From: a virus
Virus record (IMG/VR): IMGVR_UViG_3300045988_161286
Reading direction: 5' to 3' (one strand)
Length of the DNA: 64,000 nt
In this document: positions 1-64,000 of the stretch, piece after piece
Numbering within the stretch: the stretch's first letter is position 1
Layout of the letters: the number at the start of each line of letters is the position of its first letter
The notes under the pieces: model-generated
Seen by the model: the letters and a program-made list of their open reading frames with translations, nothing else
Told to the model about the DNA's origin: nothing
The model's database searches: none
Program-made: the position numbers and the translations under genes

Positions 1-2748
1 TATATCTCCTTGTTCACACATTTTTAATTTTTGTACTGGGGTTTTACTTTTACGCAGAAGATATAAGAAATCTTTAGGTAGGGAATAGAATAATATTTTA
101 ATCAATAGGCGGTATATGTCTTTGTTTGCTGGTTTCTCGGCTTCGTGTAGCAAATAACTCATTGTACTTAAACCAATTCTCTTATAAGACACATATGTCA
201 ATAAGTCTTGATAAATTTGTTCTGACTGCTCGTGTTTTTCTATATTCGATGATTCTTCTTTTAGCCATACAGCGTTTATTTCACTTTGTTTCTTTCTTAC
301 AGTGTAAATAAACTCATCAGCTTGCTCTTTGTTGATATGTGAAGAGTGAGGCTTGAAATCAATAAAAGAAGTCAAAGGCAACATAGGGTGTTTATCATTA
401 CCAACTATACGCTTACGCACTGATTTTTCAAGATAGTCCATAGAGGTATCATAACAACGGTAAGTTTTATTGTGAGAAGTACAATGTTTATGTCTTTTAT
501 GATTGGCTTTTTGTTTGCTCACCTCTAACATGAATTCTGGCAGTGACTTGCTTCCGTTTTCGTCTTTGAGATACTTTGTGGTTAGTCGTTCGAGTTCTTT
601 TGTCATTTGTACATCAAACTCTTTTTTAGCCTTATCTATTTCAATATTAGACATTACAGACAACTGACAGATATCGGTATATATGGGTTGGACACTTTCA
701 AACGATGCACCGTTATTAATATTATCCCACATAATACTTGTAAGCACTTGTGCAAGGTTAATAATTTCTCCAATCTTATTTTCACTTGTTTTAATATCCA
801 AGTCTGTTAAGTCATTAACTGTGTAATGCCTCTTGATTTTTTTAGCCTCTACCATATTCGTTGGAACAAGCCATTTATCATAATTTGTAATGGCTGCCTT
901 TAATAGAATGGGATTGTCTGTGATTAATACACTATCTGAGTCAAAATCGCAGCCATTAAGCCGTTGCAAAACATTTTCTCCTATGCTGTTAATACACAAT
1001 ATCTCTTTAGTGAAGTTGAAGTATGTGTCTATTTCCGGACACTCTTTGTTATAAGCAACCCATACATTGCCTGTACAACAGTGAGGACTTCTTGATCCTA
1101 ATAATTTTTGGTTATAAGCAAATCTTTTTGAATGTATATTACCTATACCCAAGTGAGATGTACCGTCAAATTTACCAATTGATTGTAGAAGCATCTCATA
1201 AGGATTTCCTACAAGCGTTGAGTAATTACCAGCTACGGAAATATGACCTCTCTTCATATTGTTCTTATAAGATCTAATGGTCTCTCTTACTGTGTCATAA
1301 TACAATTTAGTATCACAAAACTTGTCATTAATACCAAGCAAAGTGTATACCAAATCATTTTTAGAGGCTATGGCTTCGCCTGTGAGCGTGTTGTTTGTCT
1401 GAGCCTTAATGTGATACCTCAAAACAGTTTCGTCCGTTTTAAGGGCTTTTAGATAGTCTTTTGAAGGTTTCAAAAACTCTTCCATATCTTCTTGTGATAA
1501 CTGTAAGGTATTTAAAAGCTGATAATGGGTTTGAACTAATTTACCGTCCATAATATGAGTCGGCTTTTCGTACTTAACTATGCCAAATTCTGTGTCGAGA
1601 TTGTCAAGCCATGCGTCAAATGTTCCAAACTTCAAATATTTAATACTGCTTGGAGTAGTTACGAGTTTTACATCCTGTATACATTTAGCTCGTGTATATC
1701 CATTAAGCTGTGACACATCAGTAATACCGTTGTCAGCAAACCATCGTTGAAGATTGGTATTAAAGCAAGCTGACTTAAAAAATCTATTACGCAATAATAA
1801 AAAACCTTTATGCTGATACTCTCCAAAAAGACTAACATCCATAAGAGACTGTCCGTCCCAAATGCTATTACATATCTGCACCTCTTCCGGTTGTGTTTTT
1901 AATACACCCTCATCTATACGGGTAGTCATTACTCTATCTGTAAACACATCTTCATAATCGTCTACAAGTAAAATATTTTCGGGCTGAATATACAGGCTTG
2001 CAATAGTGCTACTCAAAGGTAACGCTGTATAGGACTCAAATGCGGGCAAATCAATTTCTTGCCCCTGCTTGATAGTTAAACCACACTTAGACCAATTAAA
2101 AATCCCTCTATATAAATTCTCATCAATGAATAAACATTTTCCTAAGCGGGAACTGCCATTGCTTCTTTTATATCTTACATATTTTACTCCATCACAAACA
2201 AAACCGTTCGCATACAAGTCGGCTCGTAAATCACCAACCGAGTGTAACACCTTTATGTTGTTCTTAGCCTTATACATTCCATCATCGTAATAAAAGTATT
2301 TGCCAAGTACATCTTTATATATAGGAAACTCTGTAGGAGTGTCTGTCTGAATAGCAAGCAGTTCACCGTCCTTAACACAGACACAATCTTGTAAGGTTAA
2401 TTCATCTAAACGATAGCCGAATTTCACATAAATGTTAGCGGTTATTCTATTGTATTCTTTGTTACTGTAATTGAAAGTAATGTTAATAACTTTCTGAGTG
2501 TATTCTTTTCCGTTGACCGTACAGGAAAAGCGATTATTTCGGAACACCTTCTTATATACCTCAATGATTTTCGGAAGTTCTTTGCTATGAGGAAGTGTGT
2601 TAATAAATTTTCGGTAGTTAATATCTCCGTTGCGATAACGGATGTTATAACCTACACTATCGGGTTTATTATAATGGTTTGCGATAAATACATCTTTAGC
2701 ATCCAAAGAGAGGATGTTTACTCCGTGTATATAATCACTCAACAACAC
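1..2748 (-). CDS. YonO-like single-subunit (two-barrel, RdRP-related) RNA polymerase; C-terminal part runs off the window start
   Basis: By my own translation the minus-strand frame is open from ~2748 to nt 1. It is missing from the ORF track because no stop lies inside the window. It contains GSRSPHCCTGNVWVAYN followed by LNGCDFDSDSVLITDNP. The DFDSD (nt 934-948) fits the DxDxD metal-binding loop of YonO, cellular RdRP and crAss-type RNAPs. Start is GTG 2748 or TTG 2745/2742, after GAGGTGA. Confidence 0.6.
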   Translation of the reverse strand, partial: MLLSDYIHGVNILSLDAKDVFIANHYNKPDSVGYNIRYRNGDINYRKFINTLPHSKELPKIIEVYKKVFRNNRFSCTVNGKEYTQKVINITFNYSNKEYNRITANIYVKFGYRLDELTLQDCVCVKDGELLAIQTDTPTEFPIYKDVLGKYFYYDDGMYKAKNNIKVLHSVGDLRADLYANGFVCDGVKYVRYKRSNGSSRLGKCLFIDENLYRGIFNWSKCGLTIKQGQEIDLPAFESYTALPLSSTIASLYIQPENILLVDDYEDVFTDRVMTTRIDEGVLKTQPEEVQICNSIWDGQSLMDVSLFGEYQHKGFLLLRNRFFKSACFNTNLQRWFADNGITDVSQLNGYTRAKCIQDVKLVTTPSSIKYLKFGTFDAWLDNLDTEFGIVKYEKPTHIMDGKLVQTHYQLLNTLQLSQEDMEEFLKPSKDYLKALKTDETVLRYHIKAQTNNTLTGEAIASKNDLVYTLLGINDKFCDTKLYYDTVRETIRSYKNNMKRGHISVAGNYSTLVGNPYEMLLQSIGKFDGTSHLGIGNIHSKRFAYNQKLLGSRSPHCCTGNVWVAYNKECPEIDTYFNFTKEILCINSIGENVLQRLNGCDFDSDSVLITDNPILLKAAITNYDKWLVPTNMVEAKKIKRHYTVNDLTDLDIKTSENKIGEIINLAQVLTSIMWDNINNGASFESVQPIYTDICQLSVMSNIEIDKAKKEFDVQMTKELERLTTKYLKDENGSKSLPEFMLEVSKQKANHKRHKHCTSHNKTYRCYDTSMDYLEKSVRKRIVGNDKHPMLPLTSFIDFKPHSSHINKEQADEFIYTVRKKQSEINAVWLKEESSNIEKHEQSEQIYQDLLTYVSYKRIGLSTMSYLLHEAEKPANKDIYRLLIKILFYSLPKDFLYLLRKSKTPVQKLKMCEQGDI

Positions 2749-3001
2749 TCACCTCACTCTCATACATAAGCGAATATGTGTTGTCTTCATCATTTAGTTC
2801 GTGCACAACCTCTGCGTAAGCCATAACACGCTCATTCATGTCCTCTGCGACCTCCTGAGCGATTATTTCTTCGACAGAGTAATTTGTACAAGGCAAACTA
2901 TTCGTGCCACACAGGTCAAACCAGAGGCATTTACGACAATCCTTCACCTCCTCTGCTGTAAAGTTCTCTGTTTCTGTGTAGTTAAATGTATATTTGTTCA
3001 A
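2735..3001 (-). CDS. hypothetical Cys-rich small protein (88 aa)
   Basis: Track ORF. TTG start 9 nt after AAAGGAG. Overlaps the start of the RNAP gene, suggesting translational coupling. Confidence 0.6.
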   Translation of the reverse strand: MNKYTFNYTETENFTAEEVKDCRKCLWFDLCGTNSLPCTNYSVEEIIAQEVAEDMNERVMAYAEVVHELNDEDNTYSLMYESEVSVVE

Positions 3002-3015
3002 TGGGTTGGACTCCT

Positions 3016-4206
3016 TTATTTATTATTATTTATCCAACCGACCAGTAAATTTCTCATCCTTGAGGATGGGATATAGATGTTAATTTCTTTGTTATCTCTG
3101 ATTGCACTTCTCCAGATAAACTGAAGCATTTCACTGAGAGCAAAACCGTCTTCATCGACCGTAACGCCTTTGTTCTCAAAAAATCTTATAAAAACAGGTG
3201 AAATATACCTATTGACCGGATAGGCAATTGCTGTTTTATTTCTAAACTCATTGGATGCTCGTAGGTTACACGGTATAAATCCTTTTGTATATCCTTTACC
3301 TTTGAGCTTGTGTTGGTAATCTTTAAAGCTTGTCCACATACGCTCATTAGATTTAGCAGGTGCTATCCATCTAAAAAAATTATATAAATGATTTTTTAGG
3401 ACACTAATTTCATCCTTATGGGTTTGATACCAATGCTTGCTAAGTGCTGTGGCAGGATCGCCAATTTCGTTCATTTTTTCATTATCGCATATATGTATTA
3501 ACTGAGAATAGTCTGCACAATAATAATTAATCTTTTCTTGTACAAAAGTATAGTTAGTGTAATCTGTGCCGTCTATCCACCAATATGTTGGTTCTATGTG
3601 GAATAAGTTAAAATAGAGCGATATGATAGAAGACTCATACATATAAGTAAGAATAAAGACTTGACAGAAAGCTCTGAAATTTTCGATAGGGAAGAGTTTA
3701 ACATACTGACTGCCTGTATCATATAAAGTTTTACTAAAACACATATCTCGAATATACTTCAAACTTCCTGCGGTATAACTATCTTGCGTCCATTTTACAC
3801 ATCCAAACTCGTCAGCTTCAGTAGCTAAAAACTCTCTGATTGATAGAGCGTCCCCTTGCGAGATGTGTAAACTCTCAATAGGTGTAATAGTTTCGTCAAG
3901 GATTAAAATATACCCCCGTTGCAACAACAATTGTCGTATATCCTGATCGAATAACATAAACAAAGCATGAGTAATTACTATGTTTCTGTTTTCAGCAATA
4001 AGTTTTTTCAGCCCTTCTTTTTTTGTGGGATCTTCTTGTGGCTCTACAAACTCTTTATTGACGCAACTGCTTTTAATTCTCTCAACTTCCGACAAATACG
4101 GAGTGCAAAAAATAAAATGTTCATCTCCTGATGAGTTGTTAATGTAATTAATAGCTGCTGAAGTTTTTCCTTGCCCCATACGAGCATTTACAACATTCAA
4201 TTCCAC
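3016..4206 (-). CDS. P-loop NTPase, SF2 helicase-like
   Basis: GTG start after AAAGGAGGG. Walker A is ARMGQGKTS and Walker B/DExx is ILILDET. Confidence 0.7.
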   Translation of the reverse strand: MELNVVNARMGQGKTSAAINYINNSSGDEHFIFCTPYLSEVERIKSSCVNKEFVEPQEDPTKKEGLKKLIAENRNIVITHALFMLFDQDIRQLLLQRGYILILDETITPIESLHISQGDALSIREFLATEADEFGCVKWTQDSYTAGSLKYIRDMCFSKTLYDTGSQYVKLFPIENFRAFCQVFILTYMYESSIISLYFNLFHIEPTYWWIDGTDYTNYTFVQEKINYYCADYSQLIHICDNEKMNEIGDPATALSKHWYQTHKDEISVLKNHLYNFFRWIAPAKSNERMWTSFKDYQHKLKGKGYTKGFIPCNLRASNEFRNKTAIAYPVNRYISPVFIRFFENKGVTVDEDGFALSEMLQFIWRSAIRDNKEINIYIPSSRMRNLLVGWINNNK

Positions 4207-4786
4207 TTGCAGCCCTCCTTTATATGATGTGTATTGCGTTGGTTGTTGTTCGTAATCCGATCTCTTCTTTACAAGTAAATGTTTGTGTTGATGTGTGAAT
4301 TGCCTCTACATCAAAATCACTCCTTTCAAGACTTATAACATGGTGTTCATTTTTGTCACAAAAACCCCAAACCCCCAATGCCAATGCGGGTTTCCACCAT
4401 TTTGGGGCAGCGGAACTAGTTCGCTTGTTTCAAAAAGTTCTCTGTATAATTTTTAATATATAGAGATAGGTAAGAGAAAAGTCCATAAATACTGGAGTTT
4501 TTAGCTTGTCTTCCACTTTTCAAAGCCTGCGCTTCCTCTGTATATTAAGTTAAGGAATACATTTGTCCCAAAAGTTTTGCAGACTAAGCCTTTACAGACA
4601 AATGTATTGGTCGCTTAATTCTCTCGAACAGCAAGCTTATTCTGAGATTGCCAATCGTTCATTAAGCTCCTTTACTCTAAACTTTACCTTAGAATCCGTA
4701 GATAGTAGTTGCAAGAGAGTGTGTCTATGTTCAATAAATTTATTTCCCAACAAGGGAAAAGAAAAACTAAAACAGTAGCTACTCCT

Positions 4787-5623
4787 TTATGCAAGTGACT
4801 GGAAGAGATTAGTAGCTTCTAAATTGCTATTAACTACATAACTGTAATCTGTACCAAGGTTGAGTTTTTTGCAGGAAGCCAAGATTATATCTTGTGTTAA
4901 GCCTATATATCTTAATGTAATGGAAGGAGAACTGTGTCCAAACATTTCCTGTAATAGTAAAAGCTTATCGTTACTAAAGTTACTCATAGCCATTTGATGA
5001 TATCCAAAGGTTTTTCTTAATGTATGGGTACCTACTTTCTCTGTAAGGTTACACTCAGTTCCTAAACCTTTAATGATATTATATATTTGTTCCCTAGTTA
5101 GAGGAGTGCCTAAATTCTTAGAACGGTTGCTATAATCTCCTTTAAATAAGTAGTCATTGAGGGTTTTTGAATTGTGGTTGAGGAACAATTCTACGGCATC
5201 CATTACTGCTGAGTTAATGGTGACTACTCTATTGATTTTTTTTCTTCTTGTTTTTTCTGTTTTTAATTCTATGATAGGAAAGTAATCTTTGAACACTAAC
5301 TGTTGGTTCTTGACCTCTAATAAGTGATTAAAGGTAAGTAACCTTAAGTCACTGACTCTTAATCCAAAATTGATTCCCAATATAAAAAGCATGTTGTCTC
5401 TGTATCTACCTTTACTGATTAGGTAATCAGAGATGTTTTTTAATGTTTGGGTATCTTTGATAGGATCCATGTCATGTCTCTCATAAGATTCTATATTTTG
5501 AATTTCTGAGGGTACTGTGAGTTGAGCTGACGCTCGGAGCTTATTGTTTTGTCTAACTAATTTCTCAGGTTGTATAGGCTGTGAGAAGTCTACATAGATT
5601 AGGTTGTTATTCTCAGTTTTCAT
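4787..5623 (-). CDS. int: tyrosine recombinase / phage integrase
   Basis: C-terminal catalytic signature: GLRVSDL, HTLRKTFG, GHSSPSITLRYIG (R..HxxR..Y). Confidence 0.85.
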   Translation of the reverse strand: MKTENNNLIYVDFSQPIQPEKLVRQNNKLRASAQLTVPSEIQNIESYERHDMDPIKDTQTLKNISDYLISKGRYRDNMLFILGINFGLRVSDLRLLTFNHLLEVKNQQLVFKDYFPIIELKTEKTRRKKINRVVTINSAVMDAVELFLNHNSKTLNDYLFKGDYSNRSKNLGTPLTREQIYNIIKGLGTECNLTEKVGTHTLRKTFGYHQMAMSNFSNDKLLLLQEMFGHSSPSITLRYIGLTQDIILASCKKLNLGTDYSYVVNSNLEATNLFQSLA

Positions 5624-6060
5624 ATGTATCGAACATCCTTTCTAAATTGTTTTCTGAACTAATTGTACCATATATCCTAAAAATGTCAAGTAAAAATGAC
5701 TTAAAAATCAAAGTTTTTTGAAAAAATTCCAAGTTATGGAAATGCAAGTATATTCATTATTTTTTGTAAAGGATATTTTTATCGGAACAAATTCACCATT
5801 TGTATAGGAAATAAATTTCAGGATTTGTAGAGGGAGAGAGAAAAAGAGAAAATAAAAATACGAGATTTTAAGTCTGACTGTGAGAAGAAGTAACTGCATA
5901 CTTAAAGCATAATTATGCACGCTAAAAATATGGAATATATCCCCCATTTAACATTGTGCAATTTTGTGAAGTGAAAATTATACATTTTTTTGTATAAATA
6001 TTCATTTCATAGTATATATATGTTTTGCAATCATTATAGTCGGCAAGAAATAAAAACGAC

Positions 6061-6090
6061 TTGACAATTGCGGCTCGGGTGTGGTATAGT
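6061..6090 (+). promoter_or_regulatory. sigma-70-type promoter for gene 6158
   Basis: TTGACA (6061-6066), 18-nt spacer, TGgTATAGT extended -10 (6085-6090). Confidence 0.55.
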
Positions 6091-6123
6091 ATAGGGGTAG
6101 GGCAACCTACAGTACACAAAAAA

Positions 6124-6139
6124 TGTTGCATATGCAACA
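6124..6139. promoter_or_regulatory. 16-bp perfect palindrome, operator candidate
   Basis: TGTTGCATATGCAACA lies between the promoter and the SD of gene 6158. A related GTTGCAAATGCAAC occurs at 56023-56036. Confidence 0.45.
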
Positions 6140-6157
6140 AAAATCAAGGAGGCTATC

Positions 6158-7291
6158 ATGAAAAAAATCAAACACGCAATCACATTGTATGGTACATGGA
6201 AAAAAATTTATATTCCATGTTCTTATTTTAACAAGTGTAACAAGCTTGTTAAAGATGAAGTCAAGAACACACTACGAAATAAGACTATTCAAGACTATGT
6301 TCGGGGCTTATACAAGACTGCACGGTCAAACCGTATGTATAACAACTTGTACACTCTCACATATCAGATCGCTTGCAAGGTATGTAGAAACAACAAGATT
6401 AAAGACTTGCTTCCGGGCTTATACTCCGATTTTCAACAAGTCAGTAAAGCTATTACGGCGCCGGCTCAAATCGAACAAGCAATCAAACAGACTATAAAAG
6501 ACTTGAATTTTGACTATCTGAAACAATATCACGACAAAAAAACACACTCCGTCAAATTGTGGAACGCTCAAACGGTAAAATCTCATATCGGTTATTTATT
6601 GACCTACAGTCCTAACAAGTCATTATCTTTTTTCGCTGATTTATTGCACACGGGACTTGACGAACCTCTCACAATTGACGGTTTAACCGTATGGAATGTT
6701 GCAAGTTCATGTACAAGTCTTTTGGACTTAAAAGACAAACTCAGTCAAATATACACACTCAAAACTACAAAACATAATTATGACAAAAAACTGCATACAC
6801 TTGTTGACGGCTCTATATATCAAATGACCGTCAACGGATTGCGCCGTGTATTTATCATCGGTGACGGTGACACAATAACGGAGACTAACGATAAATATAT
6901 ATGTGAACGCAAGCAAAACGGATTGCAGTATATGTATAGTAATGTGCGTAAATATCTGTACTCTCAGCGTTCCGCCGATACAATCAGCTTGCAAGCTCCT
7001 ACAAGTCAAGACTTGACACTTGCCGATTTATTGCAAGACAAATCAGACGCACGGGCGCTACAGGAATTTAAAGCATATGTAAATATCATCAACGATTTTT
7101 ACAAGACATATAAAAGCAGTAGTAAAGTAGTCTTAAAAACATTTGATATCTATTGCCAATATTTGACGGTAAAATGCCTCGGCTTATCCGATAATGTTGC
7201 AAGCAAGAAAATCAATGTACCATGCCGCAGTGTTGAGCGGTACAAAGCAATGTATAACACAATGTTTTATGATTTCGTCAAAAACAAATAG
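6158..7291 (+). CDS. hypothetical protein with a C-terminal sigma-factor region 3/4-like HTH
   Basis: ATG after AAGGAGG. The C-terminal ~90 aa (ISLQAPTSQDLTLADLLQD ... VLKTFDIYCQYL ... GLSDNVASKKINVPCRSVERYK) loosely resembles sigma-70 r3/r4. The functional call is weak. Confidence 0.6.
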   Translation: MKKIKHAITLYGTWKKIYIPCSYFNKCNKLVKDEVKNTLRNKTIQDYVRGLYKTARSNRMYNNLYTLTYQIACKVCRNNKIKDLLPGLYSDFQQVSKAITAPAQIEQAIKQTIKDLNFDYLKQYHDKKTHSVKLWNAQTVKSHIGYLLTYSPNKSLSFFADLLHTGLDEPLTIDGLTVWNVASSCTSLLDLKDKLSQIYTLKTTKHNYDKKLHTLVDGSIYQMTVNGLRRVFIIGDGDTITETNDKYICERKQNGLQYMYSNVRKYLYSQRSADTISLQAPTSQDLTLADLLQDKSDARALQEFKAYVNIINDFYKTYKSSSKVVLKTFDIYCQYLTVKCLGLSDNVASKKINVPCRSVERYKAMYNTMFYDFVKNK

Positions 7292-7304
7292 TCTTGCAGT
7301 ATTT

Positions 7305-7339
7305 GCCCACTTCTGAAAAACAGAAGTGGGCATTTTTTT
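7305..7339 (+). terminator. rho-independent terminator
   Basis: GCCCACTTCTG-aaaaa-CAGAAGTGGGC followed by a T-run. Confidence 0.8.
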
Positions 7340-7384
7340 ATGCTTTTATTGCTCATATTGTGCAACATGTATATTATAATTCTT

Positions 7385-8125
7385 TTAAAAAAATATAGAT
7401 TGTGTAGTATTTTTGGCGGAAAATGCCCTTCCTATTTCGTATATATAGTGTACAAAAACAAACAACAAACAAACAAAACCGCAAACAAGCGGTAAACATT
7501 TGTTAGTTATTTGTAATTGTAAAAACGATATCACGCAAGATACACCGATTTTGCGGTGCAATGATTTGAAATGAAGGTTTTGAGTCGTACTGCGGAACTC
7601 GAAAAGGTCTTGAATTTCGTTTCGGATAAGCGTGAGAGCGTGCCGAGCGGCGTATCGTTTGCCTACCTGTGGGGCTGCACCAAAAATGCAGTCACAGAGC
7701 GGAACATTCCGCTTAAGGGCGATGGAGCTTCGTGGAAGCCGAAGCAGATTGTTGAATGGTGGCGTCGTTGCATCCAGATTGTAACGGGTAGTTTCGCTGT
7801 AATGAAACAGTGCAGACTTGAGTAAACAAGGAAGATGGCTGAAATCTTCACTAAACCGCTTGAAGTGAACAAGTGTCGTAATATCCAAATCACAACAATA
7901 ATAACTATTAAAGGCTCTTGGCTAACCTGAGCAAGTCCGTTTCAGATCTGAGGCGGGTAACTTGTATTCTGCTCAAGACCTTGAGTGTCGGGTGACAAAG
8001 ATACCTTCATATCTGCCTTGAGCCTTTTAATATACATACTTGTTTTCTATCATTCTGCAAAGCACACATCTGAGGTAATGGCTTGGTCTGTTGCCTGAGC
8101 TGTGTGCTTTGTTGCACACGAATAT
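7385..8125 (+). ncRNA. large structured RNA candidate or very long structured 5' leader of gene 8146
   Basis: ~740 nt with no credible ORF: only mutually overlapping ORFs on both strands, none with an SD. It is visibly GC-richer than its flanks. It is dense in local hairpins (GCTTCG/CGAAGC, GAAGAT/ATCTTC, CTGCA/TGCAG, AGCGG/CCGCT, AAAGCACACA/TGTGTGCTTT) and has a long-range AAGGCTC(7911)/GAGCCTT(8011) pairing. Confidence 0.5.
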
Positions 8126-8145
8126 TTTAATAAGGAGTGTTCAAA

Positions 8146-9021
8146 ATGACAGAAACTGAAGTAATGGTAAAAGAAATCGTAGGAACTAAGAAGATTGAGC
8201 GCAAGACCTCATCTGATGGACTTGACAGCAAGCTTGCTGCTCTTGAAAAAGCTACAAAAGTATTGCAGACAGCCGCTGAGAGTGAAAACTTGGCTGAGTT
8301 TGCAAAAACAAATGAAGATGCTAAAGATGCTCAGGATGATTACAACAATTATTTCACAAAATACTGCTTTGAGAATTTTCTTGAGGCTGAGCATCCGGCA
8401 TTTGAAGTGTTAAAAGCAGGCTTCCTTGATTATAAATCAATCAAGGGTGAGGCAACGCTGGGGGCAGTTACATATAGTGTTGTAACTGTATCTAAGCAGA
8501 TTAACTTTTTGGCATTCAATGCAGAAGCTCGTTGTTTCGGCAATAAGCTCGGCAAAGCAGCAACACTGCTTGCTTACTATGTGAGTCTATACAAGACCAC
8601 ACAGGTCGCTAATGGTAAAAACATCATTAGCGGGTTCAATCACGCTTATCAGTCTTCAAAAAGGGCTGTGGCACAGGATCAGCTCTTGAGCAAAGTGCCA
8701 TCTAAAACTTTGCTCAAGAAGGCTTTGCAGGATGTTATCGATGAGCTTTGGTTTGTCGATAATGGCAAAAACGAGAATAAGTATGTAGTAACAACTCAGT
8801 GGTGTAATTTTATGCTGGACTTTATTGTTACAGCAAGAATGACCAAAACTGAGGCTTTTTATCAGACCGCCTCACCTGAGAAGGTTGTACAGGCTTGTGC
8901 AAACTTGATGCACAAGCTTATCAACCGCTATGACATCTCAATCAAAGTCGAGGATAAAACTGTTCCGACTGTTGAATTGACTGCTCAGGATGAAAATAAG
9001 GATGAGACTGAACAGAAGTAA
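8146..9021 (+). CDS. hypothetical protein (291 aa)
   Basis: ATG 8146 lies 8 nt after AAGGAG. The track start at 8137 is an upstream GTG inside the SD. No motif recognised. Confidence 0.8.
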   Translation: MTETEVMVKEIVGTKKIERKTSSDGLDSKLAALEKATKVLQTAAESENLAEFAKTNEDAKDAQDDYNNYFTKYCFENFLEAEHPAFEVLKAGFLDYKSIKGEATLGAVTYSVVTVSKQINFLAFNAEARCFGNKLGKAATLLAYYVSLYKTTQVANGKNIISGFNHAYQSSKRAVAQDQLLSKVPSKTLLKKALQDVIDELWFVDNGKNENKYVVTTQWCNFMLDFIVTARMTKTEAFYQTASPEKVVQACANLMHKLINRYDISIKVEDKTVPTVELTAQDENKDETEQK

Positions 9022-9032
9022 TATCTAAGTAC

Positions 9033-9072
9033 ACTCGTTTAGCGGTTGCGAGTCAAAACAAAACCGCTGCCA
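9033..9072 (+). repeat. conserved 40-nt post-stop element, copy 1
   Basis: ACTCGTTTAGCGGTTGCGAGTCAAAACAAAACCGCTGCCA. Copy 2 at 10401-10440 is nearly identical. Two mutually exclusive hairpins are possible: ACTCG/CGAGT and AGCGGTT/AACCGCT. Confidence 0.6.
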
Positions 9073-9107
9073 AAGCGTATGCTTATTTTTAAGGAGGTTA
9101 TTAAACG

Positions 9108-9482
9108 ATGGAAATAATGAACAACAATACTCTTACAGTTGCAGCCGGTTTAATAAAAGGAAGGCATAAAATGCCTGTTGAGCGTTACATCTTCGATCAA
9201 CCAATTGATGATGTAATGGATTTCGCTTCAATTCGTAAAACGATTGAGGACTTCATCGAAAATGTCGTAGATGTTCGCACCCACTACGGCGTAGGGATTA
9301 ACCAAGCAGACAATAATGATGTCTGCTTATACGAAGGCAAGCACGATCTTATCTGTTATGTAACCGGACTGACCTCGGTGACGGCGGAGTTGGTTAGGGT
9401 TTGTATGAGAAACGGCGTGCATTTAACCTTAATGCACTATAATACCGCTGATAACTGCTACTATCCTCAGCGAATTTATTAA
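9108..9482 (+). CDS. hypothetical protein (124 aa)
   Basis: ATG after AAGGAGG. No motif recognised. Confidence 0.75.
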   Translation: MEIMNNNTLTVAAGLIKGRHKMPVERYIFDQPIDDVMDFASIRKTIEDFIENVVDVRTHYGVGINQADNNDVCLYEGKHDLICYVTGLTSVTAELVRVCMRNGVHLTLMHYNTADNCYYPQRIY

Positions 9483-9493
9483 GGAGGGAAACT

Positions 9494-9628
9494 ATGCGTC
9501 CACAAAAACATAATAAATTGACTAACCTTGAGCTTGCTATAATGACAGTAGGCTATTGTTTAGCAGGAGCTCTAAGTTTGACTGGCTTGTACTGGTCTTG
9601 CAAACTGTTAGTCTTAATTGCACCATAG
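9494..9628 (+). CDS. small membrane protein (44 aa)
   Basis: Not in the track (<60 aa). ATG lies 5 nt after AAGGAGGG. Product MRPQKHNKLTNLELAIMTVGYCLAGALSLTGLYWSCKLLVLIAP has one TM helix. Confidence 0.55.
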   Translation: MRPQKHNKLTNLELAIMTVGYCLAGALSLTGLYWSCKLLVLIAP

Positions 9629-9641
9629 GAGGGATACCGAA

Positions 9642-9848
9642 ATGGGAGTTGTATGGGTGGAAAATTATGCGTATGAATATGCTGCTAAGTTTCTTCATGA
9701 CAAAGAAGTGACTTTTGAAGCCGCTCGTCCCGATAGAGGCTCAAGCAGAGTAAGGCTTGAATTTCCGAAGCTGTCTCAGGCAATGTCTGAGTTGCTTATG
9801 ACTAAGATTTGCCATAAATCAAGGCAGTACGAAAAACTACTCGAATAG
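9642..9848 (+). CDS. hypothetical protein (68 aa)
   Basis: In-frame ATG 9642 after GGAGGG. The track start at 9618 lacks an SD. Confidence 0.6.
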   Translation: MGVVWVENYAYEYAAKFLHDKEVTFEAARPDRGSSRVRLEFPKLSQAMSELLMTKICHKSRQYEKLLE

Positions 9849-9960
9849 AAAGTTTGTTCGCTTGAACACTCGTGTAAAAAATGGTAGAATATTCCTGAAG
9901 CGTGATTATATCACGGCAAGATAAACGATGTTTGTCATTAAAAGAGAGGAAGGAATATGA

Positions 9961-10401
9961 TTGCCAGAAAATAAAGACAATAGTGCGATGAACGCTCATG
10001 AGACTCACGAGCAAATGCTCAAAATGCTACAAGAGGCAGGAGAACAAAATCCGGATTGTCCAGAAGGACAATTTTTACTCAATTGCCTTACGGGTATGAA
10101 CGAGGCACGAAGCAAAGCCAAGGCGAGAGTGGTTGATCCAGTTAGTGTAAAACAAATCAATGGATTGAAGAAACTGTTTGAAGGCATAGATGGGGTTAAT
10201 GTGGATGTAGACATATCTGCATTTCGTGATTGTTTTATGTTTACCGCTGAATCAAGTCATATTATTACGCTTGATGCGGAGCAAATTGCAAATTTTTATC
10301 CGTTATTGGAACACTCCACTAATTTTCAAGCTGGATATGATGAAGTCACAGAAACCCATTGTCTGGAGGTTGATTTTCCGCACTATGTGTACGAGTGGTA
10401 A
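9961..10401 (+). CDS. hypothetical protein (146 aa)
   Basis: TTG start 7 nt after GAGGAAGG. Track ORF. Confidence 0.7.
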   Translation: MPENKDNSAMNAHETHEQMLKMLQEAGEQNPDCPEGQFLLNCLTGMNEARSKAKARVVDPVSVKQINGLKKLFEGIDGVNVDVDISAFRDCFMFTAESSHIITLDAEQIANFYPLLEHSTNFQAGYDEVTETHCLEVDFPHYVYEW

Positions 10402-10440
10402 CTCGTTTGGCGGTTGCGAGTCAAAACAAAACCGCTACCA
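10401..10440 (+). repeat. conserved 40-nt post-stop element, copy 2
   Basis: ACTCGTTTGGCGGTTGCGAGTCAAAACAAAACCGCTACCA immediately after the stop codon of 9961-10401. Confidence 0.6.
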
Positions 10441-10490
10441 TAAAATCACTCTTTTATCAGAGTGACAAAAAGTAAATATAAACCAATTAA

Positions 10491-10526
10491 GTGTATGCGA
10501 TAGATTTTTGCATACACTTTTCTTTT
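10491..10526 (+). terminator. rho-independent terminator
   Basis: GTGTATGC ... GCATACAC stem followed by TTTTCTTTT. Confidence 0.75.
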
Positions 10527-10538
10527 ACCTAAAAAGAG

Positions 10539-10727
10539 GTGGTTAGAGTGTACGAGAGTATCAAAACAATACAAGATATTCGTGATGAACATATTGATGT
10601 ATTGAGGGATTTCGGTGTAAAGGTTACATCTCAGATTGTGCGAACAATCGAAACCAAGACAACCGAAATTGCGATTGAAAATTACTGTCGTATTTTAATA
10701 ATTAAACGATTAGAACAGGAGGAATAG
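10539..10727 (+). CDS. hypothetical protein (62 aa)
   Basis: GTG start 5 nt after AGAGGTGG. Confidence 0.6.
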   Translation: MVRVYESIKTIQDIRDEHIDVLRDFGVKVTSQIVRTIETKTTEIAIENYCRILIIKRLEQEE

Positions 10728-10733
10728 CTTCTT

Positions 10734-10994
10734 ATGCTAAAGGTTGGAGATAAGGTTAAAATACTTCCAACAATACTGTCAAGCTATCCTAATTTTCCGT
10801 ATGTAGGGGTAGTAGGCAGAGTTTGTGCTATTTACAACGATAATGATTCGATAGCTGTTGAGTTTTCGCATCCTAATGAGTATTTTCATAACTGTGACGG
10901 GAAGTCTGGGCAGTATTCTGGCTGGTATTGTTGTAGGAAAGAGTTGGAATTTATACCTGATGATAATTTGCCAGATATTTGGGAATATATCTAA
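10734..10994 (+). CDS. hypothetical protein, paralog of 17883-18164
   Basis: ATG after AGGAGG. VGDKVKILPTILS.YP.FPYVG.VGRVC ... SGWYC ... LEFIPD.LPDIWEYI is shared with the second copy at high nucleotide identity. Confidence 0.8.
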   Translation: MLKVGDKVKILPTILSSYPNFPYVGVVGRVCAIYNDNDSIAVEFSHPNEYFHNCDGKSGQYSGWYCCRKELEFIPDDNLPDIWEYI

Positions 10995-11077
10995 CATATA
11001 AACAATTTTAGGGAGGTTATAAAGTAAATTATGTTGATGACAAAACACAATATCACAGTAGAAGGAGATTACAAAAA

Positions 11078-11476
11078 ATGGCAGGCAGAACTATTAGTAA
11101 GGAACTAAAAGCCCAGATTGTGTCGGCTTATAGACAAGGCGAAAAAATGAAAAACATAGCTGAATTGTATGGGGTATCATATCCCACTGTTTCTAAATTA
11201 GTCAGAGCATCGGTTAATTCATCTGTTAGTCTTGTAGGCATTAAAAAGGCGTGTCCTAAGTGCGGCAAAGATAAACACGAAGTGGGTTCATATTATTGCT
11301 CACATTGTGGAGCAAACATTATGACAGAAGATCAAAAGTTGTCAAGAGAACTTGACAATATCGCAAAAACAATTCGTTTTTGTTTGCCACAAGCAAAAGA
11401 ATCCGATAGAGAGAAGATTGATAATTATGTTGCAGTTTTAAAAGAGGCAGCATTAAGAGTAGGAGGTGAGGGGTGA
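11078..11476 (+). CDS. HTH plus zinc-ribbon DNA-binding protein
   Basis: N-terminal resolvase/Hin-like HTH (MKNIAELYGVSYPTVSKLV) followed by CPKCG ... CSHCG. Confidence 0.7.
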   Translation: MAGRTISKELKAQIVSAYRQGEKMKNIAELYGVSYPTVSKLVRASVNSSVSLVGIKKACPKCGKDKHEVGSYYCSHCGANIMTEDQKLSRELDNIAKTIRFCLPQAKESDREKIDNYVAVLKEAALRVGGEG

Positions 11477-11477
11477 T

Positions 11478-11597
11478 ATGACGGTAATTACAAAGAATGG
11501 TCACTTTGAAGTTATTGATGAGCATGGCAATGTGTTGTGTTCGGGTGACACCGAAACAGAAGCTGTTGAAGCGTATGAAGAAATAGGATTTGAATAA
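11478..11597 (+). CDS. hypothetical small protein (39 aa)
   Basis: Not in the track. ATG after AGGAGGTGAGG. Product MTVITKNGHFEVIDEHGNVLCSGDTETEAVEAYEEIGFE. Confidence 0.5.
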   Translation: MTVITKNGHFEVIDEHGNVLCSGDTETEAVEAYEEIGFE

Positions 11598-11906
11598 TGT
11601 AACATTTGCTTGCTTTATTAAATAAAGCCGCCTTACTTAAAGTAAGGTGTTAGAAAAGGTTAGAGAGAAGAACGGGATACAGGCTGAAGGCGAGTCGGTG
11701 GTGGACAGCTCTGACACAGGATACCGTCAGGAAACTAAAGCTCTTACACAGAAAAGGACTGTTTCCGAGACCAAACCCAAACGGAAAAAGCACATAAAAA
11801 GATTACTTTAGTACTCGATAAGAGCATAGAACCAAAACTGTTAGCCAGCAAAGAGCTAAATTTACAGATTCTTCGCAAGTTCCATCTTTATTTAAGAAAT
11901 GTTACA
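11598..11906 (+). ncRNA. structured RNA element A (paralog of B and C)
   Basis: 10-bp closing helix TGTAACATTT (11598-11607) / AAATGTTACA (11897-11906). Conserved hairpin CCTTACT-TAA-AGTAAGG (11631-11647) followed by TAGAAAAGGTTAGAG. GC-rich ~290-nt interior with no ORF. Confidence 0.55.
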
Positions 11907-12023
11907 GCACCCCTTTAGATAGGGGTGAGCGGTTACAAAACTACTACCTCCTCGTGGTGTAACTGGGTAATGCTAAAGTAGAAATAAATTAAAGTGCCAT
12001 ACGAGGCAGAAAGGAGTCACAAA

Positions 12024-12410
12024 ATGACTGTAAAAACATTAAACAATGTGATGGTTATTGAAGCCAACTTTTCAATGGAGGAACTTTTTAAAGTTTACAA
12101 ACACAAGCCAGATGTATTGTCATTAAAGGATGATGATGGCAATATGCTTTTCGCTGTAAAGCCAAGCGAACACAGAGAGAGTTTTAGCGATTGCGGAATT
12201 TCTTTTGTAAGTAATTCTTACACAGCGTCAAAGGCATCAATTACAATTCCTCTCCCATCAGAAGCTGCCAACAACACAAAGGTGTGGATTGCAGAAAACT
12301 TTGGTTCAATTCTGACAAATCTTGAACAGATTGAAAGAAATGTATCGGAAGCATGTATTGATATTGATGCAAACATTGCAAAAATTGTCGGCTCAATTGT
12401 AACAGCGTAA
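12024..12410 (+). CDS. hypothetical 128-aa protein, first gene of the Ubl unit
   Basis: ATG 12024 after AAAGGAG. The track start at 11994 is an upstream GTG. It has two Cys (SFSDCGISF, SEACIDID). No motif recognised. Confidence 0.75.
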   Translation: MTVKTLNNVMVIEANFSMEELFKVYKHKPDVLSLKDDDGNMLFAVKPSEHRESFSDCGISFVSNSYTASKASITIPLPSEAANNTKVWIAENFGSILTNLEQIERNVSEACIDIDANIAKIVGSIVTA

Positions 12411-12427
12411 ACAAGGAGGAAATAATA

Positions 12428-12661
12428 ATGAAAAGCATTAAAGTTCAGAACAATCTTAAGTCAAAAACAATCATTGGCAACCCAGACGAAATGACAGTTC
12501 AGCAGGCTTTCAATGAAGCCCAGCTCGAAATGGGTAATGGCATTCTCAATCTTAACGGCGTTGTGGTATCTGCACAGGATGTCAACAGAACGCTGTCTGA
12601 CATTGTTGGCGCAAGAGATACATACATTCTTGCATCAGTTGTCAAAGCCGATTGTGCATAA
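12428..12661 (+). CDS. ThiS/MoaD-like beta-grasp (ubiquitin-like) protein candidate, 77 aa
   Basis: ATG after AAGGAGG. The pattern ILNLNGVVVSAQDVNRTLSDIVGARDTYILASVVKADCA mirrors the ThiS/MoaD C-terminal half (NG.vv ... L.dgD.i.i..v.GG), but it ends KADCA. The call is based on pattern only. Confidence 0.45.
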   Translation: MKSIKVQNNLKSKTIIGNPDEMTVQQAFNEAQLEMGNGILNLNGVVVSAQDVNRTLSDIVGARDTYILASVVKADCA

Positions 12662-12674
12662 TTTGATTTGAAAC

Positions 12675-12704
12675 AAGGGAGAGTACACTCTCCCTTTGGC
12701 ATTT
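12675..12704 (+). terminator. terminator-like hairpin after the Ubl gene
   Basis: AAGGGAGAGT-ac-ACTCTCCCTT followed by TGGCATTT. The same sequence occurs at 25046-25075. Its T-rich tail is also strand a1 of element B. Confidence 0.5.
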
Positions 12705-12994
12705 GCATTGTCGCAAGACTGCTTTACTTAAAGTAAAGTATCAGAAAGGTTAGAAGCAGAGGAGTCACCCGGCACGAGATGCTGCTGGAGGCGACGTGAA
12801 TGAAATGCACGGTGATGAAAACGAGTAGAGGCGACTATCTCTCAAACTCAAGGGTTACAACTGAAAGGAGCTTACGAATCCATGATTTGCCGCTGAAATC
12901 GCCACATCAAAGCTATAATTACATCAAGAATCCCAATGACCAAGCTTCCTGCAGGCGTCTTCTCACTGCTACAATTGTATTTAGAAATGCCAAA
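12695..12994 (+). ncRNA. structured RNA element B, leader of the JAB/E1/RT operon
   Basis: Closing helix TTTGGCATTT (12695-12704) / AAATGCCAAA (12985-12994). GTC-GCAA-GAC tetraloop hairpin. CTTTACT-TAA-AGTAAAG (12722-12738). Inner stem AGCAGAGGAG (12755-12764) / CTTCTcaCTGCT (12959-12970) encloses a GC-rich ~190-nt domain. Confidence 0.55.
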
Positions 12995-13012
12995 ATCTAA
13001 GGAGGAATAGAA

Positions 13013-14296
13013 ATGGATTTAATTACAAATTTACACACACGGAGTTGTTTTGATAGCCGTCTTACATTTGGAGATGATTGCCCTAAGATAATCGAAACAT
13101 TTGTCAAATGTGTTTATGAACCTTATTACACTAAGAACGGTGATTTGCCATCTGTATTTTTTGGTTGTGTTTCCGGCGCACGGGCACCACAGAGAGCCGC
13201 AACAGACAAAGCTGTTTATATATGGTATAACGACATAGAACCCACTATAGAGGGAATTAATAAGAAATTTAACTGTAGTGTGGAATCGTATGAGAATTAT
13301 GATAAGTATTGTGAATCAACCTATAATAAATCAAAAGGATGGGTTGGTGACAATCAGTATATTTTTTGGGTAGATCCGTTTAATAAACAACTTATAGAAT
13401 ACACGATAGCTGTTTTCCTTATTCCACTGTTTGACTTTGTTTGCACAGCAAAAGAGATCAAAAACAAATTCAAACCAATTGTTGATGAAATAAGCCAAGG
13501 TTTAGATGATAAATTGTTCGACTTAGCCGAGAAAATTTCAGAAGAAAAAGGATTATCGAAGGTTGTGTTAAATGCTCAAATTACCGATCTTGCACAATAT
13601 AAAAAGAAACGCAATCTTGATCGACTACACGCAAGGATTAAGGATTATGAATCGGATTATAGACATCATGCAGCATATGTAGCAGAGGTTTACGAAAAGT
13701 TGTTGGATTGCAAAAAACAATTATCACTATACAATGACAATGATAATGATAATGCTGCATTGATAGATATGCTTACAAACAACAGTGCGATTTCTAATGT
13801 GAAAATTAATGGAGGAGACCTTGAGTTTGTAGTATGCAACCCGATTACTCAGTATGATGAAGATGCTTTTGCCGAAATATTAAAATCAGAAAATTCCACT
13901 ATTAATAATATGCCAAGCGTAAGTAAGGATGTTTTATGTTGGATGGTTGATGGCAGAATTGATCTATTAACCGAATGTGGAATCGGTATAAGTCTTGATA
14001 ACAATTCTTTTGATGCTTACGAGACATATATATACGGTTATATGCCTCATCCTCATTTGGCTTTATTTGATTGCTTTGGAGGTTTTAGAATAGATATCGC
14101 AACTGCATTAGCAGAAGGCAATATCTGCTATGCAATACAGCTTATTCTTACTGCGTCACAAAATTTGAATTTTATGGATTCTACGGTGATGCATAGGTTG
14201 GGAGCTCTGCTCAATGAGGCAGACTACTCGTGTATTATGGATAAGGAGTCTGGAGAAGTTATGACAGTAAACGAATGGAACGAAAGGAGAAAATAA
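13013..14296 (+). CDS. hypothetical 427-aa protein (central coiled coil; possible E2-like C-terminus)
   Basis: ATG 7 nt after AAGGAGG. Heptad-like central region. The C-terminal YMPHPHLALFDCFGG (HPx ... C) is only faintly UBC-like. Confidence 0.8.
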   Translation: MDLITNLHTRSCFDSRLTFGDDCPKIIETFVKCVYEPYYTKNGDLPSVFFGCVSGARAPQRAATDKAVYIWYNDIEPTIEGINKKFNCSVESYENYDKYCESTYNKSKGWVGDNQYIFWVDPFNKQLIEYTIAVFLIPLFDFVCTAKEIKNKFKPIVDEISQGLDDKLFDLAEKISEEKGLSKVVLNAQITDLAQYKKKRNLDRLHARIKDYESDYRHHAAYVAEVYEKLLDCKKQLSLYNDNDNDNAALIDMLTNNSAISNVKINGGDLEFVVCNPITQYDEDAFAEILKSENSTINNMPSVSKDVLCWMVDGRIDLLTECGIGISLDNNSFDAYETYIYGYMPHPHLALFDCFGGFRIDIATALAEGNICYAIQLILTASQNLNFMDSTVMHRLGALLNEADYSCIMDKESGEVMTVNEWNERRK

Positions 14297-14297
14297 A

Positions 14298-15113
14298 ATG
14301 CAACTTTTAAAGATACCGACAGATATAGAAACACCTACAATATCTTTCACTCCATTAGCTTTTGCCAAAATGATGATGCTTGTTGAGGTAAATGACAAAG
14401 AGGTGGGGTGGCATGGCACAGTTGAAAGGCAAAACAATAACTTTGTTATTACTGATATCTTTGTATATCCTCAAGTAGTTACTCGAACAACCGTTGAGCC
14501 TTCTCAGGCAGAGTATAACGAATGGCAGACTGAGTTGCCAGATGATATACATAACAGTCTTAGATTTCACGGGCATTCTCATGTAAATATGGGAACATCG
14601 GCATCATCTGTTGATACAAAATTTCAGCAAGACATCGTGAAAATGATTGATAATACTGATTTTTATATCTTTATGATTATAAATAAAAAAGGTGATTTTA
14701 ATATATATCTTTATGATGGTGTGCTTAATTTAGCATATAAGTCTACAAGTAAGGACACTCAGCCTGAGATAACATTAAACACAAATAATATTCAGTCGTT
14801 TGGAAAAATACTTTGTGTTTCACCTGAAGTTTACGACACATTGATGTCTTTCAAGGAAGAATCAAAAGATATGGTTACAGAACCAAAACGAGTATCGTAT
14901 TCGTATTATGAATATCCTTACAACTACGGTAATACGGGTGTAAAAAGCCAGAGTTCTATTGAACTATCTATTGGAGAAATTCAAGATATATTCGGTGTTC
15001 CTTATTTGGACGCCAAAGATGTACATGATGAGTTGAGTAATCTTGTACATAAAGGAGCGATAACTAACGATAGGGATTCATTGATTGAACAGGCAAGTCT
15101 GTATATATATTAA
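14298..15113 (+). CDS. JAB/MPN+ (JAMM) metallopeptidase with an extra C-terminal domain
   Basis: Complete JAMM signature: KEVGWHG (Glu) then H93-S-H95-x7-S103-x2-D106 (HGHSHVNMGTSASSVD, nt 14574-14615). Starts 1 nt after the previous stop. Confidence 0.8.
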   Translation: MQLLKIPTDIETPTISFTPLAFAKMMMLVEVNDKEVGWHGTVERQNNNFVITDIFVYPQVVTRTTVEPSQAEYNEWQTELPDDIHNSLRFHGHSHVNMGTSASSVDTKFQQDIVKMIDNTDFYIFMIINKKGDFNIYLYDGVLNLAYKSTSKDTQPEITLNTNNIQSFGKILCVSPEVYDTLMSFKEESKDMVTEPKRVSYSYYEYPYNYGNTGVKSQSSIELSIGEIQDIFGVPYLDAKDVHDELSNLVHKGAITNDRDSLIEQASLYIY

Positions 15114-15127
15114 GGAGGTCTTACGGA

Positions 15128-15796
15128 ATGGATTTAAGTAAATTAGGAGATATTAACCCATATCAGAAGGAGCTGTCAACCACTATACATATAGTCGGAT
15201 GCGGAAGCGTAGGTAGTACGCAGGCAGAGCTTCTTGCAAGATATGGCTTTTGCAAGTTTAAATTATATGACTTTGATTTCGTTGAAAGTAAAAATCTTTG
15301 CAACCAGATGTTTTTTAATTCTGATTTAAACCACAACAAAGCAGAGTCATTAAAAAACATCTTGCTTTCCGTTAATCCGGATATCGAAGTTCAGGTGTTT
15401 GATAAAGGCTATATTAATCAGCGACTTAACGGAATCGTAATTCTTTGTGCTGACAATATTGATTTGTGTAGAAATATTTGCAAGCAGAATAGACTTAATC
15501 CATACATAAAGGTAATGTTGAATTACCGTACTGCAAGATACGATGCGCAGCACTATGCAGTAGAGTGGAGAGATAAACCAAGTGTGGATAATTTGATTAA
15601 AACAATGAATTTCACACATGAAGAAGCAAAAGCCGAAACTCCAGTGTCAGCATGTGGAGTAGAGATTGGTGAATCTATTGTTGTAAGAGATATTGTACTT
15701 AAAGGTACAACGAATCTGTTTAAATGGATTACCGAAAGAAAATTAAGCCCTTTGATTATATCTTCTCCATATAAATTTGACACGGTAGTAATGTAA
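15128..15796 (+). CDS. ThiF/MoeB/E1-like adenylyltransferase (minimal, 222 aa)
   Basis: IHIVGCGSVGSTQAELLARYG ... KLYDFDFVESKNLCNQ, i.e. a GxGxxG Rossmann motif plus D.D.ve.sNL..Q (nt 15197-15214 for GxGxxG). Confidence 0.75.
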   Translation: MDLSKLGDINPYQKELSTTIHIVGCGSVGSTQAELLARYGFCKFKLYDFDFVESKNLCNQMFFNSDLNHNKAESLKNILLSVNPDIEVQVFDKGYINQRLNGIVILCADNIDLCRNICKQNRLNPYIKVMLNYRTARYDAQHYAVEWRDKPSVDNLIKTMNFTHEEAKAETPVSACGVEIGESIVVRDIVLKGTTNLFKWITERKLSPLIISSPYKFDTVVM

Positions 15797-15809
15797 AGGA
15801 GGGACATGT

Positions 15810-16955
15810 ATGTGCTACTATGTGTGTTTGCCAAAAACCGAATCGAAGCCTAACATTTGGAGTTGGCTTGAAGGTGATATACATTCTCCACAGTGGTTAT
15901 GGGGTACTAAATCTGCGGCAGCCACAGTAACTCGCAGAGTCGATTTTATACCTGCGAGCGCAAAAGACAAATACAATGTCAATTTTATTGTTGGCATATT
16001 GGATGCCTTTAATAAAAAATGGAGTTATCTTGGACAAGAAATTGAAAAACATTATTCTCATTTCTATATTCCAAAAAAGAAATTAGACGAATATGGCAGA
16101 GTTAAATGGAGAGAAATTTGTGCTCCAGATGATGAATTATCTGAAGCATTGAAGGACTTAAAAGGGATTTTCGAGACTGCGGGTGTTTCATTACATCACA
16201 CCAACGCATACGCTTATGTTCGACATAGAACAGCCTCGGATGCAGTTTCCAAGCATCAGTATAACCATAGTCGCTGGTGGATAACAACTGATTTTCAAAA
16301 CTTTTTTGGTAATACTACCAAAGAATTTCTTATGTCTATGATGGCACAAATATTTCCATTTAGTGCAGTTATTGAACGAGATTTTGGAAAAGAGTGTTTA
16401 AGCAGGGCATTGGATTTATGTTTTCTTAATGGGGGCTTGCCACAAGGAACTCCAATCAGTCCAATGCTTACTAATATTATGATGATACCGTTTGACTACA
16501 TAATGACAAAAAAATGCCGTGAAAAAGACTATATATATACTCGATATAGCGATGATATACAAGTTTCACACCGTAGAAAGTTTAATCCAGATGAAGTTCT
16601 TGGATTCATCCATGAGACACTGACTCAAATTCACGCTCCGTTTACAATTGAGAAAGAAAAAACAAAGTTTAAAAGTGGAAATCAGTTCGTATTAGGTGTT
16701 ATGTATAATCAAAATTGCGACATTACAGTCGGTCATAAGAATAAAAAAGAGTTCAAAGCTACATTATTTAATTATATGTGTGATAGGCTAAGCGGTAAAG
16801 TTTGGGAGTTGCCACAACTCCAACAAATGATGGGTAAATATGCATATTACTCAATGATTGAAAAAGAGTATTTTGAAAATGTAATGAAGGAATATTCTCG
16901 TAAATTTAAGCAGGATGTTATGAAATGTATCAAAGCAGACTTGCGTAGATGCTAA
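15810..16955 (+). CDS. reverse transcriptase, retron/UG-like
   Basis: RT motifs: FYIPKKK ... REICAP, AYAYVRHRTASDAVSKH, WWITTDFQNFF, GLPQGTPISPMLTN, YSDD (16545-16556), and FVLGVMYN in place of the retron VTG. No maturase or endonuclease domains. Confidence 0.8.
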   Translation: MCYYVCLPKTESKPNIWSWLEGDIHSPQWLWGTKSAAATVTRRVDFIPASAKDKYNVNFIVGILDAFNKKWSYLGQEIEKHYSHFYIPKKKLDEYGRVKWREICAPDDELSEALKDLKGIFETAGVSLHHTNAYAYVRHRTASDAVSKHQYNHSRWWITTDFQNFFGNTTKEFLMSMMAQIFPFSAVIERDFGKECLSRALDLCFLNGGLPQGTPISPMLTNIMMIPFDYIMTKKCREKDYIYTRYSDDIQVSHRRKFNPDEVLGFIHETLTQIHAPFTIEKEKTKFKSGNQFVLGVMYNQNCDITVGHKNKKEFKATLFNYMCDRLSGKVWELPQLQQMMGKYAYYSMIEKEYFENVMKEYSRKFKQDVMKCIKADLRRC

Positions 16956-17036
16956 TAACATCTGGTGGAATTTTATTAAATTCTTAATGAAAATTCATTG
17001 CAAGTTTTTCGGAAACCATTTTGCTTGCAAATATAT

Positions 17037-17111
17037 TGAGCAGTCGCCAAGCGGTTAAGGCACTGGACTTTGACTCCAGTATCGTGGGTTCAATTCCCAC
17101 CTGCTCAGCCA
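17037..17111 (+). tRNA. tRNA-Gln (anticodon UUG)
   Basis: Hand-folded cloverleaf: acceptor TGAGCAG/CTGCTCA with U1-A72 and G73, anticodon loop CTTTGAC, T-loop TTCAATT, encoded CCA. Confidence 0.8.
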
Positions 17112-17113
17112 AA

Positions 17114-17268
17114 CGGTATTGTGTAGCTTTATAACCTTGCGGTTCAAAATAAAAATCTACCGTCATGGTAGAAAGACTTTATACTGATCAGTTACTCAGT
17201 TTGGCATTGAATGGAACGGCGGTGTCCCTTGACTGTTGTTCCGTCAGCCTTCAATCTACACAATACCG
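17114..17268 (+). other. inter-tRNA spacer closed by a 13-bp perfect inverted repeat
   Basis: CGGTATTGTGTAG (17114-17126) / CTACACAATACCG (17256-17268). Internal hairpins include CTACC-gtcat-GGTAG. Confidence 0.5.
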
Positions 17269-17273
17269 GATAT

Positions 17274-17349
17274 GACACAGTAGTCCAATGGCAGAGACAG
17301 CAGACTTAAAATCTGTAAAGTGAGAGTTCAAATCTCTTCTGTGTCACCA
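17274..17349 (+). tRNA. class-I tRNA with anticodon UAA (Leu codon UUA) and no long variable arm
   Basis: Acceptor GACACAG/CTGTGTC, A73, CCA. Anticodon stem GCAGA/TCTGT, loop CTTAAAA. 5-nt variable loop. T-arm GAGAG-TTCAAAT-CTCTT. Confidence 0.7.
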
Positions 17350-17352
17350 TAT

Positions 17353-17429
17353 GGACTGTTAGCTCAACTGGTTAGAGCGGCAAACTCATAATTTGCGGGT
17401 ACAGGGTTCGACTCCCTGACAGTCCACCA
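17353..17429 (+). tRNA. tRNA with anticodon CAU (elongator Met or Ile2)
   Basis: Acceptor GGACTGT/ACAGTCC, D-arm GCTC ... GAGC, anticodon loop CTCATAA, T-loop TTCGACT, A73, CCA. Confidence 0.8.
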
Positions 17430-17566
17430 TTTACAAGTGAGTGCAATCGGCACAAACTCATTTTGTAACCTCCTTGACGCATGACGGATAAGCGTTACCA
17501 TAACGGTCTGTGGTTGTTCATCAAAATGAACTGAGTCCGTCCAAATAAAAGAAAGGAAAGAGTTTA

Positions 17567-17911
17567 ATGAAGAAGTTAAAAGCTGAACTACATAGAATGC
17601 GATTCTGGATAAGTGCAATATCAATATTTATTACAGTTCCATTATTCGTAATTGCTCGATTAGGAGCAGTGAATGAACGAAAATCAGAAATGCTCGGTGG
17701 CGAATTATTGATTTTGTTCATTCCATTCATTGCAAATATGATATACATAAACATTAAAGATACAATAATTCATCATCGCAGAATGACGATGATTCTCAAA
17801 AGAAAGAAAGTTCCAAAACCCACAATTGTGGTTAAAAATATTAAGAGTATAAAAGAGAATAATACGAAGGATGTGATTGATAATGTCCGTAGAGAAAAAC
17901 CAACTTTTTAA
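17567..17911 (+). CDS. membrane protein (114 aa)
   Basis: ATG after GAAAGGAAAGAG. Two hydrophobic helices (ISAISIFITVPLFVIA, LLILFIPFIANMIYI). Confidence 0.7.
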   Translation: MKKLKAELHRMRFWISAISIFITVPLFVIARLGAVNERKSEMLGGELLILFIPFIANMIYINIKDTIIHHRRMTMILKRKKVPKPTIVVKNIKSIKENNTKDVIDNVRREKPTF

Positions 17912-18164
17912 AGTTGGAGATAAGGTTAAAATACTTCCAACAATACTATCAGACTATCCTGATTTTCCGTATGTAGGAATAGTAGGCAGAGTGTGTGACA
18001 TGGCAGACGATAGTGATCCGATAGCTGTTGAGTTTTCACATCCTCACAGTTACTTGCACGACTGTGGGGGAATAGTTAAGCAACATTCTGGCTGGTATTG
18101 CTTTAGGAGCTATTTGGAATTTATACCTGATAATTTGCCAGATATTTGGGAGTATATTAAATAA
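17883..18164 (+). CDS. hypothetical protein, paralog of 10734-10994
   Basis: In-frame ATG 17883. The sequence is near-identical to the first copy over the first ~90 nt. Confidence 0.8.
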   Translation: MSVEKNQLFKVGDKVKILPTILSDYPDFPYVGIVGRVCDMADDSDPIAVEFSHPHSYLHDCGGIVKQHSGWYCFRSYLEFIPDNLPDIWEYIK

Positions 18165-18246
18165 AAGTGAGGTTTTATTGGAATTTAACTGATGAAAACC
18201 AAGAATAAATTCAATATTTAAACAAGATAGTATAGAGGTGCAAAAA

Positions 18247-18630
18247 ATGATTGATTGCTCGAAAACTAAAGACTACTTTTCTGAAAAGAGAAGGATGATA
18301 AAAAAACATAAATATATATGTAAACTTAATTGTGATGACTGCCCTTTGGGCTGGTCAAAGAATGGCAAAGGTATTTCGTGTGAAACTCTTGAAAAGTCCT
18401 ACCCTGAAAAAGCAATCGAAATAGTTCAAAAGTGGTCGGATAAACATCCGCAGAAGACTTATTTGAGCGAGCTTTTGAAAGCCTTTCCGAATGCTCAGCT
18501 CAATGATTCTGGAATGCCTAAAGGGATGTGCCCACATGAGTTAGGACTGAAAGATATAGATTGCGAAAAAACAGACAATGCGTGCGTCAAATGTTGGAAT
18601 CAGCCTATTGAGGACGGTGAAGAGCGATGA
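18247..18630 (+). CDS. Cys-rich hypothetical protein, paralog of 47507-47890
   Basis: ATG 18247 after AGAGGTG. The copies share SYPEKAI.IVQ.WSD.HPQ.TYLSE ... C..CW. Confidence 0.8.
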   Translation: MIDCSKTKDYFSEKRRMIKKHKYICKLNCDDCPLGWSKNGKGISCETLEKSYPEKAIEIVQKWSDKHPQKTYLSELLKAFPNAQLNDSGMPKGMCPHELGLKDIDCEKTDNACVKCWNQPIEDGEER

Positions 18631-18740
18631 AAAGATATATTGACGCCGATAAATTCATCTCATATTTAGGCTTCGAGAACACTGAAGAAGAACGAGATGA
18701 AAATATCGGTGAAATTGTTACACTCCCAACTGCGGTGTAA
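18627..18740 (+). CDS. hypothetical small protein (37 aa)
   Basis: Not in the track. ATGA overlap with the previous stop. Begins MKRYIDADKFISYLGF. Confidence 0.45.
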   Translation: MKRYIDADKFISYLGFENTEEERDENIGEIVTLPTAV

Positions 18741-18762
18741 AATGGATAAGGAGTGAGCAACA

Positions 18763-18907
18763 ATGCCTTGTAAAAAATGCGGATTGCAATACTCAAGTTA
18801 TTGCGTTGATTGCATATATGTAAAAAACAGGACTTAACTTAAACGATGAAGAATATCACGAGATTTTGAAATTGTGGGACGAGCAAGAAGGGGTCACGAA
18901 AAAATGA
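18763..18907 (+). pseudogene. small Zn-ribbon-like gene interrupted at an A6 run
   Basis: ATG after AAGGAGTGAG gives MPCKKCGLQYSSYCVDCIYVKNRT*. Removing one A from the run at 18822-18827 fuses it to ...TGLNLNDEEYHEILKLWDEQEGVTKK. Confidence 0.45.
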
Positions 18908-19062
18908 ATGCAATAGTCCAATATTATGATTTTTATGCCATTGATGAATATTGTTGTGAAGAGGAAGTTTTACCAAGACCTCCCAGAGTTATCGGCAAAC
19001 CTTGCGGAGCAAAAATTTATAAAAAACATACATATTTTCATTGTCGAAGTATGTTGAGATAA
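18904..19062 (+). CDS. hypothetical protein (52 aa)
   Basis: In-frame ATG 18904 with an ATGA overlap. The track start at 18874 is an upstream GTG. Confidence 0.55.
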   Translation: MNAIVQYYDFYAIDEYCCEEEVLPRPPRVIGKPCGAKIYKKHTYFHCRSMLR

Positions 19063-19215
19063 GGGTGATATAAATGGGGACATCATATGAAGCTCAAATT
19101 GATAGTGAAGAGGGGAAGAATATGCAATTCAATTTTAAACTACCAACTATCGTTATTACAAAATGATAGAAAGGTTGTTAATTTTGAAGGAGGTCAAAAA
19201 GGAGAGTGAAAGTAA

Positions 19216-19653
19216 ATGATTCAATTATGTAGAGCTAAAGAGGAAAATACAGGTGAATGGGTGTATGGCTATTACACTTTGTATCCTAAATGTTGTGGGT
19301 TACATCCTTGCATACTTACTGGAACAGAATCTGGATGTATTATACCTAAATTTATTGATTTGGATACTTTAGGAGGCTGTACTGATATGATTGATATAAA
19401 TGGTACAGAAATGTTTGAAGGAGATGTTCTCAAAATTAAAAGCTATGACTACGACTATGAATATATAACTCAAGTTTATTATTCTTGTCATACATTATGT
19501 GTTGACATTTACGGGCAGGATTATGATTTTACTGCTATTGGTTTTGCAGATGATATTTGGGACGAGGATTGTTGTGAGATAGAAGTTATCGGCAACATCT
19601 ATGATAATCCAGAACTTTTAGGAGATAAAGAAAATGACAGTAATGACACCTGA
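19216..19653 (+). CDS. YopX-family protein
   Basis: Begins WVYGYY and ends EVIGNIYDNPELL, both typical of YopX. Confidence 0.75.
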   Translation: MIQLCRAKEENTGEWVYGYYTLYPKCCGLHPCILTGTESGCIIPKFIDLDTLGGCTDMIDINGTEMFEGDVLKIKSYDYDYEYITQVYYSCHTLCVDIYGQDYDFTAIGFADDIWDEDCCEIEVIGNIYDNPELLGDKENDSNDT

Positions 19654-19816
19654 TGAATATAGAAAAAAGCACCCTCGTTGTGCTACCTGTAAATATTTTG
19701 TTTCTAACTATGCAAATTCTTATAGGGGTATTTGTGATGTTAAAGAGCAATCAACGAAAAGAACTAAAGGCAGATTTTGTAAAATATATAAGTTTACCTG
19801 TTTTAAGGAGGATTAA
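19634..19816 (+). CDS. hypothetical Cys-containing protein (60 aa)
   Basis: Track ORF. ATG after GGAGA. Contains a CATCKYF motif. Confidence 0.6.
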   Translation: MTVMTPDEYRKKHPRCATCKYFVSNYANSYRGICDVKEQSTKRTKGRFCKIYKFTCFKED

Positions 19817-19819
19817 ATA

Positions 19820-20446
19820 ATGGTTTCATATAATACACAAATTGATAATACAACATTCTGTGAGAAATTTAACACACATAAAGCAACGCTTATTCAGGAC
19901 ACAGACCGTTACCTAATTATTGATTGGCGAAAAGCTGATGGAAGCGGAGATTATTATGTGAATTACATAGTAGATAAGAAAAGAGGTAACTTCATAGTTA
20001 GCGGTGATTTGGGTGATAGCATTGCTACTTGGTATCATAAGATTAAGCCGTCAGATCTTAAAAAATATGTAAAAAATGATATTGGGTATTACATAAGCAA
20101 GATTCAAACAGCATCAGATTTGTTTTATTATGATGAAAAAGATGTTGTAGAGAGTATTAAATACAATCTTGAGGATTTTGATTCCGATGACATAATATCT
20201 TCGTATAGCGACCATAGTTCCCGTTATATGGAATCGGAAGATGATGTCTGGAAAGCTCTTGAACATGAAGTTTCAAACTGTATTTACGGTGACAAGTTTA
20301 TACCGTCAGAACTGATTGTAGATTTTTGTTCTGAACTTAATGCTGATTACTTTGAGTGGCTTTATGATTGTGGCAAACGAATACATCCTCGTGTTTATTT
20401 ATGGGCAGAAGGATTTTATCGTGCATGTAATCAGCTTGGCATATAG
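19820..20446 (+). CDS. hypothetical protein (208 aa)
   Basis: ATG after AAGGAGG. Confidence 0.8.
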   Translation: MVSYNTQIDNTTFCEKFNTHKATLIQDTDRYLIIDWRKADGSGDYYVNYIVDKKRGNFIVSGDLGDSIATWYHKIKPSDLKKYVKNDIGYYISKIQTASDLFYYDEKDVVESIKYNLEDFDSDDIISSYSDHSSRYMESEDDVWKALEHEVSNCIYGDKFIPSELIVDFCSELNADYFEWLYDCGKRIHPRVYLWAEGFYRACNQLGI

Positions 20447-20520
20447 TCTTTATAAATGATGAAGAAGAAATTCTTGATACACTTAAAATGTTAGAAGCAA
20501 TTGAGTAGGAGGCAAAAAAA

Positions 20521-21444
20521 ATGAAAATATTTTATCACAATGATGCTGATGGTAAATGTGCAGGTTTCTGGGTTAGTGAACTTGCCTATGCAAAGGAACT
20601 CGCTTATGTAACAGAATATATCGGTTATATAAAAATGGATTATGGTAGAGAATTTCCATTTGATAAGATTAAGAAAAATGAAACAGTATATATTGTTGAT
20701 TACTCAATCGAACCAAGTGAAATGGATAAGCTTCTCGAAATCACACCAAATGTTACTTGGATCGACCACCATATTTCAGCAATTAAAAAATATGAAAACT
20801 ATGACAAAGAAATTCGTGGTGTCAGATATGACGGAGTAGCAGGATGTATGCTTACATATTGTTATCTGAAGCATATGACAGATAGAGGCATTGGTGATAT
20901 TAAACCATTCGAGAAGAGTATGACGGAAGATGCTCCGATGTTTACAAAACTGATTGCTGATTATGATGTGTGGACTTTCAAATACGGACATTCAACTAAA
21001 GAATTTCATGCGGGATTTAAAGCACTACCGAACACAGAGCCAACCAGTAATTGGTGGCTGAAATTAAATGATCCTGTATATGGTTATGGTGCTACAGACT
21101 TCTTAATTAAAGAAGGTATTTCAAGGATTCAGTATCGCAAAGAAACAATGACACATTATTGTGAAACTTTCGGTTTTGAGGTGATGTTTAACGGTTACAA
21201 ATGCTTTGCTGTTAATATGGGAATGATGAGTAGTGACGATTTTGTTATTAATAACATTGACGATTATGATATGCTGATTGGCTTTGTTTTCAATGGTCAC
21301 GAATGGAGATATTCTCTGCGTTCAACGAAGGTTGATTGTTCAAAGGTTGCTATGTTGTATGGCGGTGGCGGTCATAAAGGTGCTGCTGGGTTTAATACCA
21401 AAGAATGTGTTTTAGGAAAGGGCGATGACTGTGAAAATTCTTAA
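20521..21444 (+). CDS. DHH/DHHA1 phosphoesterase (NrnA/RecJ-like)
   Basis: Motifs YHNDADGKCAG, IVDYS, WIDHH and the DHHA1 signature GGGGHKGAAGF. Confidence 0.8.
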   Translation: MKIFYHNDADGKCAGFWVSELAYAKELAYVTEYIGYIKMDYGREFPFDKIKKNETVYIVDYSIEPSEMDKLLEITPNVTWIDHHISAIKKYENYDKEIRGVRYDGVAGCMLTYCYLKHMTDRGIGDIKPFEKSMTEDAPMFTKLIADYDVWTFKYGHSTKEFHAGFKALPNTEPTSNWWLKLNDPVYGYGATDFLIKEGISRIQYRKETMTHYCETFGFEVMFNGYKCFAVNMGMMSSDDFVINNIDDYDMLIGFVFNGHEWRYSLRSTKVDCSKVAMLYGGGGHKGAAGFNTKECVLGKGDDCENS

Positions 21445-21616
21445 ACACGGAAAATATTATCATCCACCACAGTTGTGTATCTGTCCAAAATGCGGATGCG
21501 AATTTGTGGTAGATGATGATAAATGTGGGCATTCTTACTTTGATGATATTTACGGATGCGAGTGTCCTGAATGTGATACAAGAAGTCCGTCAGTAGGGGA
21601 TTATAAAAAATGGTAA
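21431..21616 (+). CDS. small Zn-ribbon protein, family member 1 of 4
   Basis: GTG 21431, 8 nt after GAAAGGG, gives (M)KILKHG..., matching the paralog N-termini. Contains CPKCG ... CPEC. The track start is at 21425. Confidence 0.65.
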   Translation: MKILKHGKYYHPPQLCICPKCGCEFVVDDDKCGHSYFDDIYGCECPECDTRSPSVGDYKKW

Positions 21617-21816
21617 AAATTATTAAAAGTGGTACAGATTGTGTGACGAAGTTGTTTCGTCAGGATGGTAGTATAGTCAGTTTTGAGTGTAGAATGTGCG
21701 GTTGTGTTTTTGAAACCGACATTTATTCAATCAGAGCTTTTAGCAATCCTGTATATAGAGAATCGGTTTGTCCACAATGCCTATCAACCACTAAGAAACT
21801 CGGTGCAATTGGATAA
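21610..21816 (+). CDS. small Zn-ribbon protein, family member 2 of 4
   Basis: MVKIIKSG ... CRMCGCVFE ... CPQC. Confidence 0.7.
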   Translation: MVKIIKSGTDCVTKLFRQDGSIVSFECRMCGCVFETDIYSIRAFSNPVYRESVCPQCLSTTKKLGAIG

Positions 21817-21846
21817 TAAAATACATATTTTAAGGAGGTGTAAGAA

Positions 21847-22068
21847 ATGGACATAACGACAATTATATCAATTGTGGTTTCGGCAGTTGCGGTAATAATT
21901 GTAATCGCTTGCGATATTTATATTGCTGTAAATCACAAAAAATTAAAGAAAGCTGAAAGAAAAATAAAAAGCCTTGATATATACATAAAAACTACAAAAG
22001 CGTATATGGATGCTCTTGAGCAGGATTACAGAGAGGTGATTAAGAAAACCGAAAGGGAGGCAGTATAA
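21847..22068 (+). CDS. membrane protein (73 aa)
   Basis: ATG after AAGGAGGTG. N-terminal TM helix TIISIVVSAVAVIIVIACDIYIAV. Confidence 0.7.
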   Translation: MDITTIISIVVSAVAVIIVIACDIYIAVNHKKLKKAERKIKSLDIYIKTTKAYMDALEQDYREVIKKTEREAV

Positions 22069-22337
22069 TGTTAGATTGTGAAAAACAAGTAATGAAAAGT
22101 TTATCAAATGAGCAATTGATTTACCTTATTGAACATTTGTTGCGTATTGAAGAACGAATTAGCACTTACTGTAGTGAGGTAACTAAAGAACATATGTGTT
22201 CTGATGAAGCTGTTTTCCATATTCGTGCGAGACTTTGGGAGATACCTACTATTAACAGCAGAACTTTACCCGCATATATTGATATGAAATTAGGTAAAAT
22301 TACTGATGAAGAGTTTAGATGTATTTTTTGTGGTTGA
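22068..22337 (+). CDS. hypothetical protein (89 aa)
   Basis: ATG overlaps the previous stop. SD is GGGAGG. Confidence 0.7.
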   Translation: MLDCEKQVMKSLSNEQLIYLIEHLLRIEERISTYCSEVTKEHMCSDEAVFHIRARLWEIPTINSRTLPAYIDMKLGKITDEEFRCIFCG

Positions 22338-22357
22338 CAAGGAGGATTGGATAAGCA

Positions 22358-22543
22358 TTGAGTAAGTGTATGTTATGTCTACATAAACAAATATGTCGAT
22401 ATAACGATGGAGTTAATGAATGGTGCAAGTCAACATACAAATGTCCTCACTTTAACGATGACGATGTATCATTTTGGCTTCATGCCGACATTGACGATAT
22501 TATGGACTATATCAAGGCTAAGAATAATGTTACAAATACTTAG
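22358..22543 (+). CDS. hypothetical Cys-rich protein (61 aa)
   Basis: Track ORF with a TTG start. The exact start is uncertain. Confidence 0.55.
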   Translation: MSKCMLCLHKQICRYNDGVNEWCKSTYKCPHFNDDDVSFWLHADIDDIMDYIKAKNNVTNT

Positions 22544-22588
22544 CAAAAGAGCGGAATAATGTTACCTTAGCAAAAGGAGGAAGATATT

Positions 22589-23629
22589 ATGGCAAATTTT
22601 GAAAATATTACAATTGAAAAGGGTATGTATCAGACAAAGGGCGGAATTTCGGACGCACTTGAAAAGCTTGATCCGTCAGAAAATTACAGAGGTACTGCAC
22701 TTGAAGGACTTGACGCATTTTCCCGTCAGCTCAAACGCTTTGATATTAAGGTGAAGGGCAGAAACAGCGACTGCGTTGAAAAGTTTTTTCAGAGTTCAAA
22801 CTCTGCGGCACTTTTCCCCGAATATGTGAGCAGAGCCGTTATGCAGGGCATAGAGAGAGCGGATATTCTCCCAAATCTTGTGGCAACCGTGACAGCCATT
22901 GAGGGTATGGATTACCGCAGTATTGCATCTGTTCCGAGTGAGGATGACAAGAATCTTAAACTCGTCGGAGAGGGTACAAAGATTCCGCAGACTGAGGTTA
23001 AGACAAGAGAAAATCTTGTTAAGCTCCACAAGCGTGGCAGAATGCTTGTTGCATCATATGAGGCTCTTCGCTTTCAGCGTCTTGACCTCTTTGCCGTAAC
23101 ACTCAATCAGATTGGCGCATATATTGCAAAAGCACAGCTTAAAGATGCGATTGATGTGCTTGTGAACGGCGACGACAATGAAAATCCTGCCGACACACTT
23201 GATGTTGCAACAGGCGGCAAAATTACACATGAAGACCTTTTAAAACTCTGGACAGAGCTTGCCCCGTATGAACTCAACACAATTCTTGCGTCAACCCCCG
23301 AAATGCAGAAGATTCTTTCGCTCTCTCAACTTCAGGATTCAAACGCAGGTCTTGATTTTCAGGTTCAGGATTCAAACGCAGGTTTTGATTTTCAGGCTAC
23401 GGGCAGAATATTTACACCTCTCGGCGCAAGCCTTTTTCACACTCCCGAGCTTGAGGGTGGTAAGATTATCGGTCTTGACAAAAACTGTGCGCTTGAAATG
23501 GTTCAGGTAGGCGGTGTTGTTACAGATTACGACAAGCTTATTGACCGTCAGTTTGAAAGAGCCGCAGTTACCTGTACCGCCGGTTTTTCAAAAATCTTTA
23601 CAGAGGCGTCAAAGGTAATGAATTGTTAA
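22589..23629 (+). CDS. HK97-fold major capsid protein-like
   Basis: ATG after AAAGGAGG. Resembles the Phage_capsid family pattern (AIDVLVNGDDNENP ... LDVATGGKITHEDLL ...). No portal, protease or scaffold gene lies nearby. Confidence 0.6.
   Translation: MANFENITIEKGMYQTKGGISDALEKLDPSENYRGTALEGLDAFSRQLKRFDIKVKGRNSDCVEKFFQSSNSAALFPEYVSRAVMQGIERADILPNLVATVTAIEGMDYRSIASVPSEDDKNLKLVGEGTKIPQTEVKTRENLVKLHKRGRMLVASYEALRFQRLDLFAVTLNQIGAYIAKAQLKDAIDVLVNGDDNENPADTLDVATGGKITHEDLLKLWTELAPYELNTILASTPEMQKILSLSQLQDSNAGLDFQVQDSNAGFDFQATGRIFTPLGASLFHTPELEGGKIIGLDKNCALEMVQVGGVVTDYDKLIDRQFERAAVTCTAGFSKIFTEASKVMNC
23333..23398 (+). repeat. 33-nt in-frame tandem duplication inside the capsid-like gene
   Basis: CAGGATTCAAACGCAGGTCTTGATTTTCAGGTT x2 with 2 mismatches. 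Encodes QDSNAGLDFQV / QDSNAGFDFQA. Confidence 0.9.
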
Positions 23630-23644
23630 GGAAGGAGTGGAATA

Positions 23645-23794
23645 ATGTTACAGTTTGTATGTTTTGTCATTGGAGCGATATTTGGTGGTTGTTTTGCAGC
23701 TACTGTAATGGCACTTATTTTTGCCCACACCGACTTATATGTAAAAGATGGTGATGATAACAATGAAGAAAAGTCTCCACAAGAGGGTGAATGA
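23645..23794 (+). CDS. small membrane protein (49 aa)
   Basis: Not in the track. ATG after AAGGAAGGAG. Product begins MLQFVCFVIGAIFGGCFAATVMALIFA. Confidence 0.55.
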   Translation: MLQFVCFVIGAIFGGCFAATVMALIFAHTDLYVKDGDDNNEEKSPQEGE

Positions 23795-23930
23795 TAAAGG
23801 TAAATGGTTTCAAGAAGATGTGCGTGATAAACGATATGTTTGTCATACAAATAAACATCTTGCTTGGTGTAAAAGATACTTAAATCGTTCATTCAGGCGT
23901 AAGAATAATCAAATAAAAGAGGAGTTTTAA
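23748..23930 (+). CDS. basic hypothetical protein (60 aa)
   Basis: Track ORF. It overlaps the previous small ORF, so the start is uncertain. Confidence 0.45.
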   Translation: MVMITMKKSLHKRVNDKGKWFQEDVRDKRYVCHTNKHLAWCKRYLNRSFRRKNNQIKEEF

Positions 23931-23932
23931 AT

Positions 23933-24562
23933 ATGCCAACAGGATTTACATCTTTTATTGAAAATGGAACAATAACAACAGGAAAAGATTTTCTTTTACT
24001 CTGTTCTCGCAATTTTGGTTTAGCAGCAAAAATAAGCAGAGATAAAGGGTTGGAAACACCTATACCAACGCATTTCACACCCGGTAACTTTTATCAAAAA
24101 CATTATGAAGAATCTGTAGAGAAATATAAGAAATTTTCTCAAATGACAGATACAGAGTTTGCTAAATATATGCGTACAGAACATGATTCATGTATAGATA
24201 GAGCCAAACAGTGTTTGAATGAGATGATTGCAACAGATAAAGTGTATCAACGCATCAAACAAGAAGTGGAGAAATGGAAACCACCGACTAACCTGCATGA
24301 AAACATTAAGATATTTGCGCTAAATCAGATTGACATGTGTATAAGTACAGATCAGGACTATGATTATTATATGCGAATTATAAACAAGACATTTGACGAT
24401 ACTCCAGAAAGTGTCAAAGAATATAAGAAAAACTTTTTGAAGTCGTTAAAGGATGAAATACGGCAAGCTAAATCGGATTTAGACAGAGAAAATAAGCGAG
24501 TCGAAGATTATAACATTTTTATGAAGCAGTTTTTAGAAAGTTTGGAAACAATAAAAGTATAG
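23933..24562 (+). CDS. hypothetical protein (209 aa)
   Basis: ATG after AGAGGAG. Confidence 0.8.
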   Translation: MPTGFTSFIENGTITTGKDFLLLCSRNFGLAAKISRDKGLETPIPTHFTPGNFYQKHYEESVEKYKKFSQMTDTEFAKYMRTEHDSCIDRAKQCLNEMIATDKVYQRIKQEVEKWKPPTNLHENIKIFALNQIDMCISTDQDYDYYMRIINKTFDDTPESVKEYKKNFLKSLKDEIRQAKSDLDRENKRVEDYNIFMKQFLESLETIKV

Positions 24563-24673
24563 TTTTACAGCTAAAACCGTGATTTCCGTTTTTATCCTTC
24601 AATAATTGCATTTATAGCAGTAAAATGAGCAGATAAAAACAGATATTACGTAATTAACCAAAGAGGTGAAAGT

Positions 24674-25024
24674 ATGAAAATTTATGCTATTACAAAGGGC
24701 GATTACTCTGATTATCATATCTGCCAACTGACAACTGATTATGAAAAAGCTAAAAGATATAAAGAGGCTTATTCCGATAAGTGGTATGAGGCTTGTATTG
24801 AAACATACGAAGATAATGAAAACGATGAACAGATGTTGTATTGGCAATATAGCCTTGGCACTGACACGCTCACATTAAGTGAAACAATTGATACTGAAAA
24901 AATATGGACGCATCAAAATGGCAGTATTTATAGGGTAGATGTTCGTGCTTCGGATAAAATGCACGCCTTTAAAAAAGTATTTGATATGCTGGCAAAGTAT
25001 AAAGCCGAACAGGCTGGATTGTAA
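24674..25024 (+). CDS. hypothetical protein (116 aa)
   Basis: ATG after AGAGGTG. Confidence 0.75.
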   Translation: MKIYAITKGDYSDYHICQLTTDYEKAKRYKEAYSDKWYEACIETYEDNENDEQMLYWQYSLGTDTLTLSETIDTEKIWTHQNGSIYRVDVRASDKMHAFKKVFDMLAKYKAEQAGL

Positions 25025-25064
25025 ATACATATAAGAATTTGAAACAAGGGAGAGTACACTCTCC

Positions 25065-25188
25065 CTTTGGCATTTGCATTGTCGAAAGACTGCTTTACTT
25101 AAAGTAAAGTATTAGAAAGGTTAAAAATTATGACTGGAAATATGATTATTTTGAAGAGGCAAAATAATCATATTTAGAAATGCCAAAG
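25065..25188 (+). ncRNA. structured RNA element C (minimal paralog of A/B)
   Basis: Closing helix CTTTGGCATTT (25065-25075) / AAATGCCAAAG (25178-25188). GTC-GAAA-GAC hairpin. CTTTACT-TAA-AGTAAAG (25093-25109). 15-bp perfect hairpin AAATATGATTATTTT (25138-25152) / AAAATAATCATATTT (25161-25175). Confidence 0.55.
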
Positions 25189-25211
25189 ACTAAGGAGGAA
25201 TTTAAGTAAAT

Positions 25212-25625
25212 ATGTTTGCTTTAACTAAAATTGATAGTATACCAAACAATTATCAAAAATATCATATACATAATAATTTACTAATATCTAATAGAATACG
25301 AAGTCATCTGGTTCAGAGATTTCCTGATTGTCATTGGGAAGTCACAAACAATGATATTTATATTAATGTGAGTCTTAAATCTTCACCTTGGGAGAAAAAT
25401 AGTAAAATTGTTCATGCGATTGCTGATTATGCGTATTATTATGCAGATAGCTATAATTACGATCACACTGATATAAATTCTGATTATTGTAATATGAATT
25501 TTTTCGGCGTATACAAGAACAATATTATTGCGAAAGATTATACACAATTAGGAGCAACAAGCAAAACTCAACAGATGGAGCTTGAATTTATGCGTCAGTA
25601 TAATGAAGCATTTACAAATGAATAA
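25212..25625 (+). CDS. hypothetical protein (137 aa)
   Basis: Track ORF. AAGGAGG lies 13 nt upstream. Confidence 0.75.
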   Translation: MFALTKIDSIPNNYQKYHIHNNLLISNRIRSHLVQRFPDCHWEVTNNDIYINVSLKSSPWEKNSKIVHAIADYAYYYADSYNYDHTDINSDYCNMNFFGVYKNNIIAKDYTQLGATSKTQQMELEFMRQYNEAFTNE

Positions 25626-25632
25626 GAAATAA

Positions 25633-25667
25633 AACAGCGAAGATTTTTGTCTTCGCTGTTTTTGTTG
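25633..25667 (+). terminator. rho-independent terminator
   Basis: AACAGCGAAGA-tttttg-TCTTCGCTGTT followed by TTTGTTG. Confidence 0.75.
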
Positions 25668-25680
25668 TAAGGAGACATCT

Positions 25681-26061
25681 ATGGAGAAATACAATTATGT
25701 CGAAGCAGTTAAAGAAAATGTGAGAAGTTATATTAGAGATAATATAAAAATTCTGGAATACATAAGCAGAGACGAAAAAGAAGAGATAATTAGTAATGGG
25801 GTACTAACTGAATATATGAATCCTTTGTTAGTGCAAGCAAATAAAAAGTTCGCAGACATTGAAAATTGGACAGCCGAAGAACATTTGTGTCACAATTTTG
25901 ATTTGCTATTCAAGGCAGTGAATGTGTTTGGTTTAGATTTTGAACAGACATTGACAGGACAACCAGCATATGCAGATGGCATAGTAAGATGTTATGTTGT
26001 AAAAAGAGCGGTATCTGAAGTTCTCGATGAGTATGAAGATTTATTAGATATAGAGGAATGA
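25681..26061 (+). CDS. hypothetical protein (126 aa)
   Basis: ATG after AAGGAGA. Confidence 0.75.
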   Translation: MEKYNYVEAVKENVRSYIRDNIKILEYISRDEKEEIISNGVLTEYMNPLLVQANKKFADIENWTAEEHLCHNFDLLFKAVNVFGLDFEQTLTGQPAYADGIVRCYVVKRAVSEVLDEYEDLLDIEE

Positions 26062-26303
26062 ATATGACAGATGTTTACAAGATATTGAACGATGGTACAG
26101 TAAACAAACACACATTTGCACTATCGGCAAAACAAGCCCTAATTGCTTGTATTATGCAAGAGAGGTTTCATAACTATAATGCTTGGGAATATCCATGTGA
26201 CATTAACGGCATTGTGTCTCACAAAAGAGGTAATGTTGTTCGTTTTGTGTATGACTGTGGTGATTATTGCTTTTGGTGCAAACAAAAGAATGAGGTGTTG
26301 TAA
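26058..26303 (+). CDS. hypothetical protein (81 aa)
   Basis: ATGA overlap with the previous gene. Confidence 0.7.
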   Translation: MNMTDVYKILNDGTVNKHTFALSAKQALIACIMQERFHNYNAWEYPCDINGIVSHKRGNVVRFVYDCGDYCFWCKQKNEVL

Positions 26304-26599
26304 ATGAGTAAAATTATTTGTTTTGAAAAATGGGATTGTGATTGTGGCACGCTTAACCAGATGAGTTTTGAGTTTAATGATTCTATTACAATAAATCAGA
26401 TTTCTAAGTTGCAGATAGGATTTTAAATGACTACTACGATGAATCAGAAACCAATGACGAAATTGAACTTGATGAAGTTTATATTTATAACAAATGTTTT
26501 GAATTTTGTAAAGAGCAAGGACTTATATTTAATACAATCAAACCTGATATTACTGTCAGTTTAGACACGCAGAAAGTACATATAAAAGAAGAATTTTAA
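26304..26599 (+). pseudogene. gene split at a T4 run (frameshift or sequencing indel)
   Basis: ORF 26304-26426 (MSKIICFEKWDCDCGTLNQ ... LQIGF*) continues in the -1 frame as ...LNDYYDESETNDEIELDEVYIYNKCFEFCKEQG ... to 26599. One extra T at 26421-26424 restores a single ORF. Confidence 0.5.
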
Positions 26600-26611
26600 G
26601 GAGGTAAAACA

Positions 26612-26779
26612 ATGTTAAAAGCAACAAACATATTATGGGATACCGATTATGATGATGACGGAGAATTGCCGACAGAAATTGATATACCTGAAGGAATGAC
26701 AGACGAGGACGAAATATCAGACTATCTATCGGAAGTAACAGGATATTGCCATCAGGGTTATGTATTGGAGGAAAAATAA
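26612..26779 (+). CDS. acidic hypothetical protein (55 aa)
   Basis: Not in the track. ATG after AAGGAGG. Product begins MLKATNILWDTDYDDDGELPTEIDIPEGMTDEDEISDYLSEVTGYCHQGY. Confidence 0.6.
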   Translation: MLKATNILWDTDYDDDGELPTEIDIPEGMTDEDEISDYLSEVTGYCHQGYVLEEK

Positions 26780-26780
26780 A

Positions 26781-26969
26781 ATGCCAAAGGGATTGAAAAC
26801 AACTATTATCAAATGGCTTTTGGGCAATGAAAATCAGTGGCAGAGGGTGAATGCTTGCACGGAAGCATTCAGAGAATATATTTACAATAAAAGCGGAAAT
26901 TATCTCATTGGCGGAGAAGCCGTAGTAGAATTTATCGCAGCAGCCGACAAACTGATTTACAGCAAATAA
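26781..26969 (+). CDS. hypothetical protein (62 aa)
   Basis: In-frame ATG 26781 directly after the previous stop. Confidence 0.6.
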   Translation: MPKGLKTTIIKWLLGNENQWQRVNACTEAFREYIYNKSGNYLIGGEAVVEFIAAADKLIYSK

Positions 26970-26993
26970 AGTAATATTATAAGGAGCAATAAA

Positions 26994-27326
26994 ATGTTAC
27001 AAATGTTACAACCCGGAGTATATAAAGCAGATAAAGACGGATGGGATAGCTATGAATTAACCGTTGACATTAAAGAAACGGAAAAATCTTTGATTTTGAA
27101 AATCATTGATTATAAATTTAGATATTCACCGGCACAAATTGATATGCTATTTAAAACAGATTTTGACCATATGAGTTATGAGGAACAGCAAAATATTAAA
27201 AACGGAAAATATCGTGCTGTTATCAAAAAACAAGGTGGAGGTCACGCTTTGAGGCTATGGGGTGATAATTCATTTACTTTATATCCATACCAGTCTGGTA
27301 TTCCTTTTTACTTTGTAAAGCAGTAA
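26994..27326 (+). CDS. hypothetical protein (110 aa)
   Basis: ATG after AAGGAGC. Confidence 0.75.
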   Translation: MLQMLQPGVYKADKDGWDSYELTVDIKETEKSLILKIIDYKFRYSPAQIDMLFKTDFDHMSYEEQQNIKNGKYRAVIKKQGGGHALRLWGDNSFTLYPYQSGIPFYFVKQ

Positions 27327-27365
27327 ATAAAACTAATATTTCATTGATATTAAGGAGGAATTATA

Positions 27366-27872
27366 ATGTTACGGAAAATAATCACAAAATCAGATGCAGC
27401 TCATGAATGGGTAAGAGAATTTAATGCTATTGACAGAGGTATTATTGAAAAACTTATGTCAATAGATATTGATGACTGGCAGGAGGTTACAACACCTCGT
27501 GTATGCGATAGAGTGTATTGCTTCGATTCGGAAACATATGGAGAGGTAGTCGATATTGATAATAATGATTATACAATTAACCTTGATGATGGAATAGAAA
27601 TCACTTTAAGTATTTCTGAGTTTGAGGTTGAAAGGTATGATTTGTTGCCGATGTGGGGAACGATGTGGTCGTTTGGCGATAGTCTGGATGATGAATGGTT
27701 GTCAGACCATGACGGCATTAAATTAATGTCAGAATGTGGTTTCAGAATTTTTTACTCAGGAGAGTTCGGGTATTTCTTTGGCATTGATGGAGCAGGATAT
27801 GATTTTTACGAAGCACACTGGATGCCTCTTTATGAAGCAAGAGGATTACATTGGCACGAAGAGGAGTGTTAA
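27366..27872 (+). CDS. hypothetical protein (168 aa)
   Basis: ATG after AAGGAGG. Confidence 0.8.
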   Translation: MLRKIITKSDAAHEWVREFNAIDRGIIEKLMSIDIDDWQEVTTPRVCDRVYCFDSETYGEVVDIDNNDYTINLDDGIEITLSISEFEVERYDLLPMWGTMWSFGDSLDDEWLSDHDGIKLMSECGFRIFYSGEFGYFFGIDGAGYDFYEAHWMPLYEARGLHWHEEEC

Positions 27873-27875
27873 AAA

Positions 27876-28319
27876 ATGAGCATATATAGTGAATTGGACT
27901 TAAATACATTTGAAGCTTGGAGCGGAGCAGTTAATACTCTTGACAGAATACGCCGTGAAGGCAAGTGTGAGGAATTAGAAAGTGTTCTTGAAGAAAACTA
28001 CCCTGAAGGAATTGATGAAACAGAGTTAAATGATTTATTGTGGTTTGACGCAGAAACGGTTTATGAATGGGTGGGTTTACGAACAGAATCGGAGATTGAA
28101 TCTGAAATCGAAGAAGCTAAATCAGAGCTTGCTGATTTAGAAGATGACTTAAAAGATTTAGATGAAGATTACAACACCGATTGTGAAGATGTTTCAGAAA
28201 TCGAGTGTGAGAGAATTTGGATAGAATCTTACAAAGACGATCACAATTCTTTAATCAATGATATTGCAGAAATTAAAGAAAACATTGCCGAGTTAGAGGA
28301 AGAACTGAAGGAGGTTTAA
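27876..28319 (+). CDS. highly acidic hypothetical protein (147 aa)
   Basis: Track ORF. Long D/E-rich helix-like stretch (ESEIESEIEEAKSELADLEDDLKDLDEDY...). Confidence 0.75.
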   Translation: MSIYSELDLNTFEAWSGAVNTLDRIRREGKCEELESVLEENYPEGIDETELNDLLWFDAETVYEWVGLRTESEIESEIEEAKSELADLEDDLKDLDEDYNTDCEDVSEIECERIWIESYKDDHNSLINDIAEIKENIAELEEELKEV

Positions 28320-28321
28320 CT

Positions 28322-28663
28322 ATGACTCAAATAACTAAAAAGGAGTTTATTGAAACTCTATCAAATAATGAAACCATTTTAGTTGATAGTGGATTCTACT
28401 ATAGCGATGGAACATGCATTAACGCTATGGAACGAATTATAACCATTAACAAAAATGTCAAACGCAGAATCGTAGCAGAAGAACATAGTAATTATATCGT
28501 GTTTAGTGATGGCAGTCGCCTTGACTTCAATCAGACTGGAACGAAACAATATTTCAGTTACACAAATACATATGGTTTTCATTTCTTAATTCAGAGAACA
28601 GAAGTATATGATGACTTTGACGACAAATTCTATAAGAACTATATTGTGTATATGGTGGCTTAG
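28322..28663 (+). CDS. hypothetical protein (113 aa)
   Basis: ATG after GGAGG. Confidence 0.75.
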   Translation: MTQITKKEFIETLSNNETILVDSGFYYSDGTCINAMERIITINKNVKRRIVAEEHSNYIVFSDGSRLDFNQTGTKQYFSYTNTYGFHFLIQRTEVYDDFDDKFYKNYIVYMVA

Positions 28664-28675
28664 GGAGGTTTAATT

Positions 28676-28915
28676 ATGCTTTTACTTGACGCATATTGCT
28701 TTAAGGGCTTGCCTGTTCTTTTAAAGTCAGACGCTGGTAAAAAGATATATGGAAAATTTATGAATATTGCAGACGAAACAGCACAAGCTTGGTTGCAAGG
28801 TGTTGTAGATTTGGTTGAAATTTTACATATAGATATACAAGGGTTGGATGTGCTTTGGAATCTTGTTCAAGAGTATGGCGTACCAACCGCAAAGAAAATG
28901 TGTAGGGAGATTTAA
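28676..28915 (+). CDS. hypothetical protein (79 aa)
   Basis: ATG after GGGAGGTTTAATT. Confidence 0.7.
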   Translation: MLLLDAYCFKGLPVLLKSDAGKKIYGKFMNIADETAQAWLQGVVDLVEILHIDIQGLDVLWNLVQEYGVPTAKKMCREI

Positions 28916-28917
28916 GT

Positions 28918-29121
28918 ATATTTACAGTAAAACACTATCCAGAAGATGTAGCTGAAAGTTTGTGTTTGATTGCTTTTAATAATCCAAGCAGACGAACTAT
29001 AATGGAATGTGCAGACGGTTTGCTCGGATTATTAGCAACAGCTAAAAAATCATATAATCCAGAAGGATACAGAGTATTGTACAAAGTGCTTGAAACAATT
29101 GTAGATGTACAGGAGATTTAA
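28918..29121 (+). CDS. hypothetical protein (67 aa) with a probable ATA start
   Basis: An open frame with no ATG/GTG/TTG near its 5' end. AGGGAGATTTAAGT-ATA mirrors the neighbours GGGAGGTTTAATT-ATG and CAGGAGATTTAATT-ATG. Alternative: a G3-to-G4 frameshift fusion to 28676-28915. Confidence 0.5.
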   Translation: MFTVKHYPEDVAESLCLIAFNNPSRRTIMECADGLLGLLATAKKSYNPEGYRVLYKVLETIVDVQEI

Positions 29122-29123
29122 TT

Positions 29124-29653
29124 ATGGGACAGTATTATAATGTTGTAATTAAGAATAAGAATACAATAATCACATACAACAAAAAAGTTGATGGCAAGTA
29201 CACAATGCCAAAATTGACAGAAAACATTCGTGGTGGTATAATCCATTTGTTTCTTCAATTGCAAAATTGTTATATAAAAATCCCTGTAAAGTGGCGTGGA
29301 TAGGTGATTATTCTAAAGAAATCAACCAGACACTCTTTGAATTTGCTTGGGAAGATGAGGTTGAAAAACACAGCATACATCAGGATGAAATGTATCTTGA
29401 TGGTAAGTATCTTGTTAATCATACAATAGGAGCGTATCTCGATTGTGACAAGTATAAAGCAAGATGTAATAATAACGATTGGATTTTACATCCATTGCCG
29501 TTATTGACAGCCGTAGGCAACGGTTTGGGTGGTGGAGATTATTATGGCATCAATAAAGATCAAGTTGGCGGTTGGGCTTGGTGCACAATATCCGTTGAAG
29601 ATGATATTCCAGTTGGATATGAAGAACTTGAATATATATTCAGAGAAGATTAA
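29124..29653 (+). pseudogene. gene split at an A4 run (frameshift or sequencing indel)
   Basis: MGQYYNVVIKNKNTIITYNKKVDGKYTMPKLTE... (29124-) continues in the -1 frame as ...HSWWYNPFVSSIAKLLYKNPCKVAWIGDYS... (track ORF 29267-29653). One extra A at 29221-29224 restores it. Confidence 0.55.
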
Positions 29654-29719
29654 AACGGCACTTTTATAGCTCGAACTTGTTTATGTAATATTACATTAAG
29701 AAATTAAGGAGAGAAAGTA

Positions 29720-29899
29720 ATGGACTATGGTGAATTTAAAGAGAAAATAAGTCTTGATGTAGATGACGCTATTGGAGTGTGCAACGATTTATTAAATAGG
29801 CATCGTGATGACGAAAAAGCGGAAAATATTATTTTGGAAGCTTTTGCTGACTTGTTTAATTGTTCTGTAGATCAATTATTGTGTTTGATTTATGCATGA
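29720..29899 (+). CDS. hypothetical protein (59 aa)
   Basis: Not in the track. ATG after AAGGAGAG. Confidence 0.6.
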   Translation: MDYGEFKEKISLDVDDAIGVCNDLLNRHRDDEKAENIILEAFADLFNCSVDQLLCLIYA

Positions 29900-30234
29900 A
29901 GAGTAAATCACATAACAAGAAAGGAATAAATGATATGGAATTTGCATTGGTATTACATGAAAAATCAACCTGCGAGGGCATGACTCGAACAGAAGCTATC
30001 GACCTGATTGATATGCTCGGTGAACATGAGTTTTTGCCAATCGAAATCGAATCAAAGTTCCATGAGTCCACAGCAGTGGGTTTCATCAATATGGATTTTG
30101 CAGACAAACTGAACTTTGACTACGAAGGTTCCGGTCTGAACGCTTTCGTTGCCAATATCTTAGATGATATGAACAATGAGCATGACGATTGTATCTACAT
30201 GTTTAAAGACTGTAACATCTGGCTGGCAAGATAA
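29896..30234 (+). CDS. hypothetical protein
   Basis: ATG 29896 has an ATGA overlap with the previous stop. An alternative ATG lies at 29935. Confidence 0.65.
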   Translation: MKSKSHNKKGINDMEFALVLHEKSTCEGMTRTEAIDLIDMLGEHEFLPIEIESKFHESTAVGFINMDFADKLNFDYEGSGLNAFVANILDDMNNEHDDCIYMFKDCNIWLAR

Positions 30235-30338
30235 TATAGAAATTTCGTCACACAACAACCATAACAGAGGAGTAGACTATGATTACATTTATTTTCAGTG
30301 GTTGAAGTGTGTATAAAGAAGGAAAGGATGTATGCAGA

Positions 30339-30782
30339 ATGACTAAGGATGAGAAAACACAAGCACTAATCGACAAAGTTTCCAAGTGTTGCCAAAAGAT
30401 TGCAGATTTTTATGAAATTTCGACTTCAAAGGTTATATGGATGGGCACAAATAGATTTAAGGTTATCAAAAACAACGAAGAAATTATAGTGTTTTATTTG
30501 AAAAACGGTACAATTATAACCAAGGAAGAGCGAGACAGAAAGAGATATGAGACATTTAAGTTAAAATGGCTGATAGAGCATGGTTATGGTTTAAGAGATG
30601 TGCTAAAAGAAGTAGATTGGTATTTACAGGACAATTTCTATCATATAAATCTTCGGAGCGCTTTTGATTTGTTTGAACATTATGGTTTTGAAGATGGTGT
30701 GATTTATCCTTGTTTTGAAGAATGGATAGCTAACGAAGGTAAAGCAACACAACCGTGCGATTATGATAATTACTGGATATAA
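30339..30782 (+). CDS. hypothetical protein
   Basis: In-frame ATG 30339 after GGAAAGGA. The track start at 30309 is a GTG. Confidence 0.7.
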   Translation: MTKDEKTQALIDKVSKCCQKIADFYEISTSKVIWMGTNRFKVIKNNEEIIVFYLKNGTIITKEERDRKRYETFKLKWLIEHGYGLRDVLKEVDWYLQDNFYHINLRSAFDLFEHYGFEDGVIYPCFEEWIANEGKATQPCDYDNYWI

Positions 30783-30843
30783 AACCGATATTTTAATGAG
30801 TTAAAAGCCTTTATAGGCGAAAATTTTCAACGGAGGTAATAAA

Positions 30844-31251
30844 ATGAAACAGATGATATATACACCTAACAGAAAAAACAAAGGAGAAATTCTTGCAACA
30901 GGTACTTATAAAAATTTTAAATATTATGTTGTTAGTTATGGAACACATCCGTGTGCTTATGTAGATGTATCAAACACTTCATTGGCAAACAAAGATTATC
31001 ATGAAAATGATATTGACTGTCATGGAGGATTAACTTACGGTAGAGATTACTTATCTGCTGTAGACACAGAAAGAGCTAATGGTAAATGGTATATTGGATG
31101 GGATTATGATCACTATGGTGATTATACATCGAATCCTTTTATAAATATGTTTGGTATTTACAGAGAATGTGAAAAGCGATGGACAACAGAAGAAATTGTT
31201 GCAGAGTGCAAAAATGTTATCAATCAAATTGTAGATAAAGAGGGAATGTAA
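30844..31251 (+). CDS. hypothetical protein (135 aa)
   Basis: ATG after GGAGG. Confidence 0.75.
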   Translation: MKQMIYTPNRKNKGEILATGTYKNFKYYVVSYGTHPCAYVDVSNTSLANKDYHENDIDCHGGLTYGRDYLSAVDTERANGKWYIGWDYDHYGDYTSNPFINMFGIYRECEKRWTTEEIVAECKNVINQIVDKEGM

Positions 31252-31347
31252 TAAAATGAAATACTATGAAATCAACGAAACCGCCCCAAGACAAGTCCGT
31301 GAATGTTGGAGCGAGTGATTGAAGAATTGAAAAGGAGTGCGTAAACT

Positions 31348-31884
31348 ATGAACATGAATAAAACAGAATTGAGAAGTGCTACAAGTGCCGCTAATAAGAT
31401 TATTAAACTGATACCCGAAGTGAGAAAAAACTATGCAGGTTGTTTCTATGACAAGCAAGGTCGGCAGATTATTATATCAAACTATATTGCGATAAGATTA
31501 AATGAACATTTACCTGTTCCAGAAGCAAAGATTCCGTTCGGCAATGTTGATAATTTGTTCTTGTCGGCTTGTCAAAACACTGAACAGTTAGATTTGTTAA
31601 GTTTGGAATACTTAAAGGATTACATACAGAACGCTAAAGATGATGAACCTGAAAGATATAAAGGCAGAAATCATGAACCTATTGCTTATGATTTTGGAGA
31701 AAGATCGCCTATGGTCAATGCTGAATATCTGCTGCTTATCTATAAGACTTTAGGTTGGCAGAATTTGACAGCTAAAGCAAATGAGGATAAGTGGGAAACA
31801 AGTCCAATATACTTTTCTTCAGATAGAGGTGACGGTATTTTAATGCCGATAAAGAAAAAGGAGTGCGTAAAGTGGACAAGATAG
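31348..31884 (+). CDS. hypothetical protein (178 aa)
   Basis: ATG after AAAGGAGTGCGTAAA. The same 15-mer precedes the next gene. Confidence 0.75.
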   Translation: MNMNKTELRSATSAANKIIKLIPEVRKNYAGCFYDKQGRQIIISNYIAIRLNEHLPVPEAKIPFGNVDNLFLSACQNTEQLDLLSLEYLKDYIQNAKDDEPERYKGRNHEPIAYDFGERSPMVNAEYLLLIYKTLGWQNLTAKANEDKWETSPIYFSSDRGDGILMPIKKKECVKWTR

Positions 31885-32093
31885 AGAGCATATTTAGTGT
31901 TAATGGCTATAATGAAGATGCTGACACATATGTACCCTACGGATTGTTTGGAACATATATCGAAGCCAAAACTCATCTCAATACGCTGTTACCCTTATTG
32001 AGAAAAGGTTTACTCACAGACAGGAGGACAAGAGAACCAATAGATTGGCTTAACATTGTGGAAAATAATAAAATATTGGCAAGTTTTATTTGA
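31872..32093 (+). CDS. hypothetical protein
   Basis: GTG 31872, 8 nt after AAAGGAG. The track start at 31863 sits inside the SD. Confidence 0.6.
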   Translation: MDKIESIFSVNGYNEDADTYVPYGLFGTYIEAKTHLNTLLPLLRKGLLTDRRTREPIDWLNIVENNKILASFI

Positions 32094-32133
32094 TTTATTA
32101 TTGATATTATGATATAATAATGGAGAATACAAA

Positions 32134-32484
32134 ATGAGAAAATATACAATTGAAGATGCAAAACGGTTGATAACTGATTTTTGCGAAGAAGAATATGGAA
32201 CAGAGAGTGTTGACTTTTCAAACCTTGAATGTATCGGTATTGCTTACACGACAACAGAAGATGAACGGTTTGAAATCCAAACAAATATTGATTTAATACA
32301 CAATACAATAGATTATTGGCTGTATGACAAATGTATTAAAACAGAAAAATATTTTTCGACTACTGATTTATGTGTTAGAGCGTTAAATTGCTTGGCATTT
32401 GATTGGCTGGTCGAGCCACAAATGAGTTATTATGATACAGTTTATGGATACGATGATTGGCATATGAGTATGTCGAATTGGTAA
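32134..32484 (+). CDS. hypothetical protein (116 aa)
   Basis: Track ORF with ATG after TGGAGA. Confidence 0.75.
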   Translation: MRKYTIEDAKRLITDFCEEEYGTESVDFSNLECIGIAYTTTEDERFEIQTNIDLIHNTIDYWLYDKCIKTEKYFSTTDLCVRALNCLAFDWLVEPQMSYYDTVYGYDDWHMSMSNW

Positions 32485-32512
32485 AATGTAGTTCTGAAAG
32501 GAAAAGGACAAA

Positions 32513-32860
32513 ATGAAAAAAGTATACGAAGTAAGAATGGAAAATTGGGAATATCGTAACCGTAAAAATAATCTCACTACAAAACAACTTGCCGACCATG
32601 CGTGCTACTGCGGAGGTAATTGTTTAGGCGATACTTATAGTGTTATCGGCAGATTTAACACTTTAGAGGAGGCTCGAAAGTTGTTTGAATCTTCAAAAGA
32701 TAGGTGTACAACAACTTGGGGATTAGAGTATGGACTTCATACATATACTTATGATGTGTTGTACATTCAAAGCATTCCTCTTAATGAGGATGAGGAAGAG
32801 GATTATGATGCAGATGCAGAGTGGGAAATTTGGGATATTTATGTCGCAGAATTAGCTTGA
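32513..32860 (+). CDS. hypothetical protein (115 aa)
   Basis: ATG after GAAAGGAAAAGG. Confidence 0.75.
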   Translation: MKKVYEVRMENWEYRNRKNNLTTKQLADHACYCGGNCLGDTYSVIGRFNTLEEARKLFESSKDRCTTTWGLEYGLHTYTYDVLYIQSIPLNEDEEEDYDADAEWEIWDIYVAELA

Positions 32861-32900
32861 CAATTAGAACAAGTACAAAATTTAGATCGGAGGCGACCAT

Positions 32901-33371
32901 ATGATGAATGATTCTCAAAGCATTAATGACATTTTAACTTCTATCTTTAAATGTGCAATGACCGAAAAAAATATATCATATCGTGTGCTGGCACAAAAAA
33001 TGAAGTGTAGTGAAAAAACAGTTTTCACTTATTTTAACAATAAAAAAACCAAAAGAAACATTCCGTATAGTGTAGCGGTTGTAATTTATTTAGTGTTAAT
33101 GCATAACAAAGAGTTTACAAATGCCGAAGAAAGAGAAAATTTAGAGAACGAAATCAACCGTAGTTTTTATTCTGCATTCCGTAAAGCTTTTGATTTGGCA
33201 GGTAAGAATTATTTGAAGCTTGAAGCAGAGTATGGCATTTCGCATTCAACATCTTATTGCTATTATACAAAGAAAAAAGCACCTTTATTAAATTCGGCAT
33301 ACAAAGTATCGCAATTACTCAATTTTGAATTACCATATATCTCAGACATAATCAATCAGCAGATAAAATAA
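32901..33371 (+). CDS. putative HTH DNA-binding protein (two HTH-like segments)
   Basis: ISYRVLAQKMKCSEKTVFTYFNNKK and LEAEYGISHSTSYCYYTKKK resemble XRE-type HTH motifs. Confidence 0.6.
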   Translation: MMNDSQSINDILTSIFKCAMTEKNISYRVLAQKMKCSEKTVFTYFNNKKTKRNIPYSVAVVIYLVLMHNKEFTNAEERENLENEINRSFYSAFRKAFDLAGKNYLKLEAEYGISHSTSYCYYTKKKAPLLNSAYKVSQLLNFELPYISDIINQQIK

Positions 33372-33431
33372 AAAAGCACACCATTATGGCATGCTTTCGA
33401 GATATAAAAAATTTACGATTTAATTTATGTG

Positions 33432-33471
33432 GTAGTAACCTCGCACACTATGACATAAGCGAGGTTACTAC
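33432..33471 (+). promoter_or_regulatory. 13-bp perfect inverted repeat (hairpin or operator)
   Basis: GTAGTAACCTCGC (33432-33444), 14-nt loop, GCGAGGTTACTAC (33459-33471). Intergenic. Confidence 0.5.
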
Positions 33472-33609
33472 AGCGGAAGAAAGGATAAAAATTTATCTGC
33501 AATAGCAGAAATTAAAAAATAAACTTCCACATCTATATAATATCACTTTTATGAAATGTTGTCAAGAATAACATTTCTTATAACACGCAATAAAAAAGGA
33601 GTAAACACT

Positions 33610-34050
33610 ATGACAATCAAAGAAGTTAAAGAACATTATAAAGGACAATATTTCGAATGCGAAATCTACAGATTTACAGACTTCACACACCGTGTTCACA
33701 GTGATTTCATTTATACACCTGACGATATAGAGAATGACCTATACAATGAAAATGAAGAGGTTGTGTATGAAGAACTTATGGATGAGGAAGAGTACGGTAT
33801 GACCGTCATTGCAAATTGTGATGTTACCGCAGATTTTGAAGACTGGTTCGGTGACAAGAATGCTCAAATTTTGGTTATTATTCTGAGTGAAGATCCGCCA
33901 AGATATTGGGTTGCTTACGAAGGAACAAAAGAGTTAATTGACTCTTTCGACACTTACGAAGATGCAAGCAAAGCACTTGAAAAATACGAAGAGCAAGATA
34001 GGGCTGACGGTATCTATACTGAAGATTTTTATGAAATCCTTTTTAAGTAA
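33610..34050 (+). CDS. acidic hypothetical protein
   Basis: In-frame ATG 33610 after AAAGGAG. The track start at 33556 lacks an SD. Confidence 0.7.
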   Translation: MTIKEVKEHYKGQYFECEIYRFTDFTHRVHSDFIYTPDDIENDLYNENEEVVYEELMDEEEYGMTVIANCDVTADFEDWFGDKNAQILVIILSEDPPRYWVAYEGTKELIDSFDTYEDASKALEKYEEQDRADGIYTEDFYEILFK

Positions 34051-34062
34051 GGTGGAATTAAA

Positions 34063-34521
34063 ATGAAAAAATATGTTAAAGTTATTGATTCTGTTATTGC
34101 ATTCAATTGTGAGACACTTAAATTAAAACAACCTACAGTTACATATGAACCACCAAATAAATTTGCCACGCCGACCACGAAAGCAGGCATTAATCCTGAC
34201 AAAAATGTAATAGCTATTAATATCGACACCGTATGGGAAAGCCCCGTAGAAATATGGTGGGTGATATCACACGAAATGAGACATTTGTGGCAGGTGAAAA
34301 ATGGACAGTTTAATGTAGATAAATACAATCCATCACAAGAAAACAATCTAACATCCTATGCAATGCAATTTGAAGAAGTTGATGCTAATGCTTGGGGTGT
34401 ATATGTGATAATTTCGTTATTTCACACACGCCCTTTATTGGAAAATATCTACGGCGAACAGGTGTGGCAACAGATTTGGAAGAGGGTTGAAGAAATAAAG
34501 GCAGATACTGTTATTAAATAA
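34063..34521 (+). CDS. putative zinc metallopeptidase (HExxH)
   Basis: WWVISHEMRHLWQ contains HEMRH. Confidence 0.55.
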   Translation: MKKYVKVIDSVIAFNCETLKLKQPTVTYEPPNKFATPTTKAGINPDKNVIAINIDTVWESPVEIWWVISHEMRHLWQVKNGQFNVDKYNPSQENNLTSYAMQFEEVDANAWGVYVIISLFHTRPLLENIYGEQVWQQIWKRVEEIKADTVIK

Positions 34522-34538
34522 TATAGTGGGGGATATTT

Positions 34539-35231
34539 ATGAAAAGATATGACAAAAACTATGAGGCAATACGGTTACAACTTGATGATAGTTGGTTAAT
34601 TTGTAATTCTAATTTTGAAGTATTACCAAGCTCTGAAATCATTGCTGTCAAAGATATTACTTCCGGGCAGTTTGTTGATTATTATATCATCAACTATTAT
34701 AAAGCATCAACTGATAAAGTGTGGCGGAATAAAATTTTCAATGAAGCATTTGAAGAAATGAATCAAGATAACGAACATTTATATATTAGATTTAGAACCA
34801 ATGATGTTGTTGCTCAAACACACAGTTCGTATCAGTTGTGTGTTGATAAATGTGTATCACAAAACATTATTGAGGTGATATCAACATATAAAGCTATGCT
34901 GAATGTTATGAGTAGAGTTAAGGTTTCTTATGAGCGACCTACATATGAGTTATATAATAACGACTATTGTTGTGATGAAGGAACTTATACATTGCAAGAT
35001 GGTTCTGGATATTTTGCCTTAGCCTACGAATTAAATTCCTGTAATTTTTATTGGTCATATGAAGATTGTCCAAATAAATTTTCTGAGAATTTTCCAGAAT
35101 GTGTGTACTGGAGAATTTATTGGTGTAACGACAAAGAGTATGAAGATACTTTATTGGACTTATATAAAGATGAAGATTTTGTGCTTTATCTAACCAACAA
35201 ATCCGCTTGGTATGACAAACATAGTGAATAA
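34539..35231 (+). CDS. hypothetical protein (230 aa)
   Basis: ATG after GTGGGGGA. Confidence 0.8.
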   Translation: MKRYDKNYEAIRLQLDDSWLICNSNFEVLPSSEIIAVKDITSGQFVDYYIINYYKASTDKVWRNKIFNEAFEEMNQDNEHLYIRFRTNDVVAQTHSSYQLCVDKCVSQNIIEVISTYKAMLNVMSRVKVSYERPTYELYNNDYCCDEGTYTLQDGSGYFALAYELNSCNFYWSYEDCPNKFSENFPECVYWRIYWCNDKEYEDTLLDLYKDEDFVLYLTNKSAWYDKHSE

Positions 35232-35277
35232 AATTCTTGTTTGAGAACAGATTCTTTATAAGGAGGAATGTAGCTTT

Positions 35278-35496
35278 ATGCAAAGTAAATATAGAGAAAT
35301 TAGAAGCAACTTTATTGATTATGATAAAAATATAATGTATATTGACGCTTGGAGAACAACAAACTCCAACGAAGAAGGTAAAGTGATTGCGAAAATCAAT
35401 CTCTCTAATTCCGAGGTGGAATATGTTGACGAGAAAGCTAAAACTGACGCTTATGCTCAGACAGTAATAAGGAGGGTGTTAAATGCCGTGGTTTGA
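35278..35496 (+). CDS. hypothetical protein (72 aa)
   Basis: ATG after AAGGAGG. Confidence 0.65.
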   Translation: MQSKYREIRSNFIDYDKNIMYIDAWRTTNSNEEGKVIAKINLSNSEVEYVDEKAKTDAYAQTVIRRVLNAVV

Positions 35497-35767
35497 CAAT
35501 AACGATAAACCAATCGAAGTTAATCATATCGAGATGATAGAAAGAGTCGAAAATGATATTCGGCTCTATGGTAAAGATTTGAAATGTTATGTTATTATTT
35601 CGTCTCGCTCTGTTGCAAATTCGCCTGACATACAGATGGTAAGCAGATTTAGTCTTAAAAAATCTATTATAGGCGGTATGACAGACAAAGAATATGCCCT
35701 ATCAATTACACTTGAGGAATTGTTAAATAGACTACGGTACGAACATTATGTATCGGAAGATGTTTAA
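35483..35767 (+). CDS. hypothetical protein (94 aa)
   Basis: ATG after AAGGAGGG. Overlaps the previous gene. Confidence 0.7.
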   Translation: MPWFDNNDKPIEVNHIEMIERVENDIRLYGKDLKCYVIISSRSVANSPDIQMVSRFSLKKSIIGGMTDKEYALSITLEELLNRLRYEHYVSEDV

Positions 35768-35785
35768 AACAAAGGTTTTATACAT

Positions 35786-35886
35786 AAAAAAATAGACATC
35801 ACTTCGACCTGCGAAAATCTGGTGATGTCTATACCAAGTAAGCTATCGAAAGATGGTCAGCGTTAGCCTACCCATTTTCTAAGCCT
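35786..35886 (-). ncRNA. candidate ~100-nt sRNA with its own promoter and terminator
   Basis: On the minus strand: TTGACA (35916-35921), 17 nt, TATCAT (35893-35898). This is followed by the hairpin ATAGACATCAC/GTGATGTCTAT (35792-35832) and T7. No ORF. Confidence 0.45.
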
Positions 35887-36081
35887 AACACAATGATACA
35901 CTATTGGGAAAATTTTGTCAATGTTATTTCCATATTTTGTGGGTTGATTATAATAAAGAAAAAATTTACAATAATAATGAAAGGCGAATGAACACATATG
36001 AATAATTTGAACTACGATTGAAGAGGTGAATAAGTACATTTACTTAGTAGGTGATGTAATTGCACAATATAACAAACTCTA

Positions 36082-36110
36082 TTGACAATAGCTTGTTCTC
36101 TTGTTATAAT
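36082..36110 (+). promoter_or_regulatory. consensus sigma-70 promoter for 36153
   Basis: TTGACA-17 nt-TATAAT, an exact consensus. Confidence 0.7.
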
Positions 36111-36152
36111 AAATAATCGAACAGATGTTCTACATACAAGGGTGATATATAT

Positions 36153-36407
36153 ATGATAGTTGCATTAAAAGATTGGGAGAGTGTACTGAAAAACTATTAT
36201 TTTGTATTCAACGACAAAAATTATGATACGGTAAAATGGTCGATATTGAATGATAGAGTAATACAATTCAGTAATCAAAAAGAACCTGTAAGCAGCAGTG
36301 TGGTGTTTGCAGGAGTAAGATACATAGATATTAATTGTGCAAAATTACTAATTGTGCTTAACAATGGCGATAAATATTTAGCATACAAATATGCAAAACG
36401 AACTTGA
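36153..36407 (+). CDS. hypothetical protein (84 aa) upstream of the toxin; antitoxin role unproven
   Basis: ATG after AAGGGTGA. No antitoxin-type (RHH/AbrB/HTH) motif seen. Confidence 0.65.
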   Translation: MIVALKDWESVLKNYYFVFNDKNYDTVKWSILNDRVIQFSNQKEPVSSSVVFAGVRYIDINCAKLLIVLNNGDKYLAYKYAKRT

Positions 36408-36431
36408 CATTTACGAACTGTGTGATATAAT
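36404..36431 (+). promoter_or_regulatory. second near-consensus promoter, directly upstream of the MazF-like gene
   Basis: TTGACA-16 nt-TGaTATAAT (extended -10), inside and just after the 3' end of 36153-36407. Confidence 0.6.
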
Positions 36432-36462
36432 AAAGCCAAGAAATCCAGAAAGGAGGGCTTGA

Positions 36463-36891
36463 ATGTTAGGAATCAAGCCAAAGATTGGCGAAGTATATCT
36501 CATAGATTTTCCACAAGATGGACACACACAGGGCGGAATAAGACCGGGTGTAATTTTTCAAAATGATGTTGGTAATAAATACAGTCCTAATGTTGTTGTT
36601 CTTCCTTTGACTACTTCGATAAAAAAGACATCTCAGCCTACGCATGTGTATATTAGTAGCAAGAATTCTGGTCTTAGGTATGACAGCATAGTATTGTGTG
36701 AAAACCCAATATCTATTTCTAAAGATCGAATCTCCAAAAAACTTACAAAACTCAGTTCATATCATATGACTCGCATCACAGAAGCAAATTTACTTGCTTC
36801 TTCTGCAATTGCGTATTTGTCATTTGATGAACTACTGCATGTTTGGGAGAAAAGTCAAGATTTTGCAGACAAAAGGTTGGTGATGGCGTGA
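36463..36891 (+). CDS. mazF: MazF/PemK-family endoribonuclease toxin
   Basis: GEVYLIDFPQDGHTQGGIRPGVIFQNDVGNKYSPNVVVLPLTTS ... IVLCENPISISKDRI matches the PemK/MazF pattern. Confidence 0.8.
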   Translation: MLGIKPKIGEVYLIDFPQDGHTQGGIRPGVIFQNDVGNKYSPNVVVLPLTTSIKKTSQPTHVYISSKNSGLRYDSIVLCENPISISKDRISKKLTKLSSYHMTRITEANLLASSAIAYLSFDELLHVWEKSQDFADKRLVMA

Positions 36892-36959
36892 CTTTTGGTC
36901 AATTAATCCTCTGCTTAGTTGTTTTGGTAGTAGGATATATATGGATAAAACTTAAATAA
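36888..36959 (+). CDS. possible 23-aa hydrophobic peptide overlapping the toxin stop
   Basis: GTGA overlap. Product (M)TFGQLILCLVVLVVGYIWIKLK. Speculative. Confidence 0.25.
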   Translation: MTFGQLILCLVVLVVGYIWIKLK

Positions 36960-36974
36960 GAAGAGGTGTTATAT

Positions 36975-37307
36975 ATGATAGGAGAATTATTATTGGTTGG
37001 TTTGGCAACAGTGACGGAAGGTTTGAAGACCACTTTGCATCATTCAAAATCCGAATGGGCTAAAGATCGAGTGAATTCCAGACATAGATACAATAAAGAA
37101 AGACAGTCCGAAATTGAAGACGCTTTGTTTGGGTATTATACATCGGAACGAGGACGCAAAAGAGAGGAATATCAGCAGATATTAGATGATGCAGGTGTTA
37201 CTTATTATGATGATTACGATATAATAAAAAAGATTGCCATTATCGAAGGATGGGAGTATTATGATTTTTGCGAATGGAATCGTGAAGTGCAAAGAGAAAT
37301 GCGTTAA
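36975..37307 (+). CDS. hypothetical protein
   Basis: In-frame ATG 36975, 6 nt after AGAGGTG. Confidence 0.7.
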   Translation: MIGELLLVGLATVTEGLKTTLHHSKSEWAKDRVNSRHRYNKERQSEIEDALFGYYTSERGRKREEYQQILDDAGVTYYDDYDIIKKIAIIEGWEYYDFCEWNREVQREMR

Positions 37308-37397
37308 TATGTAACTTTTCAGCGATTGTTTCTGTTTACAAATAATGCCAAATGTGATACATTATACATATATAATTTTATTCGAGGTGCTGATGAT

Positions 37398-38339
37398 ATG
37401 TATAATGAGACTACGAAAATGGCTTTTGTATCGACATTATCGTCGAAACAAAATATACTGTTAGCGACGGCATTGTTTAATAGTATAGAAATTTTTGAAC
37501 AAGAATCTGAAAAAGACATTTCACGGTTCACAGAAGAAAATCTTCAGAAAGTTCAGGTTAAAATAGCAGGTAGTAAAACATATGGTTCACGGAAACGAGA
37601 TGCCACGATGTTAAGGAGTTACTTAGATTGGGCGTATAAGAATCATATTTGTGATACAAACATATCCTCATATGTGTTGCAGGCTATGGATATTAATGCT
37701 AATACAGTATTGGTTTCGTCTCCACAACACTTACAATTTCAACTCAATGCTGTATTTCCACCGGAAATAGAAGATAATGTTGATTTGTTGTCGAGAGGAT
37801 TTGTCTGGATGGCTTATATGGGCATCCCAAAAGAAGACACGATAAAGATTACAAGCAATCATGTATCTATAGATAACAATAACGAAAAGAAAATTATTGC
37901 ATACAATAGCACGCTCTACGAGATTCCAACTGAAGCTTATATAACGATCAACAAATTGTGTTCTTTGAAATGTTTAACCACTACAACAAGGAATGGTATT
38001 GTTCGTAAATTCGACAGGATTCAAGGTTGTGAATTGTTAAGAGGTACAACTCGTCTTAACAATATAACAGTAGAATATTTAAGAACTCGTGTAACCCGCA
38101 AATCAAAACCATATCGTTTGTCGAAATTATTATCTTATGGTTCGTTATATAAAAGTGGAGTGTTTTACAGACAGTACATATTGGAACAACAGGGGTTCAT
38201 ACCTACATTTGCTGAACTAATGCGTTCTCGGAGTTATACCGAACACGATGGGGAAACAGATGTTTATTTTCAAGATAAACTAAAAACTATACAGGCGGAA
38301 TACACTGCATGGAAGGATAAGTATTATTCACTTATGTAA
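37398..38339 (+). CDS. hypothetical protein with a degenerate tyrosine-recombinase-like layout
   Basis: ATG 37398 after GAGGTG. LRSYLDWAYKN and LSRGFVWMAYMGIPKEDTIKI recall an integrase SAM-like/core start, but the catalytic R/H/Y set is not evident. Confidence 0.65.
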   Translation: MYNETTKMAFVSTLSSKQNILLATALFNSIEIFEQESEKDISRFTEENLQKVQVKIAGSKTYGSRKRDATMLRSYLDWAYKNHICDTNISSYVLQAMDINANTVLVSSPQHLQFQLNAVFPPEIEDNVDLLSRGFVWMAYMGIPKEDTIKITSNHVSIDNNNEKKIIAYNSTLYEIPTEAYITINKLCSLKCLTTTTRNGIVRKFDRIQGCELLRGTTRLNNITVEYLRTRVTRKSKPYRLSKLLSYGSLYKSGVFYRQYILEQQGFIPTFAELMRSRSYTEHDGETDVYFQDKLKTIQAEYTAWKDKYYSLM

Positions 38340-38490
38340 AGTTTAATAAAGATTTTTAAAGGCGGTACAGCTCGCCTTTAAAAAATAATCATTAAGTCAG
38401 TTTTGCATATTAGAAAGTATAAAACTGTAAGGAGGTGGTGCTTATGATTGTGCTAAATTAACAAAAAATTAATATATAGGGGGAATTATT

Positions 38491-39099
38491 ATTTCTGACA
38501 ACAAGTCAATTTATCAAACATTATCATCAATTGATGTGTCTGGCAAGGTCAAGCCTAAAAATGGTATGAATTATTTACCATGGGCGTCTGCATGGGCATA
38601 CATAAAAGAGTATTTTCCAAGGTCGTCATATACCGTAGTTAGAGACGATAATGGTAATCTTTATCATACTGACGGAAAAACCTGTTGGGTTGAAACATTA
38701 TTATCTATTAATGGGGAAACTCAAGAAGAGCAGTTGGCTATTATGGATAACCATAATAAGTCTGTATCAGCCGATCAAGTAGAATCTACGATGGTAAACA
38801 AAGCTATTAAGAGATGCCTAACAAAAAACGCAGCATTATTTGGTCTTGGTTTGAATCTTTGGTATGGCGAAGAATTGAGCGATGAAGCAAAGCGTACCAA
38901 AGCTAAGAAAGTATCTGATTTAGATGTGCTTAAAGGCAAAGTAGTGTCTATTTGTAAAGAACTGGTATCCAAAGGCGTTGATAGCAAAAAATTATATGCT
39001 TCTATTGCAGATATGTCAGGACATCAAAATCCGACCAAAATTACAGATATAGAGACACTAAAAATTGTGCTTGAGCGACTTGAACAATGGGAGGTTTAG
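38491..39099 (+). CDS. Rad52/Sak-like single-strand annealing protein
   Basis: The NGMNYLPWASAWAYIKEYFP region is typical of Rad52-type SSAPs. The frame is open from 38473. Only ATT codons (38485/38488/38491) sit at SD distance from AGGGGGA. The track GTG at 38536 has no SD. Confidence 0.65.
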   Translation: MSDNKSIYQTLSSIDVSGKVKPKNGMNYLPWASAWAYIKEYFPRSSYTVVRDDNGNLYHTDGKTCWVETLLSINGETQEEQLAIMDNHNKSVSADQVESTMVNKAIKRCLTKNAALFGLGLNLWYGEELSDEAKRTKAKKVSDLDVLKGKVVSICKELVSKGVDSKKLYASIADMSGHQNPTKITDIETLKIVLERLEQWEV

Positions 39100-39100
39100 T

Positions 39101-39493
39101 ATGAATAAAGTATGTGAAATTGGAAGAATTGTAACCGAACTCGAACTTAAAACAACAACCAATGGAAAGTCGGTTGTTAATTTTAGAATTGCAGTAAGGT
39201 CTTATGGCAAAGACAACGATGATTACTTTTTTAACTGTGTGGCATGGGGAAGTGTTGCAGAATTTATTTGTAAGCATTTTTCAAAAGGAAGAAAGATTGG
39301 AATTGATGGTAAACTGACTTCTCGCACATACGAAACAGAAAAAAAAGAGAAGCGTCAGGTTGTAGAAATTATGATACAGGATGCAGAGTTTTGTGACGAC
39401 AAGCGTGACGAAAGTGGTGATGACGCAAATATAACTACGCCGTCAAAGGCAGAATCTACTACATCTGAAACAGAGGACGAGTTACCATTTTGA
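39101..39493 (+). CDS. ssb: single-stranded DNA-binding protein
   Basis: ATG 39101 after GGGAGG. OB-fold pattern (NKV.EIGRI ... FRIAV ... F.NCVAWG) and an acidic tail ending DELPF. Confidence 0.85.
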   Translation: MNKVCEIGRIVTELELKTTTNGKSVVNFRIAVRSYGKDNDDYFFNCVAWGSVAEFICKHFSKGRKIGIDGKLTSRTYETEKKEKRQVVEIMIQDAEFCDDKRDESGDDANITTPSKAESTTSETEDELPF

Positions 39494-40326
39494 TTAACTT
39501 AAAACAATTAAAAAATCGGTACTGGTCGTTTTCCAGTATAAATTCTTATCAGACTTGTCCTCGTATGTTCTTCTTATCACATATTGATAGGAAGCCCCAA
39601 GAAGAAAACGCTTTTAGTCAATGGGGTTCTTTATGTCACAAATTGTTAGAAAGTTATTACAAAGGTCAAAGTAGCATTTTCGATCTTGAAGAGCGGTACA
39701 AAAATGCTTATAAAAGAACGGTTTTATCTGATTTCCCTAAAAATCGCTATGTTGATATGAATAAGAAGTATTACCAAATAGGTCTTGAATATTTTCGAGG
39801 TTTTGAGGATGTTTTTTCTGAATATCAAGTAGTCGGTGTTGAACAGAAGATTAAAACCAAAATTGGCGAGTATAACTTTGTTGGTGTTATCGACTTAATA
39901 CTTGAGAAGAATGGCGAGTATATTATCTGCGACCACAAAAGCAAAGGAGCTTTTAAGAACGAGCAAGAATTACGGAAGTATCTTTTTCAGTTGTACCTGT
40001 ATTCCAAATACATATACGAAACATATCACACATATCCCACAAAATTGATTTTTAATATGTTTAAGCTCGGAGAAATGAAAAGCGTAGATTTCAATAAGAG
40101 TGAATACGAGAAAGCTTTGTCTTGGGCTGAGGCTTCCATAAATGAAATTCTTGAAGAAGAATGCTGGTTAGATAAAGTGTTCGTGCAGTACGCTGCTAAA
40201 GACAAAAATATCAATAATTACAAGTGTGATGATTTCTTTTGTAACAACCTTTGTTCGGTACGGGCGTTTTGTGAGCGTTCTAAAAGCTATACTGAAGAGG
40301 ACGATTTTGATTTTCTTGAGGAGTGA
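39490..40326 (+). CDS. PD-(D/E)xK nuclease, Cas4/RecB-like
   Basis: N-terminal Cys (YQTCPRMFF), VIDLIL ... ICDHKSK nuclease core, and a C-terminal Cys cluster CDDFFCNNLCSVRAFC. Confidence 0.7.
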   Translation: MINLKQLKNRYWSFSSINSYQTCPRMFFLSHIDRKPQEENAFSQWGSLCHKLLESYYKGQSSIFDLEERYKNAYKRTVLSDFPKNRYVDMNKKYYQIGLEYFRGFEDVFSEYQVVGVEQKIKTKIGEYNFVGVIDLILEKNGEYIICDHKSKGAFKNEQELRKYLFQLYLYSKYIYETYHTYPTKLIFNMFKLGEMKSVDFNKSEYEKALSWAEASINEILEEECWLDKVFVQYAAKDKNINNYKCDDFFCNNLCSVRAFCERSKSYTEEDDFDFLEE

Positions 40327-40619
40327 TTATGTTTGCTTATTGAAAAGGACAAAATTCATAAAGCAAAAGAGAAATTAGGAGAGAAGAATGCTGGTTAGAT
40401 AAAGTGTTCGTGCAGTACGCTGCTAAAGACAAAAATATCAATAATTACAAGTGTGATGATTTCTTTTGTAACAACCTTTGTTCGGTACGGGCGTTTTGTG
40501 AGCGTTCTAAAAGCTATACTGAAGAGGACGATTTTGATTTTCTTGAGGAGTGATTATGTTTGCTTATTGAAAAGGACAAAATTCATAAAGCAAAAGAGAA
40601 ATTAGGAGAGAAGAATGCT
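40166..40619 (+). repeat. perfect 227-bp tandem duplication (2 copies)
   Basis: Copy 1 is 40166-40392 and copy 2 is 40393-40619. They look identical by eye. The repeat is bounded by the 11-nt microhomology AGAAGAATGCT (40155-40165, 40382-40392, 40609-40619). Confidence 0.9.
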
Positions 40620-42479
40620 TTTGAAATAGCTCAAATTTTGGAAGTTGAAAATTTTGATGAGAGTCGTTTGAGAGCATGTTGCCCTTTCCACGAGGAAGAT
40701 ACTCCAAGTTGGATTTACAATCCTAAAACATATAATTTTCATTGTTTCGGATGTGGTATATCGACTGACATTATTGATGCTTATATGATTAAAGGACATA
40801 CATATTTGGAAGCAGTTCAGTATTTATTTGAAAAAGCAGGCATTAAATATGCGTTTGGAGAGATGGGCGTAAAGACTAAAACCCAGTACCGATACCCAAA
40901 ACCTGTAGAATGTCACTCAAAGAACAAAATCGAAGAATACTTAGGTTTACGAAAAATATCACCAAGCACAATTGACTATTGCGATATTAGACAAGACTCT
41001 CATGGAAATATAGTGTTTAACTATTACGACACGAACGATGTGCTTACTTTGGTTAAATACCGACCAAGCCATAAGATAGATAAAAGCAAAGGCGAAGTAA
41101 AAACATGGTGTCAAAAAGATGCAGATACAAGTCCAATATTGTTCAATATGAATCGTGTTAATGTTGACAGTCCTTTGCTAATATGTGAAGGAGAAATTGA
41201 TTGTGCTTCGGCTATAGAAGCGGGATTCACTAATGCAGTTAGTGTCCCGCTTGGGGCTGGAAACTTTCATTGGATTGAACATAATTGGGACTGGTTAGAA
41301 CAATTCACCGATATTATTGTATGTGCAGATAATGATGAAGCGGGACAAAAAATGATTAAAGAGGTTTCAAGTAGACTCGGAAACTGGCGAACAAAGATTG
41401 TACAGTTGCCCACAAAGGTAACAAAATCAGATGGTAGTCAAGCTTTTATTAGTGACCTCAACGAGACATTGTATTGGTTTGGAAAAGAATATGTGCTAAA
41501 ACTTATACTGGATGCAAAAGATTCGCCTGTCGATAGCGTTATTGACTTTTCAGACATTGAAGATGTTGACCTTTCTCAAATTGACGGTATTTATACTGGC
41601 ATTACAGAGTTAGACAATAAGCTAATGAAAATGTTTTATGGCACAGTTACGATTCTGACGGGTACTAATGGCAGTGGTAAATCATCTTTACTGTCACAGT
41701 TTATATGTCAATCACTTGACCAACAAAAGTCTGTTTGGTTGTATTCTAAAGAGCTGCCTAATTCGATGATGAAAAACTGGATTAATTTTATATTTGCAGG
41801 TAGACATAATATCGATCAGTTTCATGACAGTAAAGGAAGTGTATATTACAAAGTTAGTAAAAGTGCTCGTACTAAAATTGATGGATATTATAAAAATCGT
41901 CTTTATATTTATAAAGACGATTATGACAACTCAGTCGATAATATCAAAAAATCAATGGAGGATTGTGTTAGGAAGTATGGCTGTAAAATGCTCATATTGG
42001 ACAATCTTACGGTCATCAATCTTGGAGCTACCGACAACAATAAAAACGAAACACAAAACGCATTCATGTCTTGGTTGACCAAATTTGCAGCCACATTTCA
42101 AGTTGTTATTATTTTGGTTATTCATCCACGAAAAGGACAGCAGGTTACTCGCCTTTGTAAATATGATATTGGTGGTTCTGGAGGTATGTTAGATCTCGCT
42201 CATCGAAGTTTCTCGTTATATAGAGTGAAGCCCAATGAAAAGCAAACTGGTGACGAATTAGTTAAAAATTATGATGTTATATTGGATGTTTTGAAAGACA
42301 GGATGAGAGGACAGGAGAATTTATCAATTCCAATGTGGTACGATCCGCCATCTCGTAGATTTTACACCAACGAAATGGAGTTTGGAAAACAATACGCATG
42401 GGATAAGAATAAGTACACAGAGTCTATTCCTTTCCCGCATCCAAACGAGACAAGTGAAGTGTTCGGAAAGGAAGATTAA
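40560..42479 (+). CDS. primase-helicase (Zn-finger, Toprim, DnaB/gp4-like ATPase)
   Basis: CCPFHEEDTPS ... HCFGCG (CHC2), Toprim EGEIDCASA and DNDEAG, Walker A GTNGSGKSS. Confidence 0.85.
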   Translation: MLIEKDKIHKAKEKLGEKNAFEIAQILEVENFDESRLRACCPFHEEDTPSWIYNPKTYNFHCFGCGISTDIIDAYMIKGHTYLEAVQYLFEKAGIKYAFGEMGVKTKTQYRYPKPVECHSKNKIEEYLGLRKISPSTIDYCDIRQDSHGNIVFNYYDTNDVLTLVKYRPSHKIDKSKGEVKTWCQKDADTSPILFNMNRVNVDSPLLICEGEIDCASAIEAGFTNAVSVPLGAGNFHWIEHNWDWLEQFTDIIVCADNDEAGQKMIKEVSSRLGNWRTKIVQLPTKVTKSDGSQAFISDLNETLYWFGKEYVLKLILDAKDSPVDSVIDFSDIEDVDLSQIDGIYTGITELDNKLMKMFYGTVTILTGTNGSGKSSLLSQFICQSLDQQKSVWLYSKELPNSMMKNWINFIFAGRHNIDQFHDSKGSVYYKVSKSARTKIDGYYKNRLYIYKDDYDNSVDNIKKSMEDCVRKYGCKMLILDNLTVINLGATDNNKNETQNAFMSWLTKFAATFQVVIILVIHPRKGQQVTRLCKYDIGGSGGMLDLAHRSFSLYRVKPNEKQTGDELVKNYDVILDVLKDRMRGQENLSIPMWYDPPSRRFYTNEMEFGKQYAWDKNKYTESIPFPHPNETSEVFGKED

Positions 42480-42480
42480 T

Positions 42481-45400
42481 ATTATCGACAATTATGTTGC
42501 TTACCATATACATACAGACTATTCTCTTAAAGACAGTGCTACCAATTACAAAGATTATGTTGATAAAGCAGTAGAGTTGGGACAGCATGCAATTGCATTT
42601 TCGGAACACGGCAATATACAAGGTTGGGTTAAGAAGAAAATGTATTGTGACTTAAAAGGTATTAAGTATATACATGCAGTTGAGTGTTACTTAACAAAAA
42701 ATCATACAGACAAAATCCGAGACAATTATCATACAGTTCTTATTGCGAAAAACTATGAAGGTGTTAAGGAACTCAACCGGCTTATAAGTTTGTCAAGAAC
42801 TGACAAAAATCATTTTTATTATGTTGGCAGAATCTCGTTTGAAGAGTTTCTTTCACTGTCTGACAACATTATCAAAACAAGTGCCTGTCTTGCTTCTCCT
42901 TTAAATAAATTACCTGTAGAAGATACATGGTATGAACAATTAGTTAAAGGGTATGATTATCTCGAAATTCAACCACACAATTGCAAAGAACAAATTGAAT
43001 ACAATAGACATTTAGCATATCTGTCTGAGAAATATCATATTCCGCTAATAGCTGCAACAGACGCCCACTCAGTTAATTCTTATAAAGCAGAGTGTAGACA
43101 AGTAATCTTAGATGCTAAAAAACAACATTACGAAGGCGAAGATAAGATGGACTTAGTGTATAAGTCTTACGATGAATTAGTGAAAGCTTTCGCAACACAG
43201 GACGCAATACCGAGTTCTTTATACATAGAGGCTATTAACAACACCAATGTTATGGCAGATAGTGTCGAAGAGTTTATGCTTGATACATCGATTAAGTACC
43301 CTATTTTGTATGGCAGTGCTGAAAAAGACGAACAAAAATTTACTTCATTGGTATATCAAAAATATCAAGAGAAGCTTGATAATGGCGTTATTTCATCAGA
43401 AGAAAAGAATAGATTTGATAAAGCAATACCTGAAGAACTGAGAGTCTTTAAGAAAGTAGGTATGTCGGGTTTTATGCTTTCAATGAGTGAAATTCTCTCA
43501 CATTTTAGAAATCAAGGGAAACCAATAGGCTTTTCAAGAGGTTCAGTTGGTGGTTCAAGAACAGCGTATGTTACCGATATTATTGACTTAAACCCTGAAA
43601 AATGGGGTACAGTATTTTCTCGATTCTGTAATGAAGACAGAGTAGAAGTAGGAGATATTGATGTTGATGTTGTAGAATCGGATAGACCAGAAATGTTTGA
43701 GTATATTATAGATAAATTCGGTAAAACAAAAACAGCCAGAGTTCCTACATATTCGACACTGAAAGATTTGGCTGCTATTGATCTGATAGGACAAGCATTT
43801 CGACTTAATTGGGAATTAAGCCACCCAAAAACCGATTTTAGTGAGTGTGAATATTCTATTCAAAAAGTCAAAGAAATTAAGCAATGTTTTAACTCCGATC
43901 CTGATTTAGCAAGACAAAAGTATCCGAAATTGTTTTATTACTATGATGGCTTGTTAGGTATTAAGCATGCACAGTCGGTACATCCAGCAGGAATTGTTAT
44001 TAGTCCAATTACTTTAGCTGACAATTACGGTGTGTTCGAGAAAGATGGCTACTGTACTCTTCAGATTGATATGGATGAAATTCATGATGTAGGGTTGACC
44101 AAGTATGATTTGCTTGTATTAAAGACAGTGCAAGTTATTAGCGAAACTTGCAAATTCGCTCATTTACCTTATCCAAAATCTCACGAGATTGATTGGGATG
44201 ATCAAAATGTATGGGAAAGTATGTTAGAAACTACAGGTTCTATTTTTCAGTTTGAGTCTCCATTTGCTATAGATTGTTTAAAAAAATATAAGCCTAAAAG
44301 TATTTTGGATATGGCAATAGTCACGGCTGCTATTAGACCATCAGGTTCTTCTTACAGAGAGGAGCTATTTAAGCATATACCTCATAAAAATCCGTCAGAG
44401 GTTATAGATAAACTGCTTAATAAAAACAATGGATATTTAATATTTCAAGAGGACACAATTAAGTTTCTTCAAGAAATATGCGGACTGTCGGGCAGCGAAG
44501 CTGACAATGTGCGTAGAGCAATCGGACATAAAGATGAAAAGAGATTGGCTAAAGCATTGCCGTCAATACTTGAAGGTTATTGTCATAAATCAAATTCTCC
44601 AAGAAATGTTGCAGAACTGGAAGCTAAAGAGTTTCTTCAGATTATTCAAGACAGTGCCAGTTATCAATTTGGTATGAATCACGCCATTGGATACTGTATG
44701 ATTAGTTATTTGTGTGCTTATTATTACTACTATTATCCGTATGAGTTTTGCACAGCATATTTAAACTGTGCAAAGAATGATGAACAAATACAGACGGGAG
44801 AAAAAGCTGCTAAAGCAAAAGATATTGAAATTACATTGCCTAAATTCGGAATTTCGTTAGGAAACTATTATTTTAACAAAGACCTTCATGCAATTGCAAA
44901 AGGTATTGGTTCAGTTAAGTTCTTATCTGAAGAGGTCGCCACAGAACTTTTTAAAGTTTACAACCAACAGCCGACCAGTTTTATAGATGTAATTCGTCTC
45001 TCTGACCAAGAGACTTCTGTGGGGCTATCTAAAATAGAAATTTTAATTAAAATAGGTTTCTTCGACCACTACGGAATTCAATCGAAACTATTATACATAC
45101 TTGCAACTTATCAATTCTTTAGAGCATCTACTGGCAAGGGATTTCGCAAGAATATTAAGAAGTCCGTATTACAAACAGAGCATTTTGAATTGTACGACAT
45201 AGTAAAAAATAATAGTACAGACTTAAAGAAAGATAACACTATTAAAGAATCGTTCACTATTCAAAACATAGATAACATACTAAATGGCATCGAAACTATT
45301 GCAAATCAAATGAATTTCAAGTCTTGGAATTATAAACGCATTATTCAAACACAGGAAGAATATTTGGGGTATATTGATTTAACCACACACAAAGCTGAAG

Positions 45401-45645
45401 ATAGGCAGAAACTGCTCGTAAAGAATGTCTACCCTCTTAAAAACAAACAAACTAACGAGGAATTTGCAAAAAGAATTTCGTATCGTTCGGTTGGTACTGG
45501 AAAAGAAGGAAGTTTAACATTAAAACACTATCTTTTTGCATCATTGCCATTGAAACAATATGATGTAATTTATGTGCCTTTAGACGGTATTTACAAAGAT
45601 AAAAGAGGGTATTGGAATTTAACAAAATATAAATTGCTAAATTAA
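42481..45645 (+). CDS. dnaE: DNA polymerase III alpha subunit (DnaE-type, PHP domain)
   Basis: HIHTDYSLKDS, SEHGN, GSVGGS, GDIDVD. The likely start is ATT 42481 or ATC 42484, 6-9 nt after GAAAGGAAG. The track TTG at 42382 lies deep inside the primase gene. Confidence 0.85.
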   Translation: MIDNYVAYHIHTDYSLKDSATNYKDYVDKAVELGQHAIAFSEHGNIQGWVKKKMYCDLKGIKYIHAVECYLTKNHTDKIRDNYHTVLIAKNYEGVKELNRLISLSRTDKNHFYYVGRISFEEFLSLSDNIIKTSACLASPLNKLPVEDTWYEQLVKGYDYLEIQPHNCKEQIEYNRHLAYLSEKYHIPLIAATDAHSVNSYKAECRQVILDAKKQHYEGEDKMDLVYKSYDELVKAFATQDAIPSSLYIEAINNTNVMADSVEEFMLDTSIKYPILYGSAEKDEQKFTSLVYQKYQEKLDNGVISSEEKNRFDKAIPEELRVFKKVGMSGFMLSMSEILSHFRNQGKPIGFSRGSVGGSRTAYVTDIIDLNPEKWGTVFSRFCNEDRVEVGDIDVDVVESDRPEMFEYIIDKFGKTKTARVPTYSTLKDLAAIDLIGQAFRLNWELSHPKTDFSECEYSIQKVKEIKQCFNSDPDLARQKYPKLFYYYDGLLGIKHAQSVHPAGIVISPITLADNYGVFEKDGYCTLQIDMDEIHDVGLTKYDLLVLKTVQVISETCKFAHLPYPKSHEIDWDDQNVWESMLETTGSIFQFESPFAIDCLKKYKPKSILDMAIVTAAIRPSGSSYREELFKHIPHKNPSEVIDKLLNKNNGYLIFQEDTIKFLQEICGLSGSEADNVRRAIGHKDEKRLAKALPSILEGYCHKSNSPRNVAELEAKEFLQIIQDSASYQFGMNHAIGYCMISYLCAYYYYYYPYEFCTAYLNCAKNDEQIQTGEKAAKAKDIEITLPKFGISLGNYYFNKDLHAIAKGIGSVKFLSEEVATELFKVYNQQPTSFIDVIRLSDQETSVGLSKIEILIKIGFFDHYGIQSKLLYILATYQFFRASTGKGFRKNIKKSVLQTEHFELYDIVKNNSTDLKKDNTIKESFTIQNIDNILNGIETIANQMNFKSWNYKRIIQTQEEYLGYIDLTTHKAEDRQKLLVKNVYPLKNKQTNEEFAKRISYRSVGTGKEGSLTLKHYLFASLPLKQYDVIYVPLDGIYKDKRGYWNLTKYKLLN

Positions 45646-45658
45646 GAAAGGTGATTGA

Positions 45659-45952
45659 ATGAGGCAAAAAATTGAACTTGTTACATTTAAGGATGTATTG
45701 AATTTTACAGAAGCTGTAAGTCAGATTGACGAAGAAGTAACTCTTATCGGCAAAGACGAAAATGGCAAAGATTGGTCTATCAGTGGCAAATCATTTCTTG
45801 CAACTCTTGTTCTTGCAAACGGTGTTGAAAGAGCTGAAAGAGCAAAGATCAAAGCAGCACATAATGTTGATTGGAATACCATTACTTGTGTGTGTGACAA
45901 GGACATTTACTCAGTAATTAGCAAGTGGGCAGTAGGCTCGGTTATGGAGTAA
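45659..45952 (+). CDS. HPr-like fold protein (degenerate), copy 1
   Basis: VTLIGKDENGKDWSISGKSFLATLVLANG resembles the HPr G-K-x-v-n-a-K-S-i segment. No His15 motif. Confidence 0.5.
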   Translation: MRQKIELVTFKDVLNFTEAVSQIDEEVTLIGKDENGKDWSISGKSFLATLVLANGVERAERAKIKAAHNVDWNTITCVCDKDIYSVISKWAVGSVME

Positions 45953-45955
45953 ACT

Positions 45956-46213
45956 ATGGAAAACAAAATACATAGAACAGTAATGTTACACATTCAGCTT
46001 CAGCGAGATGATTTTGACGATTTTCTTCACATAGCAGATGAATTAATGAGTGGCATTATTGAAGTAGCACAAGGCAAGGAAGTGTTGTCCGGCAAAAGTC
46101 TACTTGGATTAATGCTTATAGACACAAATAAGCCACAAACACTTATTATCAGAGGGTTTTTCACTGATGATTATGTGGATAAATTTAGAAAATGGGAAAT
46201 TAAGGAAGGGTGA
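45956..46213 (+). CDS. HPr-like fold protein (degenerate), copy 2
   Basis: VAQGKEVLSGKSLLGLMLIDTNKPQTLIIRG fits the HPr pattern more closely. Confidence 0.5.
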   Translation: MENKIHRTVMLHIQLQRDDFDDFLHIADELMSGIIEVAQGKEVLSGKSLLGLMLIDTNKPQTLIIRGFFTDDYVDKFRKWEIKEG

Positions 46214-46217
46214 TTAT

Positions 46218-46868
46218 ATCCGATTTGGTAAGAAGATAGCAAGTTTATGGGTAATGTTAGGTATGATGTTTGGCTTTTCAGCTTGTGGAGAACCAAACAT
46301 CTCCACTCCTGACACTGCAACACGAGACACAGCCACTAAAGATACGGTAGTTAAATCAACAACGCAACCTACAACCGTGCAAGTCGCAACAGAACCAACA
46401 ACAGTAAAACCAACTGAGAAAACTAAAAAAGACAAGAAGAAGGTCAAAACAACCTCTCCTCCTACAGAACCACCAACAGAAAAAGTTGAAGTTCAAGCAG
46501 AAACAAAAACTATTACAAAATCAAATAATACATATAACACATCGTCAGATGAAGTAGATTTGTTGGCAAGAGTGATTTATTGCGAAGCGGGTAATTGTAG
46601 CGAGTATTGTCAATGGCTGGTAGGCTCAACGGCAATGAATTTAGCCGACAGCAACGGTGGATTGAGAGCAGTAGCTTTTGATTATAATACATTCAATGTG
46701 GCAGGTATTCTTTACACGAGAGATCCGAGCGAGTTGTCTTATTCAGTTGCTCAAAGGATATTGAGTGGTGATAGAGATTATAATGTCAAAGCGTTCAGAA
46801 TGAGTTGTTATCATTCATTTGGAGCACCGTATGCAGTGGTAGATAATGTTTATTTCAGCAGTTACTAA
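46218..46868 (+). CDS. lipoprotein cell-wall hydrolase (SleB/CwlJ-type domain)
   Basis: ATC 46218 lies 7 nt after AAGGAAGGG and yields a textbook signal peptide, (M)RFGKKIASLWVMLGMMFGFSAC. This is followed by a T/P-rich linker and the ARVIYCEAGN hydrolase domain. The track start at 46167 overlaps the previous gene. Confidence 0.7.
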   Translation: MRFGKKIASLWVMLGMMFGFSACGEPNISTPDTATRDTATKDTVVKSTTQPTTVQVATEPTTVKPTEKTKKDKKKVKTTSPPTEPPTEKVEVQAETKTITKSNNTYNTSSDEVDLLARVIYCEAGNCSEYCQWLVGSTAMNLADSNGGLRAVAFDYNTFNVAGILYTRDPSELSYSVAQRILSGDRDYNVKAFRMSCYHSFGAPYAVVDNVYFSSY

Positions 46869-46880
46869 AAGGAGATAATA

Positions 46881-47486
46881 ATGGCTGTTAAATCAATTGT
46901 ATTAGTTCTCGGAGCTTCAGGCTCTGGTAAGGATTACTTAGTAGACAAAGTTTGTAAGGAATATAACCGTAAAAAGGTTGTATCTTATACAACAAGACCA
47001 AGAAGAGATAATGAATCTCCAAACTCACACATTTTTGTGACAGATGAGGAATTTGATAAACTGACCAATATTGTGGCTTATACCGAGTTTAACGGTTACA
47101 GATATTGTGCAACTCAGCAACAAATTGATGACGCTGATTTTTACATAATTGATCCGAGAGGATTTGAAGATTTCAAGAATAATTACAAAGGCGATAAACT
47201 AATTGATTCTGTACTGATAGATTGTCCTGCTGTTGAAAGATTCTTGAGGATGAAGAAAAGGTATAAAGACAGCAAAACAGGGACGGTAAAAGCTATGGAG
47301 CGTATTATAAACGACCGTAAAGAGTTTAAAGATATTGAAGAAAAAGTTGACTATGTAATCTCAAATCGCACTGAGGAAGATGTTAAAGACTGTGTGTTCT
47401 TGCTCAAAACAATGCCAGAAACTACAGAATTTGTGAACAAGTTTGTAGAAGGACAGTCAAAATATGACAAAGAGAAAATACAATGA
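46881..47486 (+). CDS. guanylate kinase-like nucleotide kinase
   Basis: P-loop GASGSGKD. SYTTRPRRDNE ... HIFV resembles the guanylate kinase signature. Confidence 0.7.
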   Translation: MAVKSIVLVLGASGSGKDYLVDKVCKEYNRKKVVSYTTRPRRDNESPNSHIFVTDEEFDKLTNIVAYTEFNGYRYCATQQQIDDADFYIIDPRGFEDFKNNYKGDKLIDSVLIDCPAVERFLRMKKRYKDSKTGTVKAMERIINDRKEFKDIEEKVDYVISNRTEEDVKDCVFLLKTMPETTEFVNKFVEGQSKYDKEKIQ

Positions 47487-47506
47487 AGTTCATAGAGGTG
47501 AATTAA

Positions 47507-47890
47507 ATGATTGATTGTAATATTACTACAAATTACCTTACCGAAAGGTATAGAATGACACAAAAGGGTAAACTTTGCGAAGTGTGCTATGGGACTGAAT
47601 GCCCTCTATGTGCTAAAAATAACGGTGTAGGAATAGCATGCGTAGAGCTTGAGTCATCTTATCCCGAAAAAGCAATTTCAATAGTACAGCGGTGGAGCGA
47701 TGAACATCCGCAGAGGACTTATTTGAGTGAGTTCTTGGAACACTATCCAAATGCCTCACTTCATGATGATGGTACTCCGCATCTTTGCCCCTCTGATTTA
47801 GGATGGAACGATAGCAGGAAATGTAGAGAGCAGAGTAACTGCGTTGAATGTTGGAGTCAGATTATTCCTATTGAGGAAGATGAAGAGTGA
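47507..47890 (+). CDS. Cys-rich hypothetical protein, paralog of 18247-18630
   Basis: The block SYPEKAISIVQRWSDEHPQRTYLSEF ... CVECW is shared with the other copy. Confidence 0.8.
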   Translation: MIDCNITTNYLTERYRMTQKGKLCEVCYGTECPLCAKNNGVGIACVELESSYPEKAISIVQRWSDEHPQRTYLSEFLEHYPNASLHDDGTPHLCPSDLGWNDSRKCREQSNCVECWSQIIPIEEDEE

Positions 47891-47965
47891 TAACAAGAGA
47901 TAGCCTTGAGAAGTATCTTGATAGCGGAGTTTTTCGCAAAGAAAATTAATGAAAGAGGTGTAAAA

Positions 47966-48178
47966 ATGATGAAGTATGAAAGTGTTTGTAATTCTGATGT
48001 GCTTGATGCAGTTGCAAACGGTGAAAAAATTTTATTAATTGACAGATTAATGGAAAGTATTGACAGTGTAGACGAAATAAGCACAAGAGATTTAGCGATT
48101 GCAATAAAAGCTGAAAACAAAGATAACAGATATGAGTTTTACAAGGATGTGAAAATAAATGAGAATTTATCAGTGTGA
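47966..48178 (+). CDS. hypothetical protein
   Basis: In-frame ATG 47966 after AAAGAGGTG. Confidence 0.6.
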   Translation: MMKYESVCNSDVLDAVANGEKILLIDRLMESIDSVDEISTRDLAIAIKAENKDNRYEFYKDVKINENLSV

Positions 48179-48359
48179 TAGTTGTTACAAAATTATCTCA
48201 AATCCGTACATAGTTAAAATGAAGGAATTTTATATAGGGATTGATACTGAATACTTTACTCGGATTAAAACTCCTATCGAACGCAAGAGAAAAATTAAAA
48301 TACAGCTATGTGATGATTGTTACAAAGGCTTACATCTTATTGCTGAAAAAGGTGGGTGA
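48159..48359 (+). CDS. small Zn-ribbon-like protein (66 aa)
   Basis: CDSC ... CDDC pairs. Track ORF. Confidence 0.6.
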   Translation: MRIYQCDSCYKIISNPYIVKMKEFYIGIDTEYFTRIKTPIERKRKIKIQLCDDCYKGLHLIAEKGG

Positions 48360-48365
48360 TATTTA

Positions 48366-48542
48366 ATGAAATATTATTATAAACTAATCAATAATGAAAC
48401 AAATGAAATAGAGAGTTATATAGCAAGTCCTGTGTATATAATTCCTGAAAACCTTTGTGATGTACTTGAACTTAGTGGATATCACGCTATAAATTGTACA
48501 AAACAGGAATATGACGAAGAATCGTATGATGAAAATACCTGA
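48366..48542 (+). CDS. hypothetical protein (58 aa)
   Basis: Not in the track. ATG shortly after the previous stop. Confidence 0.5.
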   Translation: MKYYYKLINNETNEIESYIASPVYIIPENLCDVLELSGYHAINCTKQEYDEESYDENT

Positions 48543-48617
48543 ACTAAAAATCAAGCCTTGTCTGAGTTGCGGTGTAAAAAATAGATAAGGAGTAAACGAA
48601 AGGAATGGGGAAGATGA

Positions 48618-48761
48618 ATGACGGTTTCTGAATTGTGCCATTTGTTACAATATTTGGTGGCTGATGGGAAAGGTGATTATCAGGTTACTTGTGAAGCTTT
48701 TACTGTTGGCACTGACGATGACATCGAAATAGATAATAACAATAAAGAGATTTCATTTTGA
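48618..48761 (+). CDS. hypothetical protein (47 aa)
   Basis: Not in the track. ATG after GGGGAAG. Low confidence. Confidence 0.35.
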   Translation: MTVSELCHLLQYLVADGKGDYQVTCEAFTVGTDDDIEIDNNNKEISF

Positions 48762-48822
48762 AAGGTGGTGATGTATATGCTTGTAAACAGCAACGCTGAT
48801 AAATAAAGTTAGGAGGAATTGA

Positions 48823-49533
48823 ATGAAGAAATTTGAAAAAACAGTGTATGTCAGCCACAAATACGGTGGTGACAAAAACAATCTCAAAGAGGTTGAAGAA
48901 ATTATTAAAACACAGCAAAAGAAACATCCGAATTATATGTTCATTTCGCCGATGCATATGTTTGGCTTTCTGTACAACGATATGTCTTATGAAGATGGGC
49001 TTGAACTTTGTCTGTATCAGCTTTCCGAATGTGATGAAATATGGGTGACAGGCGAAAAATGGTACGATTCAACAGGTGTTATCAAGGAAATTGAGTACGC
49101 AAACGCACATAAAATTGATGTTTTATTCGTAAAAAATGCAGAAGATAATCCGCACAAAGTTGAAGGTTATGATTATGTCAAAGGTTTGATTGATGGAATA
49201 AAGGCAAACAAAGTTAGTAGCGATAAGACGCCTGTACCAACAGCACCAGTTATACATAAATATGACAACACATGTGAGAACACTAAAAGTGCATACATAA
49301 ATGAGGACAATATTATTCGTACTTATATAGCTTATAATGTTGTTGATCCTCTTGTAAGGAATTTTATGAATATATGTGGTGTACAGATTCTTACCAAATG
49401 TCCTTTCTGCAAATCTGTAAATAAAATCACACTTAAGGAAAGAAGTCCAGTAAGCACACCTTGTAACAATTGTCATAACCTGCTTAACTTTAGTCATCTT
49501 ACATATGGTGATATTCTCAGGAAGAATGGGTGA
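48823..49533 (+). CDS. nucleoside 2-deoxyribosyltransferase-like (DUF4406-like) domain plus C-terminal Zn-ribbon
   Basis: YVSHKYGGD ... FISPMHMF ... LSECDEIWVTG ... GVIKEIEYA pattern, then CPFCKS ... CNNCHN. Confidence 0.55.
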   Translation: MKKFEKTVYVSHKYGGDKNNLKEVEEIIKTQQKKHPNYMFISPMHMFGFLYNDMSYEDGLELCLYQLSECDEIWVTGEKWYDSTGVIKEIEYANAHKIDVLFVKNAEDNPHKVEGYDYVKGLIDGIKANKVSSDKTPVPTAPVIHKYDNTCENTKSAYINEDNIIRTYIAYNVVDPLVRNFMNICGVQILTKCPFCKSVNKITLKERSPVSTPCNNCHNLLNFSHLTYGDILRKNG

Positions 49534-49538
49534 TAGGT

Positions 49539-51716
49539 ATGAAAGTAATTAAACGAGATGGTCGAGAAGTTGATTTTGATAAATCAAAGATTGTTTCTGC
49601 AATTGGAAAAGCAAATAGCGAATCCCTTCAGAACCACGAAAAAACATTGTCTGATGATGAAATTAAAAATATTGCTACAAGAATTTATGATAAGCTCAGA
49701 CGAAGTAAGCGAATTTATTCAGTTGAAGATATACAGGATTTAATTGAAGAATACATAGATAAATACGGTTGTTTCTCTTTGGCAAAAAGATACACACTTT
49801 ACCGATACAAGCAGAGTTTAATCCGTAAGAAGAACACTACTGACGATACAATCCTTTCACTGATTGATTTAAGTAACGAGAACATCAAACAGGAAAACTC
49901 AAATAAAAACCCCACTATTATTCCTACACAGCGTGACTATATGGCAGGTGAGGTCAGCAAAGATTTGACTGATAGAGTTTTACTTCCCCAAGATATTGTT
50001 GAGGCTGACAGAGAAGGAATTATTCATTTCCACGATAAAGATTACTTTGCACAACATACTTATAATTGTTGCTTATGTAATCTTGATGATATGCTCCAGA
50101 ACGGAACGGTTATCAGTGGCACTATGATTGAAAAACCACATAGTTTTTCAACGGCTTGTACAATTGCAACACAGATTATTGCTCAGGTTGCCAGCAGTCA
50201 ATATGGCGGACAGAGTATCAGTCTTACTGCTCTTGCACCGTTTGTGGATATTAGCCGACAGCGCATTAAAGATGAGTTGAGAAGAGAGTGGAGTCAGTGT
50301 GGATTTAAAACTGACGAAAATAAGATTGCCGAGATAGCCGAAGAAAGACTTCAAAAGGAAATCAACAAAGGTGTTCAGACAATCCAATATCAAGTGGAAA
50401 CACTTTTGACAACTAATGGACAAGCCCCTTTTATCACAGTGTTTATGTATCTTAACGAGGCTAAAAACGAGCAGGAAAAGCACGACCTCGCTATGGTTAT
50501 TGAAGAAACACTTAATCAAAGGTATGAAGGTGTAAAAAATGAAAAGGGTGTATGGATTACACCTGCGTTTCCAAAGCTTATTTATGTACTTGAAGAGGAT
50601 AACATTACTGAGGACAGCAAGTATTGGTATTTAACAAAATTAGCTGCAAAGTGCTCGGCTAAAAGGCTTGTTCCAGATTATATATCTGAAAAGGTGATGA
50701 AAAAGCTAAAAGAAGGAAATTGTTTCCCTTCGATGGGTTGTAGAAGCTTTTTATCACCGTACAAAGAAAATGGTGAATACAAATTCTATGGCAGATTCAA
50801 CAAAGGTGTAGTTACAATCAATCTTGTTGATGTAGCATTATCGTCAGGTAAAGATAAAGAGAAGTTTTGGAAGATTTTCGATGAGAGATTGGAGCTGTGT
50901 CATAAAGCCCTCTTGTGCAGATATGAGAGGCTGAAAGGAACAGTGTCGGATGTAGCTCCGATTATTTGGCAACACGGTGCATTAGCAAGACTTCAGAAAG
51001 GTGAAACCATTGATAAGTTACTTGTTGGTGGTTATTCGTCAATATCACTTGGTTATGCAGGATTGTATGAGTGTGTAAAGTATATGACAGGCAAATCTCA
51101 TACAGACCCGGAAGTAACACCATTCGCACTTGATATTATGAGATATATGAATAAGAAGTGTGACGAATGGAATGAACAACTTGATTTAGGTTTCTCATTG
51201 TATGGCTCTCCGATTGAAAGTACAACATATAAATTTGCAAAATGTTTACAGCGAAGATTCGGCATTATCGAAGGTATTACTGATAAGAATTACATTACAA
51301 ATAGTTATCATGTAAATGTCAGAGAGCCTATTGACGCCTTTGCAAAGCTGAAATTTGAATCACAATTTCAAGAATTAAGTTTAGGCGGAGCAATCAGCTA
51401 TATTGAAACCTCTAATTTGCAAAATAATCCAGAAGCAGTTCTTTCTGTTATGAAATTTATCTACGACAATATTATGTACGCTGAGTTAAATACTAAAAGT
51501 GATTACTGTCAAGCGTGCGGATATGACGGAGAAATTGAGGTAATAGAAGATGAAAACGGCAAGCTTATTTGGAAATGTCCAAACTGTGGAAACACCGATG
51601 AAGGCAAATTGAACATCTGTCGGAGGACTTGCGGTTATCTCGGAACTAACTTCTGGAATCAAGGAAGAACGCAAGAAATCAAAGAAAGATATGTGCATTT
51701 AGGTGGCAACGAGTGA
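49539..51716 (+). CDS. nrdD: anaerobic ribonucleoside-triphosphate reductase
   Basis: Begins MKVIKRDGREV (ATP-cone). C-terminal Zn site CQACG ... CPNCG and glycyl-radical motif RRTCGYLG. Confidence 0.9.
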   Translation: MKVIKRDGREVDFDKSKIVSAIGKANSESLQNHEKTLSDDEIKNIATRIYDKLRRSKRIYSVEDIQDLIEEYIDKYGCFSLAKRYTLYRYKQSLIRKKNTTDDTILSLIDLSNENIKQENSNKNPTIIPTQRDYMAGEVSKDLTDRVLLPQDIVEADREGIIHFHDKDYFAQHTYNCCLCNLDDMLQNGTVISGTMIEKPHSFSTACTIATQIIAQVASSQYGGQSISLTALAPFVDISRQRIKDELRREWSQCGFKTDENKIAEIAEERLQKEINKGVQTIQYQVETLLTTNGQAPFITVFMYLNEAKNEQEKHDLAMVIEETLNQRYEGVKNEKGVWITPAFPKLIYVLEEDNITEDSKYWYLTKLAAKCSAKRLVPDYISEKVMKKLKEGNCFPSMGCRSFLSPYKENGEYKFYGRFNKGVVTINLVDVALSSGKDKEKFWKIFDERLELCHKALLCRYERLKGTVSDVAPIIWQHGALARLQKGETIDKLLVGGYSSISLGYAGLYECVKYMTGKSHTDPEVTPFALDIMRYMNKKCDEWNEQLDLGFSLYGSPIESTTYKFAKCLQRRFGIIEGITDKNYITNSYHVNVREPIDAFAKLKFESQFQELSLGGAISYIETSNLQNNPEAVLSVMKFIYDNIMYAELNTKSDYCQACGYDGEIEVIEDENGKLIWKCPNCGNTDEGKLNICRRTCGYLGTNFWNQGRTQEIKERYVHLGGNE

Positions 51717-52213
51717 ATTATATAAAAATCACTAAACACGATATTGCCAATGGAGTTGGAGTCAGAGTTGTACTATGGGTAAGCGGTTGCACCGTTCATT
51801 GTTATAATTGCCAAAATCCTTCGACTTGGGATTTTACAGCCGGACAACCATTTACTAATGACACTATGACAGAATTACTTGAAGCGTTAAGTCCTGATTA
51901 TATATCGGGGCTAACGCTCTCAGGTGGGCATCCATTGGAGCAAGCAAATCAACAACAAATATCTAATATTGTAAAAACGGTCAAAATCAAATTGCCAAGC
52001 AAAACAATATGGCTATATACAGGTTATACATACGAACAGATATTGAAATCTAAGTTTATTGTAAACGAAATCTTGCCTTATATAGATATTCTTGTTGACG
52101 GTAAATATGATAAGTCGCAAAGAGACATCACACTTGCTTGGTGTGGCTCATCAAACCAAAGAGTAATCAAAGTTCAAGAAAGTTTGAAATTAGGACAAGT
52201 AGTAACACTATAA
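51713..52213 (+). CDS. nrdG: anaerobic RNR activating protein (radical SAM)
   Basis: GTGA overlap with nrdD. Contains NGVGVRVVLWVSGCTVHCYNCQNP (CxxxCxxC). Confidence 0.85.
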   Translation: MNYIKITKHDIANGVGVRVVLWVSGCTVHCYNCQNPSTWDFTAGQPFTNDTMTELLEALSPDYISGLTLSGGHPLEQANQQQISNIVKTVKIKLPSKTIWLYTGYTYEQILKSKFIVNEILPYIDILVDGKYDKSQRDITLAWCGSSNQRVIKVQESLKLGQVVTL

Positions 52214-52226
52214 GGAGATTGTAAAT

Positions 52227-53087
52227 ATAAATTATTTGAAAAATCCTTTTAATTATATTGGTGGTAAATATAAATTGCTGCCTCAGATTCTACCTCTCTT
52301 TCCGAAGGAAATTGATAAATTTGTAGATTTGTTCGGTGGGGGTGGAGAAGTTTCACTAAATGTGAATGCCAAACAGGTGGTGTATAACGACAAATGTAAA
52401 CCACTTGTTAATATCTTCAGAAATCTTGATAGCAAATTCGTAGACGAAGTTAAAGAAATGATTGATACATACAAATTGAACAAGTTTAGTAAGCAAGAAT
52501 TTCTTAATTTAAGAAGTTACTATAATACAAATCTGAAAGATAATCTTGATAGAGAAAATGCAGTAGTTTTATATTGCTTAATTACTCACGCATTTAACTA
52601 TCAAATAGCCTTTAATAAGAATAGAGAGTTTAATATGCCATCTGGTGCAAGCAGGTCTTACTTCTCTAAGTCGTTAGAAGATAAACTTGTAAAATACATA
52701 GAAGCTATCGACAAGAAAAATATTAGTTTTTACAGTAGCGATTTCCATAATTTGAATTTAGATTCGCCAGAATTTAATGACACTTTCTATTATTGTGATC
52801 CGCCTTATCTTATTACTGTTGGTGGATATGAACGAGATTATTTTTGTAAATGGTCAGAAGATTATGAGAGAGAGCTTCTTAATTTACTTGACATTATTAA
52901 CTCAAAAGGTGGTAAATTTGCTTTGTCGAATGTTACAGAACACAAAGGCAAAGAAAATACAATTCTCAAAGAGTGGAGCAAGAACTACAACACACATTAT
53001 CTAATCAAAGACTACAATAATTGCAACTATCAAACTAAGGTAAAAACAGGCAACAGTTCAATAGAAGTTTTAATCACAAATTATTAA
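52227..53087 (+). CDS. dam: N6-adenine DNA methyltransferase (Dam/D12 class)
   Basis: NYIGGKYKLL, FGGGG, and DPPY (YCDPPYL). ATA 52227 lies 9 nt after AAGGAG. The track TTG at 52236 lies 18 nt from the SD. Confidence 0.8.
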   Translation: MNYLKNPFNYIGGKYKLLPQILPLFPKEIDKFVDLFGGGGEVSLNVNAKQVVYNDKCKPLVNIFRNLDSKFVDEVKEMIDTYKLNKFSKQEFLNLRSYYNTNLKDNLDRENAVVLYCLITHAFNYQIAFNKNREFNMPSGASRSYFSKSLEDKLVKYIEAIDKKNISFYSSDFHNLNLDSPEFNDTFYYCDPPYLITVGGYERDYFCKWSEDYERELLNLLDIINSKGGKFALSNVTEHKGKENTILKEWSKNYNTHYLIKDYNNCNYQTKVKTGNSSIEVLITNY

Positions 53088-53102
53088 AGGAGATGACGAA
53101 AA

Positions 53103-53477
53103 ATCAAAACAGCTAAAGAGTTAGAAGATACAATCAACTTTTTCACACAAACAACAGAAGATTATCAAAACAATACTGAAAACGAATCATTACACGACTA
53201 CGAAACACAAGATATCTTACATAAACTTGAACTTGAAGATGTGTCGTATCACGACACTGCCAAACTTGGAAAAGCCCTAATGAAAGTTAGAGAGAACCGC
53301 AGAAAAGCAAAAGATAGTGTAGAACTTAATGCTCCATTAGCAGAATGGATTCAGTCACATTCTGATGTGTTGAAATCATTGCAAAAAATTCTTGGAGAAA
53401 CCAGAAAAATTGAGGACAAACAGCGTAGAAGAATGTATGTCCCAAGAACGAAGATTGTTGAGGAGGTAATTCATTGA
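53103..53477 (+). CDS. hypothetical protein; start ambiguous
   Basis: The frame is open from 53097. ATC 53103 lies 10 nt after AAAGGAG. Alternatively ATG 53093 joins this frame if the A5 run at 53099-53103 is one A too long. The track GTG at 53241 truncates a plausible N-terminus. Confidence 0.55.
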   Translation: MKTAKELEDTINFFTQTTEDYQNNTENESLHDYETQDILHKLELEDVSYHDTAKLGKALMKVRENRRKAKDSVELNAPLAEWIQSHSDVLKSLQKILGETRKIEDKQRRRMYVPRTKIVEEVIH

Positions 53478-53794
53478 TAAATACAGGGTGGGCATTTAAG
53501 CCTAATGGGAATGAACTTCGTGAAGAAAATCTTGCAATATATAAGAAACTTGCACCGAAAGCAAAATCGATTTGGCTGAATTTTCACACAAAGAAGTACG
53601 ATGTTACACAAGACGATTTGCAGAATTATATGTGTTACACGCAGAAGGGATATGGTTACGGTAACATTACATACAAGGTGTTGAGTAATCCGTTCAATTT
53701 CACAGAAGATGAACAGGCTCTGATTTGCGATGGTGGCAATCTTTGTTTCGGCTATCGTAAATTGGGCAACTTAATTACGATTTATACAGATTAA
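53474..53794 (+). CDS. hypothetical protein (106 aa)
   Basis: TTG start 7 nt after GAGGAGG. Confidence 0.7.
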   Translation: MINTGWAFKPNGNELREENLAIYKKLAPKAKSIWLNFHTKKYDVTQDDLQNYMCYTQKGYGYGNITYKVLSNPFNFTEDEQALICDGGNLCFGYRKLGNLITIYTD

Positions 53795-53883
53795 ATTGTT
53801 CCAATCCAACATTAGTTAGCTTAGATACACAACATAAAAACACAAGAAATGAATGTTTGTTTAAATGGAAAGGAGAAGAATGA

Positions 53884-54219
53884 ATGAACATTGTACAAGT
53901 AAGACATCTACAAGATAAAAACGCCAAAAGATATACATATAAAGTTCCAGATGACGAATCCCTTAATAAAGGAGATATGGTTCTGGCACGAAATGCTAAT
54001 GGCAAAGAAAGCGTTGCAATTTGTGTTACAGATAGCGAAAACCTTTCGACTAATGCCATTGATATGATTATGTGTGGTGCTGAAGTGCTGAGCGAAGTTA
54101 TTGGAATATATAAAATTTATAAGTTTAAAACTGAATCCGAGATAGATTTGGAAAATACCGCAAGTGAATACACACAAGCAATAGCAAAATATCATACAGC
54201 AACAAATCCAGAGGTGTAA
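53884..54219 (+). CDS. hypothetical protein (111 aa)
   Basis: ATG after AAAGGAGAAG. Confidence 0.7.
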   Translation: MNIVQVRHLQDKNAKRYTYKVPDDESLNKGDMVLARNANGKESVAICVTDSENLSTNAIDMIMCGAEVLSEVIGIYKIYKFKTESEIDLENTASEYTQAIAKYHTATNPEV

Positions 54220-54221
54220 AA

Positions 54222-55358
54222 ATGGCAGATAAAACACGAGTTTTAAATAATATCAATGTGTTGTCTCTTTTTGATGGAATGTCGTGTGGTATGCTTGCTT
54301 TGCAACGAGCAGGCATTACAGTGAAAAATTACGATGCCTACGAAATAGATAAATACGCAATTCAAGTTTCTAAACATAATTTTCCTAATATAAAACAACA
54401 CGGTGATGTTTTTGATACTGATTATAAACAATATGAAAATATTGATATTCTTATGGGGGGGAGTCCTTGTACTTATTGGTCAATTGCACAACGAAAAAAC
54501 CGTGAAACCGAAGCCAGCGGTCTTGGATGGGATTTGTTTCAACAATACATAAAGGCATTAAATACAGTTAAACCCAAATATTTCATCTATGAAAACAACT
54601 ATTCGATGAGTAAAGATATACGCAAAAGCATTGATGAAGCATTTGGCATTGAAGCTATAATGATTAATTCAGCTTTACTATCGGCACAACAACGAAAGAG
54701 ATTATATTGGGTAGGTTGCAGACAAGATGATGGTACTTATCGGCAAGTGCCAATAAACCAACCACCAAATCTTGGAATTAAAGTAAAGGATATTTTAGAT
54801 AGCGGAAAAGCATGGACAGATAAGTCTTATTGTTTGACTAAAAGTTACAATGGAGCTGTCATTTGGAATACGCTTGAGAGGAAGCAAAGGACTATGATAG
54901 CAGAACCATTAGAAACAGATTTCACTCCTAAGAAAATTGGTGCTTTGCCAAGACCAAATGGGGAATTAAGTAATAGTCAAGGTTTTCGTTTGTACTCGGT
55001 TGATAATAAAGGAGTGTCTTTAACTGCTAATGGAGGTGGTGTTGGAACTAAAACAGGGTTATATGCAGTACCATTCAATTCAAAAAAAGAGCATAACCAA
55101 AATTCTTTGTGTTATAGCGTTTCAGATAAAACTGTAAACATTAAAGGAAATACATATCCAATCAACCTCAGCGATGGATTGTATCAATTTAGAAAGTTAT
55201 CTATTGCAGAATGTAAAAAACTCCAAACTGTACCAGACACCTTTGACTTTAGTGTCGTTAGTGATAATCAAGCATATAAATGCTTAGGAAATGGTTGGAC
55301 GGTAGATGTTATTGCTTGGTTGTTAGAAGCTATCAAGACCGCAAATACAAAGGAGTGA
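54222..55358 (+). CDS. dcm: C5-cytosine DNA methyltransferase
   Basis: FDGMSCG (motif I), GGSPCTYWS (PC, motif IV), ENNY (motif VI), QQRKR (motif VIII), GNGWTV (motif X). Confidence 0.85.
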   Translation: MADKTRVLNNINVLSLFDGMSCGMLALQRAGITVKNYDAYEIDKYAIQVSKHNFPNIKQHGDVFDTDYKQYENIDILMGGSPCTYWSIAQRKNRETEASGLGWDLFQQYIKALNTVKPKYFIYENNYSMSKDIRKSIDEAFGIEAIMINSALLSAQQRKRLYWVGCRQDDGTYRQVPINQPPNLGIKVKDILDSGKAWTDKSYCLTKSYNGAVIWNTLERKQRTMIAEPLETDFTPKKIGALPRPNGELSNSQGFRLYSVDNKGVSLTANGGGVGTKTGLYAVPFNSKKEHNQNSLCYSVSDKTVNIKGNTYPINLSDGLYQFRKLSIAECKKLQTVPDTFDFSVVSDNQAYKCLGNGWTVDVIAWLLEAIKTANTKE

Positions 55359-55362
55359 TTTA

Positions 55363-55785
55363 ATGCTTTCAAAACCACAATTCGGTTGGACAGATATTAC
55401 AATTGGCGATTGGACAGGCAAATTGAGTTATATAGACGATGTGCCTGTAGTTCTACTGGATGCCTTCTACAATGTTTTTAGCAATCAAAAACCCGAAGTT
55501 GTATGTTTCGATGCCGAGGGTATGAATTATTGGATTGTGTTTGATTTGTTAGACACGATTATCATAACGGAAGATGAAAATTGTCAATACAGTGTAAATC
55601 GTCAGAATGTTGGCGTCAGGGAACTGGGTATGCAAATGTGGAATGACATTACTTGCAAACTGAAAGACTGGGTTCGTTGGGCGATTGACGATAATAATGC
55701 TAAGGATTATGAAGAGCGTAATGAATTATTACACAGCAAACTCAAGCAACTTAAAGGTATTATGTATCTTTATGAAACAGAATGA
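55363..55785 (+). CDS. hypothetical protein (140 aa)
   Basis: ATG after AAAGGAG. Confidence 0.75.
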   Translation: MLSKPQFGWTDITIGDWTGKLSYIDDVPVVLLDAFYNVFSNQKPEVVCFDAEGMNYWIVFDLLDTIIITEDENCQYSVNRQNVGVRELGMQMWNDITCKLKDWVRWAIDDNNAKDYEERNELLHSKLKQLKGIMYLYETE

Positions 55786-55816
55786 CACTTACCTACTTTG
55801 AGAAAGGAGTGCAACT

Positions 55817-56005
55817 ATGAAAATCATCAAACAAGGCAAACCTGAGTTGCAAGTGATTGAAACAATGTACGCAAAAGAATGTTTGAGATGTCATTGTCAA
55901 TTTCGTTTTAATATTAATGAAACACATTATGGAGACCTTATATATGATGACTGCATGTATATTCGGTGTCCGTGGTGTGGACATGAAATTCAAGAGTATT
56001 TTTAA
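55817..56005 (+). CDS. small Zn-ribbon protein, family member 3 of 4
   Basis: MKIIKQGKPE ... CLRCHCQF ... CPWCG. Confidence 0.7.
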   Translation: MKIIKQGKPELQVIETMYAKECLRCHCQFRFNINETHYGDLIYDDCMYIRCPWCGHEIQEYF

Positions 56006-56022
56006 AAGAAAGATTTTAATAT

Positions 56023-56036
56023 GTTGCAAATGCAAC
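56023..56036. promoter_or_regulatory. operator-like palindrome related to 6124-6139
   Basis: GTTGCAAATGCAAC upstream of the SD of gene 56053. Confidence 0.4.
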
Positions 56037-56052
56037 GAAAAGGAAGGTCGTA

Positions 56053-56235
56053 ATGACACACAAGAGACTTAGAAAGCTTTTACAAGCAACAGGTATACAA
56101 AGAAACAATGTAGAAGATGTTATTCGCAAATACCGAGAAGATTATTTTTATACAGCAAATGAAGATGTTTACAATCGCTATTGTGTGCGTGAACTGTTTA
56201 GTGTGGTAGTTAAATTTGCACACAGGAGTGAATAA
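56053..56235 (+). CDS. hypothetical protein (60 aa)
   Basis: ATG after AAAGGAAGG. Confidence 0.6.
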   Translation: MTHKRLRKLLQATGIQRNNVEDVIRKYREDYFYTANEDVYNRYCVRELFSVVVKFAHRSE

Positions 56236-56236
56236 A

Positions 56237-56425
56237 ATGATTCAAATTATTAGAGAAGGCAATTTGAAAACACCTGTATTTAGATTTGTTTGCTCTAATT
56301 GCGGGTGTGTATTTGAAGCCGACAGAGAAAGCTATAAACAATGCTTTACATCATACAAGACATTTATTCTTTCGGCAAATTGTCCTTGTTGTAAAAATAA
56401 TGTGAGCTATGAAAAATCATTGTAA
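56237..56425 (+). CDS. small Zn-ribbon protein, family member 4 of 4
   Basis: In-frame ATG 56237 after ACAGGAG. MIQIIREGN ... CSNCGCVFE ... CPCC. Confidence 0.7.
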   Translation: MIQIIREGNLKTPVFRFVCSNCGCVFEADRESYKQCFTSYKTFILSANCPCCKNNVSYEKSL

Positions 56426-56441
56426 CAGATAGGAGACATAT

Positions 56442-56822
56442 ATGATTTATTACTTGACAGATAGAACTCTTGAAAGAGCAATTGAGCGTTGCAGTAACGA
56501 CAATTACAACTACCTTATTGTACTTAAGGATAACAAAGATTTTGACGAAACTTCTGTTGCAATTCTCGAACAGGCGATGATGAACGATACATACTGGAAT
56601 ACTTCGTCATATTTAACCTATGACCATATTTCTTTTAAAACAGGCACAATCACCATCTATAAAGATTCGTTAATTACAAACGATTTTAGGGGCGTGTATG
56701 ACGAAATACTCGTTGACGAATTGGTAGAAGATAACAAATGGGAAATCCTTGCCAAGCATACAAACAGTCACGGTTCATATAAAGAAAAGTATAAGTCAAA
56801 GGAGGAGCTTAGTTTTGCATAA
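56442..56822 (+). CDS. hypothetical protein (126 aa)
   Basis: ATG after TAGGAGA. Confidence 0.75.
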   Translation: MIYYLTDRTLERAIERCSNDNYNYLIVLKDNKDFDETSVAILEQAMMNDTYWNTSSYLTYDHISFKTGTITIYKDSLITNDFRGVYDEILVDELVEDNKWEILAKHTNSHGSYKEKYKSKEELSFA

Positions 56823-57057
56823 GAACATTGATTATGAGTCCTTGCTTAGCTTTGTACAGGACAACCCTAACGCCGGCATATCACTGACAATATCAGAGAA
56901 TGAATTTGACCAAGTAATTGAGACTATTATATTGGCATTGATTACCAACGAAACACCACCAACACAATTAGTTAGTTATTTGGAATATAGAACTCATCAT
57001 ATCTATATTGAATTTGTCAACGAAGCAACGCTTGAAATAAACACAATTGAGGGGTGA
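56815..57057 (+). CDS. hypothetical protein
   Basis: TTG 56815, 8 nt after AAGGAGG. The track start at 56749 overlaps the previous gene extensively. Confidence 0.6.
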   Translation: MHKNIDYESLLSFVQDNPNAGISLTISENEFDQVIETIILALITNETPPTQLVSYLEYRTHHIYIEFVNEATLEINTIEG

Positions 57058-57061
57058 TAAA

Positions 57062-57412
57062 ATGAAAAGAAAACCTATCCCTAAATCAGTAAGACTTAAA
57101 GTATATGAGAAATACAACGGGCATTGTGCATATTGTGGTTGTGAACTTGAACTAAAGGATATGCAAGTTGACCATATTGAAAGTGTTTATTGGTATAACG
57201 GTGCAAATGATATTGAAAATTATAATCCTGCTTGCAGAATGTGTAATTTCTACAAATCAACAATGCCTATTGCAGATTTCAGAAAGCAGTTAGGAAAGCT
57301 AACATCAAGACTCAAAGACATTTTTATTTATCGTTTGGCTAAGAAATATGGGTTAATCACAGAAGTTGAAAAGCCTGTGAAATTCTATTTTGAAAAGGAG
57401 GACAACCAATGA
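57062..57412 (+). CDS. HNH endonuclease
   Basis: CAYCGCEL ... QVDHIES ... N ... CRMCN. Confidence 0.8.
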   Translation: MKRKPIPKSVRLKVYEKYNGHCAYCGCELELKDMQVDHIESVYWYNGANDIENYNPACRMCNFYKSTMPIADFRKQLGKLTSRLKDIFIYRLAKKYGLITEVEKPVKFYFEKEDNQ

Positions 57413-57639
57413 ACGACTATAAAACCAGACTTTTATCCGAGTACAAAGAAGTCGTAGATAAAATCAATAAACTGAGGGTATTTCTTAATAAATGGGACAA
57501 CGGACAACTTTCGTTTGTCCCAAAACCCTCAAGGGTAATCTATTCAAGACAACTTGAAGCAATGTGTACTTACAAGATGTGTCTTGAAAGTAGAATGCTG
57601 ACAGACAAAATATCCTTTAAGGAGGCTGAAAATGTTTAA
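57409..57639 (+). CDS. hypothetical protein (76 aa)
   Basis: ATGA overlap. SD AAAGGAGG. Confidence 0.7.
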   Translation: MNDYKTRLLSEYKEVVDKINKLRVFLNKWDNGQLSFVPKPSRVIYSRQLEAMCTYKMCLESRMLTDKISFKEAENV

Positions 57640-57991
57640 ATTTAAACCATACATAACGGTTATTGGGGAAAATGGCTTAACAGTAGATTTTGAGTTGTCA
57701 CAACTCAGCACCTTTATGGTAAACAATATTGATATTGATAATGGGTTAATTTGGTGTAATGAAGTTTATATTGAAACTAAGGCGATTGATTTTTCAGTTC
57801 TCGAACGCAGAAGTTCTCGTTTTAAGTTATTTGCTAACACTGTTACACAGATTATTCTTCATCCTTATAGAGCAAAAAGCAAATCTCTAATCTTGCATTT
57901 AGACACCGATGCCAAAGTTATACATAATAAAGACACGAACACAATTATTATTTCAAACTTATCAGATACAGAGGAGGTGGAGAATGGGTAA
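57632..57991 (+). CDS. hypothetical protein (119 aa)
   Basis: ATG after AAGGAGG. Confidence 0.7.
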   Translation: MFKFKPYITVIGENGLTVDFELSQLSTFMVNNIDIDNGLIWCNEVYIETKAIDFSVLERRSSRFKLFANTVTQIILHPYRAKSKSLILHLDTDAKVIHNKDTNTIIISNLSDTEEVENG

Positions 57992-58652
57992 AATCACAAT
58001 CTTACCAGAAACAACCATTGATCCAATTTCGTTAATGGGTAGACGAGCAGGTATATGTTGGGGAAAAGATATTACAGACAGCGAAAAAAACTACAAACGA
58101 GGTCTTGATTGTATTAAATCCAATCACGGTAGAGTGTTTGAATTTGTAAATATTGAAGCAATTATTGAAGGTTACTCAGCAAGAGTAATTAGAGAATGGT
58201 ATACACATATTGGTGGCAGTCCTACACGACTTCAAAGTAGCACAAGATATGTCAACTACGATAACTTTGAATACATAGTTCCCAAAACAGTACAGACTGA
58301 AGAACAGAAAACTTGGTACAACAACGCTATTGACACTATCAGCCAAACACTTAAGAATCTTGAAGAAAGTGGTGTCAAAAGAGAGGATGCTGCAATGTTA
58401 CTCCCGTTGGGTATGACTACTAAAATTGTAGATAAGCGAAATGTTAGAAGTGTTATCAGTATGGCAGAACAGAGAATGTGTTCGAGAGCGTATTGGGAAT
58501 ATAGAGAACTCTTTAACGAATACATAAAGCAGTTAAGACTCTATTCAGAAGAGTGGGTAACACTAATTCCTATGGTTATGAAACCGAAATGCGATGTGCT
58601 TGGATATTGCCCTGAGAAATTTAACTGTGGAAGAAAACCGAGAAAGGATTGA
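57984..58652 (+). CDS. thyX: flavin-dependent thymidylate synthase (ThyX-like)
   Basis: ATG 57984 after GGAGGTGGAG. HGRVFEF ... REWYTHIGGSPTRLQSSTRY resembles the ThyX RHR..S....S.RY signature in divergent form. Confidence 0.65.
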   Translation: MGKITILPETTIDPISLMGRRAGICWGKDITDSEKNYKRGLDCIKSNHGRVFEFVNIEAIIEGYSARVIREWYTHIGGSPTRLQSSTRYVNYDNFEYIVPKTVQTEEQKTWYNNAIDTISQTLKNLEESGVKREDAAMLLPLGMTTKIVDKRNVRSVISMAEQRMCSRAYWEYRELFNEYIKQLRLYSEEWVTLIPMVMKPKCDVLGYCPEKFNCGRKPRKD

Positions 58653-59582
58653 TTATTATACAGCAGAAGCATTATTTAGATATTGAGAGACTTAAACCTA
58701 ATTATTTAGATGCGTTTTCGGAAGGTGATGAAATTGTAATTCAAGAAAAAATCGATGGAGCGAACTTTTCAATTCGTTACGATGCCGAAAGTGATAGTAT
58801 TAAGGCATTTAGCCGTAGAAAGGAATTGAACGAAACCAACACTCTAAGAGGGGCTTGGAATTGGTCTCAAACACTTGATAAAGCATTAATTAAAACAGTA
58901 TTGGGGAGTAATCTTATATTGTTTATGGAGTGGCTTGTACCCCATACTGTAAAATATCCTGATGACAAATACCATAAAGCATATTGCTATGATGTGTATG
59001 ATACCAACATACAACAGTATCTAAAACAAACGGAAACAGAAAAAATCGTAAGAGAACTTAATCTTATATTTGTTCCTGTCTTTTATAAAGGTCGATTTAC
59101 GAATTGGAATGATGTAAAAACTTATATTGGTAAAACACAAATGGGTGGAGAATACGGTGAAGGTATAGTTATAAAAAAACCAAACAACTTTAAATAATCC
59201 AAACACAAGACTACCATTTTATGTAAAGCTTGTATGTGAACAGTTTTGCGAAACAAAAGGACACAACCAAAACCGTATGGTTGATACAGACGCATTAGCT
59301 AAAAAAGCTGAAAATCAGCGTTTAGTAAATACAATTGTTACTAAAGCCAGAGTTCGTAAACTTATACATAAGATGGTTGATGATGGTGTAGTACCTGAAA
59401 ATTGGAGCAATACAGAAATGGGAATAATTGCTAAAAATATTGGAAAAGACATTTATTATGATTGCCTTAAAGAAGAAAAAGATGTTGTTGAAATGGTTGG
59501 TTACGACTTTGGTAAATTCGCTCACAGTTCCGCAATGAGATTAGCAAGAGAAATTCTGTCAGAAAGGAAGCCGAACATTTAA
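58649..59582 (+). pseudogene. ATP-dependent RNA ligase-like nucleotidyltransferase, split at an A7 run
   Basis: Motif I is EKIDGAN and motif IV is EGIVIKK. The frame then breaks at the A7 run (59173-59179) and continues in +1 as ...LPFYVKLVCEQFCETK... (motif V-like) into track ORF 59277-59582. Removing one A restores it. Confidence 0.6.
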
Positions 59583-59680
59583 TAGCAATTAATGAGACGA
59601 TTACGATTTATCAAACGAATGGGATAGATTTTTGAAAACACATTGAAAACTTATGTTAAATATTTAAAAGGAGAGATTAT

Positions 59681-60289
59681 TTGAAAGATTGGACAGGAAA
59701 TAGTAAAAGTGTTCATTCCGTTTTAGGAGCTTCTAACCACTCTCTTAAAGAGAGAGAAACAAATGATTATTATGCCACAGAGCCTAAAGCTGCTGAACTT
59801 CTACTTGAAGTAGAAGATTTCGCTCCTGACATTTGGGAATGTGCTTGTGGAGAATGCCATTTGTCTAAAGTATTTGAGGCTCACGGTTACAATGTTAAGT
59901 CAACAGATTTGATTTACCGTGACGGAGGAATGTCTGAAACATTCGATTTTTTAGCAGAATCAAAACCTAATTCGTGGAACGGTAGTATTATTACAAACCC
60001 ACCTTATAAATATGCTTATGAATTTGTAGAAAAAGCGTTAAATACAGTTACAGAAGGCAACAAAGTGGCAATGTTTCTTAAACTGCAATTTCTTGAGGGT
60101 AAGAAACGAAGAAAATTATTTGACACTAATCCACCACAAACAGTTTATGTATCGAGCTCAAGACTTTTGTGTGCCAAAAATGGAGATTTTGATAAAATGC
60201 GAGCAGATGGTGGTAGCGCTGTAGCTTATGCTTGGTATGTGTGGCAAAAGGGATATAAAGGAAACACAATTGTTAAATGGATTAATTGA
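59681..60289 (+). CDS. N6-adenine DNA methyltransferase (small, NPPY)
   Basis: TTG start 6 nt after AAGGAGAG. Contains SIITNPPYKYA. Confidence 0.7.
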   Translation: MKDWTGNSKSVHSVLGASNHSLKERETNDYYATEPKAAELLLEVEDFAPDIWECACGECHLSKVFEAHGYNVKSTDLIYRDGGMSETFDFLAESKPNSWNGSIITNPPYKYAYEFVEKALNTVTEGNKVAMFLKLQFLEGKKRRKLFDTNPPQTVYVSSSRLLCAKNGDFDKMRADGGSAVAYAWYVWQKGYKGNTIVKWIN

Positions 60290-60298
60290 GGTGAAACT

Positions 60299-60511
60299 AT
60301 GGATGATTATTTACTGTTTTATGTGGTCTGTGCATATATCTACATATTTGGTTTAACACTTAACGCAATGATGTGCAATCATATACGAAAGAATCCAAAT
60401 AAAAATACAACAAAATTACAAAACATTCAAGATTTTATAGTGCCGATTGTGTGGTACTCTTTAATTATAACATTCGCAAGACTATGTGGTCAAATTATCA
60501 GTAAAATTTAA
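60299..60511 (+). CDS. membrane protein (70 aa)
   Basis: Two hydrophobic segments. ATG after GAGGTGA. Confidence 0.65.
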   Translation: MDDYLLFYVVCAYIYIFGLTLNAMMCNHIRKNPNKNTTKLQNIQDFIVPIVWYSLIITFARLCGQIISKI

Positions 60512-60525
60512 GGAGCAAATATAAT

Positions 60526-60780
60526 ATGAAATACATTAAGAAAGCAATGCCGATTGAAGCCTTTCAGTACAAAGGAGACTTCACTATTCCTATATGGGCA
60601 ATTAAAGCGTATAAAGACGGTTTGCTTTATTTTAAAGATGATGGAAGTTTATATATTCATACACTTAAAGGTGAAATGAAATGTGACTTGAATAGCTACA
60701 TAGTTCAGGGTGTCAGAGGTGAGATTTATCCTTGTAGACAGGACATCTTTGAGGAAACATATATGGCGGTGGAAGAATGA
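60526..60780 (+). CDS. hypothetical protein (84 aa)
   Basis: ATG after AAGGAGC. Confidence 0.7.
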   Translation: MKYIKKAMPIEAFQYKGDFTIPIWAIKAYKDGLLYFKDDGSLYIHTLKGEMKCDLNSYIVQGVRGEIYPCRQDIFEETYMAVEE

Positions 60781-61034
60781 AGAAAAGAATACTTGCTTGC
60801 GTTGTGATTATCACTATGATTTCGATGTTGACTGGTGGCTGCGTATATAGTGAAGCATCAACTAAAACCAACGATATGTTTGAATACATAGGGTATAGTT
60901 CAGAAGCCAACTCTGAAATTGTCTATGATACAGAAACTAAAGTAATGTACGCAATATCAGACGAACCATATAATAGAGGAATAATGACTTTACTCGTTGA
61001 TGAAAATGGTAAACCAAAACTTTGGAAAGAATAA
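60777..61034 (+). CDS. putative secreted protein or lipoprotein (85 aa)
   Basis: MKKRILACVVIITMISMLTGGCVYS is a signal peptide with a lipobox-like TGGC. Confidence 0.65.
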   Translation: MKKRILACVVIITMISMLTGGCVYSEASTKTNDMFEYIGYSSEANSEIVYDTETKVMYAISDEPYNRGIMTLLVDENGKPKLWKE

Positions 61035-61067
61035 AATTTAGGATTGAAAAGGAAAGAGGTGAAATAT

Positions 61068-61760
61068 ATGTTTTACATTACTGGTGATTTGCATGGTGAA
61101 TATGACATACACAAACTGAGTTCTAAACGATTTCCAATGGGTAACAATCTAACACGAGATGATTACCTAATTATTTGTGGTGACTTTGGCTTAGTGTGGA
61201 ATAATGGAAATTCTGAAATGTATTGGCGAGATTGGCTTAATAACAAACCGTGGACAACCTTGTTTGTAGATGGAAACCACGAAAACTTTCCCTTGCTGAA
61301 TCGTTACCCTATAACTAAAAAGTGGAGTGGAAAGGTACATCAGATTGAAGATAATATTTATCATCTAATGCGTGGACAAGTGTTTGAAATTGATGGCAAA
61401 ACATTTTTTACAATGGGCGGTGCATCGAGCCACGATATACAGTATCGCACAAAGAATGTTGACTGGTGGGAAGAAGAACTACCCAATGAAGCCGAAATGC
61501 AGGAAGGGTTGGCAAATCTTGATAAGTATAACTGGAAGGTGGATTGTGTAATTACGCACTGTGCTCCAACCGAATTTATCGCCAGTTGTATCAATGTGGG
61601 GTACAGTCCGGACACTTTAACCGAATACCTACAGTACATTGATAACAAGTTGGATTATGAACATTGGTATATGGGACATTATCACCTTGATGTTATATTT
61701 GGTTCGGATTCAGAAAAGCAAAAGCATATTTTGTATAACTATGTGGATGTGATTGATTAA
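61068..61760 (+). CDS. metallophosphoesterase (Ser/Thr phosphatase-like)
   Basis: In-frame ATG 61068 after AGAGGTG. Motifs GDLHG, GDFG, GNHE. Confidence 0.8.
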   Translation: MFYITGDLHGEYDIHKLSSKRFPMGNNLTRDDYLIICGDFGLVWNNGNSEMYWRDWLNNKPWTTLFVDGNHENFPLLNRYPITKKWSGKVHQIEDNIYHLMRGQVFEIDGKTFFTMGGASSHDIQYRTKNVDWWEEELPNEAEMQEGLANLDKYNWKVDCVITHCAPTEFIASCINVGYSPDTLTEYLQYIDNKLDYEHWYMGHYHLDVIFGSDSEKQKHILYNYVDVID

Positions 61761-61781
61761 CACGGAAAGGATAACGAATAT

Positions 61782-61940
61782 ATGGGAATGGTAATTTGCC
61801 TTATATCACTTTATTTATTGAACGCAAATGGAATTATAGTACCTGATGGATGCTTTATTATTGCATGGAGTTTTTCTATTGTGACTGCGGTAGCAACTTT
61901 ACTTTCAGCAATCGGTCAAGTAATGAGTGATAAAAAATAA
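61782..61940 (+). CDS. small membrane protein (52 aa)
   Basis: Not in the track. Product begins MGMVICLISLYLL and contains FIIAWSFSIVTAVATLLSAIG. Confidence 0.5.
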   Translation: MGMVICLISLYLLNANGIIVPDGCFIIAWSFSIVTAVATLLSAIGQVMSDKK

Positions 61941-61956
61941 TTAAGGAGAGTTAAAT

Positions 61957-62382
61957 ATGGAAATTAAAATTAAATACTTTACAAACATCGAAAAGATTAA
62001 GCAAATTCCAAACGGAGATTGGGTTGATTTAAGGTCAGCTATTGATGTTACACTCAAAAAGGGTGAGTTTACTATTATTCCACTCGGAGTAGGAATGAAG
62101 TTACCGTTTGGCTATGAAGCTCACATTGTGCCAAGAAGTAGCACTTACAAAAATTATGGCATTATTCAGACAAACCACATAGGAGTAATTGACAACTCCT
62201 ATTCGGGTGATAACGACCAATGGGGTATGCCCGTAATTGCAATGAGAGATACAACCATACATAAGAACGATAGAATTTGTCAGTTTCGCATCACACAGAA
62301 ACAGCCTGATTTTGAGTTTACAGAAGTAGAATGTCTTGATACAAAAAGTCGTGGCGGCTTTGGCTCAACAGGCAAGCAGTAA
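61957..62382 (+). CDS. dut: dUTP diphosphatase
   Basis: [10 protein letters not shown] and C-terminal RGGFGSTG motifs. Confidence 0.85.
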
Positions 62383-62394
62383 GGAGGAATAACT

Positions 62395-62751
62395 GTGATT
62401 ACATATAATGATTTTGAAAGATATCTTACCAAAATTCAAAGAATCCATGAACTTGAAGATAAGATTTTGAATCTTGGTGATGAGTATAGTGATTTGGTTT
62501 TAGAATATGTATCGCCATTTGCATATCATGGTGTAACTATGGAAGATGAGTTGATTGACTGTCTCGAAAAAGGTTTAAACCTTAAGCCTGATGAATACGG
62601 TGATACTTGGATATCCTATTGGGTTTGGGAGACAGATTGTGGTCAAAGAAATACAATTGTAGAAATTGACAATAAAGAAGTAAGCATTGCCGAAATTGCT
62701 AACTTGTGGAAAGTTATCGAATGGGAAAGGTCGGGAGAATTGAATGAATAA
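62395..62751 (+). CDS. hypothetical protein (118 aa)
   Basis: GTG start after AAGGAGG. Confidence 0.7.
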   Translation: MITYNDFERYLTKIQRIHELEDKILNLGDEYSDLVLEYVSPFAYHGVTMEDELIDCLEKGLNLKPDEYGDTWISYWVWETDCGQRNTIVEIDNKEVSIAEIANLWKVIEWERSGELNE

Positions 62752-63361
62752 ACAAACGATTGTAGTTAATCTTTATGGTCAGCCCTCCTGTGGTAAATCC
62801 ACAGGGGCTGCTTATATATTTAGTCAGTTAAAAATGAGGGGTATTGACACGGAACTTGTCACTGAAACGGCTAAAGATATAGTATGGGAGCATAATGATA
62901 CTGCCTTAACTAACCAATTATATATACTTGGTTTACACTCACAAAGATTTTGGAGACTGAGAAATCAGGTTAGAGTAATTGTAACTGACTCGCCAATCCT
63001 ATTGACCGAAATTTATAACTCATTTGAAAAGTGTGGTTTTTACCCCTCAAAATCTATTGAAAAGTGTGTAAACGATACAGCCGAAGCATTTAGTTCTCTC
63101 TTTGATAACTTAAATTTCTTTGTTAAGTCTGTTAAAAAATATAATCCAAATGGCAGATTACAAACCGAAGTTGAAGCCAATAATATAGGTACACGAATTG
63201 AATCAATGCTAATTGAAAAGAATATCCCATATGAAATTATCAAAGGCAACCAAAAGGGGTACGATAAAGCCGTACAACTAATTGTGGATTACATTGACCG
63301 AGAGGATAAAATGGATGCTATTAAAGAGGATAGAGAAAGGAATGGATTGAATGTTGTTTGA
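62744..63361 (+). CDS. P-loop NTPase / nucleotide kinase-like
   Basis: Walker A GQPSCGKST. Walker B-like VIVTDSP. Confidence 0.65.
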   Translation: MNKQTIVVNLYGQPSCGKSTGAAYIFSQLKMRGIDTELVTETAKDIVWEHNDTALTNQLYILGLHSQRFWRLRNQVRVIVTDSPILLTEIYNSFEKCGFYPSKSIEKCVNDTAEAFSSLFDNLNFFVKSVKKYNPNGRLQTEVEANNIGTRIESMLIEKNIPYEIIKGNQKGYDKAVQLIVDYIDREDKMDAIKEDRERNGLNVV

Positions 63362-63518
63362 GGTTTATAAAGACGGACAAGGCAAATTTATGTGTAGTGA
63401 TACAAGTTGTTTGCCAACGGAAAGCCAGCTTAAAAGCATGAACAAAAATGGGTATGAATTTAAGTTGAACGGTAAGAAAGCAACGCTAAAAAGCGTATTG
63501 AAATTGATTGAAAAGTAA
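63351..63518 (+). CDS. hypothetical protein (55 aa)
   Basis: Not in the track. The ATG overlaps the end of the previous gene. Confidence 0.45.
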   Translation: MLFEVYKDGQGKFMCSDTSCLPTESQLKSMNKNGYEFKLNGKKATLKSVLKLIEK

Positions 63519-63561
63519 ATATAGATAATAACAATTTAATATTAGTTAGGTAGGTGTTCAT

Positions 63562-63759
63562 ATGAAACCAATGCTTACTCCAAAGGATATTATGGAAATT
63601 TTTGGTGTCAGTAAAAACACTGCATACAAAATGGTTAGACAAAAAGGCTTTCCTTCGATTAAGGTGGGGAATAGGTATGTTGTTAGAGAAAGTTCCCTTG
63701 AGAAATGGATTGAAACGAACGAAGGTCGAGAATTTGTTTTACTTGAAAGAAAAATTTGA
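63562..63759 (+). CDS. xis: excisionase-family / MerR-like HTH DNA-binding protein
   Basis: LTPKDIMEIFGVSKNTAYKMVRQKGFPSIKVGNRYVV ... LEKWI is the classic excisionase-type HTH pattern. Confidence 0.7.
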   Translation: MKPMLTPKDIMEIFGVSKNTAYKMVRQKGFPSIKVGNRYVVRESSLEKWIETNEGREFVLLERKI

Positions 63760-63798
63760 AATTACAAAAAATTTTACCATAATTTTTTTCAAAAACTC

Positions 63799-63827
63799 TT
63801 GACTTTATTCACTCCATCCGTTATAAT
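63799..63827 (+). promoter_or_regulatory. near-consensus sigma-70 promoter
   Basis: TTGACT-17 nt-TATAAT, pointing into the repeat region and the tRNA-like sequence. Confidence 0.6.
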
Positions 63828-63870
63828 AGTCACTGTTGAGTTGAGAACAGACAACATTTTTAAAGTCACA

Positions 63871-63908
63871 ACTGTTGTCAAACTGTTGTCAAATTCAAAT
63901 TTTGAATT
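63871..63908 (+). repeat. tandem 11-mers plus palindrome (protein-binding site candidates)
   Basis: ACTGTTGTCAA x2 (63871-63892), with a partial third copy ACTGTTG at 63832. Followed by AATTCAAA-t-TTTGAATT (63892-63908). Confidence 0.6.
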
Positions 63909-63925
63909 CAAAAAATGTAGTGTTT

Positions 63926-64000
63926 AAGCCAAAAGTAGGCACTCCGACTAACTGCCTTCTAAGCAGTAGGTCAGGGGTTCGAGTCCCTTTTGGCGCGCCA
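63926..64000 (+). tRNA. tRNA-Arg(UCU)-like sequence; the 3' two-thirds is canonical and the 5' D-arm region aberrant (possible att core or pseudo-tRNA)
   Basis: Anticodon arm ACTGC-CTTCTAA-GCAGT, T-arm AGGGG-TTCGAGT-CCCTT, then TTGGCGC-G-CCA at the window end. The 5' strand pairs at only 5 of 7 acceptor positions. The D-loop has no GG. Confidence 0.4.

What the first reader, a model, noticed from the sequence alone, without database searches (positions are those of the whole stretch)
7385..8125. ~740-nt GC-rich, hairpin-dense non-coding block: large structured RNA candidate
This block lies between a strong terminator (7305-7339) and gene 8146. The genome otherwise packs genes end to end, but here it carries ~740 nt with only mutually overlapping, SD-less ORFs on both strands. 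Its base composition is clearly GC-shifted. It has many 5-10 bp hairpins, a long-range AAGGCTC/GAGCCTT pairing, and repeated motifs (ATCTGAGG x2, CCTGAGC x2, CAGATTGT x2). Large ornate RNAs such as ROOL and GOLLD are known from prophages of Firmicutes, often near tRNAs, and their functions are unknown. This block could be one of those, a new class, or an exceptionally long structured leader for the 291-aa protein.
Basis: partly seen in the sequence, partly recalled or inferred. Interest (0 to 1): 0.7.

Follow-up and report, generated by a model that had tools for sequence, protein, structure and literature searches.

The report
Conserved structured leader in gut phage
A ~690-base stretch in front of an operon of an uncultivated human-gut phage is kept almost unchanged by selection, folds unusually stably and does not evolve like a protein gene, so it is most likely a long structured regulatory RNA of a family not yet described. 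Its shape cannot yet be confirmed by comparison because all known copies are nearly identical.

Summary
The block is real, but its limits are about 7450/7470-8145. Only the core 7545-7870 is GC-rich (45-53% against about 37%).

- **Known families:** It matches none of the 4227 Rfam families, so it is not ROOL, GOLLD, HEARO or OLE.
- **Distribution:** About 60 copies were found, all in human-gut phage contigs and all at least 97% identical.
- **Selection:** Diversity in the block is 0.016. The next gene has 0.091 at four-fold degenerate sites, and the upstream gene is hypervariable.
- **Folding:** The + strand has z = -5.6 (genome controls -0.9 ± 1.3). The - strand has z = -3.0.
- **84-codon ORF (7571-7825):** It shows 2 synonymous against 14 non-synonymous changes and has no Shine-Dalgarno, while 21 of 25 phage genes have one. 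It has no homologues outside the lineage, and one relative reads it with a -1/+1 frameshift.
- **Covariation:** Weak. Two compensatory pairs were found, and the strand-specific tests were not significant.
- **3' end:** A 25-bp hairpin excludes a terminator-like hairpin just before the ribosome-binding site.
- **Relatives:** Some swap the regulator gene, leader and first gene for an unrelated cassette with the same layout.

Best reading: a long structured cis-regulatory leader RNA of a new, lineage-restricted family (confidence about 0.45).

The parts
7304..7339 (+). Intrinsic terminator of the upstream gene A (6158-7291). It marks the upstream limit of the unit.
   Evidence: 12-bp stem, 7 GC pairs, T7 run. 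The stem is kept through compensatory changes and the loop is inverted in some relatives.
7344..7404 (+). Conserved island: near-palindrome TTGCTCAtATTGTGCAA (7349-7365) and a perfect TATAAT (7375-7380). Candidate operator plus promoter. Inferred, not shown.
   Evidence: Nearly invariant in the alignment, with variable DNA on both sides. The sigma-70 consensus scan found no full -35/-10 pair on the + strand. The palindrome was found by pattern search.
7405..7434 (+). Allele-specific segment in three forms. Each form always occurs with one of three forms of the C-terminal helix-turn-helix of gene A.
   Evidence: perfect association in 43 sequences. Physical linkage is an alternative explanation.
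7435..7448 (+). Invariant TTTCGTATATATAG. Candidate -10-like element (CGTATA) for a gene-A-dependent promoter. Inferred only.
   Evidence: Invariant in all copies. It is unique in the window.
7452..7478 (+). (AAAC)n-type microsatellite whose length varies between copies.
   Evidence: Length variants were seen.
7470..8145 (+). Conserved block: the candidate structured RNA (alignment A3).
   Evidence: Nucleotide diversity is 0.016, against 0.091 at four-fold sites of gene B. Block distances correlate with gene-B synonymous distances. MFE z = -5.56 on the + strand. RNAalifold predicts 216 pairs in 27 helices.
7478..7493 (.). 5-bp GC-rich hairpin. On the - strand it is followed by a T-rich run, making it terminator-like for antisense transcription.
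   Evidence: -7.9 kcal/mol on either strand.
7546..7601 (+). Long hairpin (helices 6/7) whose apex holds the ATG of the 84-codon ORF. It is the best comparatively supported helix.
   Evidence: -22.5 kcal/mol, z = -4.7. Eight variable pairs all stay paired. Pair 7571/7578 occurs as A-U, G.U and G-C.
7571..7825 (+). 84-codon ORF that coincides with the GC-rich core. Probably not a gene.
   Evidence: Against coding:
- 2 synonymous against 14 non-synonymous changes.
- Diversity at codon positions 1/2/3 is 0.024/0.012/0.003.
- L010 carries -1 and +1 indels and a lost stop codon.
- No SD.
- Only its own lineage was found among 1.84 billion representative proteins.

For coding:
- Codon-usage score 0.106, p about 0.05.
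- AlphaFold2 single-sequence pLDDT 77.6.
7667..7697 (+). Hairpin (helix 11) with the second compensatory pair, 7677/7689, seen as G-C, G.U and A-U.
   Evidence: L035 and L040.
7906..8032 (+). Three-way-junction domain closed by the AAAGGCUC...GAGCCUUU helix.
   Evidence: -46.3 kcal/mol, z = -4.9. The closing helix is invariant, so it offers no comparative test.
8057..8112 (+). 25-pair hairpin. Its 3' arm overlaps the terminator-like hairpin, so it is a candidate antiterminator or RNase III-type duplex.
   Evidence: -32.3 kcal/mol, z = -5.95. Inverted repeat I1.
8101..8131 (+). Terminator-like hairpin UGUGUGC/GCACACG followed by AAUAUUUUAAU, directly before the SD.
   Evidence: -10.6 kcal/mol. 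It is mutually exclusive with the 8057-8112 hairpin. The U-run can pair with the SD.
8133..8148 (+). SD AAGGAG and the ATG of gene B (291 aa, 8146-9021).
   Evidence: Gene B has a normal coding signature: diversity at codon positions 1/2/3 is 0.021/0.012/0.081.
6158..7291 (+). Gene A (377 aa): a hypervariable putative DNA-binding or sigma-like regulator. It is part of the same exchangeable cassette.
   Evidence: - Diversity 0.13-0.37.
- 374 clusters at 90% identity.
- The C-terminal four helices are modelled confidently, pLDDT 78-93.
- The counterpart in the alternative cassette has sub-threshold ECF-sigma hits.

Best explanation
The block is the long (~690 nt), highly structured, untranslated 5' leader of the + strand transcript that begins just downstream of gene A's terminator and runs into gene B and the genes after it.

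Inferred: transcription starts from promoter-like elements at 7344-7448, possibly under control of the gene A product.

The leader folds into three parts:
- a 5' domain (about 7472-7753) that contains the GC-rich core;
- a second domain (7754-8055) that contains a three-way junction (7906-8032);
- a terminal 25-bp hairpin (8057-8112).

The 3' arm of that hairpin competes with a small terminator-like hairpin (8101-8120 plus a U-run). The U-run can in turn pair with the Shine-Dalgarno of gene B. The leader would therefore set how much transcription and/or translation reaches gene B, by attenuation, SD masking or processing at the long duplex.

Shown: nucleotide-level purifying selection, exceptional + strand folding stability, a non-coding evolutionary signature, and the physical arrangement of the competing hairpins.

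Inferred: the promoter, the strand actually transcribed, and the regulatory logic. The signal sensed is unknown.
For: - **Conservation island.** Diversity is 0.004-0.018 per 100 nt in the block. It is 0.13-0.37 in gene A and 0.02-0.05 in gene B. The block averages 0.016 against 0.091 at four-fold sites of gene B.
- **Shared history with gene B.** Block distances rise with gene-B synonymous distances (Spearman 0.55). This argues for constraint rather than a separate sweep.
- **Folding.** + strand MFE z = -5.56, against controls of -0.93 ± 1.31 (minimum -3.52). The - strand gives -2.98. Sub-domains give z of -4.7 to -5.95.
- **The ORF is not under protein-level selection**. It lacks an SD, which 21 of 25 genes have, and it has no homologues outside the lineage.
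- **Compensatory pairs.** 7571/7578 occurs as A-U, G.U and G-C. 7677/7689 occurs as G-C, G.U and A-U.
- **Pairing is kept.** 99.9% of cells are paired, against 35-41% for slid partners.
- **3' end.** Mutually exclusive hairpins and a U-run sit directly before the SD.
- **Parallel cassette.** A non-homologous cassette in relatives has the same layout: regulator gene, terminator, a ~680-nt non-coding leader with z = -5.8, a stable hairpin, a small hairpin, a U-run, the SD, then a ~300-aa gene.
Against: - **Covariation is not significant.** With a structure taken from the window sequence alone, transitions at Watson-Crick pairs give 11 G.U plus 2 compensatory against 10 breaks on the + strand. 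The - strand gives 14 against 14.
- **Held-out copies are too few.** In 9 distinct held-out copies the + structure has 5 kept and 2 broken; the - structure has 2 kept and 5 broken (p = 0.23).
- **Compensatory pairs are weak evidence.** Two such pairs are reached in 30 of 500 shuffles.
- **A C>T mutational bias** on the + strand could mimic wobble-compatible change.
- **No consensus sigma-70 promoter** was found on the + strand, and there are no expression data.
- **The ORF is not excluded as a gene.** Its codon usage is marginally gene-like, p about 0.05, and AlphaFold2 gives a fairly confident helical model.
- **The U-run of the terminator-like hairpin is interrupted and weak.**
Confidence: 0.45

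Rival explanations
1. A stand-alone large structured non-coding RNA, acting in trans or as an RNA-only or RNP particle in the manner proposed for ROOL or GOLLD. It would either be released from the leader by processing at the 8057-8112 duplex or end at the 8101-8131 terminator-like site.
For: It shares the conservation and stability evidence above. The size is about 650 nt with multi-domain architecture, including a closed three-way junction. A terminator-like site lies at its 3' end. Two hairpin loops carry invariant 6-nt complementarity, UGAAGG 7572-7577 and CCUUCA 8004-8009 (I6). The neighbouring pair 7578:8003 varies as U-A, U.G and C-G, with one C.A exception.
Against: There is no Rfam match. 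It is restricted to one narrow phage lineage, whereas known ornate RNAs are widespread. It sits directly against an SD and gene with only a weak terminator between them. It is not next to tRNAs. The loop-loop complementarity is expected by chance at roughly the 0.1 level.
Confidence: 0.2
2. The GC-rich core encodes a real, lineage-specific 84-aa protein (7571-7825, + strand), for example a small regulator. The rest of the block would be its UTRs and the control region of gene B.
For: - The ORF is open in all ~60 copies.
- An 84-codon stop-free frame occurs in only about 0.9% of composition-matched shuffles per frame.
- The codon-usage score is 0.106, against 0.012 ± 0.054 for stop-free shuffles (p about 0.05). 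That is just under the weakest real gene at 0.113.
- The AlphaFold2 single-sequence model is a three-helix bundle, pLDDT 77.6, pTM 0.66.
- Gene callers call it in many contigs.
Against: - 2 synonymous against 14 non-synonymous changes.
- Third codon positions are the most conserved: 0.003, against 0.081 for third positions and 0.091 for four-fold sites in gene B.
- L010 keeps 98% nucleotide identity yet reads 27 codons in another frame and loses the stop.
- No SD in an SD-dependent genome.
- The start codon lies in a conserved stem, and its A>G change is compensated by the partner base.
- GC3 is 0.58 against a genome value of 0.31.
- No Pfam, PHROG, NCBIfam or PDB relative and no fold match.
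- Exhaustive HMMER finds only its own lineage plus spurious repeat hits.
Confidence: 0.2
3. The constraint acts on DNA, not RNA. The block would be a protein-binding control region, an origin or a packaging site.
For: Strong nucleotide conservation without a coding signature. There is an operator-like palindrome and an allele-specific segment that tracks the gene A helix-turn-helix just upstream. Comparative evidence for RNA pairing is not significant.
Against: Uniform constraint over 680 nt is far more than operators need. There are no iterons or tandem repeats inside the block. The strand asymmetry in folding stability (z -5.6 against -3.0, a 51 kcal/mol difference from G.U pairs) is a single-strand property. 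The replication genes lie 33 kb away. The AT-rich divergent region at 5624-6157 is a better candidate origin.
Confidence: 0.1
4. The functional product is read from the - strand. It would be an antisense RNA ending at the - strand terminator-like hairpin (7493-7478 plus T-run), or the 167-codon - strand ORF (7888-7385).
For: A - strand terminator-like site lies exactly at the 5' border of the conserved block, and a weak - strand promoter-like match lies at 8152-8124. In the core, 6 of the 14 substitution types (including the commonest ones) are synonymous in the - strand frame, which is codon-aligned with the + strand ORF (own reading).
Against: - The - strand folding z of -2.98 lies within the genome range.
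- The - ORF has null-like codon usage at -0.066, a TTG start without SD and no internal Met.
- A nonsense variant (7582 G>A) occurs in three copies.
- Frameshifting length variation in the (AAAC)n tract falls inside it.
- Promoter-like matches are fewer than in shuffles.
Confidence: 0.05

Closest known systems
ROOL and GOLLD large ornate RNAs of phages and prophages (Rfam families; structures in PMC12286853)
   Same: Several-hundred-nucleotide, multi-domain, phage-borne non-coding sequence of unknown function with unusually stable predicted folding.
   Different: No covariance-model match, even at E <= 10. It is not beside a tRNA island, whereas ROOL and GOLLD are 'often near tRNA islands' (PMC12286853). 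It is confined to one narrow lineage instead of being widespread. It abuts the ribosome-binding site of a gene. Oligomeric cage formation is untestable here.
Transcription-attenuation leaders (terminator/antiterminator switches such as riboswitch, T-box or protein-controlled leaders; own knowledge)
   Same: The block lies between a promoter region and the first gene. A stable hairpin excludes a downstream hairpin plus U-run placed immediately before the SD.
   Different: About 690 nt is several times longer than typical leaders. No known aptamer or T-box matches. The sensor and signal are unknown. The U-run is weak. The antiterminator is much more stable than the terminator (-32 against -11 kcal/mol).
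Phage early-leader RNA elements: lambda nut / HK022 put antitermination RNAs, RNase III sites of T7 and lambda N leaders, and leader-derived immunity RNAs of P4 (CI) and P1/P7 (c4) (own knowledge)
   Same: A structured RNA in the leader of a phage operon next to the integrase/regulator module. It has a long near-perfect duplex of RNase III substrate size, and internal complementary and repeated short segments.
   Different: No sequence or model similarity was tested or found. The repeated short segments are at chance level. No factor such as N or Q was identified. Processing is untested.
Small phage DNA-binding proteins (Xis/Cro-like) encoded next to integrase
   Same: Position next to the integrase, the size (84 aa), and a helical AlphaFold2 model.
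   Different: No family, PDB or fold match. The substitution pattern is non-coding. There is no SD.

Membership tests
ROOL / GOLLD / HEARO / OLE (Rfam covariance models) | Significant match to the family covariance model (sequence plus structure) | tested here: not met
   A whole-window scan at gathering thresholds finds only four tRNA matches. A scan of 7200-8300 with relaxed filters up to E = 10 lists only terminator-like or miRNA-like noise. None of these families appears.
ROOL / GOLLD | Frequent location next to tRNA genes or islands in phages and prophages (PMC12286853) | tested here: not met
   The nearest tRNAs are at 17037-17429, 9 kb downstream.
Large structured ncRNA (generic, Breaker-type criteria) | Secondary structure supported by covariation across diverged homologues | tested here: inconclusive
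   All ~60 copies are at least 97% identical. There are two compensatory pairs, reached by 30 of 500 shuffles. Unbiased strand tests are not significant.
Large structured ncRNA (generic) | Folding stability beyond composition and the genome background | tested here: met
   z = -5.56, against controls of -0.93 ± 1.31 (n = 34, minimum -3.52).
Large structured ncRNA (generic) | Nucleotide-level purifying selection without a coding signature | tested here: met
   Block diversity is 0.016 against 0.091 at neighbouring four-fold sites. No frame shows an excess of synonymous change.
Protein-coding gene (84-aa ORF 7571-7825) | Excess of synonymous / third-position change | tested here: not met
   2 synonymous against 14 non-synonymous changes. 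Diversity at codon positions 1/2/3 is 0.024/0.012/0.003, against 0.021/0.012/0.081 in gene B.
Protein-coding gene (84-aa ORF) | Ribosome-binding site as in other genes of the genome | tested here: not met
   21 of 25 genes have a GGAG-type SD. The ORF has none.
Protein-coding gene (84-aa ORF) | Homologues beyond the immediate lineage, or a known domain | tested here: not met
Protein-coding gene (84-aa ORF) | Reading frame preserved and codon usage gene-like | tested here: inconclusive
   The frame is open in all copies but frame-shifted over 27 codons in L010. Codon-usage score p is about 0.05.
Terminator/antiterminator attenuation leader | Hairpin plus U-run upstream of the regulated gene, and an alternative, mutually exclusive hairpin | tested here: met
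   8101-8120 plus AAUAUUUUAAU. The 8057-8112 hairpin shares 8101-8112 with it. The U-run is weak.
Terminator/antiterminator attenuation leader | Promoter upstream, and conditional termination shown experimentally | not testable with these tools
   Only promoter-like conserved pieces are seen at 7344-7448. The scan finds no consensus -35/-10 pair.
Riboswitch / T-box | Match to a known aptamer or T-box model | tested here: not met

The most novel reading that the evidence does not exclude
The block is the founding member of a new class of large (~0.65-0.7 kb) multi-domain structured phage RNA. It would be paired with a hyperdiverse sigma-like regulator in an exchangeable 'regulator + RNA + first gene' cassette, in which the RNA itself acts as sensor, scaffold or trans-acting particle rather than as a passive leader. 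The unrelated but equally structured leader of the alternative cassette would then be a second, analogous class.
Probability: 0.2. Interest if true: 0.7.

Novelty: new variant of a known kind. Interest (0 to 1): 0.42.

Why it matters
Few long structured RNAs of phages are known, and their functions are mostly unsolved. This one is under selection about as strong as that on amino-acid-changing sites of the neighbouring gene. It sits at the control point between a rapidly diversifying regulator gene and a conserved operon in a common human-gut phage lineage. It also has a non-homologous counterpart with the same layout in sister phages.

If the RNA reading is right, the two cassettes form a natural experiment on how a phage couples a regulator, a long leader RNA and its first operon gene. 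The element could be tested directly with reporters. If the reading is wrong and the 84-aa ORF is real, the ORF's odd substitution pattern would itself need explaining.

Tried and rejected
- **Diversity-generating retroelement.** I suspected one because gene A's 3' end is hypervariable and a reverse transcriptase lies at 15810-16955. No template/variable repeat exists in the window, and the RT is retron-like, not DGR-like. Rejected.
- **Searches for diverged homologues.** All returned either the same near-identical lineage or nothing:
  - phage and plasmid BLAST;
  - exact-pattern scans of IMG/VR with three patterns;
  - JGI metagenomes;
  - GTDB genomes;
  - gene B homologues;
  - ORF homologues;
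  - the more distant phage MT835508, which is not syntenic;
  - nhmmer of the block against all fetched loci and the window.
- **RNAalifold-based 'wobble-compatible versus breaking' counts.** They looked strongly positive for the + strand (14 against 5). The same procedure on the - strand gave 14 against 7, so the test is biased and I discarded it as proof.
- **Gene A as a sigma factor.** There was no family hit and nothing from a profile search against PDB. The AlphaFold2 model is poor outside the C-terminus, and Foldseek gave nothing significant. Only the type-2 counterpart has sub-threshold ECF-sigma hits.
- **A regulon motif.** TTTCGTATATATAG and the palindrome are not repeated elsewhere in the window.
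- **Origin or iteron reading.** There are no repeats inside the block.
Full report
**1. What is there**

- The upstream gene A (6158-7291, + strand) ends in a strong intrinsic terminator at 7304-7339.
- The next gene with a ribosome-binding site is gene B, with ATG at 8146 and AAGGAG at 8133-8138.
- Between them lie about 800 nt that contain only overlapping ORFs without SD. The largest are an 84-codon ORF on the + strand (7571-7825) and a 167-codon ORF on the - strand (7888-7385).
- GC content rises to 45-53% only in 7545-7870. The 5' part is AT-rich and the 3' part is near the genome average.
- The AAGGCTC/GAGCCTT pairing is real. It is part of a 15-pair helix that closes a three-way junction.

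**2. Known RNA families**

Rfam 15 (4227 models) finds only four tRNA matches in the window at gathering thresholds. A relaxed scan of 7200-8300 up to E = 10 shows nothing but terminator-like noise. ROOL, GOLLD, HEARO, OLE, riboswitches, T-boxes, introns and ribozymes are therefore not matched. The tRNAs are 9 kb away. ROOL and GOLLD are described as often lying near tRNA islands (PMC12286853).

**3. Distribution**

The block was found in three sets of contigs:
- 9 IMG/VR contigs;
- 13 metagenome contigs;
- about 40 ENA/Logan contigs.

All come from the human gut. The block is always between gene A and gene B, and every copy is at least 97% identical.

It is absent from the INPHARED phages, PLSDB plasmids and 185,579 GTDB species genomes. 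Gene B has a single homologue cluster.

The genome is an uncultivated tailed phage. It carries a capsid gene, a DnaE-type polymerase, a primase-helicase, NrdD, a cytosine methylase and integrases. It uses strong Shine-Dalgarno sites. The host is unknown.

**4. Selection**

Diversity across 10-31 copies is as follows.

| Region | Nucleotide diversity |
|---|---|
| Block, per 100-nt window | 0.004-0.018 |
| Gene A | 0.13-0.37 |
| Gene B | 0.02-0.05 |
| Gene B, codon positions 1 / 2 / 3 | 0.021 / 0.012 / 0.081 |
| Gene B, four-fold degenerate sites | 0.091 |
| Block, average | 0.016 |

Gene B shows a textbook coding signature. The block evolves about six times more slowly than neutral sites next door.

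Pairwise block distances increase with gene-B synonymous distances (Spearman 0.55). For the most diverged pairs the block reaches only 0.018-0.027, against 0.13-0.17 at gene-B third positions. The low diversity is therefore constraint, not a separate recent sweep. This is the firmest result: the block is functional as nucleic acid.

**5. Is it coding?**

*The 84-codon ORF on the + strand.*
- It shows 2 synonymous against 14 non-synonymous substitution types.
- Its third codon positions are the most conserved, at 0.003.
- In locus L010 the sequence stays about 98% identical, but a -1 and a +1 indel put 27 codons in another frame, and the stop codon becomes CAA.
- It has no SD, whereas 21 of 25 genes do.
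- Its ATG lies in a stem, and the ATG>GTG change is matched by the partner base.
- Pfam, PHROGs, NCBIfam, PDB sequences, Foldseek and an exhaustive HMMER search of 1.84 billion representatives find nothing outside the lineage. The only other matches are spurious hits to repeat proteins.

*In its favour.*
- A stop-free 84-codon frame is uncommon at this composition (0.9% per frame).
- Its codon-usage score is marginally gene-like, p about 0.05.
- AlphaFold2 gives a helical model with pLDDT 77.6 from the single sequence.

I put a real protein at about 0.2.

*The - strand ORF.* It has null-like codon usage and no SD. Three copies carry a nonsense variant, and frameshifting repeat-length variation falls inside it.

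**6. Is it a structured RNA, and on which strand?**

*Thermodynamics.*
- The + strand folds at -226 kcal/mol, z = -5.56.
- Thirty-four windows of the same size from this genome give -0.93 ± 1.31, with a minimum of -3.52.
- The - strand gives -2.98.
- Sub-domains are each strongly stable, with z from -4.7 to -5.95.

*Comparative evidence.* RNAalifold predicts 216 pairs in 27 helices. Of all cells, 99.9% are paired, against 35-41% when partners are slid. Two pairs change on both sides:
- 7571/7578, seen as A-U, G.U and G-C;
- 7677/7689, seen as G-C, G.U and A-U.

Thirty of 500 column shuffles also reach two such pairs.

The count of wobble-compatible against pair-breaking transitions is not strand-specific once the structure is fixed independently:
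- + strand: 11 plus 2 compensatory, against 10 breaks;
- - strand: 14 plus 1 compensatory, against 14 breaks.

In 9 distinct held-out copies, the 12 new substitutions give 5 kept, 2 broken and 5 unpaired on the + structure. On the - structure, 2 pairs are kept and 5 are broken (not significant). A C>T bias could contribute to that difference.

Verdict: stability and constraint are strong, but covariation is insufficient because the family is too shallow.

**7. Anatomy and likely mechanism**

From 5' to 3', after the terminator:
- a conserved island with a near-palindrome (7349-7365) and a perfect TATAAT (7375-7380);
- a 30-nt segment (7405-7434) that occurs in three forms;
- an invariant TTTCGTATATATAG (7435-7448);
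- a length-variable (AAAC)n tract (7452-7478);
- the conserved block.

The block ends in a 25-pair hairpin (8057-8112, -32 kcal/mol). Its 3' arm overlaps a smaller hairpin (8101-8120, -10.6 kcal/mol), which is followed by AAUAUUUUAAU. That U-run can pair with the SD.

This is the layout of an attenuation or translation-control leader, or of an RNase III-type processing site. I commit to a long cis-acting leader RNA that gates expression of gene B and the genes behind it (confidence 0.45). The promoter, the transcribed strand and the signal are inferred, not shown.

**8. The cassette**

Phages with the same integrase (95-99% identical) replace 6160-9009 by unrelated DNA of the same design. In order, that design is:
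- a 299-aa gene with sub-threshold ECF-sigma hits;
- a terminator;
- a ~680-nt non-coding leader containing 34-nt GC-rich tandem repeats, with z = -5.8;
- a stable hairpin, a small hairpin and a U-run;
- an SD and a 306-aa gene.

There too, the first gene is variable while the leader's 3' part and the second gene are conserved. nhmmer and Rfam find no similarity between the two leaders, or to any known family. The parallel architecture supports the view that regulator gene, leader and first gene form one functional unit.

**9. Gene A**

- It has 374 clusters at 90% identity, against one or two for gene B and the ORF.
- Its C-terminal four-helix region is modelled with pLDDT 78-93, although the overall model is poor at 48.6.
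- That region occurs in three forms, and each is always linked to one form of the 7405-7434 segment (43 of 43 sequences).

This could be regulator-site co-evolution, or simply linkage.

**10. Comparison and novelty**

The block works most like a phage or bacterial attenuation leader. In size and phage setting it resembles ROOL and GOLLD, but it fails their membership tests. It is an undescribed, lineage-restricted element, best classed as a new variant of a known kind.

Interest is moderate at 0.42. The constraint and stability are striking and the cassette context is unusual. However, long structured leaders are not surprising in phages, and the structure cannot yet be validated.

Noticed in passing
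window 6160-9009; L043 3018-5466 (- strand), also L049, L051, L052, L055, L057: Sister phages with a 95-99% identical integrase replace gene A, the block and gene B by a non-homologous cassette. The layout is the same: a sigma-like gene, a terminator, a ~680-nt structured non-coding leader, then a ~300-aa gene.
   Followed up: partly
window 6158-7291 and 7405-7434: Gene A is hyperdiverse: 374 clusters at 90% identity, and diversity up to 0.37 at its C-terminal helix-turn-helix. Three forms of that helix-turn-helix are perfectly associated with three forms of a 30-nt segment just downstream of the conserved TATAAT island (43 of 43 sequences).
   Followed up: partly
window 15128-17429: A retron-type reverse transcriptase (15810-16955; NCBIfam retron_St85_RT, E = 2e-45, below the cut-off) follows a ThiF/E1-like gene (15128-15796) and two unknown genes. 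Three tRNA genes (Gln, Leu, Met) follow it. No retron ncRNA was found by Rfam.
   Followed up: no
L011 13648-14799; L012 15491-17039: IS605-type OrfB/TnpB (Cas12f-like) genes are inserted at different places downstream of the operon in two relatives. One has a resolvase next to it. Neither insertion is present at these positions in the window.
   Followed up: no
window 7304-7339 (relatives in alignment A1); L057 against L043 at the hairpin about 3970-4000: The loops of terminator or leader hairpins are exactly inverted (reverse-complemented) between relatives while the stems are kept. This is a sign of inversion across the inverted repeat.
   Followed up: no
L043 about 4430-4560 (- strand): The type-2 leader contains a 34-nt GC-rich tandem repeat (GACGGACACCCTCGGCGACAGAACAGTCAGAGAG). 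Its copy number differs between otherwise 97-98% identical phages.
   Followed up: no
window 7452-7478: An (AAAC)n-type microsatellite at the 5' edge of the conserved block varies in length (18-40 nt between the invariant TTTCGTATATATAG motif and the 7478 hairpin) among near-identical copies.
   Followed up: no
window 7572-7577 and 8004-8009 (also 7604-7613 with 7973-7982): Two predicted hairpin loops are complementary over 6 nt (UGAAGG/CCUUCA). The flanking pair 7578:8003 occurs as U-A, U.G and C-G, with one C.A exception. A perfect 10-nt long-range complement also exists. These are possible tertiary or alternative pairings, each near chance level on its own.
   Followed up: partly
contigs carrying gene A and L011, L012, L035, L039, L068: Some contigs holding this locus are 366-700 kb long, although no GTDB species genome carries it. 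Either the phage is integrated in an unrepresented host chromosome, or the genome is very large.
   Followed up: no
window 7634-7711 (ORF residues 22-47): The ORF peptide segment ESVPSGVSFAYLWGCTKNAVTERNIP resembles one unit of a leucine-rich-repeat-like motif (NLPSGLTYAYFYGCT...) in the unrelated repeat protein P0004. This may hint that the GC-rich core derives from a gene fragment.
   Followed up: no

Follow-up and report, generated by a model that had tools for sequence, protein, structure and literature searches.

A retron-like reverse transcriptase and a ubiquitin-like tagging kit joined in one conserved gene block on a gut phage

A reverse transcriptase (RT) and a ubiquitin-like tagging kit are joined in a single fixed, conserved block on a gut phage. 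The cassette comprises six genes, encoding protein A, a ubiquitin-like protein (Ubl), protein C, a JAB peptidase, an E1 enzyme and the RT, with a retron-like ncRNA as its seventh part. It lies in a 64,000-nt stretch of DNA (hereafter, the window) that was identified as phage by its genes for a major head protein, a primase/helicase, a 1087-aa DNA polymerase, and NrdD. A literature search found no publication describing or linking the RT and Ubl/E1/JAB combination, in agreement with the preliminary description of this locus, which knew of no system that links the two. The six open reading frames lie where that description had placed them, the gaps among the C, JAB, E1, and RT genes are 1, 14, and 13 nt as it reported, and the tRNA cluster that it noted 3' of the cassette consists of tRNA-Gln, -Leu, and -Met (within 17037-17429). 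Its placement of the cassette in a replication/early region is not established, because the major head gene is only 5.6 kb downstream. It had also named PRTRC and CBASS among comparable cassettes, and membership in either fails in profile searches. The features are as follows.

11598..11906, plus strand: ncRNA-1, retron-like (msr/msd-like), from MFE and RNAalifold long-range pairing and core divergence
11908..11927, plus strand: stable hairpin, CACCCCT...AGGGGTG, separating ncRNA-1 from the ribozyme candidate, read from the sequence
11930..11983, plus strand: minimal HDV-like ribozyme candidate (theta-type, P4-less), from Rfam RF02682 and inspection
12024..12410, plus strand: protein A, 128 aa, acidic, conserved cassette member
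12428..12661, plus strand: Ubl, beta-grasp, 77 aa, ending KADCA, from AF2 and Foldseek
12677..12694, plus strand: terminator-like G+C hairpin, GGGAGAG...CTCTCCC, adjoining arm a1 of ncRNA-2
12695..12994, plus strand: ncRNA-2, paralogue of ncRNA-1, from the shared 5' element, identity, and IR
13013..14296, plus strand: protein C, 427 aa, with 1,479 clusters at E<=1e-10
14298..15113, plus strand: JAB/MPN+ metallopeptidase, 271 aa, from the JAMM motif and RPN11 profile match
15128..15796, plus strand: minimal E1/ThiF-type adenylating enzyme, 222 aa, from Pfam ThiF
15810..16955, plus strand: retron-like RT, 381 aa, from Pfam, NCBIfam, and PADLOC
22589-23629: major head protein, phage marker gene
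25066..25187, plus strand: third ncRNA copy, miniature, outside the cassette, conserved in 7 contigs

Judged by its motifs, the RT is retron-like and catalytically intact. It matches Pfam PF00078 (2.7e-15), PADLOC RT_II-A (5.5e-41), and the NCBIfam retron St85 model (2e-45, under the model's cut-off), and no NCBIfam retron model is matched above its curated cut-off (155 vs 235 bits). Its best matches are retron models and its catalytic motifs are all invariant across the family, in line with the retron-type call made earlier. The motifs of the RT are LPQGTPISP..TNIMMIP.D, Y(S/A)DD (YSDD at 16545-16556, residues 246-249, as first read), and LGVM.N, and a C-terminal ..IKADL.. is also conserved. 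The RT has LGV where retrons have VTG.

Both leaders of the cassette, which the preliminary description had taken for paralogous structured RNAs, share a 5' element and were further identified as retron-like ncRNAs with hypervariable cores. In ncRNA-1, arm a1 (11598-11607, TGTAACATTT) is followed by an invariant G (11608), stem-loops SL1 (11612-11628) and SL2 (11631-11647), a hypervariable core of roughly 230 nt (~11670-11890), and arm a2 (11897-11906, AAATGTTACA). The paralogue, ncRNA-2, repeats this plan with a1 at 12695-12704 (TTTGGCATTT), G at 12705, a GNRA loop in SL1, SL2 at 12721-12738, a core at ~12750-12975, and a2 at 12985-12994; it contains an IR of 10 nt (p=0.016), and compensatory differences separate the two in a1/a2 and SL2. 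The third copy keeps a1/G/SL1 (GNRA)/SL2/a2 around a 13-bp hairpin whose loop is hypervariable. An invariant 5' domain with a hypervariable core was found in at least 7 clades. Of 36 elements, 23 have G after the arm, and only 6 have short a1/a2 arms that individually beat shuffled controls. Within a clade, RNAalifold recovered almost no covariation, as the stems do not vary there.

The leaders might instead have nothing to do with the RT and be ordinary phage terminator/promoter/5'-UTR cassettes, with variable middles that are spacers free of constraint or hot spots of recombination; we regard this reading as unlikely. Such a general function, as 5'-UTR or in regulation, is possible because the ncRNAs of the window stand at the head of the cassette, away from the RT, because ncRNA-2 and the third copy start at a terminator-like hairpin (the same GGGAGAG...CTCTCCC hairpin recurs at 25048-25065), and because the gene that follows the third copy, at 25212, is unrelated. 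Folding energies are also unexceptional, with whole-leader MFE z-scores of -1.26 (ncRNA-1) and -0.31 (ncRNA-2). However, in many other clades the same a1-G-SL1-SL2 layout (CTGTAAY arm), with compensatory arm changes between clades, lies immediately upstream of the RT; the leaders are orthologous to these RT-adjacent ncRNAs and therefore belong to the system. Mean pairwise identity in the ncRNA-1 core is 0.77-0.79, compared to 0.97-0.99 in the flanks and 0.88-0.96 at 4-fold sites, and that of the ncRNA-2 core is 0.71-0.85. The cores thus diverge 3-5 times more than 4-fold (synonymous) sites, with a Ts/Tv of ~1 vs 5-7 in the flanking genes (0.97 for the ncRNA-1 core vs 6.5-7 in RT and E1), and this divergence and altered spectrum are unlike relaxed constraint. 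Core length is conserved despite many frameshifting indels, and in the miniature copy stem pairing is kept by a G-C to A-U change, whereas the loop alone varies or is inverted.

A candidate ribozyme separates ncRNA-1 from the protein A gene, with predicted cleavage at ~11930/11931. Rfam RF02682 scores 26.3 bits in the window (below GA 44) and 38.3 bits in the related locus L052, and inspection identified putative P1 (GGUUAC/GUAACU), P3, L3 (UCCUCGU), P1.1, the catalytic C in GCUAA, and P2 (CUACU/AGUAG). The window contains a single match to the core pattern (0 expected), as does each locus in three cassette clades, and the region is 99% conserved. The hairpin at 11908..11927 is invariant in the clade, and L052 and L141 have a counterpart of it ahead of their ribozyme.

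The beta-grasp fold proposed for the 77-aa protein is borne out by an AF2 model (pLDDT 87.9), for which the top 50 Foldseek matches were all ubiquitin, FAT10, bacterial Ubl (BilA-type), or MTH1743 (prob 0.97-1.0). Its C-terminal tail is flexible and ends in Ala rather than Gly-Gly. The idea that KADCA is a trimmable tail does not hold: the last Ala is invariant, and the consensus end across 1,861 Ubl clusters is ...VVKADNA. JAB processing of Ubl is implied by other members of the family, because some carry 1-3 extra C-terminal residues and, in some clades, protein A is fused to the Ubl C-terminus. Protein A has no known domain; its RBS-preceded ATG gives 128 aa, and a GTG at 11994 would give 138 aa. 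In the JAB peptidase, the JAMM signature H-S-H-x7-S-x2-D begins at residue 93 (nt 14574), as initially described, and the family invariants are E35/H93/H95/S103/D106 (E...HxH...S...D). The single sequence reached only E=0.0034 against Pfam, and a 14-clade profile matched RPN11 exclusively (E=1e-3), which together with the invariant residues upholds the JAB call; the C-terminal half is low-complexity. The E1 call stands on Pfam ThiF (1.1e-19), and the enzyme has a GCGSVGS loop, the Asp of DN..R, and an invariant Cys176 (PVSAC), with N where MoeB/ThiF carry the NLxRQ arginine.

Ubl, E1, and JAB could form a ThiS/MoaD/MccB/TcdA-type adenylation or sulfur-carrier pathway instead of conjugating proteins, modifying nucleic acid (cDNA, ncRNA, or phage tRNAs) or making a small molecule, with the RT product as substrate or scaffold. 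The small size of E1, the missing Gly-Gly, the tRNA cluster 3' of the cassette, and the lack of a recognisable E2 or E3 in the cassette agree with this, as do E1 profile matches to MoeB (1e-12), TcdA (the tRNA ct6A enzyme), and MccB, at 1e-10 to 1e-12. We nevertheless consider it quite unlikely, given that the best E1 profile match is UBA5 (4e-15; Uba1 and Cap2, the latter at 2e-9, also match), the nearest Ubl structures are ubiquitin-type modifiers, the tails and Ubl-A fusions need a deconjugating or maturing JAB, and no locus contains a rhodanese or sulfurtransferase partner. In addition, the order of the Ubl pathway genes equals that of BilA-D in Bil, with an invariant Cys/His protein at the E2 position.

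That protein, protein C, has an N-terminal domain followed by a long coiled coil; D282, H348, C354, G356, and N386 are invariant in its C-terminal domain. Its evolution is fast (identity over all sites is the same as at 4-fold sites; dN/dS ~1), unlike that of its neighbour genes, which are under purifying selection. Its role as an E2 equivalent is unproven and is suggested by the invariant motif NPH...C.G and the BilB-like position, that of the E2 in Bil operons. Pfam and PDB profile searches gave no support for an E2, the hhalign probability was 0.06%, and a low-confidence AF2 model (pLDDT 51) lends the call no support.

To assess linkage, we surveyed ~130 contigs from ~32 RT clades, including one non-phage element. 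The order A–Ubl–C–JAB–E1–RT was kept in 100% of non-truncated homologous loci, with members missing only where a contig end cuts the locus. It is shared by the window clade (26 contigs), L050, L051, and the L052 clade, as well as by every one of the 80 loci that the Ubl profile retrieved. The cassette occurs widely, both in gut phages and in mobile elements; in an Oscillospiraceae MAG it stands alone between serine recombinases. The RT, E1, and JAB adjacency, whose recurrence had been in question, is present in all homologous loci; because the order holds in every non-truncated one, linkage of the RT and the Ubl kit is not fortuitous.

Two independent modules, Bil-like and retron-like, could still travel together without functional coupling, since each half resembles a system working alone elsewhere (Bil; retrons). 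In many clades the RT has an ncRNA/promoter region of its own and lies 0.3-1.2 kb from E1, and a DUF6273 gene sometimes intervenes between the two. We find this improbable, however, in view of the complete co-occurrence across varied genomic backgrounds and the fact that no homologous locus had only the Ubl kit or only the RT/ncRNA half. In the window clade the ncRNA heads the Ubl genes and the RT follows E1 by 13 nt, and in several clades an RNase H1 gene (HBD 8.5e-21, RNase_H 2.7e-14) sits between Ubl and C.

In a DGR-like system, the RT would mutate a target on purpose, and the hypervariable segments would be the outcome of that diversification. This would fit an RT that lies beside segments hypervariable among nearly identical genomes, with an unusual spectrum of substitutions, and a fast-evolving protein C, but is very improbable because no template/variable repeat pair is present, the variation lacks adenine bias (A 0.53-0.57 vs 0.53-0.70 for other bases), the segments are non-coding with frameshifting indels, and the RT matches retron models, with no DGR model match and no Avd seen; a variant with self-directed, non-A-specific retro-mutagenesis of the template itself may apply.

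The explanation that we favour, with a probability of about 45% for the whole, is an RT/ncRNA sensor coupled to a Bil-like Ubl conjugation effector, forming a self-contained, horizontally mobile seven-part module that is carried by phages and by one or more non-phage integrative elements. The RT would reverse-transcribe the ncRNA, whose ends are predicted to be held together by the a1/a2 arms, with priming at the invariant G after a1, the 5' stem-loops SL1/SL2 serving as RT handle (msr-like) and the ~230-nt core as template (msd-like). In this phage, the ncRNA may have been relocated from the front of the RT to the cassette head and duplicated, yielding ncRNA-1, ncRNA-2, and the mini-copy at 25066-25187. 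The HDV-like ribozyme would free ncRNA-1 from the A-Ubl mRNA, and the upstream RNA thus released would have the hairpin at 11908..11927 as its 3' end. E1 would adenylate the C-terminal Ala of Ubl, probably with a Cys176 thioester, and Ubl would pass to Cys354 of protein C, the putative E2 equivalent, whose fast-evolving N-terminal part may pick targets. JAB would mature Ubl precursors (tails and Ubl-A fusions) and strip conjugates, with protein A a possible partner or substrate. As in retrons, the RT-cDNA-RNA complex would act as sensor or regulator, here with the Ubl machinery as effector. If this is true, the module would act in conflicts between viruses or between virus and host, for example superinfection exclusion or counter-defence.

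We read the cassette, with a probability of about 0.45, as a composite in which a conjugation arm for a ubiquitin-like protein (Ubl), in Bil gene order, would be coupled to a retron-like reverse transcriptase (RT) and non-coding RNA (ncRNA) serving as sensor or regulator. All six open reading frames lie where the preliminary description had placed them, and the gaps separating C, JAB, E1, and RT are 1, 14, and 13 nt, as it had reported. The cassette and its surroundings comprise the following features.

11598-11906: ncRNA-1, at the head of the A-Ubl unit
11908-11927: stable hairpin between ncRNA-1 and the ribozyme candidate
11930-11983: candidate minimal HDV-like (theta-type) ribozyme, between ncRNA-1 and A
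12024-12410: A, acidic protein, 128 aa from an ATG with a ribosome-binding site before it
12428-12661: Ubl, 77 aa
12695-12994: ncRNA-2, before C
13013-14296: C, coiled-coil protein, 427 aa
14298-15113: JAB, 271 aa
15128-15796: E1, 222 aa
15810-16955: RT, 381 aa
17037-17429: three tRNAs downstream of the cassette
25066-25187: third, mini-copy of the ncRNA

The window is a phage genome that encodes a major head protein, primase/helicase, a 1087-aa DNA polymerase, NrdD, and a methyltransferase. A megablast search of the region found no close relative among INPHARED phages, and 26 close contigs (57–114 kb) are present in IMG/VR. Paralogous small proteins of 86 and 95 aa (10734-10994; 17877-18164) with the motif KVGDKVKILPTILS.YP.FPYVG.VGRVC... 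flank the cassette and tRNAs, and runs of small paralogous ORFs occur after the RT in locus L052 (9874-10749) and before the cassette in locus L050 (1927-2588). A 16-nt inverted repeat (17114-17129/17253-17268; 94% complementary) brackets the tRNA-Gln to tRNA-Leu spacer.

The RT matches PF00078 and scores best against retron models, including NCBIfam retron St85 (2e-45; 155 bits, below the cut-off of 235) and PADLOC RT_II-A, I-A, I-B, and III-A (1e-41 to 1e-31, with no cut-off available). Its catalytic motifs are all invariant across clades, with LGV(M) in place of VTG. Judged from its sequence, the RT is retron-like, but it falls below every curated retron cut-off and by these thresholds is no retron member.

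In most clades of homologous loci, 320–530 nt of non-coding DNA precede the RT, whereas the RT of the window clade (the close relatives of the window) has no such leader. The pre-RT region of the L052 clade consists of an invariant 5′ part (about 115 nt), an invariant 3′ part (about 55 nt), and a nearly unalignable middle, whose identity is 0.55 compared to 0.96 for JAB/E1/RT and 0.90–0.92 at 4-fold degenerate sites. The same pattern of invariant ends and variable middle exists in the L107, L097, L093, L126, and L148 clades. In the window clade it falls in the two upstream leaders, where identity drops to 0.77–0.79 (11700-11900) and 0.71–0.85 (12700-13000), compared to 0.97–0.99 around the leaders and 0.88–0.96 at 4-fold sites. 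Among 12 genomes, 61–64% of columns vary in these hypervariable cores, versus 6–8% in RT and E1. The transition/transversion ratio of the cores is about 1 (6.5–7 in flanking genes) with no adenine bias, and their length is conserved despite frequent insertions and deletions.

Every clade and paralogue examined shares a conserved plan: a 5′ arm, an invariant G (directly after the arm in 23 of 36 elements), hairpin 1 of variable sequence, hairpin 2 (GCUUUA...UAAAGU), the core, and a 3′ arm. The arms (8–13 nt) are complementary across 240–350 nt, and their sequences vary by element while complementarity is kept (TGTAACATTT/AAATGTTACA, TTTGGCATTT/AAATGCCAAA, CTGTAAY/RTTACAG, TGTTTATGGT/ACCATAAACA, GTTTGTGTT/AACACAAAC). 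Compensatory arm changes were counted by hand; MAFFT misaligned the paralogous 5′ arms. When aligned with the pre-RT gaps of L050 and L052, the window leaders showed no primary-sequence homology at this distance, and their relationship to pre-RT elements is visible only through the common architecture and intermediate clades. The cores had no blastn match among INPHARED phages and are therefore not recognizable captured spacers there. We rejected the idea that the cores form a DRT2/Neo-like 'never-ending ORF', because no reading frame stays open in all variants and core lengths are not divisible by three.

The conserved ends have the architecture of a retron msr/msd RNA, and on that basis we take the leaders to be template RNAs of the RT, apparently relocated and duplicated in the window phage. 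This calls for caution: the arms are short, and in the shuffle test only 6 of 36 elements individually had arms that beat shuffled sequences. Folding energies of whole leaders are unremarkable, and RNAalifold found no covariation within clades because the stems are invariant there. That the leaders are ordinary UTRs is unlikely. As in retrons, which combine an RT, an msr/msd ncRNA, and an effector (Mestre et al. 2020, PMC7736814), the ncRNA shares its strand with the RT, which it directly precedes in most clades; it is closed by inverted arms, the 5′ one followed at once by a G, and has two stem-loops in its 5′ part. Associated proteins are modular in both, and retrons are known on prophages (PMC7736814). 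This layout is present in other clades, whereas the window copies are displaced to 11598-11906 and 12695-12994. Compared to retrons, the template is long, at about 230 nt, and hypervariable even among near-identical genomes, up to three ncRNAs accompany one RT at a distance from it, the partner is a five-protein Ubl pathway, and the RT lacks VTG and scores below cut-offs. Neither the retron classification paper (PMC7736814) nor the 2021 RT review mentions ubiquitin, ThiF, or JAB.

The middle of the mini-copy is a 13-bp hairpin that is retained in seven related contigs, with a compensatory G-C to A-U change in the stem and a loop that is variable or inverted between strains. Its apical loop reads GAAGAGGC in the window and GCCTCTTC in two related contigs (L172 and L177), and it sits upstream of an unrelated 137-aa ORF (25212-25625). 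An identical G+C hairpin, GGGAGAGTACACTCTCCC, abuts the 5′ arms of ncRNA-2 (12677-12694) and of the third copy (25048-25065); it could act as a terminator or processing signal, or belong to the ncRNA. In UG27 RT systems of gut bacteria, one YSDD RT is accompanied by several ncRNA units, in each of which conserved flanks enclose a variable hairpin that serves as template for short cDNA (bioRxiv 10.64898/2026.09.22.753630). This multi-unit theme fits the three ncRNA copies, mini-copy included, of the window. UG27 systems differ in that no domain is detectable in their two accessory proteins and that they lack ThiF, JAB, and Ubl; their AUCN7UANAG motif was not evident by eye in the mini-copy, and the cores here are about 230 nt.

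The ribozyme candidate between ncRNA-1 and A scores 26.3 bits against Rfam RF02682, and its counterpart in L052 scores 38.3 bits (gathering threshold 44). By inspection, P1, P1.1, P2, P3, and a GCUAA catalytic C can be drawn for both, with P4 absent. The core pattern occurs once in the window (0 in 100 shuffles) and recurs a single time in each locus of the window clade, the L052 clade, and L141, just upstream of A in the window and L141 and between Ubl and C in the L052 clade. The candidates outside the window, each after a stable hairpin, are at L052 4666-4731, L141 ~4909-4960, and L154 ~2001-2066, the last about 5.5 kb away from its cassette. If the candidate cleaves, the upstream RNA would be released with a hairpin 3′ end. 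The minimal, P4-reduced fold and the setting, a tRNA-bearing gut Caudoviricetes genome, resemble those of the theta ribozymes of gut phages (Kienbeck et al. 2024, PMC10879173), but the cassette candidates are not at a tRNA 3′ end.

Turning to the protein arm, the 77-aa protein is predicted to adopt the beta-grasp fold that had been proposed for it. Its AF2 model (pLDDT 87.9) shows a beta-beta-alpha-beta-beta-(alpha)-beta order and a floppy tail (residues 75–77 disordered), and its 50 best PDB matches by Foldseek are all ubiquitin, FAT10, bacterial Ubls, or MTH1743. These include 8tyx_A, a BilA-type Ubl. The family comprises 1,861 clusters at 90% identity with the consensus ending ...LLNVVKADNA (KADCA in the window); the terminal residue is invariantly Ala rather than Gly, with 1–3 extra residues in some members. 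In five loci, Ubl is fused in frame to A as ...KADNA|AYIKIAG... (L131 4942-5565; L135 6444-7082; L136; L151 6773-7393; L154 8242-8874 and 8986-9618), and L154 carries a tandem of A, two Ubl-A fusions, and a free Ubl. These fusions tie A to Ubl and require proteolytic maturation after Ala. Profile scans with 25 members of A from multiple clades found no Pfam or PDB relatives, only coiled-coil or noise matches.

The E1 assignment holds in profile searches (Pfam ThiF 1.1e-19), and a six-clade profile matches UBA5 (4e-15), MoeB (1e-12), Uba1 (3e-12), and Cap2 (2e-9) in the PDB, as well as TcdA, MccB, and ThiF. Its invariant features are the glycine loop, the DN..R aspartate, and Cys176 in PVSAC. 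For JAB, the earlier call is sustained by the JAMM residues E35, H93, H95, S103, and D106, invariant in 14 clades, and by the family profile, whose sole match is the JAMM deubiquitinase RPN11 (E=1e-3), whereas the single sequence scores below the Pfam cut-off (17.6 versus 22.5 bits; E=0.0034).

Whether C is an E2-like conjugating enzyme is less clear-cut. The family (1,479 representatives at 50% identity, E<=1e-10) combines a coiled coil with a C-terminal domain in which D282, H348, C354, G356, and N386 are invariant, and its motif PNPH(I/V)xxxxCxG (N346-P-H348...C354-x-G356) recalls the HPN...C of E2, a likeness without statistical support. An hhalign comparison with three E2 sequences aligned the two motifs with a probability of 0.06%, profile scans with 30 members from multiple clades returned no Pfam or PDB relatives beyond coiled-coil or noise matches, and the low-confidence AF2 model (pLDDT 50.8; alpha-4beta-loop-3alpha) gave meaningless Foldseek matches. 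In the window clade, all-site identity of C (0.942) equals that at 4-fold sites (0.944), with a transition/transversion ratio of 2.5 (6.5–7 elsewhere), whereas its neighbors are under purifying selection; JAB comes near this pattern (0.963 versus 0.958). Within a cassette that otherwise is highly conserved, two parts evolve fast, C and the predicted cDNA template, which looks like a signature of conflict interfaces. Non-conjugating ThiS/MccB/TcdA-like chemistry on nucleic acid, toward which the MoeB, TcdA, and MccB matches of E1 and the absence of recognizable E2 homology in C would lean, appears quite improbable beside the ubiquitin-like fold and UBA5 as the best match of E1.

Linkage between the two halves is strict. 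JAB and E1 again precede RT homologues of only 37–42% identity (L050, L051, and the L052 clade), and inspection located A, Ubl, and C in the same loci. A Ubl-profile scan of IMG/VR added 80 loci representing about 32 RT clades, and the order A-Ubl-C-JAB-E1-RT exists in every one not cut by a contig end. The preliminary description had reasoned that an RT missing from homologous E1/JAB loci would make the adjacency fortuitous; the RT is present in all non-truncated loci. Two systems that are merely co-carried are therefore improbable. Extra genes enter some cassettes. In several clades (L085 10330-10971, L140, L142, L148-L150, L152, and L153), Ubl and C are separated by a gene for an RNase H1 whose N-terminus carries a hybrid-binding domain. 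These clades, and others too, have a 158-aa protein of no assigned function between JAB and E1, and a DUF6273-family protein (about 265 aa; L050 6626-7453, L097 12473-13279, L107 12354-13157, L131 8654-9439), absent from the window cassette, lies between E1 and the RT's ncRNA in many clades. A DGR-like diversifier, which the hypervariable cores could bring to mind, is very improbable, given that there is no TR/VR repeat pair, adenine bias, or DGR model match and that the variable segments are non-coding.

Human-gut phages are the main carriers of the cassette, which also occurs in contigs attributed to Ruminococcus and, between serine recombinases, in an Oscillospiraceae MAG. The scan of isolate-genome contigs gave one locus only, and taxonomic spread in isolate genomes is under-sampled because the divergent window Ubl was the tblastn confirmation query. 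Two close relatives (L005 and L009) carry an insertion of about 1.7–2 kb between ncRNA-2 and C (equivalents of window 13004 and 13003), and in L014, L020, and L022, A and Ubl were not detected upstream of C within the available sequence.

BilABCD is said, by Chambers et al. and Hör et al. in 2024, to be a bacterial ubiquitin-like conjugation defence. The cassette shares with Bil a beta-grasp protein with a flexible C-terminus, a ThiF-family E1, and a JAMM JAB as separate genes, a Cys-bearing protein at the E2 position, and a setting of mobile conflict systems; the order Ubl, C, JAB, E1 corresponds to that of BilA-D. It differs in the C-terminal Ala instead of Gly, in a C protein (430–520 aa with a coiled coil) whose E2 homology is undetectable, in the extra, sometimes Ubl-fused protein A, in the obligatory RT and ncRNA, and in being mostly phage-borne. 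In type II CBASS (Cap2/Cap3), an E1-type adenylating domain and a JAB regulate a nucleotidyltransferase-centered system. The cassette likewise has an E1-type domain (PADLOC E1-E2 1e-15; PDB Cap2 2e-9) and a JAB, but these E1 matches span only the nucleotide-binding part of about 80 residues (E1 residues ~17–95). The cassette has a dedicated Ubl, no CD-NTase, and no fused E1-E2 Cap2, and does not belong to type II CBASS. Nor does it belong to PRTRC, another comparison suggested earlier: PRTRC_ThiF scores 20 bits (cut-off 144.75), and no other PRTRC model matches the six proteins. A ThiS/MoaD sulfur carrier was rejected, with Ala rather than Gly-Gly at the terminus and no sulfurtransferase or synthase partner in any locus surveyed. 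The RT end ..CIKADLRRC (16929-16955) and the Ubl end ..VVKADCA (12641-12661) share [IV]KAD, and ..IKADL.. is kept near the RT C-terminus in most clades; this faint likeness recalls CD-NTase C-terminal conjugation in CBASS and might reflect recognition by E1 or JAB, or coincidence.

In the composite we favor, E1 would activate the terminal Ala of Ubl, which would then be transferred through Cys354 of C; JAB would mature Ubl and reverse the tagging, with A as partner or substrate. A retron-like RNA-DNA-protein complex, built from the RT and ncRNA, would act as sensor or regulator. The module may be likened to a retron with a Bil-like effector arm: its tripartite logic is of the retron type, and its effector module is without precedent. 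By curated criteria it lies outside both, because the RT is below cut-offs without VTG, Ubl lacks Gly, and E2 homology is undetectable. Full-text literature searches combining RT or retron with ThiF, JAB, ubiquitin-like, or Bil returned only reviews listing the systems separately.

There is a slim prospect that the predicted hypervariable cDNA gives the Ubl pathway its specificity. Strain-specific ssDNA could guide or scaffold C and A to place Ubl onto nucleic-acid-bound targets of a rival virus or the host, or Ubl could be attached to the RT-cDNA complex itself. Either version would amount to nucleic-acid-programmed protein tagging, a mechanism class that we know of in no domain of life, and there is a small chance of such a categorically new mechanism.

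Research into retrons and into bacterial Ubl pathways has opened up only recently within microbial immunity, and we know of nothing that links reverse transcription to ubiquitin-like conjugation. The cassette is abundant (1,861 Ubl clusters; 1,479 C representatives) and its composition is strictly conserved. A multi-template RT, a minimal E1, an Ala-terminated Ubl, and a candidate minimal ribozyme are possible parts for biotechnology. If the two halves cooperate, the cassette would define a new effector logic of the retron type and an instance of Ubl tagging put to use by phages, and the small hypervariable templated DNA would have a directly testable role.

What the first reader, a model, noticed from the sequence alone, without database searches (positions are those of the whole stretch)
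11598..12994. Paralogous structured RNA elements A and B with a covarying closing helix, retron-ncRNA-like architecture
Elements A (11598-11906) and B (12695-12994) are ~300 nt, GC-richer than the genome, and ORF-free. Each is closed by a 10-bp helix: A is TGTAACATTT/AAATGTTACA and B is TTTGGCATTT/AAATGCCAAA. The two helices differ by three fully compensatory base-pair changes (G-C to U-A, and A-U to G-C twice) around a conserved CATTT/AAATG core. Both contain a 7-bp hairpin with a TAA loop, again with a compensatory change (CCTTACT..AGTAAGG versus CTTTACT..AGTAAAG), followed by a conserved AGAAA(A)GGTTAGA. B also has a GNRA hairpin (GTC-GCAA-GAC) and an inner 10-bp stem enclosing a ~190-nt domain. 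The layout is inverted repeats a1/a2, small 5' hairpins and a large 3' stem domain, sitting directly upstream of an operon that ends in a retron-like RT. This is what a retron msr-msd ncRNA looks like. Alternatives: a new cis-regulatory leader (antitermination or riboregulation), or hairpin promoters for the phage-encoded RNAP, as N4 vRNAP uses 5-7 bp stems with 3-nt loops.
Basis: seen in the sequence. Interest (0 to 1): 0.85.

Follow-up and report, generated by a model that had tools for sequence, protein, structure and literature searches.

The report
Phage retron-like RNA elements, multi-copy
Elements A and B, plus a third copy C, belong to a large undescribed family of about 300-nt RNA elements that flank a retron-type reverse transcriptase in gut phages; they have a strictly conserved retron-like frame around a fast-evolving interior, which suggests a phage-borne, multi-template variant of the retron.

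Summary
A (11598-11906), B (12695-12994) and C (25065-25188) share a frame. It consists of a 10-11 bp closing helix, a G right after the 5' arm, AG right before the 3' arm, two 5' hairpins and a conserved single-stranded motif.

Related phage contigs make the case. A model of the 5' module alone finds 135 copies, all on the RT strand. Their closing helices, G and AG recur without being required by the search. Hairpin 2 covaries strongly. In 92 of 140 distinct RT loci, an element ends 2-38 nt before the RT start codon.

The RT's closest characterised relatives are all retron RTs. It sits in a conserved JAB-E1-RT cassette.

The frame is nearly invariant. The interior of about 220 nt is non-coding, has no conserved fold, diverges 2-4 times faster than synonymous sites, and swaps between loci.

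The retron-ncRNA reading is therefore largely supported, with four departures:
- several elements per RT;
- long interiors with little structure instead of an msd hairpin;
- no element adjacent to the RT in this window;
- no evidence yet for cDNA.

The "inner stem" of B is not supported. Rfam and the searched literature have no such family. A minimal HDV-like ribozyme follows A.

The parts
11598..11906 (+). Element A. a1 is at 11598-11607 and the putative branching G at 11608. Hairpin 1 is 11612-11628 and hairpin 2 is 11629-11649. The conserved motif TTAGAAAAGGTTAGAGAG follows from 11650. The fast-evolving interior runs about 11665-11880. The conserved 3' module ends in AAG, and a2 is 11897-11906.
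   Evidence: In 21 close relatives the 5' module diverges 1.5%, the 3' module plus ribozyme 0.7%, and the interior 19%. Changes in a2 are wobble-compatible only (GC to GU, UA to UG), which fits + strand RNA pairing.
11908..11927 (+). Hairpin CACCCC-TTTAGATA-GGGGTG between element A and the ribozyme.
   Evidence: L086 and L122 have an analogous hairpin followed by a ribozyme.
11931..11983 (+). Probable minimal HDV-like (theta-like) self-cleaving ribozyme. P1 is GGUUAC(A) with (U)GUAACU and a G.U pair at its base. P2 is CUACU with AGUAG, and P3 is ACC with GGU. L3 is UCCUCGU. CUGGG and GCUAA (catalytic C) are present. Cleavage is predicted between 11930 and 11931.
   Evidence: The Rfam HDV-F-prausnitzii model gives 26.3 bits, E = 0.025, below its gathering score of 44. 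The site is 98-100% identical in close relatives. My descriptor finds the same core with different, complementary P1 and P2 in L086 and L122, at the same position upstream of the first gene of the module.
12675..12696 (+). Terminator-like hairpin AAGGGAGAGT-AC-ACTCTCCCTT that abuts a1 of B. An identical one precedes C at about 25046-25067.
12695..12994 (+). Element B. a1 is at 12695-12704 and the G at 12705. Hairpin 1 is GTC-GCAA-GAC at 12710-12719 and hairpin 2 is 12720-12740. The motif ATCAGAAAGGTTAGAAG follows. The interior runs about 12757-12970. The 3' module ends in TATTTAG, and a2 is 12985-12994. The RBS and start codon of the 427-aa gene follow 6 nt later.
   Evidence: (model hit, E = 0.0057).
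25065..25188 (+). Element C, a short form with the same frame as B and an 11-bp closing helix. Its interior is about 46 nt and holds a 16-bp perfect hairpin (25138-25175) right before TAG-a2. In some relatives this locus carries a 300-nt B-like element instead.
12024..12661 (+). Two small genes, of 128 aa and 77 aa, between A and B. Both are of unknown function and are syntenic in distant relatives.
13013..15796 (+). Three genes downstream of B. The first encodes a 427-aa protein of unknown function (13013-14296). The second encodes a JAB/JAMM peptidase with an intact HSHx7Sx2D motif (14298-15113). The third encodes a ThiF/E1-like adenylyltransferase (15128-15796).
   Evidence: E1 is found next to the RT in 150 of 161 loci and JAB in 138 of 161.
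15810..16955 (+). Retron-type reverse transcriptase of 381 aa with a YSDD catalytic box.
   Evidence: PADLOC RT_II-A gives 5.5e-41. NCBIfam retron St85 RT gives 2.1e-45, 155 bits, below its cut-off of 235. The top PDB profile hits are retron Ec83, Ec78, Ec67, Kva2 and Ec86 RTs. The family has more than 2,791 homologues.

Best explanation
A, B and C are paralogous copies of the cognate non-coding RNA of the phage's retron-type reverse transcriptase, that is, msr-msd-like elements.

Proposed mechanism:
1. Each element is transcribed on the + strand as part of a polycistronic RNA.
2. The 5' and 3' arms pair. This places a conserved unpaired G (after a1) opposite a conserved G (before a2).
3. The invariant 5' module is the part the RT recognises. 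It consists of hairpin 1, hairpin 2 and the single-stranded GUAACAAnUUG / AGAAAGGUUAG motif.
4. The RT then primes from the 2'-OH of the G and copies the interior, from the AG next to a2 back toward the 5' module. The product would be a single-stranded DNA of about 200 nt.
5. The interior sequence is free to vary. Only its length (total span about 250-360 nt) and its U-poor, GC-enriched composition are kept.
6. One RT therefore serves several templates in one genome.
7. Element A's 3' end is set by a self-cleaving HDV-like ribozyme.

Shown by computation: the frame, its covariation, its strand, its tight linkage to the RT, and the contrast between a constrained frame and an unconstrained interior.

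Inferred from retron biology: RT binding, priming at the G, and cDNA synthesis.

Unknown: the purpose of the product. Candidates are a superinfection-exclusion or defence module working with the linked JAB and E1 proteins, or a counter-defence decoy.
For: The RT is of retron type:
- Its best matches in three independent libraries are retron RTs.
- The invariant H and G of retron regions X and Y are kept (PMC7736814).

The frame is real and extends well beyond this window:
- Frames of the form a1-G...AG-a2 number 173 on the RT strand against 39 on the opposite strand in 53 diverse loci.
- A covariance model built only from the 5' module gives 135 hits at E <= 0.01, all on the RT strand.
- Starting from those hits, an inverted repeat of at least 8 nt closes the element in 99 of 123 cases, against 20 of 123 in a reversed control.
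- In the same test, G follows a1 in 92 of 109 and AG precedes a2 in 81 of 109. Neither was required. The median span is 298 nt.
- Hairpin 2 is 96.4% paired against 67% in shuffles. Its covariation score is 0.836 against 0.239 (0 of 500 shuffles reach it), and slid controls reach at most 0.133.

The layout matches a retron:
- In 92 of 140 distinct RT loci an element ends 2-38 nt before the RT start codon. In 34 one starts within 53 nt after the stop codon.
- B lies at the head of an operon ordered ncRNA, three genes, RT, which recalls the ncRNA-effector-RT order of type II retrons.

A partner specific to each genome is implied:
- Copies within one genome share the hairpin 2 plus motif sequence at 81% identity, against 56% between genomes.
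- This similarity tracks RT similarity with Spearman 0.61.

Selection acts on the frame:
- The frame diverges 0.7-1.7%, against 4-8% at four-fold degenerate (synonymous third-codon) sites of neighbouring genes.
- In a second clade the frame is 100% identical while RT four-fold sites differ by 12.9%.

The pairing is at the RNA level on the + strand:
- The only changes seen in a2 create G.U pairs.
Against: - No cDNA or transcript data exist.
- The interiors of A and B lack the long, stable msd hairpin typical of retrons. RNAalifold finds nothing there, the inner stem is not supported, and the median folding z-score is -0.84.
- Several elements per RT, up to 8 in L114, has no precedent among retrons that I know of.
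- In this window no element adjoins the RT. B is 2.8 kb upstream. A and C precede other genes.
- The RT lacks the exact NAxxH and VTG motifs. It has DAVxxH and NLG instead. It also scores below NCBIfam's retron cut-off.
- Rfam's models, including retron msr, give no match even at E <= 10.
- The correlation between RT and element similarity is not corrected for shared ancestry.
Confidence: 0.6

Rival explanations
1. The elements are cis-acting mRNA leader or insulator elements of this phage group, acting in RNA processing, stability or translational control. The closing helix next to the ribosome-binding site, together with a protein bound to hairpin 2, would regulate the downstream gene. No reverse transcription would be involved.
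For: - In B and C, a2 ends 6-25 nt upstream of a Shine-Dalgarno sequence and start codon.
- Elements precede different genes. C precedes a 137-aa gene, and in L010 and L013 the B element precedes another gene.
- They lie inside polycistronic units, next to terminator-like hairpins and a ribozyme.
- The interior shows no sequence constraint.
Against: - Elements occur in tandem with no gene between them: three after the RT in L029 and eight copies in L114.
- They cluster on both sides of the RT in 105 of 140 loci.
- The conserved unpaired G and AG at the helix junction match the retron priming geometry and have no obvious role in a leader.
- An interior of 200-250 nt kept in length and composition is an expensive spacer for a phage.
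Confidence: 0.15
2. The elements are non-autonomous mobile or retro-mobile cassettes, like MITEs or SINEs. The arms would be terminal inverted repeats, or the frames would be recombination or retro-homing sites. The RT or a recombinase would spread and exchange them within and between phage genomes.
For: - Copy number varies from 1 to 8.
- The C locus holds either a short or a long element.
- Interior alleles move between the B and C loci. L020's B-locus interior is 93% identical to the C-locus interior of L019 and L011, but only 58-62% identical to other B-locus interiors.
- Interiors diverge 2-4 times faster than four-fold degenerate sites.
Against: - The arms differ between copies within one genome, so a single transposase could not recognise them all.
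- No target-site duplications are seen.
- Hairpin 2 covariation and the G.U-only changes point to selection on an RNA fold.
- Strand bias is 135 to 0.
- Exchange between loci is explained equally well by ordinary homologous recombination across the 60-100 nt identical frames.
Confidence: 0.1
3. Hairpin 2 would be a hairpin promoter for a phage-encoded N4-like RNA polymerase, and the remaining features would be incidental.
For: The stem has 7-9 bp with a 3-nt loop, is conserved across A, B and C, and lies upstream of genes.
Against: - No RNA polymerase was found among the largest ORFs of the window. These encode Pol III alpha, a primase-helicase, NrdD, a methylase, an integrase and a capsid protein.
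- This reading does not explain the closing helix, the G/AG junction, the conserved span of about 300 nt or the linkage to the RT.
- Loop length and sequence vary between phages, from 3 to 5 nt.
Confidence: 0.03
4. The elements would be part of a diversity-generating retroelement, with template and variable repeats and adenine-specific mutagenesis.
For: An RT is present and there are hypervariable segments.
Against: - Substitutions show no bias toward adenine. Per-site rates are 0.86 for A, 0.98 for C, 1.0 for G and 0.96 for T.
- The interior has no second copy in the window.
- The variable segment is non-coding.
- The RT matches retron RTs, not DGR RTs.
Confidence: 0.01

Closest known systems
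Bacterial retrons: msr-msd ncRNA plus a retron RT. The nearest RTs are types I-A and II-A (Ec83, Ec78, St85 family).
   Same: - The RT belongs to the retron lineage.
- The ncRNA is closed by terminal inverted repeats a1/a2, with a G directly after a1 and an opposing G before a2.
- Small hairpins lie in the 5' (msr-like) part.
- In most relatives the element ends about 25 nt upstream of the RT gene.
- In this window the order is ncRNA, accessory genes, RT (PMC7736814).
   Different: - The system is carried by phages of about 100 kb that infect gut Clostridia.
- There are 2-8 elements per RT, on both sides of it or dispersed.
- Elements are about 300 nt long, and the interior is long, weakly structured, fast-evolving and exchangeable, not an msd hairpin.
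- The accessory genes are a JAB peptidase and an E1-like enzyme, which are not among the effector types listed for retrons in PADLOC or Mestre et al..
- The RT has DAVxxH and NLG in place of NAxxH and VTG.
- msDNA has not been shown.
DRT2 (UG2) defence reverse transcriptase with its ncRNA of about 280 nt, which supports rolling-circle reverse transcription of a 'neo' gene.
   Same: An RT is paired with a neighbouring ncRNA of about 300 nt. Conserved structured parts of that RNA flank a template stretch with little structure. This comparison rests on my own knowledge of the Tang and Wilkinson 2024 papers, and on PMC12483538 for context.
   Different: - The RT matches Drt2 only weakly (1.4e-15, against 2e-45 for a retron RT).
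- No conserved stop-free frame exists. B and the second clade show none. A has one in 11 of 19 variants, but with 1-nt indels and no 3-periodicity.
- Element lengths are not multiples of three.
Diversity-generating retroelements.
   Same: They are phage-borne, include an RT, and have a hypervariable segment next to invariant sequence.
   Different: There is no template/variable repeat pair, no adenine-specific changes and no target gene, and the RT is of a different clade.
Minimal HDV-like 'theta' ribozymes of gut Caudoviricetes (Kienbeck et al. 2024, PMC10879173). This comparison concerns the ribozyme after A.
   Same: It has the nested double-pseudoknot core with a minimal P4, occurs in a gut phage, and sits so that cleavage defines the 3' end of an upstream non-coding RNA.
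   Different: It lies downstream of a retron-like element and a hairpin, not a tRNA, and it heads the mRNA of the RT module. It scores below Rfam's gathering threshold. Cleavage has not been tested.

Membership tests
Retron (RT plus msr-msd ncRNA) | The RT belongs to the retron/retron-like clade. | tested here: met
   The best PADLOC hits are RT_II-A, I-A and I-B (5.5e-41 to 1e-35). The best NCBIfam hit is retron St85 RT at 2.1e-45, though at 155 bits it is below the cut-off of 235. The top 12 PDB profile hits are all retron RTs.
Retron (RT plus msr-msd ncRNA) | The RT carries the region X NAxxH motif and the region Y VTG triplet (PMC7736814). | tested here: inconclusive
   In the alignment to the Ec83 RT, NAKIH aligns with AVKRH and VTG aligns with NLG. 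The H and the G, which the paper names as the most conserved residues, are invariant in the family. The other positions differ.
Retron (RT plus msr-msd ncRNA) | The ends of the ncRNA pair through inverted repeats a1/a2. | tested here: met
   The helix is closed in 99 of 123 elements against 20 of 123 in the control, and helix sequences differ between elements.
Retron (RT plus msr-msd ncRNA) | A branching G lies directly 3' of a1, with an opposing G next to a2. | tested here: met
   G follows a1 in 92 of 109 elements and AG precedes a2 in 81 of 109, with neither required by the search. Both are present in A, B and C. The 2'-5' branch itself cannot be tested here.
Retron (RT plus msr-msd ncRNA) | The msr region contains stem-loops. 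| tested here: met
   All 8 pairs of hairpin 2 covary. Hairpin 1 is present in every element but varies in sequence and length.
Retron (RT plus msr-msd ncRNA) | The msd region forms a long stable stem-loop. | tested here: not met
   A and B have no conserved interior helix. The median interior z-score is -0.84, and 7 of 40 are below -2. The feature is met only in short forms such as C and L029:11264-11446.
Retron (RT plus msr-msd ncRNA) | The ncRNA gene is contiguous with the RT gene, or lies in the same operon. | tested here: met
   The two are contiguous in 92 of 140 relatives. In this window B heads the operon that ends with the RT, 2.8 kb away, while A and C lie farther off.
Retron (RT plus msr-msd ncRNA) | The system produces msDNA, a branched RNA-DNA molecule. 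| not testable with these tools
   This needs nucleic-acid extraction from infected or expressing cells.
Diversity-generating retroelement | A template repeat and a variable repeat that differ at adenines, with a target gene. | tested here: not met
HDV-like ribozyme (for 11931-11983) | P1, P1.1, P2 and P3 form a nested double pseudoknot with a G.U pair at the cleavage site and a catalytic C in J4/2. | tested here: inconclusive
   All helices and core nucleotides can be drawn. The Rfam score of 26.3 is below the gathering score of 44. Two distant loci share the core with different complementary P1 and P2. Cleavage has not been tested.
Any Rfam 15 family | A score at or above the family's gathering threshold. 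| tested here: not met
   The window and 10 diverse loci match only tRNA and tmRNA. Nothing credible appears at E <= 10.

The most novel reading that the evidence does not exclude
The framed interiors would be written as well as read. The RT would copy an interior into cDNA, and that cDNA would then convert the same or another framed locus. The phage would thus carry a natural, multiplexed 'self-editing' retron array.

This would explain three observations:
- variation begins and ends sharply at the presumed stop and start of reverse transcription;
- interiors diverge 2-4 times faster than synonymous sites in two independent clades;
- interior alleles hop between the B and C loci.

It would be a diversification mechanism distinct from DGRs, because it shows no adenine bias and has no protein target.
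Probability: 0.1. Interest if true: 0.9.

Novelty: new variant of a known kind. Interest (0 to 1): 0.78.

Why it matters
Retrons are known as bacterial anti-phage systems with one RT, one ncRNA and an effector. They are also the basis of in-cell DNA-writing tools.

Here a retron-lineage RT with more than 2,700 homologues sits in gut phages of Clostridia. It is always next to an E1-like enzyme and a JAB peptidase, and it is flanked by two to eight cognate-looking RNAs. The frames of these RNAs are frozen while their interiors of about 200 nt vary freely.

If the RT copies these interiors, three things follow:
- phages use retron chemistry for their own ends, whether defence against rival phages or counter-defence;
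- one RT naturally accepts many long, unstructured templates, which is the property retron engineers want;
- a link between ubiquitin-like conjugation enzymes and reverse transcription becomes open to testing.

The family also adds an RNA class that is absent from Rfam, and it gives minimal HDV-like ribozymes a new context.

Tried and rejected
- Rfam gave no family for the elements. I ran it at gathering thresholds on the window and on 10 diverse loci, and at E <= 10 on two regions.
- Megablast and blastn of the region against GenBank phages found nothing. tblastn of the RT found one unannotated faecal phage at 38% identity.
- Coding potential of the interiors is rejected. No ORF is conserved, 1-nt indels are frequent, and substitutions show no 3-periodicity. 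The stop-free + frame in 11 of 19 A variants is put down to depletion of UA and UG.
- The DGR hypothesis is rejected.
- No sigma-70 promoter lies inside the 5' modules.
- B's inner stem has no covariation support.
- Whole-element and interior folding stability is not unusual.
- The interiors match nothing else in the window.
- 'Hypervariability' needs tempering. The phage group is mosaic, with other divergent segments. The interiors run at 2-4 times the synonymous rate, not orders of magnitude faster. Part of the divergence reflects old alleles exchanged between loci.
- Pfam, PHROGs, PADLOC and NCBIfam found nothing for the 427-aa, 128-aa and 77-aa proteins. The homologue search for the 427-aa protein returned only close relatives, so I did not attempt a structure prediction.
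- Four literature searches found no description of this family.
Full report
**Observation**

The arms TGTAACATTT/AAATGTTACA (11598-11607 with 11897-11906) and TTTGGCATTT/AAATGCCAAA (12695-12704 with 12985-12994) are perfectly complementary. Both elements carry a hairpin with a TAA loop that differs by one compensatory pair. It is followed by AGAAA(A)GGTTAGA.

A third copy, C, lies at 25065-25188. It has B's arms and 5' module but only about 46 nt of interior, which forms a 16-bp hairpin.

B and C are each preceded by the same terminator-like hairpin and followed by a ribosome-binding site. A is followed by a hairpin and then a probable ribozyme.

Taken alone, the evidence inside the window is thin:
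- Inverted repeats of this size are not rare.
- The whole-element folds are no more stable than shuffled sequence.
- Rfam reports only tRNAs in the window.

**Context**

B heads an operon with four genes:
- a 427-aa protein of unknown function;
- a JAB peptidase with an intact JAMM motif;
- a ThiF/E1-like adenylyltransferase;
- a 381-aa reverse transcriptase.

The RT's best matches in PADLOC, NCBIfam and a PDB profile search are all retron RTs. Group II intron and DRT matches are far weaker.

The window is part of a phage of about 100 kb. It encodes Pol III alpha, a primase-helicase, NrdD, a cytosine methylase, an integrase and a capsid protein. I found no RNA polymerase.

**Close relatives**

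Twenty-seven IMG/VR contigs carry an RT that is 97-100% identical.

In these contigs the 5' module of about 70 nt and the 3' module of about 25 nt of A and B are almost invariant. The 117 nt after A are 98-100% identical. The interiors are only 73-90% identical, with every type of substitution and many 1-nt indels.

Measured against the window:

| Region | Divergence |
|---|---|
| Four-fold degenerate sites of neighbouring genes | median 4-8% (one gene 14%) |
| A frame | 0.7-1.5% |
| A interior | 19% |
| B interior | 15% |

Further properties of the interiors:
- They show no adenine bias.
- They keep no conserved ORF and show no codon periodicity.
- RNAalifold finds no conserved structure in them, and B's 'inner stem' is not supported.
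- The few changes in A's 3' arm create only G.U pairs, which points to RNA pairing on the + strand.

The phage group is mosaic, and other segments are just as divergent. The interiors are therefore unconstrained and fast, not uniquely hypermutated.

Interior alleles also move between the B and C loci. L020's B-locus interior is 93% identical to the C-locus interior of L019 and L011, but about 60% identical to other B-locus interiors.

**Distant relatives**

The RT family has more than 2,791 homologues. They come mostly from phage contigs of about 100 kb and from MAGs of gut Clostridia. The RT is nearly always preceded by the JAB and E1 genes: E1 is present in 150 of 161 loci.

The same kind of element recurs around these RTs.
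- In L029 (RT 39% identical), four elements with unrelated closing helices of 9-12 bp sit directly before and after the RT. Three of them span 296-301 nt.
- In 53 diverse loci, frames defined as a perfect helix of at least 8 bp, with G after a1 and AG before a2, number 173 on the RT strand and 39 on the other strand.
- A shared plan is visible by eye: a1, G, YAU, variable hairpin 1, GC, hairpin 2, GUAACAAnUUG, a purine-rich stretch, a GC-rich variable interior, YAURUAG, a2.

**A test that does not presuppose the closing helix**

I built a covariance model from the 5' module alone, without the arms. It gave 135 hits at E <= 0.01 in 1.38 Mb, all on the RT strand, with up to eight per locus.

Starting from these hits:
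- An inverted repeat of at least 8 nt links the region just upstream to a site 20-400 nt downstream in 99 of 123 cases. In a reversed-sequence control the figure is 20 of 123.
- The base after the 5' arm is G in 92 of 109 elements.
- The two bases before the 3' arm are AG in 81 of 109.
- The median span is 298 nt.

None of these features was required by the search.

Hairpin 2 is 96.4% paired, against 67% in shuffles. All eight of its pairs show double changes, and its covariation score far exceeds both controls.

In 140 distinct RT loci, 92 have an element ending 2-38 nt before the RT start codon, most often 25-26 nt. Thirty-four have one starting within 53 nt after the stop codon.

Copies within one genome share their hairpin 2 and motif sequence (81% identity), while different genomes do not (56%). 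This fits one trans-acting partner per genome.

In a second clade of 11 contigs the pattern repeats. The first 60 and last 25 nt of the upstream element are identical in all. The interior differs by 17-42%, while RT four-fold sites differ by 12.9%.

**Interpretation**

The following features are the defining layout of a retron msr-msd RNA as summarised by Mestre et al. 2020 (PMC7736814):
- terminal inverted repeats;
- two opposing G residues at the inner end of the helix;
- small 5' hairpins;
- a position immediately upstream of a retron-lineage RT.

I therefore take A, B and C to be cognate RNAs of this RT. I think it likely that the RT primes on the G after a1 and copies the interior.

The departures are substantial:
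- There are several elements per RT.
- Interiors of about 200 nt have little structure and no sequence constraint. Only span and a U-poor, GC-enriched composition are kept.
- The partner proteins are JAB and E1.
- The RT motifs are non-canonical: DAVxxH and NLG, with only the H and the G conserved.
- In this window's lineage the elements have moved away from the RT.

No data here show a transcript or a cDNA.

**Rivals**

- A purely cis-regulatory leader fits the position next to ribosome-binding sites. It does not fit tandem arrays without genes, the clustering around the RT, or the G/AG junction.
- A mobile-cassette reading fits the variable copy number and the exchange between loci. It does not fit arms that differ within one genome, the absence of target duplications, or the RNA-level covariation. 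Ordinary recombination across the identical frames explains the exchange.
- N4-type hairpin promoters and a DGR are rejected.

**The ribozyme**

Positions 11931-11983 can be drawn as a minimal HDV-like ribozyme. The Rfam score is 26.3 bits, below the gathering score of 44.

A descriptor search finds the same core with different, complementary P1 and P2 helices in L086 and L122. Each follows a terminator-like hairpin and heads the first gene of the same module.

Minimal HDV-like ribozymes are known in gut phages, mostly next to tRNAs (PMC10879173). Here cleavage would free element A, with a 3' hairpin, from the downstream mRNA.

**Novelty**

No Rfam family matches the elements. No annotated phage in GenBank carries them. 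Four full-text searches found no description of a phage retron-type RT with multiple ncRNAs or with JAB and E1 partners. The nearest mention is a S. aureus jumbo-phage preprint that notes a retron-like RT next to a 1.2-kb non-coding region.

I class the finding as a new variant of a known kind.

Noticed in passing
window 11931-11983 (also L086:1410, L122:569): A probable minimal HDV-like self-cleaving ribozyme sits directly after a hairpin and before the first gene of the RT module. The core is conserved, and P1 and P2 differ but stay complementary in two distant phages.
   Followed up: partly
window 14298-16955, and 150 of 161 related loci: A JAB peptidase (intact JAMM motif HSHVNMGTSASSVD), an E1/ThiF-like enzyme and the RT form a conserved cassette. 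They are usually preceded by proteins of about 130, 77 and 430-540 aa of unknown function. The 77-aa protein could be a ubiquitin-like partner, but I did not test this.
   Followed up: partly
L091:4739-5605, L115:4711-5517: Many relatives have an extra DUF6273 protein between E1 and the element upstream of the RT. The window lacks both that gene and any element adjacent to the RT.
   Followed up: no
B locus (window 12695-12994) and C locus (window 25065-25188) in L003, L011, L019, L020: Interior alleles fall into deep classes that are about 60% identical, and they are found at either locus in different close relatives. Cassettes are therefore exchanged between the two framed loci.
   Followed up: partly
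window 11665-11880 and its homologues (alignment A4): The interior of A is depleted in UA (204 observed against 296 expected) and UG (103 against 160). In 11 of 19 variants, though not in the window's own copy, one + strand frame is stop-free over the whole interior, without a start codon or codon periodicity. B does not show this.
   Followed up: partly
window 11614-11627 and 11886-11899: The conserved 3' module of A (CTTTATTTAAGAAA) is 93% complementary to hairpin 1 of A. An alternative pairing between the template's 3' end and hairpin 1 is therefore possible.
   Followed up: no
window 17037-17429 and 63928-63995: Three tRNA genes (Gln-TTG, Leu-TAA, Met-CAT) start 80 nt after the RT. A fourth weak Rfam tRNA hit (32.5 bits) at 63928-63995 is not called by ARAGORN. 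tRNA arrays, and in L086 a tmRNA, also lie a few kb from the RT in relatives.
   Followed up: no
window 10200-10300, 10800-10900, 18000-18600, 24700-25000: Other segments, all coding, are as divergent among the close relatives (17-29%) as the element interiors. This shows strong mosaicism in this phage group. The segment at 24700-25000 lies just upstream of C.
   Followed up: no
L010 and L013, downstream of their B elements: In two close relatives the B element is followed by a different gene start than the 427-aa gene. This suggests that gene cassettes are swapped at the frame.
   Followed up: no
L030-L062 (RT about 37% identical): This GC-rich clade has elements with a different 5' module: a hairpin with loop CGGUCAUAUCC followed by GAAUUUGU. 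My model does not detect it, but the closing helices with G and CAG at the junction are the same. The family is therefore broader than the model.
   Followed up: partly
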